From contig NC_043001.1 of the NCBI RefSeq assembly GCF_006345805.1, positions 87,854,001 through 87,918,000 of the forward strand: a stretch of 64,000 nucleotides of DNA, in the 5' to 3' direction. This document shows, in pieces, positions 1-64,000 of this stretch. Origin of the DNA: Octopus sinensis. Taxonomy: Eukaryota. Below the pieces are notes generated by a model. That model was not told the origin of the DNA and searched no databases. It saw only the letters and a list, made by a program, of their open reading frames with translations. A program made the position numbers and the translations under genes. Position 1 is the stretch's first letter, and each line of letters begins with the position of its first letter.

Positions 1-1186
1 TACTTTTAGTGCCACTGCAATGGTGTATCTGCCACATATGAAGCCTGCATTCTCTTTGAGCATGCTTGTGATTCCACTACACTTCTTGTGTGTCTAAAGT
101 TTATACTTGGTACAGCATATAGTATTCCTACCTACTCCACTTTTGCATACCAAGTTCCAGTATTATTTTATACTCTCCAATACCTTAGTCTTTACTAAGT
201 TTATCGTAAGTTTTTTTTTATTCTAGGCTTTGTTTCAACAACTGTATTCCTTCTAATTTTTCATATATAAACTCTTTACAAAGTTTCCAACAACCAAAAT
301 CTACTCATGAGGTATTTTGTCAACTTGAGGTTATGGTAAAATGTATTTGCCTTAAGTACTGCTTAGTGATATAATGTATAAGAGACTGTCACATCATCTT
401 CATCACTCTCCCTCATTCTCTTATTACAAACCTTGTGACTGCTACAAACTGTCAGTACCAAGTTCACTTTTATCACATCTACCAAATCTCCTTAAATCAC
501 ACTCTGCCACTTTTTAAAAGAGTAAGAACAAATTGCATGATGGAGTCCTAGATACTCTTCAAAGACAGGATGTCCACAGCTGGAATGCCTTTGGTGATGG
601 CTCTGTTTTATCAGAGTTGACCTGATGTTAAACAGCAATAACAACAATCTCTGATCCCTTTGATTCCAGCTTTCATCCAATCTAGCTACCATCTACTGCC
701 ATATCCTCACCTGCCTCAGCTCTACCATCCACTACCTCTGTCACCACTACCGTCAAATGTCTGCACCATGATGAGAATTTTACATAGTCACTTGATCTGC
801 TAGAAATAACAGCTGATCTCCCTTAAATCACACCTTTGTACATGCATGGAAATGGAAAGAACCATTACTTGATGTAGTACTAGATAAGTCATCAATGACA
901 AGATGTTTGATAGGAATACTTTTAGTCATTGTTCTGCTCCTGCTCATTCAATGCTGACATGGAGCTAATGCACAAAACCTTTAGTGTTGGTTCCATCCAC
1001 AATCATGACATATCCACACTACTATCACTTACCTCTACACAAGCAACCATTCATCATTGTCACACGTCCATGTCACTTCTGTTCTAACTATTGTTACCTT
1101 CTACCATCATATGTCCATATCTCTTCTCCAGCTAACTTCCCCTTATGTTACATGTCTGTAAACTGTATCTGCATTTCTTGATTCAG

Positions 1187-1344
1187 GTATCGGTGCTCTG
1201 TATGTGAGGCGGCGTCCTAGAGTAAGAATTGACCCACCCCAAAGTGGTGGTGGTCAGGAGAGAGGAATTCGAAGTGGTACAGTACCAACACCATTGGTCG
1301 TTGGTTTGGGAAGAGCTTGTCAGATTGCTGAAGAAGAACACGAG
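1187..1344 (+). CDS. NFS1: Cysteine desulfurase NFS1, internal exon (158 bp)
   Basis: Acceptor ttcag|G at 1186/1187. Translates (G)[52 protein letters not shown], the diagnostic NFS1/Isc[12 protein letters not shown] segment. The in-frame donor is GC (GAG|GCTGGT). Upstream exons lie outside the window. Confidence 0.95.
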
Positions 1345-1755
1345 GCTGGTTTACATTACTATTTTCTCTCAGTTTTTCAAATACTCAGTGTTATTAAGAA
1401 AAATGTACTCATTTTTTTTTCTACCAAACTTTTTGAATTTGTTGCAGAATTGGTATAGTGATGGCTGAAATGCTTTGCATTACATTCCTTTGCATTTTTG
1501 AGTTCAAATACCACCAAGATTGGCTTTGCCTTTCATACTTTCAGGAATCAGTAAAATAAGTTGCAGTCAAATACTGGCAAAAGAAGGAACATTTCTAATG
1601 AATTGTTTCATTGTTATCAAGAAGTTCACTTCCCCATCATGTGGTTTTAGTTTTAGTCATGGCTGGCAACTTGGGTGAGTGTTATTCACTATACCCCAGG
1701 ACAAACAAAGCCTTGTGAATAAATTTGGTAAACGGTAACTGAAACACTCTTGTCA

Positions 1756-1803
<48 letters not shown>

Positions 1804-2065
1804 TGTATATCCTTATCTTCTATTTTTTTTCTGTCGCTAGACTGTGGCCATGCTGAGGTACTACCTTGAAGTATTTTAGTTTAGTGAATCGACCCTAGAA
1901 CTTATATTTTTAAAGCCTGGTACTTATTCTAGCGGTACCTTCTGCTGAACTGCTAAGTTACAGAGATGTAATTACACCAACACCAGTTGTCAAATGGCGG
2001 TGGGCACAAATACAGACACACAGATATATATCATCATCATCATTCATATATATATATAATATATA

Positions 2066-2098
<33 letters not shown>

Positions 2099-2793
2099 AT
2101 GCGCTTCTATCAATTTCCGTCTACCAAATTCACTCACAAGGCTGCTAGGATGCAAGTCAAGGTCCTGTCAACCCTGGCCAGGTCACCTGGATAAAGGTGT
2201 CTCCAGTTGAAAAACCTGAAACACTCGATAGCTCCAGCTTACATCATTGATGATGTCTCCTAGCTCATCCAGGAGATGTATCTTGCACAGGTGATTAAGT
2301 GCAGGTTACTTAATTCACTCCACAAAAGATTGGTTTCTTATGGATTACATTTAAGTCCATTGTCTCTAATATCAGACTGATGAATGACAAATCTCCTATG
2401 TCGAGGATGGTAGTTTATTTCTGATACGTTTCTTCCTGATGTCCTCATACCTACCTCCAACAGCTAGGTGGACTGAGGCAATATAGAAAGAGGCATCCTA
2501 CAAAGTGATATATCATCATCATTGTTGTTTAACATCTGCTTTCCATGCTGGCATGGGTTGGACAGTTTGACTGATGTCTGGCAAGCCAGTGAGCTGCACC
2601 AGGCTCCAATCTGATCTGGCGATGTTTCTACAGCTGGATGCCCTTCCTAACGTCAACCACTCCGGGAGTGTAGTGGGTGCTTTTTATGTGCCGTTGCAGA
2701 TTTCATTACTTTATCCACTAAAAAGTGTACCAATCAGTATCTTTTTGCTTAAAAACTACTCTGTTGTTAATAGATTTCCACATTTGTTTTCAG

Positions 2794-2899
2794 TATGACT
2801 ACAAGAGAGTTTCCATGCTGTCCAAGAGGCTGATAGAAAAAATCACAGCAGAAACAAGTCATGTGATTAGGAATGGTGACCCAGAGTCATCTTATCCGG
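2794..2899 (+). CDS. NFS1: NFS1 internal exon (106 bp)
   Basis: tttcag|TAT...CCG G|gtatgt; YDYKRVSMLSKRLIEKITAETSHVIRNGDPESSYP(G). Confidence 0.95.
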
Positions 2900-3753
2900 G
2901 TATGTCTATCGTATATTCTTACCTTTTCCTTCTCCATCATATATGAACAGTGACAGCAAGATCAGATATATTTAAGTGAAAGACAAAGCCAGAAGACCAA
3001 CTAAAGACCAGACCAGATATATTTCAAAGAAAGACATATCACTAATATATATTACACTGTGTAACATGACTTTTGTCCTTGGGTTGCAACTGTTAATTTC
3101 CTATTTATTTACACCTAGAAAGTATGAAAAATGGCTCATATTTTCTTCAAACTTTGCTTTTGTTACATTTATTCAAACCTCAAAGAATCACTCTCGTCAC
3201 ATGGCTATGATGCTTCCCTACTACTCCTGCTCATGATGAAAGATGCATGGATCTTATCGGTTTAGCTGCCAGCATCAATTCTGTTCGAATTGATTTCATA
3301 TTCTGTGTAATGATATACTTTTATATGCTAATTAATGACATGAAAGTAATTTTTGCTATAAGTAATTTTTGCTATAAAGTGTTATTAGCAATTAAAGATT
3401 TTAGCCAATCGTAAGTCACAGACACTTTCATATATATATATATATACACCCACGCACACATATATATAAAGGTGATGCTCCAGCATGGCCGCAGTCAAAT
3501 GACTGAAACAAGTAAAAGAGTAAAAGAGAGTAAGAGTATATATATATATATATTACTACACCACCTATATACATACACATATGCATAATACATACATATA
3601 TTTTCATACATTATCATCATTTAACGTCCGTTGTCCATGCTGACATTGTTTGGATGGTTTGACCAGGGCTGATAAGCTGACGGGCTGCACCAGACTCCAT
3701 TTTGATATATATACACACACATGTACATATGCATACATTCTTTTTAATTGTAG

Positions 3754-3835
3754 GTTGTGTGAACTTATCATTTGCCTTTGTTGAAGGAGAAAGTTTGTTG
3801 ATGGCCCTTAAAGATGTTGCTTTATCCTCTGGCAG
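3754..3835 (+). CDS. NFS1: NFS1 internal exon (82 bp)
   Basis: ttgtag|GT...GGC AG|gtaag; (G)[26 protein letters not shown](S). Confidence 0.97.
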
Positions 3836-4256
3836 GTAAGTTCATTAACTGCTTCCTAACATTAATAATTCCTCTTCAGGAAGTCAAATTGTAGTATTGC
3901 TTTTGTGTGTGGATGTGATATGTTTAATTCAGGAGCCAGCCATTCTCTGTTTCCTCATAAAATCGTTCTTACATACCCCTTGGTTTAATAATACCAAATG
4001 GCTTTGTACATGAATGAAAATTTGGCAAGTGTTTAGATCAGAAGTTGCTCATATACATTTTCTTACTGATATTAGACAGGTGCAGGCGTAGCTATGTGCT
4101 AAGAAGCTTGCTTCCCACTTCTGGGTTTAGTCCCATTGTGTGACACCTTGGACAAGTGTCTTCTACTATAATCTTGGGTTCACTACAGCCTTATGAGTGG
4201 ATTTCACGGATAGAAACTGAAAGAAGCTCGTTGTAAATATATATATATATATACAT

Positions 4257-4431
4257 ATACAAAATAAGAAAATGGAGGAATATGTTTTAATCAATCATCA
4301 ACTACTAGATAATACCAATTCATATAATTTATTAACTAATTATATAGGAACATCCAGAAATTATATGAATTGGTATTATCTAGTAGTTGATGATTGATTA
4401 AAATATGTTCCTCCATTTTCTTATTTTGTAT
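4257..4431. repeat. Fold-back element: 74-bp inverted arms, 27-nt loop
   Basis: 4257-4330 is the reverse complement of 4358-4431 with two transitions. It sits inside the TA spacer of a SINE (head 4077-4235, tail about 4630-4860). Confidence 0.9.
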
Positions 4432-4957
4432 TATGAATTTGAGGTAAAACATTTTACCTTCGCTCATATAATACAATAAATGAATTAATTGCATTGCAAT
4501 TCTTAGCATTTATGTATTATCATTTCTGGGTGCTTTACTGGCAGTATATTGGATATATGTTATCCCATAGAGGGTTACACTCACAACCCCTATCTCACTT
4601 TGTAATTATATATACATATATATATATTTTGGTATGTATGTGTGTCTTAATGTCTTTGTTTGCCTACCCCACCGCTCGACAACTGTTGTTGGTGTGGTTA
4701 TGTTCCCGTAAGTTAGCAGTTTAACAAAAGTGCTTGATAGAATAAGTACTAGGCCTACAAAGAATAAGTCCTGGGGTCAATTTCTCTTACTAAAACCCTT
4801 TAAGGTGGTGCCCCAGCATGGCCTCAGTCATTTGACTGAAACAAATAAAAGAATAAGGTTTGATTTAGATAGTGTGTATGTGTGTACATGTGGTTTGGTT
4901 GTTGCAACACTCAAGCTGTAATTACTTGTAAATGAAATATTCTTAATCTATTTCTAG

Positions 4958-5041
4958 TGCCTGTACTTCAGCTTCTCTTGAACCTTCTTATGTACTACGT
5001 GCTATTGGATCAGAAGAAGACTTAGCTCATTCATCCATACG
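4958..5041 (+). CDS. NFS1: NFS1 internal exon (84 bp) with the catalytic cysteine loop
   Basis: ttctag|T GCC TGT...ATA CG|gtaag; (S)[27 protein letters not shown](R), completing the SSGSACTS motif. Confidence 0.97.
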
Positions 5042-5096
5042 GTAAGATGAAATTTAGTCATCGTTAACCCTCTCTCCCTCTTTATCTCTTTCTGTA

Positions 5097-5303
5097 CGGT
5101 AATCCCTTGACCATTGCAGGTGTTGTGTTCCAAAACCTTCCACAGAAATAATTAAAATCTAAAAAAAATATAGATATCAATCATCCACAAATACCCACGT
5201 TATACTGAGGAGTTTGTGATATAAATTTACATATATTAGCCAGAAAAATCTGTGATGTACTGAGTGCATGATAGGTGAACTGCAATATGGCAAGGGATTA
5301 CTG
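5097..5303. mobile_element. Tigger/pogo-like MITE (Tc1/mariner superfamily)
   Basis: TA|CGGTAATCCCTTG ... CAAGGGATTACTG|TA: 13-bp TIR core with one mismatch and TA flanking both ends. Confidence 0.75.
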
Positions 5304-5624
5304 TACCTTACCAAGCATATATGTAACTCTGAGCAGGTCAATGTGATAGCATTGACGTTTCACCACTAGCATGACAAGCGACATTATTTTTTTCTCTAAT
5401 TTTGAGAGCTGAGTCACCTGGAGAAGAGTTCCAACTAGATGAAATCTTTGAGCAATTTAAATGGACAAAACTCTCATACTCATTGGCTAAAGAGTGTCAG
5501 CATAAGGGCCCCCACATGTAATGACCTAGATGTGGCTCAGCTCCTTAAGTAATAAGTTAAGGACTGATGCGGGTTTCTTCTCTGAAAAACTGCTGCTCAG
5601 CTCTCTTGAGAGTTTCTTACCACT

Positions 5625-5659
5625 GTATGTGTGTGTGTGTATATATATATGTATACATA

Positions 5660-5690
<31 letters not shown>

Positions 5691-5776
5691 GTGTGTACAT
5701 ATATATATATGTGTATATATATATATATATATATGTGTATATATATATATATATATATGGTATATATATATATATA

Positions 5777-5821
<45 letters not shown>

Positions 5822-6009
5822 TGTATATATATATGTGTATTATATATGTATGTATATATATATGTGTATATATATATATGTATATATATGTATGTATGTA
5901 TATATATATGTGTATATATATGTATATATATATATAATATGTATGTATGTGTATATATATATATGTATATATATGTATATGTATATATATGTGTATATAT
6001 ATATGTATA

Positions 6010-6048
<39 letters not shown>

Positions 6049-6331
6049 ATATATATATATATATATGTATATGTATATATATGTATATATATATGTGTAT
6101 ATATATGTATGTATATATATATGTGTATATATATGTATGTGTATATATATGTATGTATGTATATATATATGTGTATATATATGTATATATATATATATAT
6201 GTATGTATGTGTATATATATAATGTATATATATGTATATGTATATATATGTGTATAATATATATGTATATATATGTGTATATATATATATTATATATATA
6301 TGTGTGTATATATATATATATATATTATATA

Positions 6332-6373
<42 letters not shown>

Positions 6374-6937
6374 GTGTAATATATATGTATATATATGTGT
6401 GTATATATGTGTATATATATGTATATATATGTATATATATGTGTATATATATATATGTATATATATGTGTATATATATGTGTATATATATATGTGTATAT
6501 ATATGTGTATATATATATGTGTATATATATATGTGTATATATATATGTGTATATATATATATGTATATATATATATGTGTATATATATGTGTATATATAT
6601 ATGTGTGTATATATATATGTGTATATATATATGTGTGTATATATATATGTGTATATATATATGTGTGTATATATATATGTGTATATATATGTGTGTATAT
6701 ATATGTGTATATATATATGTGTGTATATATATATGTGTATATATATGTGTATATATATATATGTGTATATATATGTGTATATATATATATGTGTATATAT
6801 ATATATATGTGTATATATATATATGTGTATATATATGTGTATATATATATATATATATGTGGTGTATATATATGTGTATATATATATATATATGTGGTGT
6901 GTATATATATATATATATTATATATATATATATATAC
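5625..6937. repeat. Compound (AT)n/(GT)n microsatellite, about 1.3 kb
   Basis: Near-continuous alternating purine-pyrimidine sequence; source of the YI/CV-rich pseudo-ORFs. Confidence 0.97.
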
Positions 6938-7006
6938 AATGAATGGCTGTGCCCCAGCATGGCCACAGCTCATTAGCTGAAACTGGAAAAATCAAAAATC
7001 AAAATC

Positions 7007-7151
7007 ATATGTGTATATATATATGTGTATATATATATATGTGTATATATATATATATATATTATATATTATATATAATATATATATATGTAATATATAT
7101 ATGTGTATTATATATATATATGTGTGTGTATATATATGGTGTGTATATATA

Positions 7152-7185
<34 letters not shown>

Positions 7186-7410
7186 ATATGTATGTGTATA
7201 TATATATATGTGTGTATATATATTATGTGTGTATATATATATATATATATATTGTGTATATATATATATATGTGTATATATGTGTAATATATATATATAT
7301 ATACGTGTATATATATATATGTGTATATATATATATATATATATACGTGTATATATATAGATATATAAGTGTATAGATATATATGTGTATAGATATATAT
7401 ATAATATATA
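7007..7410. repeat. Compound (AT)n/(GT)n microsatellite, about 0.4 kb
   Basis: Same composition, separated from the larger array by a SINE 3' tail (about 6938-7005). Confidence 0.95.
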
Positions 7411-7491
7411 TATCATCGTCATTTAGCGTCCGTTTTCCATGCTAGCATCGGTTGGACGGTTCAACTGGGGTCTGTGAAGCCAGAAGGCTTA

Positions 7492-7857
7492 TCTCTCTAT
7501 ATATAAACAGCAGTTTGTCTGTGTGTGTTTCTGTGTGTCTGTTAGGTTGTACCCTCACCCTGACCACGGCTTTCAACCGATTCTGATGAAACTTGACACA
7601 CACATAGCCCAATGTCATAATTCAAAACTAACGCAGCGAAAATTTTGAAAAGTTCCCCAGTTCTGAAAAAAATCGATAAATTCGACATGGGGTCGAGAAT
7701 CAGAAACACAAACCACAGACTGTCTAGGGGACGCAACTCGACCTTTTTAACTAAAAAAAATTTACCATCATTTTGCTATTTTTTGGCTATAACTCTCTAA
7801 AAATGCTTTATAGTTATTTCCCTTACAAACCCGAGCAACGCCGGGCGATACTGCTAG
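7492..7857 (+). mobile_element. Non-autonomous Helitron
   Basis: A|TC start (TCTCTCTATATATAAACAGCAG), subterminal hairpin CCCG-AGCAACGC-CGGG (7830-7845), CTAG|T end; inserted between A and T with no TSD. Confidence 0.85.
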
Positions 7858-8127
7858 TATTATATATATATATATATATATATGAAATAGAGCTAATAGT
7901 GAGGGATTATCAATCTGGACAAAATACTTCATAAGTTCTCTGTTGGCACACCAGGCTAATAGTATTATTTAGATTAGAGAAGAACTCCAGCTATTCTTAT
8001 GGAAGGGTTCAAGGTTATGGTTCATCACAATTCTGTATTGTAATTGTAAATCTATGGATGGGCTCCTGACAAACTAGTTTTTACACAGTGACAAGTTAAA
8101 AATAATGGTCATTACATATTTTTAACT

Positions 8128-8163
<36 letters not shown>

Positions 8164-9279
8164 TTTTTTTCAAAACACCCATTTCTTCTATTTATTGAGG
8201 TACTTATATAACAGATGCTATCAAATACTTCTCATGATCATTTGGGGTATTTAAGAGACTTCATTACCTGGGTACATTTACTACATATGAAATCTTTCTT
8301 CTTTATCAGCCTGTTTGATCTATTACCTTTTCCTTTTGTTTGTGCCAAATACATGGTCTAGAGTTCCTTGATTACTCTTTCTGTATAGAGAGTATGGCTA
8401 CTTTCCAGCTTGTAGTTGTATTCTTTATATTTACTTTTATGTTAAATATGACCTTTACAATTCTAGACTTGGCTTCCACATTTGGAACTTTTTTCAAATT
8501 CTTTGTCTGATATGGTTATAAACAATTAGATTACCAAGCTCCCATGAGTAACCAATCCTGATCTCCTTTGTCATGGAGAATATAATAAGCAGGACTCAAA
8601 GTTTCAGAGAGACAACTACATGCACGGTAAATTTCTCACTGGGCTTGTTAAAAACTCACTTTGCTGACAGTGCTTTGCAGAGCTCTGACAAGTTATTCCT
8701 CTACCTCCAGTTCTTTTAGTGACAATCAACTGTGGAATATTGTACATTGTTGGAGGCCTTTTTTTTTAACTCAATAAATGCTTAATATAATGGTTTAGTT
8801 GCCTAGCTAAGAAGAAGAATCAGTGATTCTACATCTTGGCAAGATAAAGGACTATTATAGGTTGCAAAATGTACAACCCACGGAGCAGTTGAAAGTAGTA
8901 ACTGCAAGCAAGAACTGGCTCAGAGTAGAAGGAGCTTTTTACTTCTCTCGTATGGGACAACTTCTCCAATGCCAGTATCAATATAAAATACATCCAGTAC
9001 ACTCTATAAAACTTGCTCAACACAACAAAGTTGTCTGGTTTTTCTGTTGCTGTGTGTGTGTGTGTGCAAGATATAGAAGATTATGGTGAGTGGTAATCCA
9101 TCTAACCATGCCAGCATGCAAAAATGGATGTAAAATGATGATAGAAAGAAGTGGTCATTGTATATGACTCAAGCATGGCTAATTAGTTAAGAAATTTGCT
9201 TTGCAATCATAACTCTGGTCAGTAATTCTTGATGTTGATGTGGTCACTACAGTTTGGGGTTTTTTTTTCCTGCTTTTAG

Positions 9280-9369
9280 GTTTGGTATTGGTCGTTTCAC
9301 AACAGAAGCAGAGATAGACTATACTGTTGAGAAATGTAACAAGTTTGTGAAGGAGCTGAGGGAAATGAG
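9280..9369 (+). CDS. NFS1: NFS1 penultimate coding exon (90 bp)
   Basis: ttttag|G TTT...ATG AG|gtgagt; (R)FGIGRFTTEAEIDYTVEKCNKFVKELREM(S). Missed by the ORF track. Confidence 0.97.
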
Positions 9370-9538
9370 GTGAGTGGTTTGCAAATTTCTCCAAATTATT
9401 TTTATAGAAAGGATGGGTGGGTACTTTCGACCTAATTCCATTGCTATGATGGGATTATAATGGGGTAGTTTGTGGAGCAGATAAATGTTGTTTGTTAGTC
9501 ACTAAAAGAACTAAATATCTCTTATTCTATCATTTCAG

Positions 9539-9602
9539 CCCTCTCTGGGAAATGGTACAGGAAGGAATTGATTTGAAAACTATTAAGTGGACCCAACATT
9601 GA
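9539..9602 (+). CDS. NFS1: NFS1 last coding exon
   Basis: tttcag|C CCT...CAT TGA; (S)PLWEMVQEGIDLKTIKWTQH*, the conserved NFS1 C-terminus. Confidence 0.97.
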
Positions 9603-10171
9603 ATGATATTGTGGTAGTATTGAACTGTACCCACCAACTGTTACTTCCAGGCCTGTCTGTGCAAAGTCGATGTGTCTGGCCCCTAATATTTGCAAGAAAC
9701 ATACAAGTCTGACCTCTAATTGACAATATACACTCCTATGTAGCGTTATTGCATAATATTTAATAATAATAATAATAATCTATTTTTAAAGATATTTTGA
9801 GCTTATTATTTTTTATTATTGAATGTTGGACAAAATGTCTAAGAGTATTACTGTATTTATTCCAGCTCTTCATATCCTGAGTTTGAATAATTTGGGGTTT
9901 TGGGTTTTATTGCTATGAAAGAAATATAGCTGGTACTGTGTGATACCATTCAGTTCTCTGCATATTTATGACAAAGTTTCAATCCTCTGTTGAAGTATGT
10001 TTTTTTTTTTTTCATGTGTCTTTCAGATCTTTTTCCCAATCTATACATTCTAAAGATTGTAAAGTGTAAATGCATCAAAATTAGTTGTAAGTTTTGTGCT
10101 GATCACTTACCAAAGTTGCCATATAATCATGGGTAAAAATAATTTGATTTGTAATTTTCTAAAAAGTTTTA

Positions 10172-10223
10172 AATAAATTTGTTTTGAAATAAACTTAGGA
10201 AAACATTTTTTTGTTTTAATAAA
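10172..10223 (+). promoter_or_regulatory. Cluster of three AATAAA hexamers, candidate NFS1 polyadenylation signals
   Basis: AATAAA at 10172, 10188 and 10218, about 570-620 nt after the stop codon. The region is AT-rich, so chance occurrence is possible. Confidence 0.5.
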
Positions 10224-10404
10224 TTAATGTTGCACAATGACACAGGTATGGCTGTGTGGTAAAAAGTTAGCTTCCCAACCTTATGGTTCTGGGGTCAGTC
10301 ACACTACATGGCAGCTTGGCCAAGTGTCTTCTACTATAGCCCCAGGCCAACCAAAGCCTTGCAAGTGGATTTGGTAGAGGGAAACTGAAAAAAGCCTGTC
10401 ATCG

Positions 10405-10900
10405 CTATCATCATTTAACATCTGTTGTCCATGTTATCATGGGTTGGATGGTGTGACCAGAGCTAGCAAACCCTTGGGGCTGCACCAGACTCTAGTCTGA
10501 TTTGGCATGGTTTCTACAGCTGGATGCCCTTCCTTATGCCAACCACCTTACAGTGTGTGCTGAGTGTTTGTAATGTGGTACTGGCACAGGACTCTTGCAG
10601 ACCAACCCTCTTCACCAGGGTATGTAGTCTTAACACTTCTGCTGTGGAGGACAAATCTTCTTGGGTACAGCAAGGTGCCAGGTATCTTGGTCCTTTGTCA
10701 TCTCATCTGAAAGGTTCGGCATTCAGAGATCATACTTCATCCCTTGTCTTCCTGGATCTTCTCCTTCCATGAGTTCTATCCACTTTGAGTGATTGGCATT
10801 TCTTTATGGTGCTGTTGGCTGGATTAATTAAATTCACTATGTCTTCTCTCAGAAGTGTGGCTTTGTACATATTTTAGAAATCATTTTTGTTATTGATGTT
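10405..10900 (-). mobile_element. RTE LINE 3' fragment, decayed
   Basis: Minus strand GRRRSRKTRDEV...MTKDQDTWHLAV parallels the C-terminus of the 15.4-16.4 kb RTE ORF and is followed by the same 3' tail. Confidence 0.65.
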
Positions 10901-11199
10901 GTTCTTAGGTTGATTGATGGCAGAATTAATACAGTGCCTGGCAAAAGTTCTTTCAATGTTTAACTATGACCCTTTATGTTGTTTATGTTGTAGGTTCATT
11001 TTCTATGATGGTTGGCTTAACTTTATATCCTTCTAGGTTTTGAAAGCTGAATAAAATATCTAATAAAGAGCATTCATTGATTGAATAACATTACACCTGG
11101 AGAGATACAGAATCCAACAGTCTCCAGATAAGTCATACATAGGAGAATTTTGATGGACAAGGTATGCCAAATATGAGAATAGAAGGATCAAAATATAGC

Positions 11200-11529
11200 A
11201 ACGCCGAGTTATAGTGCTAGTGTGTGCGTGCACACATACACGCGAGTACTGTCCAAATCTCCGACCAATCACATACAGCTAGCTGGTATTCAATTGACGT
11301 ATCAAGTTTTGGGCATTTTGATTGGGTTTTGGATAGAAAATTCACAAAAATGTCGCTTCTATTGATTTTTTAATGGCTTTGCGGGGTGACTGGGGAAATG
11401 TAAAGATGTGCACGACCACCCTTGGATGGTTTTGAATGACCATAGAAAGTGCGAGCTCTCTAACTGAAAAATTGTGGATTTGTATAAAGGACACGCACAC
11501 AGACATTTTGCTGTTTATATATATAGAGA
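11200..11529 (-). mobile_element. Helitron-family element with recognisable 5' end
   Basis: Minus strand begins A|TCTCTATATATATAAACAGCAAAATGTCTGTGTG, nearly identical to the 5' end at 7492. The 3' end was not identified. Confidence 0.6.
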
Positions 11530-11919
11530 TACAGGATTCACCATATCCTGGTGGGGCTGTGGGAGTATTAAATGTTTTGGCATAGCTATTTTTATACTGC
11601 TGATTCAATGTCAACTTATTTGACATCAGAAGTTTTAATGTCTTTCTTATTTTCTCCTCTCTCTCTCACTCTCTCACTGTTTATGTGTGTGAGTATCGAG
11701 TTTTGTCTTTATTATCATCATTTAAAACGCATGTTCCATGCTGACATGGAGTGTAATGTTTCTTTCCCATTATCTGTATGTGTATATTTCTGTGCATGTT
11801 TTTGCCTCTGTTACAGAAATGTAGTTCTGCCAAAACAGTCATGCTAAACCATTAGCATCTCAACAGCCATTCCCAGTTATCTCATTCTGTCCAGGAGAGA
11901 GCAGTTCTCACATCAGTAA

Positions 11920-12459
11920 ATCCCCATAAAGTACCTCTGTGGAAATAGTACTAAACAAAGGTCTCGACTTCACAACAAACATCAAACAAGTTCTATACTT
12001 AGACATGACAGCCCCATTTGAGGAGATACATTTGAAAATACCTAAGATGTAGACTAACAAGTTGAGATAGAATCTGGAAAAAGTTCTAGAGAAAGCCAGT
12101 CTTCATGAACTGAACATTACAAGAGAGTAATAAAAAAAGTGGTTGTCAGAACACTACAAACTGGTACTACTACAATTATAGCATCAGGGGATAAAAGCAT
12201 CTCATGGGTGGTGATGACAAGTTGGAATATTTAGAGAAACTAATAAACCTGGTTAGGGACAGTAGCTACTGTAACTCTTTTACTTTTTTTACTCATTTGA
12301 CTGCGGCCATGCTGGGGCACCGCCTTTAGTTGAGCAAATTGACCTCAGGACTTATTCTTTTGTAAGCCTAGTACTTATTCTATTGGTCTCTTTTGCCGAA
12401 CATGCTAAGTTACGGTGACGTAAACACACCAGCATTGGTTGTCAACCAATGTTAGGGGA

Positions 12460-12501
<42 letters not shown>

Positions 12502-12900
12502 CGATGGGCTTCTTTCAGTTTCTGTCTACCAAATCCACTCACAAAGCTTTGGTTGGCCCGAGGCTATAGTAGAAGACACTTGCCCAAGGTGCCACACAGT
12601 AGGACTGAACCTGGAACCATGTGGTTGGTAAGCAAGCTACTTAACACATAGCCATGATACAAAAAATTGTCACAGATCCTGAAAAAGGACAACAATAATT
12701 TCACATTGAATCAATATAGACAACACAACTGAATCAACATTTCAGTACTATGCCACTTATGTATGGTCTGCCCAAATCCCCCCAAAATATGTTCCATTAA
12801 AATTTTTCATCAGATGCCAGAGCTCAACATGACATCTACTGAGCATATTACTTGTAGATATAAACCAACACAGTTTTTGATGCTATACCAAGAATTCTAC
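11920..12900 (+). mobile_element. Penelope-like element RT remnant, split by a SINE
   Basis: NKGLDFTTNIKQVLYLDMTAPFEEIHLKIPK...LEKVLEKA before the SINE; KLSQILKK...MYGLPK (YGLPK at 12762-12776) after it. Multiple stops and frameshifts. Confidence 0.7.
12276..12655 (-). mobile_element. tRNA-derived SINE family B (CORE-like segment, internal microsatellite spacer)
   Basis: Minus strand has a tRNA-like head, then GGCACCTTGGGCAAGTGTCTTCTACTATAGCC, a (TG)n spacer and a GTAAAAGAGTAAAAG-type tail. Confidence 0.85.
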
Positions 12901-14292
12901 TTTCTTTGTGATCATAATTGAAAGGTGACTTTCATCATCGTTGTTGTTTTAACATCCACTTTGTGTATTTCATATCATGCAGTTATGGCAAGTGAATATA
13001 AAGATGGATTAGCCATCAGTTTAGAGTTTGCACTCCACCACGGCTGGAACTTGTTCAGGAATTCATATATGCTTGACATTTTATTTTGCAACATAATGTC
13101 AAAAAGTTTTCACAGGTATGTTAGGTGGAAGTGGTTAAGTGTTTTTGGCATATTTTTTGTAAACTGTCCAGGTTTTACCACCATTAATTAGTGCTGTCAC
13201 CATGACAGTTTTGTATATGTGAAGTTTGTTTTTTATAGTCAAACCAGATTTTTACAAACCTTGTGATGAAGACATCCAGAGGCAGAGATGGCTTTGGATG
13301 TCTTCATCATTCTATTCTCAGGTGTCATCTCCTCTCAGCAGGTTGATTGTCAAGTATCCCCATTCAGGTAGTCAAAGACCGATGAATTATTCCATGTGAA
13401 TGTACATAGTGAGGACCCAATCCCTTTCATAAATCGGTATTCCATTAAGAGAGTGCCCCAGACACACCCAATAGATCTTGCTATCATATCTTATAATCCA
13501 TTGACCATATTGGGTTTTTCTGCCTCATTTACCATTTCAGCCTTCCTACACTTAATGAGTAACATCCCCTGTACAACAATCCTTCCAAGATTGCTGATAT
13601 GTGCATGTATATATGCAGCGGTAATATTCAGCAATCAGATCACTGTATCTGATGTAACAATTTGTTAGAATATTACTCACATGATAAGAAAATCTGTCCA
13701 ATCATGACTTGGCTCCAGCAACGATTTAATCTTTTGGTGCACTTCTTTTTAAGCCTAACCATTGCTATGAATTCAGTGCACCTTTGCTACTTAGAGAGAG
13801 AGAGCATTGACACAGCAAAGATAAGATGGCAGACAGATATGGACAGCTACTGACAGCAGCTAAACAATGATGCACAATGACCAACACCAGCACCAAATAA
13901 CTACACTTTGACTGCTATTACAATCTCACCAAGAACAATAACATTCAAACTCTCTTGATGTTTTGTCATTCATAGTAATGACAACATATTTCTTTGCTTA
14001 CGAAAAGAAGGAATATATTTGTTTATCATAAATCTCAACAGATATTGGTGTTCTTCTTTATAACAACCGGTGACCTCCCATGATAAAAGTCACAGTTAGC
14101 ATTTGTGAAACACACATACACACGCAAAACTCTGTTGAGTCACCATAAAAGATAAATCACAGGATTTAATACAGGTGTGAATAACTCTTTAAGAATTATA
14201 ACCAAAAGGCTCCTATTTCCTATACTCTGAATTACTTATTTCCAATAATCGCTGGTAATCCAAGCTTGCTTTTCTTTCAAAATATTCACCAT

Positions 14293-14862
14293 TTACTCTT
14301 TTACTTGTTTCAGTCATTTGACTGCGGCCATGCTGGAGCACCGCCTTTAATCGAGCAACTCGACCCCGGGACTTATTCTTTTGTAAGCCCAGTACTTATT
14401 CTATCGGTCTCTTAAATCTCAAATAAAAGTTTGAAGAATACATCCATCAAATGATATATATATATCTTTTATCTTTTACTTGTTTCAGTCATTTGACTGC
14501 AGCAATGCTGGGGCACCATCTTAAAGGGCTTTTTAGCCAAATGAATTGATTGTAGGACTTATTTTTTGAAGCCTAGTAATTATTATATTGGTCTCTAGTG
14601 CTGAACTGCTAAGTTACAGGGATGTAAACACATCACCACCAGTTGTCAAGAGAAGGTGGGGGACAAACAGAGACACTCACACATAGATATCTACACACAT
14701 TTATATATAGGATGTTTCCTACCAAATCCACTCATGAGGCTTTGGTTGGCCCAAGGCCGTAGAAGACATTTGTTCAAGGTGCCATTCAGTGGAACTGAAC
14801 CTGGAGCCATGTGGGTGAGAAGCAAGCTTCTTACCACACAGCCATGCTTGCACCTATCCTCA
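14293..14862 (-). mobile_element. Two adjacent SINE family B copies (one 3' fragment, one near full length)
   Basis: Both begin ctcttttacttgtttcagtcatttgactgc on the + strand and match the copy at 12276. Confidence 0.8.
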
Positions 14863-14867
14863 TCGTT

Positions 14868-16398
14868 TAGCATCCGCTTTCCATGCTAGCATGGGTTGGA
14901 CGGTTCAACTGGGGTCTGGGAAGCCAGAAGGCTGCACCAGGCCCAGTCTGATCTGGCAATGTTTCTACGGCTGGATGCCCTTCCTAACGCCAACCACTCC
15001 ATGAGTGTAGTGGGTGCTTTTTATGTGCCACCGGCACAGGTGCAAGACGAGTCTGGCAAACGGCCACGATCAGATGGTGCTTTTTATGTGCCACCGGCAC
15101 GGGGGCCAGGCGAGGCTGGCAATGGCCATGAGGGGATGGTGCTTTTTACATGCCACCGGCACGAGGCCAGTTGGGGCGGCGCTGGCAACGTCCACGTTTG
15201 GATGGTTCTCTTACGTGCCACCGGCACTGGTATCTCAGCTGCAATTTCCATTGATCGATTTGAATTCTGATTCTCACTTGCCTCAACAGGTCTTCATAAG
15301 TAGAGTTTTGTGTCCCAAGAAGGGAAGGTATGCATAAGTGGACTGGCTACATCCCGTGTAGAAGGCCACGGGTTATGGTCTCACTTGTCCTGCCAGGTCT
15401 TCTCACGCACAGCATACTTCCAGAGGTCTCGGTCTCTAGTCATTTCCTCAGTGAGACCTAAAGTTCGAAGGTCGTGCTTCACCACCTCGTTCCAGGTTTT
15501 CCTGGGTCTGCCTCTTCCACAGGTTCCCTCAACTGCTAGGGTGTGGCACTTTTTCACACAACTATCTTCATCTATTCTCACCACATGACCATACCAGCGC
15601 AAACGTCTCTCTTGCACACCACATCTGATGCTTCTTAGGTCCAGCTTTTCTCTCAAGGTACTTACACTCTGTCGAGTATGAACACTGACATTACACATCC
15701 ATCGGAGCATACTGGTTTCATTTCTTGCGAGCTTACGCATATCCTCAGCAGTCACGGCCCATGTTTCACTGCCATGTAGCATGGCTGTTCGTACACACGC
15801 GTCATACAATCTGCCTTTTACTCTGAGCGAGAGGCCTTTTGTCACCAGCAGAGGTAAGAGCTCTCTGAACTTTGCCCAAGCTATTCTTACTCTAGCAGTT
15901 ACACTTTCAGCACACCCACCCCCGCTACTGACTTGGTCACCTAGGTAACGGAAGCTATCAACTATTTCTAGTTTTTCTCCCTGGAAAGTGACAGAAGTTG
16001 GTCTCAGAGCATTTTCAGTGTTTATTGTTCCTGAGCATCTGCCACATACAAAAACTATCTTCTTAGTTAGCCTTCCTTTGACATTGCTGCACCTCTTATC
16101 TGTCCATAGCTTACACTTGGTGTATCTTATAGAGTTTCTACCTACACCTTTTCTACAGATCGAGCAGGGCCATCTACCTGAAGGCATTTGTGATTTGTCT
16201 ACCTTCCTACTTATTAGGACCTTGGTTTTAGCTAGAATGACTCTAAGGCCCTTTGATTCTAATCCTTGCTTCCACACCTGAAACTTCTCCTCCAGTTCTG
16301 ATAATGACTCAGCAATTAGAGCAAGGTCATCAGCATAGAGGAGCTCCCAAGGGCATCCTGTCTTGAATTCCTCCGTTATTGCCTGGAGGACTATGATA
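14868..16398 (-). mobile_element. 5'-truncated RTE-clade LINE with an open reading frame from the RT core to the stop, plus 3' UTR
   Basis: Frame extends upstream of the listed ORF: IVLQAITEEFKTGCPWELLYADDLALIAES (YADD at 16326-16337), then FRYLGD, MLHGSETW, RRLRWYGHV, GRGRPRKTW; stop at 15381; 3' UTR with about 60-bp subrepeats. Confidence 0.92.
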
Positions 16399-17093
16399 TA
16401 TAAAAGAAATTATATAAACGCCAAGAAAGCAAAGAATTATGTAATGACTTTCTCTAAAGCTTTTGTATATTGTTCTAACACCAGGTCATTAATATTGCTT
16501 TGCATAAACAAAAATATTAAAACATATGCACACACACATACACCTGCACATAGAGATGGGAGAGAGAGAGTGAATCGTTCAATGCATTTTGTTTTGTAAT
16601 TTTAGTATTCTGAATTCAGTTCCTACCAAATTTAACTCTCTAGATACACAAACAAATATATAAATAATGATAAAATAAAATAGAATATGAAACCCAGCAA
16701 TATATTCCTTGTTCAGTTTACATATAACTACAATGTACTCCATCACAGAACAAAAAAAAAAAACTTTGTACTTTGTCATGTACATATAAATGTAAGCTAT
16801 CCAATCAGTAACATTTCCAAAGAATTACAATAGAGAGAGGTGAAGAGAGAAGTAGGATGAGAGGAGGAGAAGGAAGAGGTAAAGACGAGATTGGATTGGT
16901 TGAATATGTGATGTCATCAACATTTAATCTCTGGTAAAATTTGAATTTCTAGACTTGCATTTGTTGTTAGTGATTTCAACTGTTATTTAAGTTAACTTTC
17001 AAAACAAACTATACCATATAAAGAATCTTACACAAAAATGAAGCAAATATATCATATATATATATATATATATATACATATACATACAGACAT

Positions 17094-17127
<34 letters not shown>

Positions 17128-17550
17128 TTATATATATGTGTGTGTGTGCGTGTATGTATGTATATATGTATGTATATACAGATTACATTTTCACAAATAT
17201 ATAATATGGCATAAATATGTATTTATATAAATACATTTATAATTTTGTGTATGTGTGTTGCTTTTACTGTACTTCTTTTGATGTTGTAGATTTTGTTGTT
17301 CCAGGTAAACTTATTTTCTGATGGCTAAATTGTTCATGTATTGCATTTATTGTAGTGTTTATAGACATGGTAGTGGACATTGTTGATATTATTCTGGTAG
17401 GTAATATCTTTATTGTTGAGGATTTGTTTTCTTGCTTTTTTTTTTTTGTGAAATGGTTTTTGTTGTAAACATTTACTGCTGTACTGTAGGTGGAGTTATT
17501 ATTATTTTTTTTTACTTCAGATGTTGTTACTGTTAATATTCTTTGTTACT

Positions 17551-18170
17551 AAGGTGGTGAGCTGGCAGAAACATTAGCATGCCGAGTGAAATGCTTAGCG
17601 GTATTTTGTCTGCCGCTACGTTCTGAGTTCAAATTCCGCTGAGGTTGACTTTGCCTTTCATCCTTTCGGGGTCGATTAAATAAGTACCAGTTACACACTG
17701 GGGTCGATGTAATCGACTTAATCCATTTGTCTGTCCTTGTTTGTCCTCTCTGTGTTTAGCCCCTTGTGGGTAGTAAAGAAATAGGTATTTCGTCTGTGTT
17801 TATGTTCTGAGTTCAAATTCCGTCAAGGTCGACCTTGCCTTTCATCCTTTCAGGGTCGATAAATTAAGTACCAGTTACGCTCTGGGGTCGATGTATTCGA
17901 CTTAATCCCTTTGTCTGTCCTTGTTTGTCCCCTCTATATTTAGCCCCTTGTGGGCAATAAAGAAATAAGAAATGTTAGCACACCGAGTGAAATGCTTAGC
18001 AGTATCTCGTCCATCGTTATGTTCTGAGTTTAAATTCCGCCGAGGTTGACTTTGCCTTTCATCCTTTCGGGGTTGATAAATTAAGTACCAGTTGCATACT
18101 AGGGTCGATCTAATTGACTGCCCCCCCCTCCCCAAAAATTTCGGGCCTTGTACCTTGAGTAGAAAAGAAT
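17551..18170 (+). mobile_element. Three head-to-tail copies of SINE family A (tRNA-like head, Meta/MESC-like central domain)
   Basis: Each unit has GAGTTCAAATTCCG...GTCGACTTTGCCTTTCATCCTTTCGGGGTCGAT..AAGTACCAG. The domain name is from recollection. Confidence 0.85.
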
Positions 18171-18808
18171 ATTCTTTAACTGGTGTTACTATTTGCCAAG
18201 TTACTCCTATTTTTTAGATCTTTAATGAAGGCCCTCTTAACAGTCACCACCCTAACTTTCTTCAGATATAAAATGACTAAGACTACACTCCAATGTGTCA
18301 TCTTTTAAAACAGTAAGATTTGATCTGAGTGAGATTCAGCTGCTGTTTCTATTAGGTTGAGTTATCATGTAGAACCTCTATCATTGGCCTAAGCTATTGA
18401 TGTTATTGTTGTTGGGAATTAATCTTTAAATTTTTTTTTTTTTTTGCATATGTAATCATTTTAATTCAAAGTATGAAAAGGAATATATTTTACAAAAGAA
18501 AAACAAAAAAGGGGGGAGAAAGAGAAAAAACAACATCAATGCAACACCAAGTGCTTCAATTGATCACACACCATAAGGTTCAACAGAATCTACTGAAGCA
18601 AGCCAGCACACTCGTGGCATTACCACAGGCTAAGGCATTGGAAAAGCCAAGCACCCTCACAGGCATCACCAGACATTGTTGATGATGTTGTTGTAGTATA
18701 TATTATTAACATAATTTAATCACCTATTATATGTATGTATGTATGTATATATATGTATGCATATATTTATGTGTGTGTGTGTGTGCTTTCATATATATAT
18801 ATATATAT

Positions 18809-18945
18809 AATTATAATTAAGGGTATCTAAAAGATGCCATCGTGCTAGAGATAGCAGTCAAAACTTGACTCTAGTGGTTTTAGAATCAAGTTTTGACTGC
18901 TATCTCCAGCATGATGGTATCTTTTAGATACCCTTAATTATAATT
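18809..18945. repeat. Palindrome: 65-bp arms, 7-nt loop
   Basis: 18809-18873 versus the reverse complement of 18881-18945 shows four transitions. Confidence 0.9.
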
Positions 18946-19019
18946 TTAATAATAATTATTACCTATGAGGTTTTTATTCTATACTAGCCACATGATATGA
19001 TCGGTATTTTAAAAAACGA

Positions 19020-19255
<236 letters not shown>

Positions 19256-19719
19256 TATGGATTTTGGTCTCTATCATCTAGCATCACTATCTTTCCAAAT
19301 CTTGAATTTTTGGTCCTCCAAAGTCATCTCGGTGTATAAGTTAACTGTAAACTTTGGTCTTAAAAATTTGACTTCCTATGGTAGAAGAAAACTTGTAAAT
19401 GAAGGATATTAACTGTGTCAAATAACCTGATTTAATATTTTATCTGACATAATGGTAATTTAGAAGATGATGAGTTGACAGGGTTTTTAGAGTCTCAGAC
19501 AAAAAGTTTTCCAGATCTCTGCTCAGATCCCATTGAAGTCAACTATACTTTTGATCCTTTCTGGGTCAGTAAATGAAGTACCAGTTTTGTACTGGTATCA
19601 GTTCAGCTCTTTTCCTCACTTTTCCACTCTTACCCTCTGCGAACAAAGTTAGCTGCATCTAGATTTGTAGAGGTATGGGCAGTGTCAGGTTTCAAATATG
19701 CCCAAGAAATGCCGTGTTG

Positions 19720-20009
19720 CAAAAGGTTTGTGGTATTTAATTACATCTCTTCATGTTTTGGATCCAGCTTTTGGAATCAAATTTACCTTCCTTCCTTCAC
19801 AGGTTAATAAAATAATTAATCAGGAGTTGAGGGCTCAAGGATGAAAGTAAGAAGCAGTTATTTAATGGAAGGGAATGTAATCTGTTAAATTGACTCTAGT
19901 ACTTCACAAGTATTTATTTTATTAACCTGTGAAGGAAGAAAGGCAAACTTGATCCCAAAAGCTGAATGCAAAATATTAAGAGATGTAAGTAAATATCACA
20001 AGCCTTTTG
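19720..20009. repeat. Inverted repeat: 96-bp arms, 98-bp spacer
   Basis: 19720-19815 versus the reverse complement of 19914-20009 shows 11 mismatches by hand count. Confidence 0.8.
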
Positions 20010-20249
20010 AGTAACTCTGCTGATCCTGTCAACCATTACTCTTCATCTGACCACAACGACAACAACAACAACAATAATAATAATCCTTTCTACTATAGGA
20101 AAAAGGCCTGAACTTTGAGGGGAGGGGGAAAGTTGATTAAAATGACCCGAGTGCTCAACTGGTACTTATTTTATTGACCTAAAAAAGATTGAAAGGTGAA
20201 GTCAACTACACTATTTGTCACAGCTGACTAGTTTGCAAAAGCAGTTGGG

Positions 20250-20735
20250 ACATGAAGACCAGTTGGAAGCTTGCTATGCAATAAAGTTTTGTGTTAAACT
20301 AGGCAAAAATACTACAGAAGCTTATGAAATGTTCCAGACTGTTTTTAGATTAACTTGTATGAACTGAGCTTCTGCTTTTCACAGGTACAAGAGACCTGGC
20401 AAATCAAGTCCACTGGGAAAATCACGATGATCCTCTTTTTTAACAGCAAGGGTGTCATCTACATCCACTGGGTTCCCTCTGGTCAGAAACTCAACAAAGA
20501 ATACTTTGTGGAGGCTTTGAAAAAGTTCAGAAAGAGATTTCATTGCAAAAGGCTAGAGCATCTGTGCCAGGGCAATGAACCAGGCTACAATTCCATCCTT
20601 GTAACTAATTACTTGACAGAGATGTGCACCAGAACTATCCCTCACCCTCCCTACAGTCCAGTCCTTGTTCTCTGTGACTTTTGGATCTCCTCCAAGCTGA
20701 AGGAGAATATGAAGGAGGCTGTGACACCTTCACTT
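20250..20735 (+). mobile_element. Internally deleted mariner transposase remnant
   Basis: N-terminal YAIKFCVKLGKNTTEAYEMFQTVF...ASAFHRYKR abuts C-terminal KSTGKITMILFFNSKGVIYIHWVPSGQ...IPHPPYSPVLVLCDFW (YSPDLAP-like). Confidence 0.85.
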
Positions 20736-20886
20736 GAGAACTAATCAAATATAAATTAACAAATGTAATTTGGAAAGTTTGAAACCTAGGTCCTAGGTTA
20801 TTCACATCTGGGTTGTACATATATTTAATGTTCTTCCTACAGGTAAGATGAAATTTTTTGTTTGCTGCTCACAAACATATTTGCCA

Positions 20887-20924
<38 letters not shown>

Positions 20925-20985
20925 TGTTCGCTTTCCAGCACATGATCTCAGATCAAATCACTTGCTATGCAAGTACATCTTTGTA

Positions 20986-21016
<31 letters not shown>

Positions 21017-21296
21017 ATGTACTGTTCTGTGATGGTAAGATTAACAAAAAAATTTCTCCATCTATATAGTTTGGTAAAACAAACATGAGAAATAGCACTC
21101 AAAATGCACAAGTATATTAAAGTTTTTTATATTATTAAATGGCAGAAAGTTACAAAAGCTGCACAAGGGCTGAGATTCAAGAGTGCATAGCGCTTAAAAT
21201 TTGGCAAGTGCTCTTGCTGAGCCACTTTTGTAACTTAGTGTTTTATCAAAAATAATAGATATGTAATATATCATCATCATCAGCAGCAGCAGCAGC

Positions 21297-21670
21297 AGTG
21301 GAGGCGCAATGGCCCAATGGTTAGGGCAGCGGACTCGCGGTTTCGATTCCCAGACTGGGCATTGTGTGTGTTTATTGAGCAAAAACGCCTAAAGCTCCAC
21401 AAGGCTCCAGCAGGGGGGGGTGGTGACCCCTGTTGTACTCTTTTGCTCCAACTTTCTCTCATTCTTTCTTCCAGTTTCTTGTCCCTGACTTCCTACGCAA
21501 CTGCTGAGCCTGGATGCGCATTCATCCATCTGTCAATGCTCTCGGTGTCGGGGGTTGACCTGCTTTCTCTTCTGCAGGTCTTCCGAATAGCAAAGGACCA
21601 CATTTCGGACTTCTCCCATCTTGCGAGCTCTGATACGAAGACCGCTTCGCTCAACAGCAACAACAGCAAC
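21297..21670 (+). mobile_element. tRNA-headed SINE ending in (CAA)n
   Basis: A-box-like TGGCCCAATGGTTAG, B-box-like GTTTCGATTCC, GC-rich body, CAACAGCAACAAC tail. Confidence 0.65.
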
Positions 21671-22364
21671 ATCATTGTCAACATCATTATCATTTAACAT
21701 TTTTCATACTGGCTTGGGTTGCACTATGTGTGTGTGTGTTTCTGAGTGGGATTAGTGTCATTACATCACATTCATCACTATCATGCTTATCCTTTTGATC
21801 AGGATTATTCACTTTTGAATGCTGGTATGAGTCAGATGTGTGAGTTTTATAACTTAATCTCACTCTTGTCTTTCTTGTGTCATCTAGCTAAAAAAAAAAA
21901 AGGTTGATTTATACACCAAGATGACTTTGAAGGACCAAAAATTCCATGTGAAGGATAATGATGAAGTTTGAACGTTTACACTACATGTTTACATTATATA
22001 CTGGGTTAACTTTTAAGCCAATTTTCCTCTGTAATGGTTATCAGCTCCCTTATTAACTAATACCTGCCTTTTGTTCAGAAGTTATCATTCATTTACATCA
22101 CATGTTCATAACCATCTCATTCATGCTTACTTTATTTTTCTCCATCTGCCATAAGTCTTCCACATGCAATGCTCTATGTCTCACTATCATGTAGCATTGT
22201 ATTTTTCATACATTTTTGTACAATTTGACATTTAAACTGAAACGGAAAAAACATTTTTTGCCAAACAAATTAAACGGTTCCTCTAGCGTCTTCAAGTCTT
22301 TTCTTTCTCTAGCTAATACACTATCACCAGAATCATCAGAAACAGTGATTGTTTGTGGAAGGAC

Positions 22365-22603
22365 AGCAATCGCCCATGCATACTAGCCTCCCCTCTCCAC
22401 GACACCAGTGTTACCCAAGGGAAAGGCAAAAGCCGATACAGCTCGGCACCTGTGACGTCGCAACTCATTTCTACAGCTGAGTGAACTGGAGCAACATGAA
22501 ATAAAGTGTCTTGCTCAAGAACACAACACGCAGCCTGGTCCGGGATTCGAGCTCACAACCTCACGATCGGAAGCTCGATGCTCTAATCACTGAGCTATGC
22601 GCC
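22365..22603 (-). mobile_element. tRNA-derived SINE family D (CORE-like)
   Basis: Minus strand GGCGCATAGCTCAGTGATTAGAGC...CTCGAATCCCGG then GTGTTCTTGAGCAAGACACTTTATTTC. Related copies at about 29070-29340, 58740-58890 and 61820-62060. Confidence 0.75.
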
Positions 22604-22729
22604 GTCTGTGCATTTAAGATACTGAAAATGATAAATATCTCCCATCAGTCACCAGGGTTACCATTTAAGCTTAAATTCAATGATGTTAAATGTTAAAAAA
22701 AAAAGTAAAAAATGGTTGTGGTGGGGTGC

Positions 22730-22932
22730 AGGTATGGCCATGTGGTTCTGAAGCTCACTGTACAACCTTGTGGTTTTGGGTTCAGTCTCACTGCACAGCA
22801 CCTTCGGTAAATGTCTTTTACTCAGGTTGACCAAAGCTTGTGAATGAATTTGGTAAACAGAAACTGTGTGGAAGACCATCATATCTGTCTGTCTGTCTGT
22901 TTTCTTATCTATATGTTTGTCAGTCTTTTTCC

Positions 22933-22980
<48 letters not shown>

Positions 22981-23348
22981 TGATCATCTATCTATCTATC
23001 TATCTCTCTATCTCTCTATCTATCTATCTATCTATCTATATATCTATCTATCTATCTATCTATCTGTCTATCTCTGTCTGTCTCTCTGTCTATCTGTCTG
23101 TCTGTAGTTTTGTATTTGTGTTTGTCCCATTATTGCTTGACAATCAGTGTTAGGTTGTTTACATACTGTAACTTAGTGATTCATCAAAAGAGATTGATAT
23201 AATAAGAACCAGTGTTAAAAAAGAAAGAAAGAAAGAAAGAAACATAGTACTGCAGCTGATTTCTTCAACTAAACCTTTTGAAGTAGTGCCCCAGCAAGGC
23301 CATAGTCCACTGACTGAAACAAATAAAAGATGAAAGAAAAGATAAAGG
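22730..23348 (+). mobile_element. SINE family B with (TATC)n/(TCTG)n expansion in the spacer
   Basis: Head 22730-22880, tetranucleotide array about 22885-23105, tail to 23348. Confidence 0.75.
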
Positions 23349-23659
23349 TAATCATCATCATCATCATCATTTAGTGTCTATTTTCCATGCTGGCATGTGT
23401 TGGCTGGCTCAGCAGGAGCTTGCAAGTCAGTGGATTGTACTGAGTTCCAATGTCTGCTTTGGTATGGTTTCTATGGCAGGATGCCCTTCCTAATGCCAAG
23501 CCTTCCGTCAGCAGTGATGGACAACATGCAAGTGTGCTGCCACCATGTACTGGAACCCTAACAATTCAGGTAAATAAATAAGTGAATAGATAAATGATAA
23601 ATTTCTTTTAGAATTCAAGACAAATGTCCATGCACAAAATGTTAGCCTGTACATCATTT

Positions 23660-24097
23660 GGATCTTTTCGGTTTGAACGGCAGTTTTTTCTAGCGGTGTC
23701 ATATGAAATTGTCACCCGTAATTATGACCCTAGTATCGATCTATTGCATTTCAATCTGTTTTAGGGTTAGGGTTAGTTAGGGTTAGTTAGGGTTAGGGGT
23801 GGGGGGAAGGGTTTCTTTTTTCTTCACAAATGTAAATAAACCCAATCTGTTTCTTAAACGAGGGACATATTCATATGGCACAGAATGTTTTTTTACCTCA
23901 ATAGACGTCATTGATTGGTTGAAATTGCAGAAATTGAAGAAAAACAACAACAAATATCTTACAAAGTACAGAATTTTCTCAATAAAGCCAAAAGAAAAAG
24001 ATGTTTTATAAACACATTCTACCAGTATATGAAGTTTAAAAGTGTTTAGTTATGTGGAAATTATTTTTTAAAACTGTCATTCAAACTGAAAAGATCC
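23660..24097. mobile_element. MITE with GG-starting 28-bp TIRs, 8-bp TSD and internal TTAGGG repeats (Merlin-like)
   Basis: TSD CATCATTT at 23652-23659 and 24098-24105; TIRs GGATCTTTTCGGTTTGAACGGCAGTTTT and GGATCTTTTCAGTTTGAATGACAGTTTT; TTAGGG/TTAG run at about 23761-23798. Confidence 0.85.
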
Positions 24098-24710
24098 CAT
24101 CATTTCATAGCATATCAATATATATCTCTTCAGAGTTTATTTCCAAACTATTTTCTTACCTTTTGCTGCAGACTACTAATTCACTTCTGTTGATAATCTT
24201 TATGAATTGGGACTCTAATATCATACTTGGTCAACTATTGTTTCTCTTGATGATTGACAAGAGAACCTGTCAAAAATGTGTTGGCTGTCAATTGATGTGA
24301 TTAGGTATTTCATATGACAAAACAATACTTAATGATGTAACCCATTCTGTGTTTCTTTTATAAAAAAAAAATCTCTAAGCCCATTTTATGTTTAAAACAA
24401 AAATAGAATTTTCTTATCTCATGATGGACATTTGTTCTTGATTCAGGAGGAGACAGCAACTGGAAGAATAGAAAAAGACCAGAAACAAAGATTTAGGGAA
24501 ATGGAGAGTTACAGGAGTAAATTCTAGAAGGAAACAGCTGAAAGATTAAAAATAAAGCTACCAGGAAATCAGGTAGCAGTTGCAGGAACTGAATTAGAAC
24601 AAAGTACAAAAATTGTGGTCAAGGAACTTGAGAGCAATAAAAAGAAAACTGAACAAATTTACCTGGAATTGTAAGTGCAATTAAATAAGAAAGATCCAAT
24701 ATCAGCAGTT

Positions 24711-25466
24711 ATGAACTTGAATGTAATATCCACACTAATTTGGTTGGCACTATTTTGCCACATTATAAAACAAGGTGATAGCATTATTGACATGAATATT
24801 CATGAACTTCAGTTCATTTCTGACCACCTGACCATTAGAGAGTGTGCAATGTTAGTGAGAGCACTACAAATAAACACATGGGAATTACCTAAGAACCTTA
24901 ATAGAAGAAGAGTCAGCAAAACTAAACCTCCAGTTCCATGTTTAATCCTGTTACTCAATTATGATCAGAATAAGGGAAGGCACAAGACCTTCCATGACCT
25001 CTCACGTCGACTGAATCAAATTGGTAGGAAAGATCTAGCAGACAAGCTCTCTCAAATGATATTCCACAAGAAGGCAGAGGACATTAAGAAAAATTACCTT
25101 AATGATCCCTTCAGGAAGCTAATACACCCAACGCCAATTTTTGTGAAAATTGTTACTGGGGAAGGGGTGAGTGAACAGAAGGGAGAACACATGCCACATT
25201 ATGATACAAGGCCTAAAGTTAAGGAAACCAACTTTTGGAGTACAGTAATAATGATGTTTTCTGTAGTGACAGTGTTGAGCCTTTTATTCATGGTCACATC
25301 ACTCTGTGTCACTGGATGTCCTGTTTACATCAGGTCATTTTACCGAAGCTGTGCACCTCAATATCTTGTTAATTGTACCTCTAAATGTTACAATGTTATT
25401 TGTAACATTAAAGATTCGAAAGCTGAAAAATCTTATGCACTACCAAGAAGAAAAGAAGCAAATTAA
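24711..25466 (+). CDS. Intronless signal peptide + death-domain-like + transmembrane protein (TMDD1-like, 251 aa)
   Basis: Uninterrupted non-repetitive ORF. Hydrophobic N-terminus MNLNVISTLIWLALFCHII; ISDHLTIRECAMLVRAL, VPCLILLLNYD and TFHDLSRRLNQIGRKDLADKLS recall TMDD1-family motifs; TM segment FWSTVIMMFSVVTVLSLLFMVTSLCV; Cys-rich tail. Confidence 0.8.
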   Translation: MNLNVISTLIWLALFCHIIKQGDSIIDMNIHELQFISDHLTIRECAMLVRALQINTWELPKNLNRRRVSKTKPPVPCLILLLNYDQNKGRHKTFHDLSRRLNQIGRKDLADKLSQMIFHKKAEDIKKNYLNDPFRKLIHPTPIFVKIVTGEGVSEQKGEHMPHYDTRPKVKETNFWSTVIMMFSVVTVLSLLFMVTSLCVTGCPVYIRSFYRSCAPQYLVNCTSKCYNVICNIKDSKAEKSYALPRRKEAN

Positions 25467-25736
25467 TAATTTTTTTTTAAATGTAATAATTTTATATACA
25501 TACGTATATATTTATGTGTATATATATATATATACATGCCACTTTCTCTCCCACCATTTCTGTCTCTTTATCTATCTATCTGCCTGTCTGTTCATGTCAG
25601 TGTACGAGATAAATGCATATGAACTTAGTATAAACTTAATTTACTTGAGAAATTTAATCACTTCAAGTATGCAACTAACAAGCATTCGGTATCATGATTT
25701 TATGTTTTATGTGAAGAATGGACTTAACATATAACT

Positions 25737-26188
25737 AACAGTATAGCCCCACATTACCCAGGTTTGTTTTTTAGCTGCCCTTAAAACAGCAGACTTTGAT
25801 GATGCATTAACAAAGTTTTGACATAGTTTCAATCTTTTTTGAAAAGTAAAAATTTTGCATTATATAGCTTGTTATTCTCTTTAAGTAAACATTTTTCTGG
25901 TTGAAATACACTGAAAAATGGCAACACAGCAGTCAAAAAATCATAAAAAATAGGGATTTTCATAGAAAAAAAAGCACCTTTTTAATGTAAATAATTTTTG
26001 GTCTTAACATTGTCCAATTTGAATTTTTTCTTCTACAGAATGAAGAGCAAGCCTTCTTCCATCATACTTTCAATTTTGGTCAACTTGCGCCACAGGGTCT
26101 CGGAGGAGATAGTGTTAGTTGAAGGCTACCAAACCTGCCATACACACACACAGACAACTTCAGCTTTATATGTATAAATATATAAAGA
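25737..26188 (-). mobile_element. Non-autonomous Helitron, CpG-decayed
   Basis: Minus strand starts ...TATAAAGCTGAAGTTGTCTGTGTGTG and ends AAACCTGGGTAATGTGGGGCTATACTGTTAGT, a decayed form of the 3' end at 7830-7857. Confidence 0.65.
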
Positions 26189-27499
26189 AAATATTAGAAT
26201 CTGTTCTCCAAGTTACTTCATATGATATCTCTAGATATTTTGGTGGCTATTCTCTTCTCCAGCTGCTGCTGTCCTAAAGACAACCATTTATTTAGCCACA
26301 CAATAACATAATATATAGCACTTATTAATCCTATGAGTGCTTGATGTATAAATCAGTCAGGAACAGAAAAAAAATAGCGAAGCAATCACTTTATATATTA
26401 CTAAGAAATAATAACTGTCTTGAAAAAGGTATTAAAGAATATTTTCAGTGCTCTATGGGGTGGGGGGTGGGGGAGATCCAAGACAATGTAGGACATAGAA
26501 TACATGCCAGGATTTATATAAGAGATAGATACACATGAACGTAAGTAACGCAATCCTAGTTCATTGGTGAGATATTTATTCCTTGAGTGGACATTAAGGC
26601 ACACACACACACACTCACATGCACACACACACTCATACACACACACACACACACACATACACACTCTCTCTCTCTCTCACATCCACCCACATACATATAT
26701 TTATATGTTTATTTTAATACAATAGTATGTTCCTATCTATGTTTTGTGTAACACCTTGGGAAGCAACTTATCATCATGTGTTAACGCCCATTTTCCATGT
26801 TGGTATGGGTCAGTAATAAATAGACATATGATAATTATGGTAGTGGTGGTGGGAGAAACACCAGCAGTGAAGTTGGCACTGATAATGATGAATGGGAAAA
26901 GAGAGAGAGAATGTATTGAGTTCAAACTTTGCTGAGGCCAACATTACATTTTATCCTTTTAAGGTTAATTAGATACGTGCTAGTCAAGTACTAAACTAAA
27001 TGGATATATACCAGTCAGTCAAAGCATAAAAGTCAAGTACTTATTTCTATATTCACAGTACATCACTGTATTGTCATGTTCAATACACAGTTTCATAACT
27101 CACACTATACAACTATGATACTATGTCTTTGTACAACTGCTTTACTATTTACACTGTAGTATAATGATCAGTACATATCATTTCACTATTGTGGGACAAT
27201 ACATGAACAGACAAACCATGGACAAATAAACACAAAAGTGGGGACAAAAAATGAATGAAAAAGGATGAATTATACAATGAAAATAAAAAAACGGAATGAA
27301 CCTACTTGACCCCCACATCTGAATGACTTAATTTAAATTTGTCAAAATTGATTAAATACCATTATTAAGTCTTTTGAATCAAATACGGTAAGTCTTTTAA
27401 ATAATAATATTTTAAAGTCTTTTGAATTAGATAACATTATTTTTCACTAAGTCTTACTGTAGCCGGTATTTTCTTGATATCAGTTTTTTACTTCAGCTT

Positions 27500-28744
27500 A
27501 TCAGGGCTCTCCCTTGGTACCACAGTACATTTCATAAGTGAGGACACTGACTCATTGTCCAAAGTGTTCACCTCTGTTCAGTTTTTTGACTTTCCCTTTC
27601 ACAGAAATACACTTTTCTTGGGGTGGAGGTGGGAGGACTTTTGGCTTGTGTGTGTGCAGTATTGGTGTTCATGTCTAGTTGTATAGGATGAGGGCCGGTG
27701 TCCGTAGGGGACGGGAGGGGAGGGTGGGATCGGGTTGGCGCAGGGTGGGGATCAACAGTAACAGTATGTACCTTTTCCTCCTTTTTCTTTTTCTTTTTCC
27801 TGCTATCTCCTCGTCATCCTTGGCTCCATCCTCTGTCATATCCTGCTCTTCCTTGTTGCTTGGCTCCTCCTTGCTAACTCCCGCTGAATTTGTTATCATT
27901 GGAGGTGGAGGTGCAGTTTCTTTCCCGTTGGTGTTCTCACTAGTGCCATTGTGGGCGGTGGAGGGCAGTTCGCTCTTATGTGGAATTTTTGGCCACACTT
28001 GAAGCAGTGGGCCTACTGCCCTCCACTATCACCTTAAGTACCATCTCTTCACCTTTTGTTATTGTTTCAATGATCCTTTCTAGATCCTTTGGGGTGGCTT
28101 GGATAGCCATATCCAGGTGCTGCCCTTGCCAGTTTCTAGGTTCCAATTTTACTACTTGGAGGTCCACTATTTCATCTTCCAGACCCGGCAGAATTGCCAC
28201 CACCAGCCAGACCACATCCACTTTTGGAGGGAGGCCTTCCGCCCTTAACCTGGAAGAATGCCTTCCAAGGTAGCTGGGTAGAAGCACCACCTTATTCATC
28301 CTGAGTGCTGCCTGGCTTTTGCTGTGGTACGAAACCACACCTCCACCATAGCAAATTTATTTCTTCAGGCAAGGTACGTAATATCTTGCCAGATTGGTTT
28401 TAATGCCTTCTCAATTTGCAATGTTGATGCCATTTCCACTTTCTTTGCTTTTGGATTAGAAGTCCTGTATATAATTATTTTTTCTATTGTCAGCTTTATA
28501 ATATTGCTGGTAGGGACACCTTGACAGCCTGTCCCTCCCGGCATAACATATATTTGAATTTTTCTCTATTGCACCTCTCTGCGTTCAGCTCTTTGCTGCT
28601 CCCTCTGGTTACAGCTGCAAAATCTCTTCCTCCTACACTCTATTCCATTTCCATATTCCGTTCCATTGCTTCATGGCTCTTCAGCAATTCCTCTTCAGAC
28701 AATGAATACATGTCTGATGAGCTGAGGCTTTCATATTCCATCAT
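27500..28744 (-). pseudogene. Disrupted retroelement ORF1/gag-like gene (RRM-like + CCHC knuckle + basic tract)
   Basis: From ATG 28744 MMEYESLSSSD..., then EKALKPIWQDITYLA*RNKFAMVEVWF, VLLPSYLGR...VIVEGSRP, frameshift, CFKCGQKFHIRANC (27965-28006), frameshift, GKRKRKRRKR. Several stops and frameshifts. Confidence 0.75.
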
Positions 28745-29699
28745 TATTACAGCGTTTCCCTTTCAAGTAAGGGTAAAAACTGACAAATAAAGCTGCTGCA
28801 ATAGCAAAAAAAGTGTCGTAAGACACACAACAATTTATAACAAACAGAAATAAAACATAATTAACAATGTGACTGACTGCTATAACATAAACAACATGAA
28901 CAAGGGGTAGCAACATCAACTGTGACCCTATAGCGATGGAATCAATAGAGAAAAAAATGGACAAGTTCATATAAGACTCATGCATGCTTTGTGGCTGGTG
29001 ATTTTAATTATTTAAATGTACAGCATATTCATTAGGAGTTCAATACATGACACATCCATTTTGAGAAGATGCATTGCTTAGTGATTAGATGGTTGTAGTT
29101 GTGATTGTAAGATAATGGTTTCCATTCCTAGACTGGGTGATGTATTGTATTCTTGAGCAAAGTAGTTCATTTCACAGTGCTCCAGTCCACTCAGCTGTAT
29201 ATGAGTTCTAGTAGTAACTGGGAAGGCAACCCTGTGATGGACAAGCATCCCATTCATGGGTGAGCATTTGAACCTCAGTCACTTATATACCATGGAAACT
29301 GAGTTAAGCTCTGGCCTCATGAGTTTTAGGTCTCATGACAAATCCAAGTCCTACGTCTTAAAATATACCTAGAAAAAAAAAGGGAGCATTTTATTATTTC
29401 AATTTTATGCTTCATATCTTTATGTGATTCTTGAAGTTTGATTTAGAAGTTAATTGAAATCCTAATTTTAAACCTGATTCCACAAATACCTTTACCACTT
29501 GAAATTTTCCTTATAATTATGTAATAAAAGAGAGTTAGTGTTGATGACTTTTGCTGTCTTCTCTTGGTAAGTGAAGCTGATGTGATTAATGCTCAGCTTC
29601 TACAGATGTCAAAAGAAAAATGTGAAAGATATTCTTGAGAGATACATTTTGAGACCGAGAGATTAGATATGTGGGGAAAGTGAAACATGGTAGGGATAA

Positions 29700-29818
29700 T
29701 AAGAGAGAGAGGGGAGGAAGGGACGAAGGGAAGGAGGTAGAGAGTAGAGATAGATAGAGAGAGGGAGAGAGAAAGAAAGAGGAGAGAAAGGGAGAGAGAG
29801 AGAGGGAGAGAGAGAGAG

Positions 29819-29910
<92 letters not shown>
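29700..29910. repeat. (AG)n microsatellite and polypurine tract
   Basis: Direct reading; source of the poly-SL ORFs. Confidence 0.95.
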
Positions 29911-29913
<3 letters not shown>

Positions 29914-32749
29914 TGTATATCAAGCATAATTAGGTTTTGCTTCTCTGAACAGCTAGCTTGTTTAGTGGATCAGAATCTGTGGTAGAAGTGCTGGAAGAGA
30001 TGTACAAAAGAAAACAAAGCTATCTATGAACCAATAATCAAAGCACATTGGTGAAAGAATATTTGCAAAACATCTTACTCTCAGTATCAAAACGAATTTT
30101 TATTTCAAGGGAGTTAACTCTGCTTTGTTTAGAGTGAGCTTAACATGAGCTCAGATAAAACAAAGCATTCACAGGATGTATTTTCCATGTATTTTGTATG
30201 TAATGAGGTTGTTTTCAGTTGATTTGCATTAATTAAGATAGGAAAGAGTTTGGAATCATTTGTATCTGTTTACTAGTTATTATAGCAGTTACAGAGTTAC
30301 AGACAATTGAGAGGAAAGTATTTTTTTGGAAAGAGCATCACATAGAGGGTGCATGTAGTCGGACTGTCGATTAGGTTATAAGACATTACAATTTTTTGTT
30401 GACAATATCAAACACCAGCATCTACAAATTTCAGCTTTAATAAATTTGAAGAGCAAAATCGTTAGCAGAGCAAGAGAGATGTTATAAAACAATGTGATAT
30501 TGGTGACTGGAACAGCCTTCAAATATTAGTGATAATTGACAGATTATTGTTGTTGCTTAGTTCCAATTTAGTTTTGATCAAGCAGATCATCATCATCGTC
30601 GACGTTTAACATCTGCTTTCCATGCTAGCATGGGTTGGACGATTTGACTGCACCAGACTCCAATCTGATCTGGCAGAGTTTCTACAGCTGGATGCCCTTC
30701 CTAACGCCAACCACTCCGAGAGTGTAGTAAGATATATAATCAAGATGTATTCCCTTTAGGACTATCTCACCTTAATTTGTTTTTTAGATTCAGTGTTTTT
30801 AAGATCACATTATACAATGCACCCCAACTTTTTTCAAGACAGTAGAATTTAGGAATGTGGTTTGAGGTATTTTTGTCTGTTATTTTTAGCAGGTTAAACA
30901 ACTTCAAGGAACCTTCAGAGGTGGACGAATCCCTTATGTGCTATTTGAAGTAGACAGTTGATTGCTTGGTTCAACACCAGTAGGATATTTTGTGGATATT
31001 GTTCTGCAAAATATGAAGTTTTTTTCTACTGCCAGATGTTGATGCTTTTGTCTAACCTTCAAATCATCTCTGAATGAGCAGACTTGTAATCAACCAATAT
31101 CACATTGTTTTATAACATCTTTCTTACTCTTGCTCTGCCAACGATTTTGCACTTCAAATTCATTAAAGCAGGAATTTGTAGATGCTGGTGTTTGATATTG
31201 TCAACAAAAAAATGTAATGAGCTGGCAGATTTGCTAAAGTATTGGACTACAATACTTTGCATTGTAGGAACTTCTGGTTCCTTACATTCTGTGTTCAAAT
31301 CCTGCCATAGGTAACTTCAAATTTTTAAGGTGGCAAATCATTAGTATTCAGGACAAAATGCTTTAAGGCAATTCTTCCACTTAACAGTCTGAGTCAAATT
31401 CTGCCGAGGTTGACTTTGTTTTCATCCTCACAAAGTCCATAAAATAATTGTCAAGCACTGGGATTGTAATTGGACTAGCTCCCTCCCTACAAATTTCAGG
31501 CTTAGTACCTATAATAGAAAGAATATATTAATGTTTTCTAACACTGGAATAAGACCACAAACTTCGTGAGGGGGTGTACTCAGTTAAATCAACATCATAA
31601 CCTTTTTGGTATTTCATTTCATTGAACGCAGAAATATAAAAATTGCAAAGTTGATTTCAGTAGGACTGAACTCTGAATATAATGATCACAGATAAATACT
31701 GCAAGCTGTTTAACTCGACATTCTAATGATTCTGCTAATCCACTACCCTTGATACATAATTAGAAATAAAACATTTTGTTAAAGGGAAAATCATTATGCC
31801 AATATAATTAACATGCACACACTGGTTCAATTTCATTTATTTATTAAACACCTTGTGAAAACTTATTAAAATGTAGGAAACACTTTACAAAGACAGATGT
31901 GTTAACCCTATTATAAAAAAGATCCCTTGCCAATGGTTGTTTACTTTTGACAGACATAAATAGATCATTAAATTTGAAATGTTTTTTAATTTTGTACGAA
32001 AGGCATTTTGATGCAGTTTTGCACAAAGAATATTCTGCATGTATTTTTCTTGCAAAATACTTTGGCTAGCAAGTAATAATTTTTCTTCTAAAGATTTGAA
32101 TTTAAATGAACAACCCAATCTGTTTCAGGAGATCCCAAATGGTTTACTTTTTACAAGAGATCTGCTCCCATGGTCAAGTAAACAATTTTACTTTTAATCA
32201 TCTGTATTTGCAGTGCAGAAGACACATGTTAGCCATTTAAAGACACACAAAAACTGTCAACTGTACTTAAACATTTATCATTTGTTATATGGTATCAAAA
32301 TTTTCATTGTGTGAATGCAACCTAGCCACTGACAAAGTTGCAATGTGTCTTCCATACTGCAATCATTTTAGTTTCAGCATATGACCTCGGATCAAATCAC
32401 TTGCTTGGAAAATATATCTCTGAAAAATCATTTACATCCTAAATCACAAATGCTTAAGAAATACATGTCAGAGACTGTTGCAAAAAGTGAGACTAGCATT
32501 TGTCTCATCTTTTTCTTTTTAACACAGAATGCTCTTAACTACCAATGTCCATTACAGTACAACTGTTGCTGTCCAAAAGTAAAACACTCATGCTAGTAAT
32601 TCAAATTTTATAAGCTACACTAACACGGAGTTTGATTAAGGCAAAGTGTATCATAGCAGAGATTTGGTGCTCCAGATGAGTGCTGATAGAGTAGTCCATT
32701 ATCATAGGTTATTGCACTTTCACTCTGATTTGGCTGGTTGAATAAACCT

Positions 32750-34130
32750 TTGGTTAAAGATATTCCAGTTATGACTACCCCTTCTTTCTCTAAGACACAA
32801 TGCACCAGATCCCCATTTTTCTTGGCTGCTATTTCTAGCAGGTCAAGTGACAGCATATAGGGTCATTTGTTAGATTGTAGCACATTGTTGCTTAACTTCA
32901 TCTCAGCCTTGCTTGAGCAGATCAAGAATAAAAAGCAAAACTGATTTCAAGAAGATTTGACAGGTTTTTCTAGTATGTTAAGCAACAAGGTAGAAGCTTC
33001 CTATTTGGCTTGACTCCTGTAGATGGATGATCAAGATTTGAACCACTTCTCTGCCTACCTGAGGATCACACACCACCTTAATACATGTAGTCATTTAACA
33101 TATACAAAGGGCAGTATGGTAGTCTAGGCAGTGTTTCTCCCACTGTTTTAGCTTGTTCCAGTATGTTCTGGAGGAACGTAGTCCAAGGCGGACAGTTGTT
33201 GTGCCTTTCACAATGGGTCGATTACACACTGAATCGTACGCTGTAGTTTAGCCTCAAACCTGACTTGGTTGAGTTGACTTATAATTAAAGATATTGTTAT
33301 TCAGCCGCAAAAGCAGCAGATCTATGATCGAAGGCATTCCAGCCATGACCATCTAGTCTTTTTCCTATGCGCAGGGAATCCAAAACATTTTGAAACGCGT
33401 CCTTTACCAAAACTGTAAGATATGATGTATTGGAAAAATGGCTGCTATTTCTAGCAGGTTGAGTAACTCAAGTAATATAACGTTTTGAAGGATGTAGAAT
33501 GTAATAGCGTTGCGGTCGTTAAGCTACTGATCAGCACTTTTTAAGATAGTAGGGTAGTTTGAAATTTAATTTTTATTTTTTAGCTGGTCGATCGACCAAC
33601 AAAGACGATCCAATCCATGATGCCACCGTCTTTTTTTTTTTTTTTTTGAAGCATCGTATATCTAAGATAAATTATTTAATTTGCACGGTTTTTTCAAAAA
33701 GACCGTATAATGGAATTTATGTGCTAATTCTAGCAAGTCAAACAAACAACTAGAAGTTCCCTTGTTGTTTAGCAACGATCAGCTCAGTCAGAGCTGACCT
33801 ATGATGAAGGACGTTCCAGTCATGACTATTCCATCATTTTCTCAGGCAAAGCTCTAAAGAATCCAACGTGAACTTCCATTTTACGATTGTAGGATGTGAT
33901 TTCCGGAAGATTTGGCAGGCATCCTTAGCAGATCGAACGAAAATGTAAAGGCTTCGTTCATTCAAGCATGCTCATGATCAAAAGGTTTCCGGCCATGACC
34001 ATCCGACATTTTAAGGTATAGTGAATCTTGGACAAAGCTATCCACTGCACATATACCTTTAAGAAAGTAGAGTGTAATTCAAGGGAGATTTAGCTGCTAT
34101 TATTTGCAAACTGAATAAACACGAAGTGAT
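32750..34130 (+). repeat. At least four co-oriented diverged copies of one interspersed repeat just upstream of STUB1
   Basis: ATGATCGAAGGCATTCCAGCCATGACCATC-like motif at about 32751, 33324, 33801 and 33974; GGCTGCTATTTCTAGCAGG at 32824 and 33440. Confidence 0.65.
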
Positions 34131-34500
34131 TTTCTTGTTAGATATGTTGTATACGGTGTAGTGTTAATGTTGCGCATCAGGGTGGTGTAATGCAATGTAG
34201 GATAGTAGAAAGAAGTGTATTGCTATGTTGTGTAGAATAATGTTATCTTAAGTAACGAAGTATACTGTTGTGGAATATAGTGTAGTGAACATGTGTCGGT
34301 CGAATGCCGGAAGTTAAGTGGAGTTATGCACTCTCCAGTAACGGGAGAACAAAATATATATCTCCAACATGGCCATATACATTGTTGGAATAATGTGAAG
34401 TTTTTTTTCCTACCAACATTTCTTTGGTTTGTTATGTCTTATTAATCACCTTTATCGACTTGAACAGAATTGCGCCTGCTTCTGTGTAAATAGTTGAAAG

Positions 34501-34590
34501 ATGACGGCTGTTGAACTAAAAGACCAAGGCAATCGGCTGTTTGCCATGAAGAAATTCGAGGCTGCCATAAGCTGTTACACGAAAGCCATT
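34501..34590 (+). CDS. STUB1: E3 ubiquitin ligase CHIP, first coding exon (TPR1)
   Basis: MTAVELKDQGNRLFAMKKFEAAISCYTKAI|gtaagt; in-frame TGA at 34495-34497 fixes the start codon. Confidence 0.95.
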
Positions 34591-34829
34591 GTAAGTTGCT
34601 ACAACATAGGAACACACATTCAACCACTCGCTTTATATTCTCTGCTGATTTTCTTTCGACTTTCTCATTCTTTTCTCCGGTTATCATTTGCTTGTAGCTC
34701 TGTGAATGGCTATTGGGTGAATTATTATTAATTAATGACTCGTGGTAGGGATAATGGAGTGGTGTCTGTGTGTGTTTCAATCTGTTTATCTTCTAGATAC
34801 GCTTCTCTGTGTTACTGAATGTATATGTT

Positions 34830-34862
<33 letters not shown>

Positions 34863-34992
34863 GACATATGTGCATGTGGTAACTATTGACGTTCAAAAGA
34901 AAAAGAAAAACTTACACAAACATGTTACACGCATCTATCAATAACGCATTGAACATTCCTGTTTTTCGTACAGACACAAAAACACAGATTGC

Positions 34993-35067
<75 letters not shown>

Positions 35068-36881
35068 ATATTGGAGTATGACAGTTTTCACTTTGGCAAA
35101 CTAATTTTCAGCTTTACAAAGGAACGATACCAATATATAAATAATGTTGCTAACATAGAGACAAAGCTACAAATTTGGAGGCGGGGTTAATCGATGTCAT
35201 CGACTCCAGTACATAACGGGTACTTTATCAATCCCGGAAAGATGAAAGGCAACAAAATTGACCCCAGTAGAATTTGAACTCGGAACAAATACAGTAATGA
35301 ATTTTTATTCCATGTTCTAATTATTTTGTTAATGCCCTAAATTTAATTTCAAAGAAGTTGAGATATTTTCACGTTTAAATGAAATATTTTGCGACCAATT
35401 ACACGATCAAATACAAGATATTCATATGATTGATCTTTCACTTTGTGTAAGCTTAAAAGGTTGTGAAAACCCCCGCAATAGTCAAAGAAAATAAATTACT
35501 GATGGAAACTCCCTAAGGAAGGTGAGAACTTTCGTGAAAGTGAAAACGCTGTTATATATATCCTAAGATCGTCATATTTATATATATACGTTTCTCTCTC
35601 TCTTTCTATGTAAGTATGTGTGTGTATTTGTGTGTAATATGTTTTAGAAGACGTGTGAACGAAGTATTTCTCATTTAGTTTAGTTAGAGCCTATGCGAAA
35701 GAAGTTGAGCAAAAGGAAGAATCCAGAACGTACAAGCTAAAAAGATGTGCGGTGGAGCACTTCATTTCCTCTGCAATTGATAAACACAAATCTTGTCGTC
35801 CTTTTTTTCTTTCTTTTTCTCTTGCATTTGTTTATTTTCAGTGACAGAAGTCGTAGTAATAGTGGTTTTTGTAGTGATGGTGATGCTAGCCGTTTATGGA
35901 CGCTTTGTTAAATGTTATTTATCAGGTTTCCATTAGCATCTTGGGGCTAAAACAACAAAGCCTATTGAAAGCAATTCTTTCATTGAATAACCACACCTCA
36001 GTATAACTACCTTACTTGTAATGATTTAGGTAAAAATGTCACGCTCCTAGTTAATGAGTTAGCTGTTAGTGTTTGTTTATTTTTTGTATTTTATCTATGT
36101 GAATTCAGAAGTCTTATCAGTGACAAAATATATACACCCAAATGGGCAAGACACTGTTTCCTCTTCATATTTCTGATTAGTGATTAAAAAAAGAAAAACA
36201 ACAACTGCGGAATCTGTAATACCAGGACGATTTTAGATGGTTGTTATCTATTCAGCTGCGTTTCGGTTGCTATCAGTCTCCAATTTCCGCAATAAAATAC
36301 AAAATAACAGATTTAGTTCTAAACCTCTCAAACTGATGTACACAAACACACACACACTAATATATTTGGTTAACCTTATGAGTTTTAAATTCTAAATCAC
36401 AACAAACATTGCGTTGAACCCGGCACTTTACCGATCCTCTCTCACCTCTAAATCACAATTTTTTTTTCTTTATCAATTTAGTCTTAGATACAGTTTGAAT
36501 AAAAGACGGTGATTACGATTTCGATACCTATGATCACAAGTCTGTTGGATCAGGCTGATGTGAGATTGAACAACTATAATCACCACAAAAACAAAACTTT
36601 GATTATTGAAATTATTAATTATCTTAATAAAATCAATGTCAATTTAGTGTTTTAATTTTCTTTTGTGCTGTATCATTATCGTTAGAGCTCGAGGTCTTTG
36701 TGGTAATTTTTCTGTGAGTAAAACCAATACCAGTCTTAATTCAAAAGTTGATAATAATTATAGTAAATTTTGGCAAGTACACCCGCACGAGTTTCACTCA
36801 GGAAAAAAAAAAAAAAACCTCGGATTTTTTGCGACTTCTCATAATTTATCATAATTATTGTTGTTGTTGTTATGATTATTA

Positions 36882-37085
36882 AGGCAGAATTGTTGACACG
36901 CCGGGCAAAATGCCGAGCGTCATTTCGTCCACCTTTACGTTCTGAGTTCAAATTCCGCCGAGGTCGACTTTACCTTTCATCCTTTGGAAATCGATAAAAT
37001 AGGTACCAATTGAGCACTGGAGTTGATATAATCGACTGTCCCCCTCCCCACAAATTATCATGTTTTGTACTTATAGTAGAAAAGA
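36882..37085 (+). mobile_element. SINE family A copy
   Basis: Same head and central domain as at 17551, with many CpGs retained. Confidence 0.8.
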
Positions 37086-38269
37086 TTTTTTTTATTATTG
37101 TTGTTGTTAATATTAGAGCATCTAATAAATGCCTTATTAGTTAAATTTCTCTATATTTCAAGTTCAGATTTCGCTAGAGTACACTTCGATTTTCATCATT
37201 TCCGCGGTCTTCGATAAAATTAGTACCAGTCTAGTTCAGGCCTATTTATAATCATCTGTTCCACTCCCCTTGTATTTCTGGATTTGTAGGTACGTTAGAA
37301 ACCATTATTGTATCAATAACCGCTGTTGACTTCAAAATCTAAAACATTCATTCATTCATATATATATATCCTCACTGTAGTTCACTTTCTCTGTCACTTT
37401 CGCTCTTCGTCGCTGTCCTTTTATTTCTTCCGCCTTCATCGCTCTGTACACCTAGTTCTCTCTTTCCATTACGATTAAAATATGAATAATCGTCACCCCT
37501 CATTCATTCGTCATATCGCTCTCTCTCTCTCTCTCTTTCTTTCTTCCTTTCTCCATTATTCTCTTTTATCTTATCGTTTCTCATTCAGTTTCTCACTTTC
37601 ATCATCTCTCTCCTTCTCTCATCGCCTTCTACCACCTAATTCTCACGAAACCTGTTTCTTTGATTATTTGCTAACTAAATCATTAGTTAATATTGTTATC
37701 TCTGTATTTTAGGAAAGGTATGAACTTCACAACTTATTTTCTCAAGTTGTTTTATTTATATATTTATTTCGTATCTTTGTAAACAAGATAAAAATGTAAT
37801 AAAGTTGAACATTATTATCGCATTACTACTGTTGTTATTAAGAACGTGGTGTGGCAGAATGGTAGTGCCCAGTATAAAAATCTTAACATGTTTAGTGACA
37901 ACTGGCGTGGGAGCTTCTTTAAGGTTGTTCGAACTACTAAAAATAGCAGTCAAATTTTCCTTAACATATATACTCTAGCTCTGGTTTCCAATTGGATGTG
38001 GCGACACCTTAAGGTATTGTAGACAGTAGGTAGTAGGATGTCACGAGCTATCCTCAGAAACTTGTATTTTGTTTACTGAAGCAAAACAAAGGTATTGTGA
38101 GCCTTAGGATATTGTGTGATAAGGTCACAGAAACGTTGAAAACCACTGGCCTGCAGTCTTAAAAAAAGAAAAATAGAAGCACTTGTTGAACGATGTAATC
38201 CTAAATATGCAAAAAAAAAATAATAAGATGGTCATGGCTGGGACGTCTTTGATTATAGGTCTACTCAAT

Positions 38270-38990
38270 TCAATAATGCCAACTCTGTCCAACAGCTCAC
38301 ATTTTTATGCAAATGATGCTACTCTTCCTTCTTTCCTTCAAACGTTGCATCTGCATGATGTAACTTAGACACCACATGTCGAACTAGGCCTAATTTCATG
38401 AACAGACACTTCTAAAGCATCTTCCAATTAGGACATTCCAATCTCCTCTCTTTCAACAGCAAAACGACACAAGCACTCCTCATATCAAGGATACCTCATG
38501 GCAATTCTTCTTCCCTTAAGCATGAGCAGCATGCAACTAAATCCCTCATGAGTGATCCAGATATTATACCTTACTTAAAGCTGTGGGGACCCTTCCTTGC
38601 AAAAGTACATCTTTCAAATGGCTTGGATCATATTTCAAACCCTGTCTCTGAAGAGAAAGACCACAAAATGCTTTATTTCTTAGTAAGTACTGACACTCTT
38701 AGATGAAGCCTACAATGGAGTATTGTTCCCACATCTGGGGTACTGCTGCTGTCACATCCAGAGAAAGTTCTCTTCACTGATTGATATAAAATCACCCACC
38801 GATATGCTCCAGTTTGTAGTCTGCAATTGTGCCATCTCTTCTTTTTGCCTTTTGTACCACTTCTATAATAACTACAGCTCCTTGGTGCTTGCTAGTCTCA
38901 TACCACTACCACACAAACATTTCTGACTCACATGCCCCTCCTGTCCATTTCATCACCCATTTTGTCTACCCTCCCTTTTGCCAGGCCCCA
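38270..38990 (+). mobile_element. CR1/Jockey-like LINE RT remnant
   Basis: SHFYANDATL (degenerate YADD), LGHSNLLSFNSKTTQALLISR, HIWG; heavily decayed. Confidence 0.55.
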
Positions 38991-40240
38991 TGCACTAACC
39001 CATAATGTCTAGTCTTTTCTCTTCAGTACATTGATTCTTTTGCAGTTCTGTCCTTGTGTTTTTACTGCAAGTGTCAACTTGCAACAGTTTAAGTGTAATG
39101 TTAATATCATCATCCTCACTGAGCCCTGTGGGCTTGCAAAGGCTTTAGGCATTGCTCCTTCTTCCAGACCCTGCGAGTTTACACACACACACACACACAC
39201 ACAAAATTAGTGTTGACCTGGTGTTACACAACATCACCTTATTACATTTTGGTTTCAGTCTAGGGGTTGGTGATAGTTGAAATTCTGATAAAGCCATTCA
39301 GTGACTTTATGGTATTTATATTGCACCATCCAGTGTGTTAGGCCTACCACTTGTAAAAATGAAAAAGGTAAAAGGAATTCTAGTGAATGAGGTTGAAGTG
39401 ACTAATAAAACTCATATTTTGCTTAGGAAGTAATGTGAATTTTGTTAGCAAACTTTTTTATAAAAGTTGGGTGGCAGTGACATAGTTTTACAAGCCTTAT
39501 GCATTTCATTGTGAGGGCTGTGAAGCTTTTGTAGTATTGTGAATCTTCCTAAGTCAGTCATCTCATTTTTGAGGTTCCTGCATAATTGTATACTTTGTGT
39601 GTGTGTGTGTGTATAAACAAAGTTAGGAAATTTGAGACTTGAATATATATTTATTTAACCATGTGATTTCCATAGGGTTACAACTATTTCACAACCTTCT
39701 TCAGGTAGTATTAATTTCAGTATGCCAGAAATTATGTGTATATGTTTGCATTAATATATATGCTTGCTCAGCATTATACAACACAATTGTATATACACAC
39801 ATTAATACAAATAAATTTAACTCATCAGATCACTGGAACATCATAGTTACATCAACTCTTTATACATTTTTATATGTGTTTTATTTTTTAAATTGTTTTT
39901 GTTTTAATTAGTCGAAATGAAGTGGGACAATATTCATAATCTCAGCAGACTCCTCCAAAATGGTGGGATTGATGTGGTTGATATTTGCTTTGAACATCTA
40001 TAGGTTGTTTGTAAGAAAATGAGTGAGTAAACCAGAGGATTATAGTTTTGGGGAAAAGGAATGGATCTTAGAGGTGAAACACATAAGAGGTAACAAGAGG
40101 AGAGTTGGGTAAGTTTGAGTGGAGGAGGTATACAACTAATTAGTTCAGAGGAGTAAGAGCTATTATTGTAGTAAAAGTGGAATAAAGAAATGTTGTAAGA
40201 TAGTTGCTGGAGCTGTTTGTCAGTCAGCTGTATGACCTCT

Positions 40241-40446
40241 TAAGGCGGCGAGCTGGCAGAAACGTTAGCACGCCGGGTGAAATACTTAGCAGTATTTCGT
40301 CTGCTGCTACGTTCCGAGGTCGACTTTGCCTTTCATCCTTTCGGGGTCGATTAAATAAGTACCAGTTATGCACTGGGGTTGATATAATCGACTTAATCTG
40401 TTTGTCTGTTCTCTGTGTTTGGCCCCTTGTGGGTAGTAAAGAAATA
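40241..40446 (+). mobile_element. SINE family A copy
   Basis: AAGGCGGCGAGCTGGCAGAAACGTTAGCACGCCGGG...GGGTAGTAAAGAAATA. Confidence 0.85.
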
Positions 40447-42599
40447 TGTATGACCTTCTCTTGGCCATGGTCAAGGATGTTTTGTGCACTGGCTTGTGAG
40501 CACTACTCTAATGCAGGTCGTATTCAACCCTTTTGTAAATGTATTTATGTTGAAATACACTGCTTTTGTTTGAATTAGTTTTGAGAGTAATGAAGAATCT
40601 AGTGAAATTACTTTGGCCATTGTTAACTTAGTGTTCAGATCATGAAATTTTCATAAAAGGTTTGAATTTTGATCTTTTTAAAACATGAAGTTTGTATGAT
40701 TAAATGAAGAGTGGTCTTAAGCAGATTGGTATGAAATGTGTTAAATTTTGTAGTAAATCAGCAACTGGTTAAAGCTGAATTATATTCTGGCTCTGGAGAT
40801 ACATTCTGGAAATGTTATATATGTTGAATTGCTCTGAAAGATCATCAGATATTGTAAGCCTTAGCATTTGTTGTAGCCTTGAATGTATTAGTTCTGTGCC
40901 ATTTGTGTTGAAAGGGTGAAGGGCATGACTGTTTACTTGATAAATGTAATGATTGTGACTCTGAGCTGCTGAATGAGACTAGGTTATGTTCCATTGAGAA
41001 TGTTTTTGAGAAATCTGTTCAAAGAAGCTATGCATGTATATGATACTTATCAGTGGTAGATTTATATGGAGTAAAAGCTAATATCATCTGTATAGGAGTG
41101 TTTGGTTAGAAGTGACAGCAATAAGGTAATTTATGTGTGGAGTGGAATAGTGTGAAAGACATGACACTTTGAGGTACACCAGTTGATGAAGTGAAGGTTG
41201 GAAAGAATCTGGTGTGTGTGTTGATATTGTCTGTTTGTTGTAAACAAGTCACCATCATACAAACAGTGTCCTTCATTTCCAAATTTCCATGACAACATGT
41301 CTGACCATGGACCATGGGAAAATATTACCTTGCTTGGAAACAGGTGAAGATTGGTGTCACAAAGAACATGTGGTTGTAGAAAATCTGCCTCAACAAGTTC
41401 CATCTGACCCATGCAACACAGAAAAATAGATGTTAAAATGATGACAAAATATATCTGAGTGCAATAGGTGCATTTTTTGAGCCACCTAGAGGTGTCATGT
41501 CCTTGATATGACTAAAGTTTTCTCACAACCTCACTCTTAAGAGTGCATTGGGTGCAGTTTTATTGACACTAGGGAGGTAGCCTTGTCCTTGATATGACTG
41601 AAGGGACCTTGCAACTACATATATCTCTACTTGAAAACCTCTTTACAGAAGGAGAAGCATGATGATAGTGATAGAGAGAGAAGTGATTAGTATGTCAATA
41701 TTCTGAATATTACTGAGATGGCAAAAAAGGGACCATAGTCCATGTAACATAGAAGGTTGAGTGATGATAAAGGCTCAAGACGTGTGAAAGGAAAAAAAAA
41801 CAGGAGTAAGCTGGCAGACAGATTGACATAATGTGATGAGGACAGGCCAATAAAGGCAGTGGGTGGGTTCAGGTGAGAGGTATCTATACATAGGTTATGA
41901 GGTGGGTTAGAAGGGTTGGTTGAAGAGGATGGTGGCATGGTGAATGCAAAGTATGTGGGTTCTGTACTAGAGGGTGGCACAAAGAAGTAATGGGGAGGAT
42001 CAGAATAGGTGCAGTGGCATCATTAATTACACTGACTGGAAGCAATGTATGGTGAGCAAAAGAGACCCACTGCCATCCTCAGCCACATTGGCAGTATAAG
42101 ACATTGAGGGTTGAGAATGGGAGGGAGTAATTGAGAGATAAGCAATAAGTATGGGTGAAAGAATGCAATATATGGCAAATAGAAGACAGCCCACTGCTGT
42201 TTGTAGTCACAGTGTGGTGCAAATTGATAAGAGGAGGGAGCAATTCAAAGATGAGTAGTAGGAAGCAAGAGAGATAAAGGTATAGATGAAAGGACATGAG
42301 TGACAGTCATAAGGGCAATAGATGAGTCAGTGATTGGGATGTGTGATGGAAGGAATGAAAGATAAGGGGTAGGGATTTGGGTATGAGAGGAGTGAAAGGC
42401 TGTCAAAATGAGGTCAATGGGGAGGAAGTTATCAGTGTTTGTAATTACACACACACATATGTGTGTGTGTGTGTGTGTTCCCTTCTTTCCTGAGCATCCA
42501 ATAATACTTTATTTGTTCCATGTCCTTGCGTTGTTGTGTTTTTTTGTTTACTTGTTTGGATTAACTTTATATATATATATATGGATGTGTGTGTGTGTA

Positions 42600-42815
42600 A
42601 TTTCAAACATGATAATTGGTGGACCTGCACAGTTGGCGAGTGCTACCCGCGAGAGCGGAAACAACCACTCGGAAGGCCTCCACGATGGTGGAGTTAAGAT
42701 TTTAGGAGGGCGATTGGGACCACATGGATGAGGAAGGCACGATCCAGAGAGGAGTGGACAGTGTACTGTGACCAGCGGTGTCAAATGGACGCCCGATGGA
42801 CTGGTCGGTCAAGGT
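42600..42815 (+). mobile_element. 3' end of a distinct RTE-like LINE
   Basis: TRERKQPLGRPPRWWS*DFRRAIGTTWMRKARSREEW resembles the RTE C-terminal KR..GRPP.RW...W...AR.R..W motif. Confidence 0.6.
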
Positions 42816-43094
42816 GATATATATTAGATAATATTATGTCTGATAACATAAAATAATAGGTACAAAGAATTTGTGCTCAGGTTGATTTCCTGTCTAAATT
42901 CCAATTTCAACTGCAATTGACAATGCAGAGATGTTATGGTTATCTAAATGAGGATTGACTATAAACAGTGTTTCAGCCGAGTTGCTACAGTAATTTAAAC
43001 TCCTGAAACATTCTTCTCTAAATTCAAGTTGCATAAATATATAAATGTCACTATCTGACCAGATACCAATTGTTTGTCCGGCTATACTTTTATT

Positions 43095-43325
43095 AGGCGG
43101 CGAGCTGGCAGAAACGTTAGCATGCCGGGCGAAATGCTTAGTGGTATTTCGTCTGCCACTATGTTCTGAGTTCCAATTCTGCCGAGGTCGACTTTGCCAT
43201 TCATCCTTTTGGGGTCGATAAATAAAGTACCAGTTTTGCACTGGGGTCGGTGTAATCGACTTAATCCCTTTGTCTGTCCTTGTTTGTCCCCTCTATATTT
43301 AGCCCCTTGTGGGCAATAAAGAAAT
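43095..43325 (+). mobile_element. SINE family A copy
   Basis: Full head-to-tail match to the other family A copies. Confidence 0.85.
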
Positions 43326-44699
43326 GTATACTTTTATTCTGTTGCATACACACACACACAACAATTTTAACTTCCATTTTGCTATGCCTGGATGGGCAAG
43401 TGGGTCTTCTCTCACACACTATGCTGCCAATCAGCATGGTCCTCTGTCATCTCCCTTCATCAAGTATAACATCTTCAGCTCTGCCTGCATCACTTTGTCT
43501 CAAGTCTTCCTCAGTCTCCCTCTTTTATAAGTTTCATTTGCTTTGAATACATAGGACTGCATGTTTTCAGATATATGAAACTGTGTCAGGGTTGTACTAA
43601 AAATTATGGCTCTATCCTTAGCTTGTTATCTTCTCTTAGTTCGTGTGTTTTATCTGTTGGTGCTGACATACAGTCTTTCTAAAGTTTTGATTTTTAATCT
43701 CTGTGTGTGTGTGTGTGTGTGTGTTAGAGAGAGAGAGAGAGAGAGAGAAGACTGAGTAGCAGTTTAGTGAAGTATCAGCTTTGACTGAATGTGTATGCAT
43801 AAATCAGTCACTTAGATCATTGCCAAAATGGTATGTGACAAGTTAATGGGGAAGCTTCACCATGTTTGCTTGGCTTACTAGAAGTAGCAGTTAACTTTGT
43901 AAATCATAACTAACCATCTTAAGAAAAGAAGGACACTTGGGATAATGTAGTCCTAACTACACTATATCTGAATAAAAGACAAGATTGTTGTGGTCAGAGT
44001 GTTTTTAATCATATAACTTGGAGTTAAGCAACAGTTTTATATACACTTCCATACAGAAGTTTTGTTTACTATGTATGAGGGTTATGTCATTTAACTCATA
44101 TATTACACATGTAAGCCCCTATTAATGTGGTTCCCAGCCTTTATTATTTTCAAGGACCTGTTTTATTTCAGTCAGTTTTTCAACAGATCCCAGGGTTTTG
44201 AAAGGTCTTTCATATTAAGAAACTTTGAACAGACCCCTGATACTTTCTTTGCTGACAACCAGGGGTTTGTAGACCCTTGTCAGGAATGACTGCCCTATAC
44301 ATACATAGACGCATAGAAAGAAAATTGACAGAAAGAATAAAGTGAAATTGTCTGGCCAACCTGTCGTCATCCACTTTAGCACAACAGGTCATTCCATCAT
44401 TTATCTGTTGTAGCATCTCTGCATACCATGGAGCCACATAATCACGGAAACAGAAGATACAATGTCACTGACAGGTTTAAATTAATCTTTTTCCTGCTAC
44501 TCCTACGTCTTCACTTAGTTCAGTATTTCCTGTCTTATCCTTCAAATCTCCTCTCATCTCAGTTTTTCCCTTCACCTCACCCTTGCATTTGTCCACTTCT
44601 CCTCATTTTCATTTCTCTTCCATTCTACCTCTGTCACCAAGTTTCTTCTTCTACTTCCTGTCTATCTTAATCACACAGCCATGCCTTTGGTTTTGTATG

Positions 44700-45160
44700 C
44701 ATGCATGACTGGTGTCTGTGCTAGTGGAGCGCTAAGAGCACTATCCGAGTGTGATCGTTGCCAGAGTTGCTAACTGGCTTCCATGCCGGTGGCATGTAAA
44801 ATGCAACATTTGAGCATGATCGTTACCAGTATCACCTTACTGGCACTTGTGCTGGTGGCACATGAAAAACATTCGAGCGACGTCGTTGCCAGTGCTGCTG
44901 GACTGTTTCCTGTGCAGGTGGCACGTAAAAAATACCATTTGAGCATGGCCGTTGCCAGTACTGCCTGACTGGCCCCCATGCCAGTGGCACATAAAAACAC
45001 CCACTACACTCTGAGTGGTTGGCGTTAGGAAGGGCATCCAGCTGTAGAAACTCTGTCAGATGAGATTGGAGCCTGGTGCAGCCATCTGGTTCGTTAGTCC
45101 TCAGTCAAATCGTCCAACACATGCTAGCATGGAAAGCGGACGTTAAACAATGATGATGAT
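44700..45160 (+). mobile_element. RTE 3' UTR-only copy with subrepeats, ending in (ATG)n
   Basis: Reverse-complement match to 14868-15250; ends GCATGGAAAGCGGACGTTAAACAATGATGATGATG. Confidence 0.8.
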
Positions 45161-46084
45161 GTGTGTGCGTGTCTTTTGAATTACTTGGTAACTTTGTTGG
45201 GTCTTGGTGCCATGTAAAAAGCATCCAGTTCACACTGTAAAGTGGTTGACATTTGGAAAGAAGTCCAGCTGTAAAAACTGTAAAAAGTATCCTGACCACT
45301 TTGTAAAGTGGTTGGCATTAGGAAGGGCATTGAACTATAAAATCATGCCAAAACAGAGAGTGAAGCTTGGTGAGTCTTCTGGCTTGCCAGCACCTTTCAA
45401 ATTGTCCAACCCATGCCAGCATGAAAAAACGGGCATTAAATGATGATGATGATGATGTGTGTGTGTGTACAATGGGCTTGGTAGTGTGCTTGCTGTTGAA
45501 GTACTTGGTTTCAGATTGTCCCATTACACGGTGCCTTGGGCAAGTGTCTTTCACCATTGTCCTGAGCTGATCAATGTCTTGAGAGTGAATTTGTTGTGTG
45601 TGTATATTCATATATGCACAAGTATTCATGTTTCACAGTCTTACTAGTCACTAGTTGAGCAAAACAGTGGTATGATGTTTACATTCCTTGTTGACATTAT
45701 AGCCAGTCCCTCTGCACTTTTGAAGATTTATGGAATAAAACAAGTAATAGTTAGCAGCAGAGAGAGCATCTGACCATAAAATTCTGTCTCAAATAAGTCC
45801 TTGTCCAACGTATGCTGGCATGGAAAAATGGGTGTTAAATGAACAAATGATACACACAATGTACTTGATATTCAATCCAATAAAGGTGTCCCTATCTGAT
45901 ATTTTGACATGCTAAATAGCTGCTGAATTTCCAGCTAATCACAACTTAGTGTCTTGGAAAGAGAAGGGCACAATGGATAGTGTGTTCCTTGATACACTGT
46001 CTGGACAGAAGACCAGATAATCACAGCTGGAATATCTGTAACTGCAAAATTAAATTTCATGGTTATTCCACAAATGTTAAATAT

Positions 46085-46460
46085 CTCTTTTACTGTTTTA
46101 CTTGTTTCAGTCATTTGACTGTGACCATGCTGGAGCACCGCAGTTAGTTGAGCAAATCGTTCCCAGGACTTATTCTTTGTAAGACTAGTACTTATTCTAT
46201 CGGTCTCTTTTGCCAAATTGCTAAGTTACGGGGACGTAAACACACCAGCATCGGTTGTCTAGTAATGTTGGGTGGACAAACACACACACACATATACGAC
46301 AGGCTTCTTTCAGTTTCTGTCTACCAAATCCACTCACAAGGCTTTGGTCGGTCCAAGGCTATAGTAGAAGACACTTGCCCAAGGTGCCACGCAGTGGGAC
46401 TGAACCCGGAACCATGTGGTTCGTAAGCAAGCTACTTACCACACAACCACTCCTACACCT
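46085..46460 (-). mobile_element. SINE family B, near full length
   Basis: Closest-to-consensus copy, with most CpGs intact. Confidence 0.88.
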
Positions 46461-46952
46461 GGGAAAAAATAGAATTAGTATTATCTACAAGTCATATTGC
46501 CTCAGTAAACTCGACATATCTCAACAAAAATAGTTTCAAACTTGACGTCCTTGAATAAAATATAGATAGGTATATAAAAATGTTTTCCACAGTTAAGGGT
46601 AAATGAAATTTTGAGGTGGATATACCTGATTTCTGCAGAAAAAGGGTTAATAAATAATCTGCTGGATAAGCTACTACGATGACTGCTACTACAACCACCA
46701 CAGTATACCATCACTGCCATACCACCACTGTTTATCCAGTTCTGTCAACTTTTTTTTTTGCACCCTTCATTTTTTGTTTAGCTTTCCAACACATGCTTAT
46801 TTTCATTGAAGAGTTCTGTCTAATGCATTATAATCTACTTCTCCTTGTCATATTTTCTGAATTTTATTGATTGTAATTTAAAAGACAATTTTTAAAAAAT
46901 TTGATTGAAATGTATATAAAATGTAAATATTGCCAGTCTTTTTGCATTTTGT

Positions 46953-47490
46953 ATCATCATCATCGTTTAACGTCCGCTTTCCATGCTAGCATGGGTTGGA
47001 CGAATGACTGAGGGCTGGCGAACCAGATGGCTGCACCAAGCTACAATCTTGATCTGGCAGAGTTTCTACAGCTGGATGCCCTTCCTAACGCCAACCACTC
47101 CCAGAGTGTAGTGGGTGCTTTTACGTGCCACCGGCATGGGGGCCAGTCAGGCGTTACTGGCAAAGACCACACTCGAATCTTTTACACATGCCGCTGGCAC
47201 AGGTGCTAGTAAGGCGATGCTGGTAACGATCACGCTCGAATGGTGTCTTTTACGTGCTGCCGGCACAGAGGCCTGATAGCAGCTCTGGCAACGATCACAC
47301 TCAAATGGTGCTCTTGATACCCTACTAGCACAGAGCTCAAGTGCCAGTAAGGCAACGCTGGTAACGATCACGCTCGAATGGTGCCTTTTAAGTGCCAGGA
47401 AGCTGGTTAGCCGCTCTGTCAATGATCACACTCGTATGGTGCTCTTTGTAGCCTGCCAGCACGGACGCCAGTCATCGAATTTGATTTTGA
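46953..47490 (-). mobile_element. RTE 3' UTR-only copy with about six subrepeats
   Basis: catcatcatcgtttaacgtccgctttccatgctagc start; repeated GGTGC..TTACGTGCC..CGGCAC...CTGGCAACGATCAC.CTCGAAT units. Confidence 0.8.
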
Positions 47491-50400
47491 TTTTGTATAC
47501 CTATGGTTAATCAAACTGGCTGAATCCATTTCTCTCCAAGTTATGCTTATCATTATAGTTGAATTCAGTGTTGCAGTTAACTATTTTGCTGTCATATTCT
47601 GGTATGTCTGACTATAAACTCAGAGGTTTGTAGTCATACTATTGTAGATGCTCATTCAAAATATATCAGCTTTCAACTGTTCTGATGATTAGGCTTGGTG
47701 ATCCCAGTGGATGTACAGTCCTGTAAATGGGAGGAGGAGAAGAAACAATTTTTTGACAGGCTGAATGTAATACTGAAGGAATGGTATGTAGTAATGGAGT
47801 GATCTGTGTGTGGAGTACGTTTGCACGTGTTGTTAAAATGTGGACCAGTTCTGAGTTCCTCTGATCAAATATGTTCTGGCTGTGACCATCTCACCTTTTA
47901 TTTATTCAGGGATGTATTCATCTTTTATATCTGATTTCAGGAACACATTATCCAATGTATCTTTTCCATTTCAACTGTTTTGTTACCATATTTCTGTTGA
48001 ATTACACTGCCTTTGTTTCTATTATCTTTCAAAATAATGAGTAAAATAACTTTATTATTAAGTTAGTGTATGGAATGTAATTTAACATGAAATTTTAATG
48101 AAATTAAAATGGTATTTGAAATGAAAATTTAAATTTGTATCACTTTAAAACAGAATTTGTATCATGGAACCATGGTTAGTCATTGATGGTTTGGTATCAA
48201 AAGGGTCAAAAATCTTATTTATTTACAATTAGATGGATTGTACCCTCTGCAAACTTTTATCTACTTGAGGCTTTGGATATTTCTCTACCCACAGTAGTAC
48301 CTCTTTACATCTTGGTGGACGATCTGTTATTGTAGAACTTATTGTGGTATTTTGTGGCTGTTTACGAAAATCATAAGAATGAGTCTATGTAGATGTCACT
48401 ATATAGTTTCTTAGCCTGCTAGGAACAGTTGCTAAATCTCCTTCTAAACACCTGCTACTGTCTTAAAGGGAGGATACTTTACACAATGTGGTCCTAGATA
48501 CTCTGAATAAGAGGTGACATTATTGTAGCTGGAATAGCTTTGATTGCAGGGCTTTTAAATCAGAGCTGACCTAAGATTAAAATCAACAACAAACATAATC
48601 TGTAATTTTCCTCTTTGGCTGTATCTGCTGAATCAACAACATGGTTTCAAATTTCAGATAGAAGCTTTGTGGTGATGTTCTTAAATAAAAGCATGAACAT
48701 CACCTATTCCCTGCAACCTCTCACTGCTTTTTTCTTTTCTGTAATTTGATATTGTGATTGTGTAAGAAACCTGACTTTATCATCCTCACTATCTTCACTG
48801 CCACTACCATCACTACCACTATTACCACCATCATTAGTGGATTTATTAGTGAGTTTGTGTGGTCATGCAATCTGCTAGAAATAAACACCAGGTTTCCCTC
48901 AAATCATACCATATTGTCTTACAAAAGAGGACACCTTAGATAAAGTAATAATAAATAATATGCCTTAAAGAAAAAAAAAATTACAGGCTGGTCATGGCTG
49001 AAATTGTTTTGATCGTAAGTTTGCTGAGCCTGAACTGACCTGCAGCTAAACAATAACATCCTCATCAGCATTATTATTATCCTCATTGTCACTTAGCAAG
49101 CATCGTAGATTAAAGTCTTCAGTTGACAAACTCATTCAGCAAACTAGTTTCAATTCTCTTTTGGAATATCTTTATATCTTTAATTTTTTTACTGTAGAAA
49201 GCAGATATATCCATTCAAAATTTCATTACCCTTAACTGCAGAAAGCAGTTTTATATACCAATCCATCTTTTGTTGAGGAATGTAATGTTTGAAACTATTT
49301 TTCTGTTGAGATTTGTTTTCTCAAGTTTATTGAGGCAATGTGACTTGCATAAAATACCAATTCTGTTTTTTTTTTCTATTTGACATTCAACGTCTTTATT
49401 GGAATAACTATGAAATTTAATTTTGCAGTTATAGGGTTAATGATTTTGTGGAAAGATATGAATATCAAAACCTCCCATTCCTACTTGCCACACAAAACTC
49501 CAATTTCATCTCCATGTTATTTCAATCCTTTCTGGGTCAGTTTTCAGTCTGTGATTCCATTTGGTACAAATAGTACATTTGGGTTGATTCCCTTTCACTG
49601 GTTTGATCCCTTAGAAATATTGATTTCAAATTTTGGTACAAGGCCAGCAATTTTGGGGTAGTGGGTAAGTCGATTACATTGGCTCCAATGTTCAATTGGT
49701 GCTTATTTTATCGGCCCTGAAAAGATGAAAGGCAAGTTGACCATGGCAAAATTTGAATTCAGAACTTGAAGAGAGATGAAATACTATTAAGCATTTTGCC
49801 TGGCATGCTAAAAATTCTGCCAGCTCACTGCCTCCATCCCTTAGAATCATTAGCTTCTGTTTAGCTAAAGGAAGTAAAATTTTATATTTACCAATTTATA
49901 TTTACACTTTTGTGATCTTATTATATTTCTCTTCTGTCTGTGATATTTAGGACCAGATTGTTTTTTTTTTCTAATTGAGTGTCTGTCTTAACTAAATTAG
50001 ATCTCATTTAGTCTGTAGAGTTTTAAGAAGGGAATGTCCTAACTTCCTTTATTCACTCCATTGGATCCTTTGTAAGATAATCATCTTGTGATGGTTTAAT
50101 GTAGCTTATGATTAATTTCATGTAGCTTGGACTGTTGCACACCAACCATTACATGCAACTTGTGACCAGAGCTAGGGCCTGGTTTTGAAGGCAAAGTGGA
50201 CTGAGATGTTTAGATGTCTCTCAGTGGAAGAAGAGTATTGGGATAACTCACTTTCCCATGACCTCCAGAGCTGAGAAAAGGTTGAATTCAGTACTACAAA
50301 CTAAACACTTGTCAAATTTACAGTACTACTACTGCCTACAGCAGAAGGCTGTTCTATCCAACAGTTTCTCTTTATGGCCAAGTGTACTGGGTTATTTTTG

Positions 50401-51329
50401 AATTGTAACTTGGTAACTTTTGGCTCATTTTCTATCCATCACTTGACCTCCTTTTTTGCATCTACATTTCCTAAACAATTGCTTTTCCATGTTGGCATTG
50501 TTTAACTTGAGGATTTAGATGTGAACCAGTATTTTTGACATGTTTTGACACAAACTGGGTCTTCAATCTTTCGTTTTATATATCCATATATATATGTGTG
50601 TGTGTGTATATATGTTAATGTGTGTGTGTGTATATATATATATTTATATATATAATTATTTAGGATGGATGAAGACCTCAACTTTTTATGCAGTCAGTCT
50701 TTATAAATACATGTTTAAGATAAATTTGAAAAAGATCGGGCCACAAACATTCTTGTTACATTCATTACTTATTGATTAACCCCAAGTTAACTCTTATCAA
50801 AATGCCCCATGTTCGGAGATATTCTATTTCTGACAATCCCATCTTTCATTCAGACATAATGTTTCTAATGTGTTCTAGTGACCATATAACAGCTCCCTTA
50901 TTGACTTTTAGAAATTTTATTGATATCTATTGTGGTTAAGAATAGTACAACTGGCTAAATCAATATAGTTAGAAGTGAACCAACGTAGTGATTGGCAGTT
51001 CATATCTAGTGACTGGTACTGCATTGTGTTTTCAATGCTAACCTTATTTAATTTCCATAGAAATTAGTGTTGCAGAGGCTCTCTCATTGGATTGTACTTT
51101 TTGCATTCATGTAGTAGTGGATTGCAGTCATATTCTCATCATTCACCCCATTCGCTGTCATTAGTCTTGAGTTATAAACAACTGTTTAGGGTAAATGCTT
51201 ATATTTATTGCAATATGTGTAATTACCAAATATCATATACCCAAGTAGAGAAAGAACTTCAAATTCCGTTGTTGAGCAATTGATAAAATTATTTTTAGAG
51301 AAAACCTTAAAATTTGTGACTATTCCTTT

Positions 51330-51715
51330 GGTGCCACATAAAAAACACTCATGCCGGTGCCTGGTGCCATGTAAAAAGCACTCGTGCAAGTGTCGTGCAA
51401 AAGGCACTTGTGCCAGTACTAGGTGTCATGTAAAAAGCACTCGTGCTGGTGCCAGATGCTATGTAAAAAGCACTCGTGCCAGGTGCCATGTAAAAAGTAC
51501 TTGTGTCAGTGTCATGTAAGAGCACTCATGTGGTGCCACATTAAAAGCACGCAGCACACTCTGTGAAGTGGTTGATGTTAGGAAGGGTATCCAGCTGTAG
51601 AAGCCATGTCCAAATTGGACTGGAACCTGGTGCAGCTCTCTGGCTTGCCAGCACTAGTTAATCATCCAATCCATGCCAGCATGGAAAAGAGACATTAAAT
51701 GATGATGATGATGAT
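51330..51715 (+). mobile_element. RTE-tail family copy with short GTGCCATGTAAAAAGCACTC tandem units
   Basis: Roughly seven 20-30 bp units followed by the shared tail and (ATG)n. Confidence 0.7.
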
Positions 51716-52659
51716 GGTAATTCTTTTATTTAAAGACTGTTAGCTTTCTCATTTGTATGTATAATATATATTGATTCACATATATTGATTTTAGTGACAT
51801 GGCTTTTAATTTTTATGGTTACAATACAAGTACATCAAGTTAGTATGGGTAAATCTTTGGTTTCAAGTCCTACAGGTTTGTAGTTGGAAGGAGAAATGTG
51901 GGCAGTTAAGAGTACCTGGGAGAGAGGCAGAAGGATTGGTAAGAGTTTGTTAGGTGTATGAGTCATAGTGAAGAGAAGAACAAAGTTAGTTTAAAGTGGA
52001 TTTCAGTGAAGGTGTTACAACATCAAACAAATTAAACAGAGTAGAGTCAAATGTAGTAGACTAAATTGAGGGCAAACAGGACATAGTTTCACTCAGCAGT
52101 TAAAAGTGTGTTGTTGAATGAATGTTTGCCAGTCAAATAGATGGACCCCACTCTTTTTTTTTTCTCGAAAGATTTTGTATCGGCACAGACATGGCTCATG
52201 AAGTAGGTATGGCTGTGTGGTTAAGAAGCTTGCTTTGCAACTACATGGTTTTAGGTTCACTCTCATTGTGTGGAACCTTGGGCAAGTGTCTTCTACTATG
52301 GCTCCAGACTGACCAATTCTTTGTGAGTGAATTTGGTAATTGGAGATTGTGTAGAAAACCATTGTATATATGTGTTTGTGTTTGTCCCCCACCCCTTCAT
52401 GTGAAAATCAGTGTTGGTTTGTTTACATCCCCATAACTTAGCAGTTCAGTAAAAGAGCTTAATAGAATAAATACCAGTCTTAAAAATAATCTCTGGGAGT
52501 GATTAGTATGATTAAACACTTCATGATGGTGCACCATCATGGCTGTAGTCCCGTGACTGAAGCAAATAAAAGATAATGCCAGCTGATCTTGCAGATTGAT
52601 GCAACTGTTTTGCGTTGTGTTCCTGGAGGAAAGATAGTTTATAAAGGGAAAAGATAAGT

Positions 52660-52990
52660 TCTGGGTTCAATCCCACTGTGTGGTACCTTGGGCATGTCTT
52701 CTACTGTAGCCTCGGATCAACCAAAGCCTAACAAGGCTTTGGTGGATTTGGTTGACAGAAACTTAAAGAAGCCTGTCGTATACATATATATTTGTGTTTG
52801 TGTGTGTGTGTGTGTGATGTATATACACACAATGGGCTTCTTTCAGTTTTTGCCTGCCAAATCCACTCACAAGGCTTTGGTCAGCCTGGGGCTATAGTAG
52901 AAAATACTTGCACAAGGTGCCCCATATTGGGACTAAACCTGGAATCATGTGGTTGGGAGGTAATCTTCTTACCATACAACCATGCTGTGT
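52660..52990. repeat. Inverted pair of SINE family B 5' halves
   Basis: A + copy (52660-52780) and a - copy (52833-52990) flank a (TG)n spacer. Confidence 0.8.
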
Positions 52991-53649
52991 GTATGTTACA
53001 TATGTTGTCTTCTTTTTATCAGTCATGTGCTTGACCACACCCTGTTGGTCACTATATTTTTGACCACATGTAGACATATTTAGGCTGTTAGTAATTACTA
53101 GTTTTCACACTATTGATCCTGAAATGTGCTGGATATTTTATTTCTAACCTTCTTAGTATTACTGCATTTGATTGGTTGGGTCACTAATCCTTTTCTGTGT
53201 CCGACAGAAAGATAATAAATATTCTGAGATTTGCCTTCGGAAAAACAGTTCAAGGATGAATTACTCATTAAAAATGCTGCTGTCCTGACATTTTCTTCAG
53301 GAATTTATTAATTATTCTTGTAAGATTTACACTCTGCCACTGTACTCAGCTGACATTTTCTGGATGTGTGTGCAGTATGGGGCACTCCCCAAGAATGATT
53401 GATGCAGCTGTCTATAGGTCAACACACACTGCTTCTAGTTCTGATTTTTGTGTTTGTTGGTTCTGCATCTTTTCTTCTCTTTTCTTCCTTTTAATTAGTG
53501 AAACAATAATTAATTAGATAATGTGATTTAGTGTGCTTAGTAGAAGTGCATTATTAGGGGTGTGCTGCTTCAGTTCACACAGATAAAATAGTCCACCACT
53601 CACACACTCACTCGCACATGCACACACACACCTGCTGGTATACATCCTT

Positions 53650-53880
53650 GCAGCGAGCTGGCAGAATCGTTAGCACGTTGGGTGAAATGCTTAGCAGTAT
53701 TTCGTCTGCCGTTACGATCTGAGTTCAAATTCCGTCAAGGTCAACTTTGCCTTTCATCCTTTTGGGGTCGATTAAATAAGTACCAGTTGTGCACTGGGGT
53801 CAATATAATCGGCTTAATCCGTTTGTCTGTCCTTGTTTGTCCTCTCTGTGTTTAACCCCTTGTGGGTAGTAAAGAAATAG
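53650..53880 (+). mobile_element. SINE family A copy
   Basis: Matches the other family A copies. Confidence 0.85.
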
Positions 53881-55040
53881 GTATACATCCCTGCATTTAT
53901 GTGTTTGCTTACACACACACATAGACACTTTTCTAAGGATCATATGATCCGTAGGGAAATGAGCTCAGAAAACTTAACAGTTGTAAAATCATTGTCCAAC
54001 ACGCTGCAATTTCTGATGCTGTCTACCTGATAATCAAGACTGCTCATTGACACACTAACCATGTTATGTCTTCTTGTCTCTTTTCCTGCCACTGTGGTTT
54101 GATAGAATAAATATCAGCTATGATGATGATTCTGTATTTGATTCAATCTATATTGACCATTATTGTAGAAATTGGTCTTGTGTCTTAGAAGTAATTATAT
54201 ATGCAGTGTTTACTCAGCCACATAAACATGTATACTTAAAAGAACGTATATTTTATAAATTTGTTTGTTTTACTTCTATTTTTCCATGCTAGCATGACTT
54301 AGGTGCATATATTATTTGAGGCATAGTTTTTTTACAGCTGGATGCCCTTCCTGTTCTAATCCTAACCTGTTTTTCAAATAAGGGATCTCTTATTTCGCCT
54401 GTTTTTTAAGCTGTGAAGCAAGTGGATTATTTGTTGATAAAAGTGATAGCTACAACACTGCGCATAGTGAGAGGCTTTCATAAAGCACAAATGTAGAGAA
54501 ACATAAGCACATGCCCCCCCCCCCACTCTTCTTTCCTTCCATCTACCTAAACACCAACCCACCCATCCATGGACCAACAAGTTCAAAACAAGCTATGTCT
54601 GGCTGCTTAGAGTTACAGTTATGGATTACATACATATGCACGTACATACATACATTAATACATTTAAGTATACATCAGCCTGTCTAGATATGTAAGTATA
54701 TGCATTAGAAGACATACATAAAGCAAAACAGAAATCTGCACTTATACATAGATACAAAAATACCCTGTTGATGTTGTTGAAATTCTAATGAAGGAGCCTT
54801 GGATTTAGTTAGAAACCAGTTCTCTCCCTATTGACAAGAAATCTTAAAATAAAACTGAATAATGACATATGTACATACATACATACACACACTTACATAT
54901 ATACATACATATGGTTTAATTTATACAGCTGGTACCAAGAACATGGATGGCTAAATGAATCACTGCATACTGAATGGCTGAGAGATCAGTAGTTCAAATT
55001 TGGGTACTGGCACTACTTTGTACCAGTGTGCATATTCAAA

Positions 55041-56687
55041 TCTATTATATAAAAGTCAATGTCTTTATATGTGTTCATGTGTTATACATTCAAAAACTGC
55101 TGCACCAATCCTAATGAAATTTGGAACACAAAATCCAAGCCTAGAGAGAAGGGTAATGCTGTGTGTTTCATACAATTTCATGGACCAAAATTACTGAATG
55201 GATCCTTATGATATTTGGAACTTAGATTCAATGCATAAAGGCAGGTATAATGCAGTATGTTTGGTTTGAATTTGAGATGGCTTAAAGGGGGCAAAATCCC
55301 CATGAAAATTTATAAATTTTCGATGTTGATGAAATTTCAACTACAAGTAATTGACACACATCAAGAAGTATTCTCAAAGCTTCCACTTCTCATGAGGATT
55401 CTAAGACACCCTAATGGGGACCTTAACTCCCAAATTTTTAGTCATTTTTTAATAATCCAAAACTACGTCAAAAGTACTGAATGTATCTTTATGAAATTTG
55501 GAAATTATATTCTATGCATAAGGGCCATAACCCCCATGAAAATTTTTGCTGTTGACGAAATTTTAACCATAGATATTAGATACAAATGAAGTAATATTTA
55601 TAAAATTTCATCTTCTTAGAAGTTAGAAAGACCCCTCCATGGGGACTTAACATCCACAATTTAGTCATTTTATCTAAGCAAAGATGAATACAGTTGTACT
55701 CTTGGAAGCTGTAGGGTCACCTGAGCATAAAAGATGAGCATTATTTGTAATTCAATGGTACAACAGTGTAAGAGTTTGCTTTGAGATATACTTAGATTGT
55801 GATTTCTGCAATGTGGTACGTAAACTGTCAAGTAAATGAGAAGGTATCTTTGCCTCCACTGATTCAGTTGCAAAGTGTTGAGTAAAGTTATTTGGTTGCA
55901 GGCCTCCTTTCAGTCTTTTTATTATCACTGGGTCACACATAGTCCCCAGATGGTAACATTGATTTCAAGGCCTTCCCAGATGAGTGACTGGTTATTGAAA
56001 GACATTTATAGATTGTAAATTTCTGTCCAGTTACCATTCAGTATAGTGGTCATTTGCAAACTCCAGAGACGACACTTTCATTTCCCTTTAGCCCTCACAT
56101 CACACAGTTGTTAATGTTTATTTCAGTTGGGTCATGCCCTTCCAATTGCTATAGATCCGTAATGCATCTTACAGCTGTGCATGTCACTTGTTTGGTGAGG
56201 AATCTTACATTGGGGAGTAGTAACAGCTAGGGTAGGGTAGCTGATTGCTTATTGTGATCATTCATTTTTTGGTTTCCTGTAGTTTTGCTCTCTTTTACAA
56301 ACCCAGTGAACATACATATATTTCCTATTTCAAAGAAATTCATTCTCAACAATTCAACTTCTCTGGTTGACATTAAGACACCCACCCCTATAGGGGCCTT
56401 AACTTCCACATTTGAGAGCTCCATGACCTCCATTTTTCAGGAGCAAAATCCTTTTAATAGGTTCCATAAGACTGGAATTTTGGAATCTGCACATAAAGAT
56501 CATTAGTATGGGATACATGTGTCATGATTAGAATTTTTTTTAGGGTATGTAAAGAGGGAAATAACCCTCATCTGCAATTTTGATGAAATTTGAATCATAG
56601 GTATTCTAGTTCATTAGAGAAAATATAACAGAAAAGTCTAATTCTTCAATTGCATGTAACATGGGCAATGCCGAATATCTCTGCTAG
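55041..56687 (+). mobile_element. Composite Helitron-like element
   Basis: A|TCTATTATATAAAAG start; ATGGGCAATGCCG...CTGCTAG|T end; internal degenerate repeats and an unrelated middle segment. Confidence 0.6.
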
Positions 56688-56829
56688 TAGTAAATAAGAG
56701 GAAAAAATAACACGAGGTGAAGTGGCGCTGAAAAATAGGAAACCTACAAAGGAAATATAAATATGTATATAATATGGCAAAATATTGTTATATAGGTTGG
56801 CAAAACAATATATGTATATATACAGACTT

Positions 56830-57000
56830 AGAGTAGACACCCATAGACTTAGATCTTATGAGACCACTGTATTCTCTGATAAGACTAAAAAATTATATAG
56901 AGTAAGCAATGACAAATACGCACAGCTTCTTAGCAACGGCATTTCACAAACATACAAGAGGGCTGCCCCTCAAGTTTATGAGGCCAGAAATATAGTGATT
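56830..57000 (+). mobile_element. Penelope-like ORF fragment (region upstream of RT)
   Basis: VFSDKTKKLYRVSNDKYAQLLSNGISQTYKRA resembles the PLE ADKT.NLY....Y..LL...IT.TYK motif. Confidence 0.6.
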
Positions 57001-57071
57001 AAAAGGCAGTCGCCATATTTCAGTCCATATTATCTACCTCTGATGAGTGTAGGGTTACCTAACACTCTGTT

Positions 57072-57209
57072 GTACAAAACACTTCATCTATAAACTGCAT
57101 AGTACAAAACACTTCATCTATAAACTGCATAGTACAAAACACTTCATCTATAAACTGCATAGTACAAAACACTTCATCTATAAACTGCATAGTACAAAAC
57201 ACTTCATCT
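57072..57209. repeat. Perfect 30-bp tandem repeat, 4 units + 18 bp
   Basis: Unit GTACAAAACACTTCATCTATAAACTGCATA with no mismatches. Confidence 0.97.
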
Positions 57210-57489
57210 CATGTTGTTCTGCAATTACTTTGACACCTGATGTGTGGCACACTGTGCACCAATTCAGGCAATGTTGATTTGATGGAGGGAGTGTGTTGAT
57301 GTACAGCACATACATTTGATCACTATAGACGAATCATTTGTGCAGGTCATTCAGAGAAAATCTGAATGCTCATACATCATCTTTGACGAGAGAGCCCATG
57401 CATATATTTTATTTATTACACTATTGTATGACTGAGCGCCTTCGCGTCGATTCGATTCGTTTGGTTTCGTTTCGTTTCTTCTCTAAGGT

Positions 57490-57544
<55 letters not shown>

Positions 57545-57546
<2 letters not shown>

Positions 57547-57868
57547 TTTTACATGTTTCATATGACTGCAGCCATGCTGGAGCACTACCTTTAGTCGAAC
57601 AAAGTGACCCCAGGACTTATTCTTTGTAAGCGTAGTACTTATTCTATCGGTCTCTTTTGCTGAACCGCTAAGTTTTGGGGACATAAATACACCAATGTTG
57701 GTTGTCAAGCAATGGCAGGGGGAACAAACACAGACGGAAAGACACACACATATAAATATATGTACATATATATATAATATATATACATGACAAGCTTCTT
57801 TCAGTTTCCATCTACCAAATCCACTCACAAGGCTTTGGTCAGCCCGAGGCTATAGTAGAAGACACTTG

Positions 57869-57908
<40 letters not shown>

Positions 57909-58368
57909 CACTTATTGGGTACATTTGACATAAGTCACTTATGTAGCACTACAGTTAAATAACATATTCTTTTATTCTTTTACTTGTTACACATTTGACT
58001 GTGGCCATGCTGGAGCACCACCACCATGAAGGGTTTTAGTCGAACAATAAACCCCAGGATGTATTTTTTAAGCCTAGTACTTATTCTATTGGTCTCTTTT
58101 ACTGAACCGCTAAGTTACGGGGATGTAAACATGCCAACACTTGTTGCCAAGCAGTGATGGGAGACAAACACTGACAAAGACACACACACACACAGATATG
58201 TATGTATATAACAGGCTTCTTTCAATTTCTGTCTACCAAATTCACTTGCAAGGCTTTGGTCGGCCTGAGGCTATAGCAACAGACACTTGCCCAAGATGCC
58301 ACTCAGTGAATCTGAACCTGGAATCAGGTAGTATGGAAGCAAGCTTCGTACAACACAGTCATGACTAC
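57545..58368 (-). mobile_element. Two consecutive SINE family B copies
   Basis: About 57545-57870 and 57970-58368. Confidence 0.8.
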
Positions 58369-59639
58369 CTATATATATATGTAATATTTAATACACAATT
58401 TATGGATTTAACTAATCTAGTGGTACTCACAACAAAACTCCTTCAGTGGACCAAGCTATAAACTGCATAGTAAACCAATAAAGAAGGGTGTTATGCATAG
58501 TCCTATGTTGTTGAAATCCAGTAAATCTAATTAGTAGTGATTATTTCTTGAGGGGTATATAAAATATAAAGAAAGTTAAGTGGTATGAGGTGAATGTTCA
58601 TCTCATACCTCCTGACATATACATATATATATGAACGACTCTATTGGCCACAAATGTCCATTGGTGCATCTAAGAGGTTCCCCTTAGGGGTACAAGTCTG
58701 GGTGGAAAGTCGCCTTACCAGCAAAAACACAACCTAGGGTTGTTTTCATGGAAGACCAGCAGTCGCCCATGCATACCAACCTCCCCTCTCTATGCCACTG
58801 ATGTTATCCAAGGGAAAGGCAAAGACCGATACTGCTTGGCATCAGTGATGTCGCAACTCATTTCTACAGCTGAGTGAACTGGTGCAACATAAAGTGGCTG
58901 GGATTTGGAAGGGCATCCAGTTATAAAAAACATGCTAAAATAGACCTTTCTGGTGCCATGTAAAAAATACCCAATCCAATTTGTAAAGTGGTTGGCATCC
59001 AGCCACAAAAACCCATGTCAAAACATAATGGAGTTTGGTGCAGTCCTCTGGCATGCCAGCTCCTGTAAAACCATCCAACCCATGCCAGCATGGAAAACGG
59101 ACATTGAAAGATGATGATAATGGATGGTTCTCCTTGAGTGCAGCAAATCACATCACATGACCATACCAGTACAGTCTTTTCTCTTGTAAATTACATCTGA
59201 TGCCTCTTAGGCCTGATTTTTTTTCAACACACACACACACACACAATGGGCTTCTTTCAGTTTCCATCTACCAAATCCACTCACAAGGCTTTGTTGTACA
59301 TATATCTATTATATGAGGTTCCATTCAATTTTCATCTATCTATTTTACTGAAAACGCATTGGCTAGTCCATATCAATGGTAGAAAACACTTCTCCAAGGT
59401 ACTATATATTAGGATAAAACCCAATACAATAAATGAGGTATCTATCCACATAGTCTCAGTCTTAACTGAGATGTTTATCAATATTTTGCATTTGCTTTAG
59501 TTGCAGTGTCAGGAATAAAAACCAAAATATTGCTATGTTCGACATTGCTGAGGGAGTGTGTCAGGGGTGTATACTGTCACTGTTTTTATTATGGTACAGT
59601 CCCTGAATAACTCAATCTTTGGGACCAGCTAGAGACAGA

Positions 59640-59925
59640 GTTGGCTGATGGATCTTGACTTTGTAGATGATATTGGTCTGCTCAGTGATACCACTGAAAT
59701 CATGCAAGAGATGACAACAGGTCTTTGTGGCATCAACTCCCGACTTGGTCTCTGCGTCAAAAGCTTTTATACATAGGCGAAAATCAACCCAAACCCATCG
59801 ACCTTAGCGAACAAAATATTGAATTTGTTGATTCTTTTACATACTTAGGCAGTAACACAGGCAGAAATGGAAAAGACTAGATTTGGTAAAGTAATGGCAG
59901 TTTTCCAAGAATTGAGATCAGTATT
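59640..59925 (+). mobile_element. RTE-clade RT core fragment
   Basis: LMDLDFVDDIGLLS...IEFVDSFTYLGS...RFGKVMAVFQELRSVF. Confidence 0.7.
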
Positions 59926-59926
59926 C

Positions 59927-60217
59927 TTTTATTTTTTTACTTGTAAGCCTAGTACTTATTCTATTGGTCTCTTTTGCCAAACTGCTAAGTTACAGAGATG
60001 TAAATGCACCAACATTGGTTGTCAAGTGATGTTGGAGGGACATACACACACACACACACACATACAATGGGCTTCTTTCAGTTTCCATCTACCAAATCCA
60101 TTCACAAAGCTTTGGTCAGCCTGAGGCTATAGTAGAAGACACTTGCCCAAGATGCCATGCAGTGGGACTGAACCTGGAACCATGTGGTTGGTAAGCAAGC
60201 TACTTACCACACAGCCA
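59927..60217 (-). mobile_element. SINE family B copy
   Basis: Matches the copy at 46085. Confidence 0.8.
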
Positions 60218-60846
60218 AATTTCTTCTGTATGCATCTATTGTCATTCCTACAGCATTGGTTGCAAGTGAAACATGGAGGCAGAGAAGATTTGCAATATGG
60301 TAAATAATTTTTCATTGTCAGTGCCTTAGAAATCTTGAGATGAACTGGCCTAAGTAAACTGCAAGACACCATCACAGCCAAATGAAGGAAGCTGCCTGGC
60401 CATGTATTGCACTTACAATTGGAAATACCGACAAGGACAGTTGTTGAGTTGTCCGTTGAAGGAAGGAAGGATAAAAGAGAGGCAGTCTGGTGAAGATGTG
60501 ACAAAGAACTGTACAGGAAGACTTGACTGAGATGGGTGTCACCTGGGAAGTTTGGCTCAGAAGGTACTGCCTGGAGAACTCTCATCACCTCATGCTCTTT
60601 GAATGAATGGAGATAACATCACATCACTTCACATAGATGTGCCTTTGTATCTGTCCCCTTCCTCTACTTGACAAACAGTGCTAGTTTGTTTACATTGCTA
60701 TAACTTAGTTTGGTGAAAGGGACACATAAAATAAGTGCCACACTTTAAAAATATAAATACTGGATCCAATTTGTTCAAGGCTTTGCCCCAGCGTGGCCTT
60801 AGTCCTCTCACTGAAACAGGTAAAAAGTAAAAAGATAAGATGTGTG

Positions 60847-61067
60847 TTTCTTTATTTACCCACAAGGGGCTAAACATAGAGGGGACAAACAAGTACAGAC
60901 AAATGAATTAAGTCGATTACATCGACCCCGGTGCATAACTGGTACTTAATTTATTGACCCCGAAAGGATGAAAGGCAAAGTTGACCTTGGCGGAATTTGA
61001 ACTCGGAGTGTAACGGCAAACGAAATACGTCTACACATTTCGCCCGGCATGCTAACAGTTCTGCCAG
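60847..61067 (-). mobile_element. SINE family A copy
   Basis: Reverse complement of the copy at 43095; ends about 115 bp upstream of STUB1 exon 2. Confidence 0.85.
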
Positions 61068-61182
61068 ATAAAGGTGTGTGTGTATGTGTGTGTGTGAGTG
61101 TACTCGTGTCATCATCATTAGTATTTCTAGCATGAGTTGATCATCTGATACTGATTGCTGCTGTTTGTTTCTTCATTTTCAG

Positions 61183-61381
61183 ATCAAAAGCCCTAACACA
61201 CCAACATTCTTCACCAATCGAGCACTGTGCCATTTGAAGTTAAAGCAGTGGGAACAGGCTATCCAAGATTGTCGACATGCTCTCGATATGGACAGATCAC
61301 TTGTTAAGGGTCACTTCTTCTTGGGACAGGCTCTTGTTGAGCTTGGTTACTATGATGAGTCAATAGCCAGCCTAAAGAGAG
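61183..61381 (+). CDS. STUB1: E3 ubiquitin ligase CHIP, second coding exon (199 bp, TPR2-3)
   Basis: tttcag|ATC...AGA G|gtaagt; IKSPNTPTFFTNRALCHLKLKQWEQAIQDCRHALDMDRSLVKGHFFLGQALVELGYYDESIASLKR. Joins exon 1 in phase 0; later exons lie beyond the window. Confidence 0.96.
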
Positions 61382-62329
61382 GTAAGTATCATTTGAAATC
61401 TTGTTTTGTGTAAGAGAAATGATTTTGTGTCTGGCATTATTGCTCTTAAATAAATTAGAATGTTTATGTTGACAATATTTAATACTATCCATCATTACAA
61501 TAATAATAATAATAATAATAATAATTATAATCATCAACTTTACTTCCTTTCTCCGTTATAAATGACAATGGATGTGGTGTCTCATGACTTGCCTTGTTCA
61601 GCTGTCTGAAATTCCTTGGAGACATTGTTCTCATGTTATTCTATCTCCTCCAGAATATTGGTAGTGTTCTGATCATTATCTAGAAAGTACAGAGAAACAT
61701 TTTTATTTAAAAACTATCACAAGCAGTTGAAGGTTACATGTCATTATTTAACAGTTGTTATAGCAATAGGTTTTCAACATGACTTAGGTTGGGTTTGAAC
61801 CTTAGGACCCATAAAGTTGGTGCTGAATTTGGTTCCCAGGGTGTGAGTGACTGAGATTACAACATACCTGCTGATGGGACACTTGTTCATTGTAGGGTTA
61901 ACTTCCAGCTATTGTTGGGCTCATTTATAGCTTAGTAAACTGAAGCAAAATGAAATGAAGTGTTTTGCTCAAAAACATAATGCATTGCTTGGTCTGGGAA
62001 TCGAAACCACAATCTTGTAATCATTAGTGCATTTCCCTAACTGCTGGGCCACATGCCTTCACATGCACCTTTCAAATATATTGTTTTATGCAAAGGTGAG
62101 TCAAGTAAAAAGATACTTATTGAGCAGCATCCCGAATGGTATAGGGAAGTTATTGCTGGATGGTGAAGAAAATACTATCTCTGCAGTGGTTGCTAAGTTA
62201 TTCAGGTATTGATCTGTTGAGTTTGATAATCGTTCATGTTAAAGAAGACCATCAAAAATGTTCAAGGCCTTTAAAAGCTGTGTACTGTTGGAGGTTTCTG
62301 AAAATTCTTTAAAAATTGAGAACTGCTAT

Positions 62330-63600
62330 AAGATATTTTGTTTTGATTCCTTCGATTAATCTATGTTTAGTGAGAGATTTGTGGATCCGCTTGCTTGAAA
62401 TCCAATTTCAACCTTTCATAATAGCACCTTATTTTCTTTCTCAGCATTTTACTACATATCTTTACTGAGATGCACATCAGGTTTATTACTCTATAATGTA
62501 CAGCTTGGCTTAAGTTTCCTTTCTTAGGGTATTTTAGCTCCTTTTGACCATTTAGTGTTTATTGCATACTTTTAATAGGAGCTCTTATAAAGCAACTCTT
62601 TTCTATACTTCAGTGAATATGTTATTGGATCAACATGCTTAACTGCAATGTGTCTGACAGGTGCCTTCCAGTTGTTGTTATTTGTTGTTTTTTTCTTTCT
62701 TTCTCACTTTATTTCTGATTGTTCTAGCTAACAAAATCCTTAATGGGAAGTTAATATCCAGAGGATTTTCACAGTTAGTAGCAACATGATTAATGTTTTA
62801 ACTTTTAGTTGTACATAACCTACATTTATTATCAGCCCATGATTTCTGTCTTTTGTGTAGAAGGTACTAAGTGGGGATTTTAAAAATTTTATCGTGGATT
62901 ACATGGAAGTAACCTTAAAGTTGTGATGTTATAAACTTATCTGTCATTCATTCCAGTCTTTTGATGTGGTTTATTCCTTCTGTAGCCTGAGTGTTTTGTT
63001 TCAGTTACCCATGTACAGTCTATTTTTTTGATTTTCTAACAATGTTCAATAGGTCTTCCCAATGTTTCTTGGAGAGAGAGATCAGTGTTTGTTTATATTT
63101 CATGTTTCTCTTCAGCTTCATTAACCATTGTCTTTTTGATGTTTCTATTTTTGTGCTTGCAAACCAGGGTGCGATAGTTTCTGTCCTTTTTCTTTCTCTG
63201 CTGAAGATGCTGCTTTAAGGTTACAAACCCAGGTCTCAGATTTATACAGATTTAAGGCCACACCAGCACTTTTTGAATGGGAAATGTGATTTAGCTATGA
63301 AGCTGTTGCTGTTGAAATTCCTAGTAACATGTAGTTTGTGAATTCTTGTGTCCATCTCATTGCTTTCTTGTAGTGACCAGTTTGGAAGGCTAAATGTCTG
63401 AATAGGCACATCAAAGGTGTTGTGAGTGAAATGCTTGTTGTAGGCTGACCATATTCTCTTTACTCTTTTGAGTAAAAGTGGCATTGTCTTGCTTTTTATG
63501 CTTAATTATTTGTGGCGAGGATACAAATTATGTATGTCTTATCACCAACAACACATATTCAGACTCATCAGATTTCATCCCAATGTTTAATGTTATTTTA
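62330..63600 (-). mobile_element. R4/Dong-like (restriction-like endonuclease) non-LTR retrotransposon remnant
   Basis: KRVKRIWSAYNKHFTHNTFDVP...WSLQESNEMDTRIHKL...GLKSV, then CRLCTTKS*NINHVATNC (C-X2-C-X8-H-X4-C, 62771-62824). Confidence 0.75.
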
Positions 63601-63764
63601 GCACGGTGAAAGAGGTTGGTGTTCTGTAAGTATGTGCAAGGTAAAGTTGGATACAAAGCTGATAGAAAATACGGTAACTTTCTGTTTTGATATACTGCTA
63701 ATAAAGCCATCATCAGATCACTTCATACTAGTTTATTTATATATATATATATATGTCGGTGACA

Positions 63765-64000
63765 TGTAAAAAGTACCAACCAATCGTGGCCGTTTGCCAG
63801 CCTCCTCTAACCCCTGTGCCGGTGGCACATAAAAATCCCCCACTACACTCACGGAGTGGTTGGTGTTGGGAAGGCCATCCAGCTGTAGAAACATTGCCAG
63901 ATCAGACTGGAGCCTGGAGCAGCCTCCTGGCTTCCCAGACACCGGTCAAACCATCCAACCTATGCTAGCATGGAAAATGGACATTAAACGATGATGATGA
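63765..64000 (+). mobile_element. RTE 3' tail copy ending in (ATG)n
   Basis: ...GCATGGAAAATGGACATTAAACGATGATGATGA at the window end. Confidence 0.8.

What the first reader, a model, noticed from the sequence alone, without database searches (positions are those of the whole stretch)
24711..25466. Intronless type-I membrane protein with a death-domain-like module apparently on the extracellular side (TMDD1-like)
Seen: a 251-codon unique ORF with an N-terminal hydrophobic segment, a helical charged domain, one TM segment and a tail with several Cys residues. Known: death domains normally act in the cytoplasm; the poorly studied TMDD1 family has this inverted layout, and the motifs HLT..EC, C...L..Y/W and L...L.QIGR.DLAD.L recall it (from memory). 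Inference: an uncharacterised surface or luminal homotypic-interaction receptor, possibly palmitoylated. This is the best candidate for an undescribed function in the window.
Basis: partly seen in the sequence, partly recalled or inferred. Interest (0 to 1): 0.75.

Follow-up and report, generated by a model that had tools for sequence, protein, structure and literature searches.

The report
Octopus TMDD1, a likely sperm-fertilization protein
This single-exon octopus gene encodes the cephalopod member of TMDD1, a membrane protein with a death domain on the outside of the cell that 2026 preprints showed is essential for sperm-egg fusion in fish and mice, so it is a real and correctly recognised gene but not a new kind of protein.

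Summary
The 251-codon ORF at 24711-25466 (+) is real, single-copy in the ~2.7 Gb Octopus sinensis genome, syntenic in two other octopod genomes (also found in a third octopod sequence) and under purifying selection (dN/dS 0.17-0.35 overall; death domain 0.07-0.27). It has a signal-peptide-like leader, a ~110-aa divergent death domain with a near-invariant Cys pair (126/127 family representatives), a variable linker, one TM helix and a Cys-rich tail. It hits the gastropod protein A0A2T7PE00 at E=2e-17; a May 2026 preprint names that protein mollusc TMDD1 and links it reciprocally to human TMDD1. Its claim of an uncharacterised function is out of date: vertebrate TMDD1 is a core subunit of the sperm SPARK fertilization complex, predicted to bind DCST1/DCST2, and knockouts are male-sterile. 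This genome encodes intact DCST1-like and DCST2-like genes. The most likely role is a sperm-membrane partner of DCST1/2, but expression and binding were not testable here. I did not reach vertebrate TMDD1 directly. Small new points: a conserved mollusc-specific Cys-rich tail, family members in insects and a tick, and a possibly missing O. sinensis annotation. Verdict: new member of a known kind, moderate-to-low interest.

The parts
24711..25466 (+). Complete single-exon CDS of the octopus TMDD1 orthologue (251 aa plus TAA stop)
   Evidence: ORF listing and translation. 93%, 84% and 64% identical orthologues in O. bimaculoides, an unidentified octopod (SRR11869385) and Argonauta hians. Single copy in the genome. 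dN/dS 0.17-0.35 for the diverged pairs, Fisher p=1.4e-22 for window vs Argonauta.
24711..24782 (+). Predicted signal peptide, residues 1-24 (MNLN / VISTLIWLALFCHII / KQGDS), with cleavage predicted after S24 (G at -3, S at -1)
   Evidence: Hydrophobic window of 2.4. Across the family the conserved domain starts at a median residue of 20 (IQR 17-24), and the residue before it is usually C, A or S. The leader sequence evolves fast but stays hydrophobic. No SignalP-type predictor was available, so the cleavage site is inferred.
24783..25115 (+). Exoplasmic divergent death domain, residues 25-135
   Evidence: Pfam PF00531 at E=1.8e-4 and 22.0 bits against a 22.6 cut-off for the octopus protein. 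27 of 56 family members hit at E<0.01, with a best E-value of 8e-8. The family profile hits NRADD, Fas, ankyrin and THOC1 death domains in PDB. The domain-only AF2 model has pLDDT 90.4 and pTM 0.78. The Foldseek top hits are nearly all death-fold domains, with probability up to 0.96 and TM-score up to 0.65, but none has E<=1e-3. dN/dS is 0.07-0.27.
24843..24845 (+). Codon of Cys45, first half of the family-specific Cys pair
   Evidence: Cys in 127 of 128 representatives covering the column. Both Cys are present in 126 of 127. The preprint describes a disulfide unique to TMDD1 death domains. That C45 and C77 are the same pair is inferred.
24939..24941 (+). Codon of Cys77, second half of the Cys pair
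   Evidence: Cys in 139 of 139 representatives covering the column.
25116..25232 (+). Variable juxtamembrane linker, residues 136-174
   Evidence: AF2 pLDDT of 47-62. dN/dS of 0.5-1.4. Length and sequence vary across the family.
25233..25310 (+). Single transmembrane helix, residues 175-200 (FWSTVIMMFSVVTVLSLLFMVTSLCV)
   Evidence: Kyte-Doolittle 19-residue window of 2.34. AF2 helix at 173-201. Family-wide median net charge is -1 before the TM and +2.5 after it, and 82% of members are more positive after it.
25311..25463 (+). Cytoplasmic Cys-rich tail, residues 201-251 (C203, C214, C222, C226, C231, with C199 at the membrane edge)
   Evidence: Every Cys is invariant in the four octopods. dN/dS for the TM plus tail is 0.15-0.27. 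A related CP..AP..C..C..C tail occurs in 25 of 106 representatives, including Patella, Aplysia and Sinanodonta. Its function has not been tested.
24519..24710 (+). Upstream flank colinear with O. bimaculoides, probably 5'UTR and/or core promoter
   Evidence: A blastn block of 94% identity runs from 24519 to 25718, and colinearity with O. bimaculoides breaks upstream of 24519. The third octopod contig is colinear back to about 24090. No transcript evidence was available.

Best explanation
[quoted passage not shown] It is most likely made in male germ cells. The leader would insert it into the ER and then be cleaved. This leaves a type-I membrane protein whose disulfide-braced death domain faces the acrosomal lumen or the cell exterior. 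There the death domain would bind the ectodomains of the multipass proteins DCST1 and DCST2. That would form the ancient core of the sperm fertilization machinery, which in vertebrates is extended into the SPARK complex and is needed for stable sperm-egg adhesion and fusion. Shown here: the gene is real and constrained, it has the architecture and topology signals described, it has a death fold, it belongs to the family, and DCST1-like and DCST2-like genes are present. Taken from the literature: the vertebrate function and the predicted binding to DCST1/2. Inferred: that the octopus protein has the same partners and role.
For: Identity:
- phmmer from the octopus protein hits P0039 at E=2.1e-17 over residues 12-214, and BLASTP gives 5e-25.
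- P0039 is UniProt A0A2T7PE00. The preprint names this protein Pomacea TMDD1 and links it to human TMDD1 P0DPE3 by reciprocal PSI-BLAST round-2 hits and a tree.

Defining features, all met:
- Leader followed directly by the domain.
- Death-domain homology.
- Family-specific Cys pair in 126 of 127 representatives.
- TM after the domain, with the positive-inside rule obeyed.

Further support:
- The zebrafish tmdd1 gRNA printed in the preprint translates to ALQQIGR, which matches octopus RLNQIGR.
- All 140 phmmer hits carry the domain near the N-terminus, and none is a canonical death-domain protein with a C-terminal domain.
- The gene is functional: purifying selection, the CDS has no indels while the flanks do, and the CDS is one of only two blocks in the region conserved to Argonauta.
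- Synteny with CHIP/STUB1 holds in O. bimaculoides and Argonauta.
- Partners exist in the same genome: intact DCST2-like (758 aa) and DCST1-like (682 aa) ORFs, each scoring about 176 bits to PF07782. They are identical to XP_029646105.1 and XP_029643469.1.
- Vertebrate function: co-IP with TMEM81 and SPACA6, co-depletion with DCST1/2, and male sterility of zebrafish and mouse knockouts. A second preprint calls TMDD1 an acrosomal membrane protein essential for fertilization.
Against: - There is no expression or proteomic evidence for octopus, so testis or sperm specificity is untested.
- I could not compare the octopus protein with a vertebrate TMDD1 sequence directly. Both profile searches failed to reach vertebrates, so that link is transitive through a preprint that has not been peer reviewed.
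- The TMDD1-DCST1/2 contact in vertebrates is itself an AlphaFold prediction (ipTM 0.64) supported by co-IP and co-depletion, not a solved structure.
- No multimer prediction could be run here for the octopus proteins.
- The octopus Pfam Death score (22.0) is just under the gathering threshold (22.6).
- No Foldseek hit reaches E<=1e-3, and RMSDs are 5-8 A, so the death fold is divergent.
- The strongly conserved Cys-rich tail has no counterpart in the 'weakly conserved' vertebrate tail and could reflect a different or additional role.
- IZUMO1, SPACA6 and TMEM81 are restricted to vertebrates according to the preprint, so the octopus complex cannot be SPARK as defined.
Confidence: 0.62

Rival explanations
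1. The protein is a true TMDD1-family member, but in cephalopods it does something other than fertilization. It could be a surface or luminal adhesion or oligomerisation receptor in another tissue such as neural, immune or secretory tissue. The mollusc-specific Cys-rich tail would then provide lineage-specific signalling or membrane anchoring.
For: There are no expression data. The Cys-rich tail is as constrained as the death domain (dN/dS 0.15-0.27). It is shared among molluscs but not described for vertebrates. No invertebrate TMDD1 has been tested functionally: the preprint tested only FAM187/spe-40 in C. elegans.
Against: The gene is single-copy, so no paralogue is free to diverge. The ectodomain, which is the part predicted to bind DCST1/2, is the most conserved region across phyla. 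DCST1/2 partners are present. Those proteins act in fertilization in both flies and nematodes according to the preprint.
Confidence: 0.25
2. It is a membrane protein with a convergent or unrelated helical-bundle ectodomain. In that case it would not be a real death-domain or TMDD1 homologue, and the resemblance would be superficial.
For: The octopus Pfam Death score is just below the gathering cut-off. No Foldseek hit reaches E<=1e-3, and RMSDs are 5-8 A. I obtained no direct hit to a vertebrate protein.
Against: 27 of 56 family members hit PF00531 independently, with a best E-value of 8e-8, and Pomacea scores 27.1 bits, above the cut-off. The family profile hits several unrelated solved death domains (NRADD, Fas, ankyrin, THOC1), aligned over the same helices. 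About 40 of the top 50 Foldseek hits are death-fold domains in two independent models. The published reciprocal PSI-BLAST connects the Pomacea member to human TMDD1 before any other death-domain family.
Confidence: 0.05
3. It is a chance ORF, a pseudogene, a retrocopy or a transposon-derived ORF with no function of its own.
For: It is an intronless ORF in an AT-rich, repeat-dense region. No transcript evidence is available. The exact protein is absent from the 15-billion-protein collection, although other O. sinensis RefSeq proteins are present.
Against: No simulated window gave an ORF this long. It is single-copy, whereas the TE ORF at 15381-16187 has at least 143 near-identical copies. It is intact, indel-free and syntenic as far as Argonauta, at dS of about 1.4 with dN/dS of 0.17. 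The Patella orthologue is also intronless, so this is the ancestral gene structure in molluscs rather than a recent retrocopy.
Confidence: 0.02

Closest known systems
[quoted passage not shown]
   Same: The order of parts is the same: signal peptide, exoplasmic death domain, linker, one TM, cytoplasmic tail. The death domain has a conserved Cys pair where TMDD1 has its unique disulfide. The L-x-Q-I-G-R motif is shared with zebrafish. DCST1 and DCST2 partners are encoded in the same genome.
   Different: - The protein is more compact: domain 25-135 and TM 175-200, against 26-167 and 215-244 in human.
- The tail is Cys-rich and strongly conserved among molluscs, whereas the vertebrate tail is described as weakly conserved.
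- The CDS is a single exon, whereas zebrafish tmdd1 has at least 3 exons.
- The vertebrate-only SPARK subunits (IZUMO1, SPACA6, TMEM81 and others) are said to be absent outside vertebrates, so any octopus complex would be a smaller DCST-centred one.
- The function in octopus is untested.
Pomacea canaliculata TMDD1 (UniProt A0A2T7PE00 / PVD31637.1), plus the uncharacterised mollusc proteins of Patella, Physella, Aplysia, Sinanodonta and O. bimaculoides (LOC106879591)
   Same: These are direct sequence homologues over nearly the full length: E=2e-17 to Pomacea and 93% identity to O. bimaculoides. They share the architecture, and most mollusc members share the Cys-rich juxtamembrane tail.
   Different: None has been studied experimentally, and all but Pomacea are labelled only 'uncharacterized' or 'hypothetical'. 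The O. sinensis protein itself was not found in the protein collection.
Canonical intracellular death domains of death receptors and adaptors (Fas, FADD, TNFR1, DR3, TRADD, RIPK1, NGFR/NRADD, ankyrins, UNC5)
   Same: They share the six-helix death fold. The family profile aligns to helices 4-6 of NRADD, Fas and ankyrin death domains, and these are the top Foldseek hits (TM-score up to 0.65).
   Different: Those domains are cytoplasmic, lack the disulfide and assemble homotypically into signalling oligomers. Here the domain lies on the other side of the membrane, directly after a signal peptide. It has a short helix 3 with a long variable loop (residues 54-76). In vertebrates it is predicted to bind a non-death-domain partner, DCST1/2.

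Membership tests
TMDD1 family | N-terminal signal peptide immediately followed by the conserved domain | tested here: met
   There is a hydrophobic leader at residues 5-19, with small residues at -3 and -1 (G22, S24). Across the family the domain begins at a median residue of 20. This rests on heuristics only, because no SignalP-type predictor was available.
TMDD1 family | Death domain located N-terminal to the single TM, that is exoplasmic | tested here: met
   The domain spans 25-135 and the TM spans 175-200. The positive-inside rule holds family-wide, with median charge -1 before the TM, +2.5 after it, and 82% of members consistent. Even an uncleaved leader would leave the domain exoplasmic. 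No experimental topology is available.
TMDD1 family | Conserved Cys pair forming a disulfide unique to TMDD1 death domains | tested here: met
   C45 and C77 are both present in 126 of 127 representatives. The preprint reports a TMDD1-specific disulfide. The positional equivalence to the vertebrate pair and the bond itself are inferred.
TMDD1 family | Significant sequence similarity to accepted TMDD1 members | tested here: met
   E=2.1e-17 by phmmer and 5e-25 by BLASTP to Pomacea A0A2T7PE00, which the preprint designates TMDD1.
TMDD1 family | Direct or reciprocal similarity to vertebrate TMDD1 (human P0DPE3) | tested here: inconclusive
   No vertebrate sequence was reachable. Profile searches returned only invertebrates, and the paper's supplements are not held. 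The only direct vertebrate anchor is the zebrafish gRNA, which encodes ALQQIGR. The link rests on the preprint's PSI-BLAST and tree.
TMDD1 family | Testis or sperm expression and a requirement for fertilization | not testable with these tools
   No RNA-seq or proteomic resource was available. The Logan contig L009 is colinear with the genome and says nothing about transcription.
TMDD1 family | Physical association with DCST1/DCST2 | not testable with these tools
   Only the presence of partners could be shown: intact DCST1-like and DCST2-like genes in the same genome. No multimer prediction tool was available.
Death domain superfamily (Pfam PF00531 / death fold) | Sequence match to the Death profile | tested here: met
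   The octopus protein scores 22.0 bits (E=1.8e-4) against a cut-off of 22.6, which is borderline. 27 of 56 family members match at E<0.01, with a best of 8e-8, and Pomacea scores 27.1 bits, above the cut-off. The family profile hits NRADD at 8e-4, plus Fas, ankyrin and THOC1 death domains.
Death domain superfamily (Pfam PF00531 / death fold) | Six-helix antiparallel bundle similar to solved death-fold structures | tested here: inconclusive
   The AF2 domain model has pLDDT 90.4. About 40 of the top 50 Foldseek PDB hits are DD, DED, PYD or CARD domains, with probability up to 0.96 and TM-score up to 0.65. But no E-value is <=1e-3, RMSDs are 5-8 A, and helix 3 is vestigial. This is consistent with a divergent death fold but not decisive on its own.

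The most novel reading that the evidence does not exclude
Molluscs, including cephalopods, may use an ancestral fertilization module of DCST1/2 plus TMDD1, without the vertebrate IZUMO1-type adhesion arm. In this module the mollusc-specific, strongly conserved Cys-rich cytoplasmic tail of TMDD1 (CP..AP..C..C..C) would add a function absent from vertebrates, such as multi-site palmitoylation or metal binding that anchors or gates the complex in the acrosomal membrane. A HAP2-like gene in the same genome would mean both candidate fusion systems coexist in octopus. If so, this locus would give the first molecular handle on gamete fusion in cephalopods.
Probability: 0.25. Interest if true: 0.6.

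Novelty: new member of a known kind. Interest (0 to 1): 0.35.

Why it matters
TMDD1 is the only known family with a death domain outside the cell, and it has just been shown to be essential for vertebrate fertilization. An intact, constrained, single-copy orthologue in octopus, alongside intact DCST1 and DCST2 genes, supports the proposal that DCST1/2 plus TMDD1 is an ancient bilaterian sperm module. It also names concrete candidates for cephalopod fertilization, about which almost nothing molecular is known. There are practical points too. The gene seems to be missing from the O. sinensis protein set and is labelled 'uncharacterized' elsewhere, so it can now be annotated. The family also has members in insects and ticks, where a fertility role could be tested genetically. 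The mollusc-specific conserved Cys-rich tail marks a difference from vertebrate TMDD1 that may be worth studying.

Tried and rejected
1. I tried to reach vertebrate TMDD1 directly. The word-indexed profile search with the 56-sequence family alignment returned only 6 invertebrate proteins.
2. A second profile used a subgroup I guessed might be deuterostome. It turned out to include a tick and reached no vertebrate. The preprint's supplements are not held.
3. I tried Foldseek as a decisive fold test. Neither the full-length model nor the domain-only model gave E<=1e-3, so I use only the make-up of the hit list and the TM-scores.
4. I tried the 1597-nt Logan contig L009 as transcript evidence. 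It is colinear with genomic DNA through about 620 nt of upstream flank, so it shows neither splicing nor expression. Neither the SRA run nor the LOC identifier appears in the literature library.
5. I tried to get the gene structure of the Pomacea orthologue, but it is not on record. Patella was used instead.
6. Single-sequence phmmer against PDB gave only a spurious LptG match at E=1.7.
7. Weak Pfam hits to DUF2135 and Mtp (E 0.04-0.5) were dismissed as noise.
8. I considered the overlapping 113-aa ORF at 25393-25734. It is low-complexity (YIYVYIY) and not conserved in frame, so I rejected it.
9. I considered whether the other long ORFs in the window are genes. Those at 5567-6980 are artefacts of a (TA)n array, and 15381-16187(-) is a transposon ORF.
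10. I considered an upstream coding exon. This is unlikely: an in-frame stop lies 12 codons upstream, the first ATG starts the leader in all Octopus orthologues, and no other block near the CDS is conserved to Argonauta.
Full report
OBSERVATION

The window is a piece of the Octopus sinensis genome, G000:C5:87854001-87918000, in a 2.72 Gb assembly. The species follows from two other ORFs in the genome that are identical to O. sinensis RefSeq proteins.

At 24711-25466 on the + strand there is an ATG-to-TAA ORF of 251 codons. It begins at the first ATG of its open frame. An in-frame stop lies 12 codons upstream, and there is a G at -3. In 60 simulated windows with the same dinucleotide statistics, the longest ATG-ORF averaged 125 codons and never exceeded 203.

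The other long ORFs in the real window are not genes. Those at 5567-6980 come from a 1.8-kb (TA)n array. The one at 15381-16187(-) belongs to a young transposon family with at least 143 copies at 94-96% identity. The ORF in question, by contrast, is single-copy, with the next-best genomic matches at E>2.

IS IT A GENE?

Orthologues exist in O. bimaculoides (LOC106879591, 93% identity), in an unidentified octopod from run SRR11869385 (84%) and in Argonauta hians (64%).

In O. bimaculoides and Argonauta the gene sits in the same place, upstream of the TPR/U-box gene CHIP/STUB1. In O. bimaculoides it also lies downstream of an Aminotran_5 gene. At the DNA level only two blocks of this region are conserved as far as Argonauta: the CDS (24735-25415) and CHIP exon 1 (34298-34641).

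Nei-Gojobori estimates of dN/dS:
- Whole CDS: 0.17-0.20 against Argonauta (dS about 1.4) and 0.28-0.35 against the third octopod.
- Death domain: 0.07-0.27.
- TM plus tail: 0.15-0.27.
- Linker (residues 136-172): 0.5-1.4.

The excess of synonymous change is highly significant (Fisher p=1.4e-22 for window vs Argonauta, 2.4e-5 for window vs SRR). The CDS has no indels against the third octopod, while the 620 nt upstream have 77 gap columns.

The closest pair, window vs O. bimaculoides, has too few changes to be informative (dN/dS 0.55, p=0.15).

I conclude that the ORF is a functional protein-coding gene. No expression data could be obtained.

ANATOMY

- Residues 1-24 form a signal-peptide-like leader: a short n-region, the hydrophobic stretch VISTLIWLALFCHII, then KQGDS with G at -3 and S at -1.
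- Residues 25-135 form a helical domain. AF2 gives pLDDT above 90 over residues 30-130 in the full-length model. A domain-only model built from 116 homologues reaches pLDDT 90.4 and pTM 0.78.
- Residues 136-174 form a poorly conserved, low-confidence linker.
- Residues 175-200 form one strongly hydrophobic TM helix.
- Residues 201-251 form a tail. Together with C199 at the membrane edge it has six Cys, all invariant in the four octopods.
- The only N-x-S/T sequon (N221) lies in the tail.

FAMILY

An exhaustive phmmer scan of 1.84 billion representatives found 140 proteins at E<=1e-3 and 77 at E<=1e-10. Most are 200-290 aa, and in all of them the match starts near the N-terminus. None is a canonical protein with a C-terminal death domain.

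Named members come from several groups:
- Molluscs: Patella, Pomacea, Physella, Aplysia, Plakobranchus, Sinanodonta.
- Insects: Trichogramma, Onthophagus, Aphis.
- A tick: Ornithodoros.

Aligned to a domain HMM, the family shows the following:
- A near-invariant Cys pair. C45 is Cys in 127 of 128 representatives and C77 in 139 of 139. Both are present in 126 of 127.
- A conserved mature N-terminus (T/I-x-D-x-N).
- The L-x-Q-I-G-R-x-D-L-A motif.
- Domain onset at a median residue of 20.
- A TM after the domain in 106 of 143 representatives.
- The positive-inside rule: median net charge is -1 before the TM and +2.5 after it, and 82% of members are more positive after it.

These features place the domain on the exoplasmic side. 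That would hold even if the leader were an uncleaved signal anchor.

IS THE DOMAIN A DEATH DOMAIN?

- Pfam PF00531 matches the octopus protein at E=1.8e-4 and 22.0 bits, just under the 22.6 cut-off.
- It matches 27 of 56 family members independently at E<0.01, with a best of 8e-8. Pomacea scores 27.1 bits, above the cut-off.
- A family profile searched against PDB sequences finds NRADD (8e-4), Fas, ankyrin-G/B and THOC1 death domains, aligned over the same C-terminal helices.
- Foldseek gives no E-value at or below 1e-3 for either model, and RMSDs are 5-8 A. However, about 40 of the top 50 hits are death-fold domains (Fas, FADD, DR3, TRADD, RIPK1, ankyrin, UNC5 death domains, plus DEDs and PYDs). 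Probabilities reach 0.96 and target-normalised TM-scores 0.65.

I read this as a genuine but divergent death domain. Helix 3 is vestigial and is replaced by a long variable loop (residues 54-76).

WHAT IS KNOWN

A full-text search for TMDD1 found the May 2026 preprint 'The SPARK complex forms the molecular basis of vertebrate fertilization' (bioRxiv 10.64898/2026.05.13.724128). It reports the following:
- That domain carries a disulfide found in no other death domain.
- TMDD1 co-purifies with TMEM81 and SPACA6 from zebrafish and mouse sperm.
- AlphaFold predicts it to form a trimer with DCST1/DCST2 (ipTM 0.64).
- It is co-depleted with DCST1/2 and TMEM81 in mutants.
- Its loss makes male zebrafish and mice sterile. 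Zebrafish mutant sperm fail to adhere stably to the egg, and mouse mutant sperm fail to fuse.
- PSI-BLAST extends the family to lancelets, molluscs, annelids and tardigrades.
- The preprint names Pomacea canaliculata A0A2T7PE00 as TMDD1, with reciprocal round-2 hits to human P0DPE3 before any other death-domain family, supported by a tree.
- It proposes that DCST1/2, FAM187A and TMDD1 form the ancient core of the sperm machinery.

A companion preprint calls TMDD1 an acrosomal membrane protein essential for fertilization.

THE LINK TO THE OCTOPUS PROTEIN

A0A2T7PE00 is my protein P0039. The octopus protein hits it at E=2.1e-17 over residues 12-214, and BLASTP gives 5e-25. All architectural features that define TMDD1 are met, as listed in the membership table.

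There is one small independent anchor to a vertebrate. The zebrafish tmdd1 guide RNA printed in the preprint translates in one frame to ALQQIGR, which matches octopus RLNQIGR.

I could not align the octopus protein with a vertebrate TMDD1 directly. Both word-indexed profile searches returned only invertebrates, and no supplementary sequences are held. That part of the membership test is therefore transitive, and it rests on a preprint.

MECHANISM

Commitment: the protein is the octopus TMDD1 orthologue (about 0.9). Its most likely role is as a sperm-membrane partner of DCST1/2 in gamete adhesion and fusion (about 0.6).

Shown here: the gene, the constraint on it, the topology signals, the death fold, and family membership. 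Also shown is that the same genome encodes intact DCST2-like (758 aa) and DCST1-like (682 aa) proteins. Each scores about 176 bits to PF07782, has a C-terminal Cys-rich finger, and is identical to XP_029646105.1 or XP_029643469.1.

From the literature: the vertebrate function and the predicted DCST1/2 contact.

Inferred: that the octopus protein shares them.

Because IZUMO1, SPACA6 and TMEM81 are reported to be vertebrate-only, an octopus complex would be a smaller DCST-centred assembly, not SPARK as defined.

DIFFERENCES FROM VERTEBRATE TMDD1

- The octopus protein is more compact.
- Its CDS is one exon, as in the limpet Patella, whereas zebrafish tmdd1 has at least three exons.
- Its cytoplasmic tail is Cys-rich and as constrained as the ectodomain.
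- A related CP..AP..C..C..C tail occurs in 25 of 106 representatives, including gastropods and a bivalve. The vertebrate tail is called weakly conserved.

VERDICT

Its functional framing, as an uncharacterised homotypic receptor with an undescribed function, has been overtaken by 2026 work that already includes molluscs.

This is a new member of a known kind. Interest is moderate to low (0.35). It rests on the candidate cephalopod fertilization module, the mollusc-specific tail, the wider arthropod distribution, and a probable annotation gap in O. sinensis.

Noticed in passing
G000:C12:55080499-55081785 (-), locus L017; second hit at G000:C12:55100653-55101432 (-): The octopus genome has a match to Pfam HAP2-GCS1 (PF10699) at 82 bits, well above the 27.4 cut-off. 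It lies inside an open frame reported as 7489 aa. The 6-kb stretch I fetched has no N runs and is open for at least 1381 aa, starting with a leader-like MKLQTLLSTYVLTVLLQ. A weaker hit (52 bits) lies 20 kb away. So a HAP2-like gene with a giant exon coexists with DCST1/2 and TMDD1 in this species.
   Followed up: partly
G000:C15:~6062194 (L010 358-2634) and G000:C12:~35851330 (L011 322-2370): The DCST2-like (758 aa) and DCST1-like (682 aa) genes of O. sinensis are each a single uninterrupted ORF, identical to the RefSeq proteins. All three candidate sperm-complex genes (DCST1, DCST2, TMDD1) therefore have intronless coding regions in octopus. Four further DC_STAMP fragments with stop codons lie on small contigs.
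   Followed up: partly
window 24711-25466: The exact O. sinensis protein is not in the 15-billion-protein collection, although O. sinensis RefSeq DCST1/2 proteins are. The gene may be unannotated, or annotated differently, in O. sinensis. The Argonauta record is flagged 'partial', but it has an in-frame Met at its third residue that aligns with the leader.
   Followed up: partly
family members P0030, P0032, P0163, P0083: TMDD1-like proteins occur in insects (Trichogramma pretiosum XP_014235988.1, Onthophagus taurus XP_022916544.1, Aphis gossypii LOC114126299) and in a tick (Ornithodoros turicata LOC135398814). The text of the preprint lists only lancelets, molluscs, annelids and tardigrades. 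The insect members have a basic-then-acidic tail instead of the Cys-rich one.
   Followed up: partly
family member P0011: One member is filed in EukProt under the apicomplexan Siedleckia nematoides, a gut parasite of polychaetes. It is most likely a host (annelid) transcript contaminating that transcriptome.
   Followed up: no
window 15381-16187 (-): A 268-aa ORF with no Pfam hit belongs to a very abundant, young repeat family. At least 143 copies at 94-96% protein identity were scored from 84,046 first-look candidates. Some copies lie in open frames of about 1060 aa, so this is probably a fragment of an active or recently active transposable element.
   Followed up: partly
window 5640-7413: A 1.8-kb (TA)n microsatellite (about 890 copies, 80% matches) explains the GC dip to 0.21 and a cluster of spurious overlapping ORFs of 190-270 aa on both strands.
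   Followed up: yes
window 19951-24518: Colinearity with O. bimaculoides jumps from window 19950 to 24519, so about 4.6 kb is present here and absent at that position in O. bimaculoides. The break ends only 192 bp upstream of the TMDD1 start codon. The third octopod contig shares at least 24090-24518 with the window, so this may be a deletion in O. bimaculoides rather than an insertion here.
   Followed up: no
window ~8844-9606 and ~34298-34641 onward: These are the neighbouring genes, placed by colinearity with O. bimaculoides. Upstream is the last exon of an Aminotran_5-domain gene. About 9 kb downstream on the same strand is the first exon of CHIP/STUB1 (TPR plus U-box). CHIP exon 1 is 83% identical to Argonauta at the DNA level.
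   Followed up: partly
window-wide, e.g. 12507-12654, 46298-46454, 60070-60217: Short interspersed repeats of about 150-300 bp recur at a dozen or more places in the window and in the O. bimaculoides locus, at 70-92% identity.
   Followed up: no
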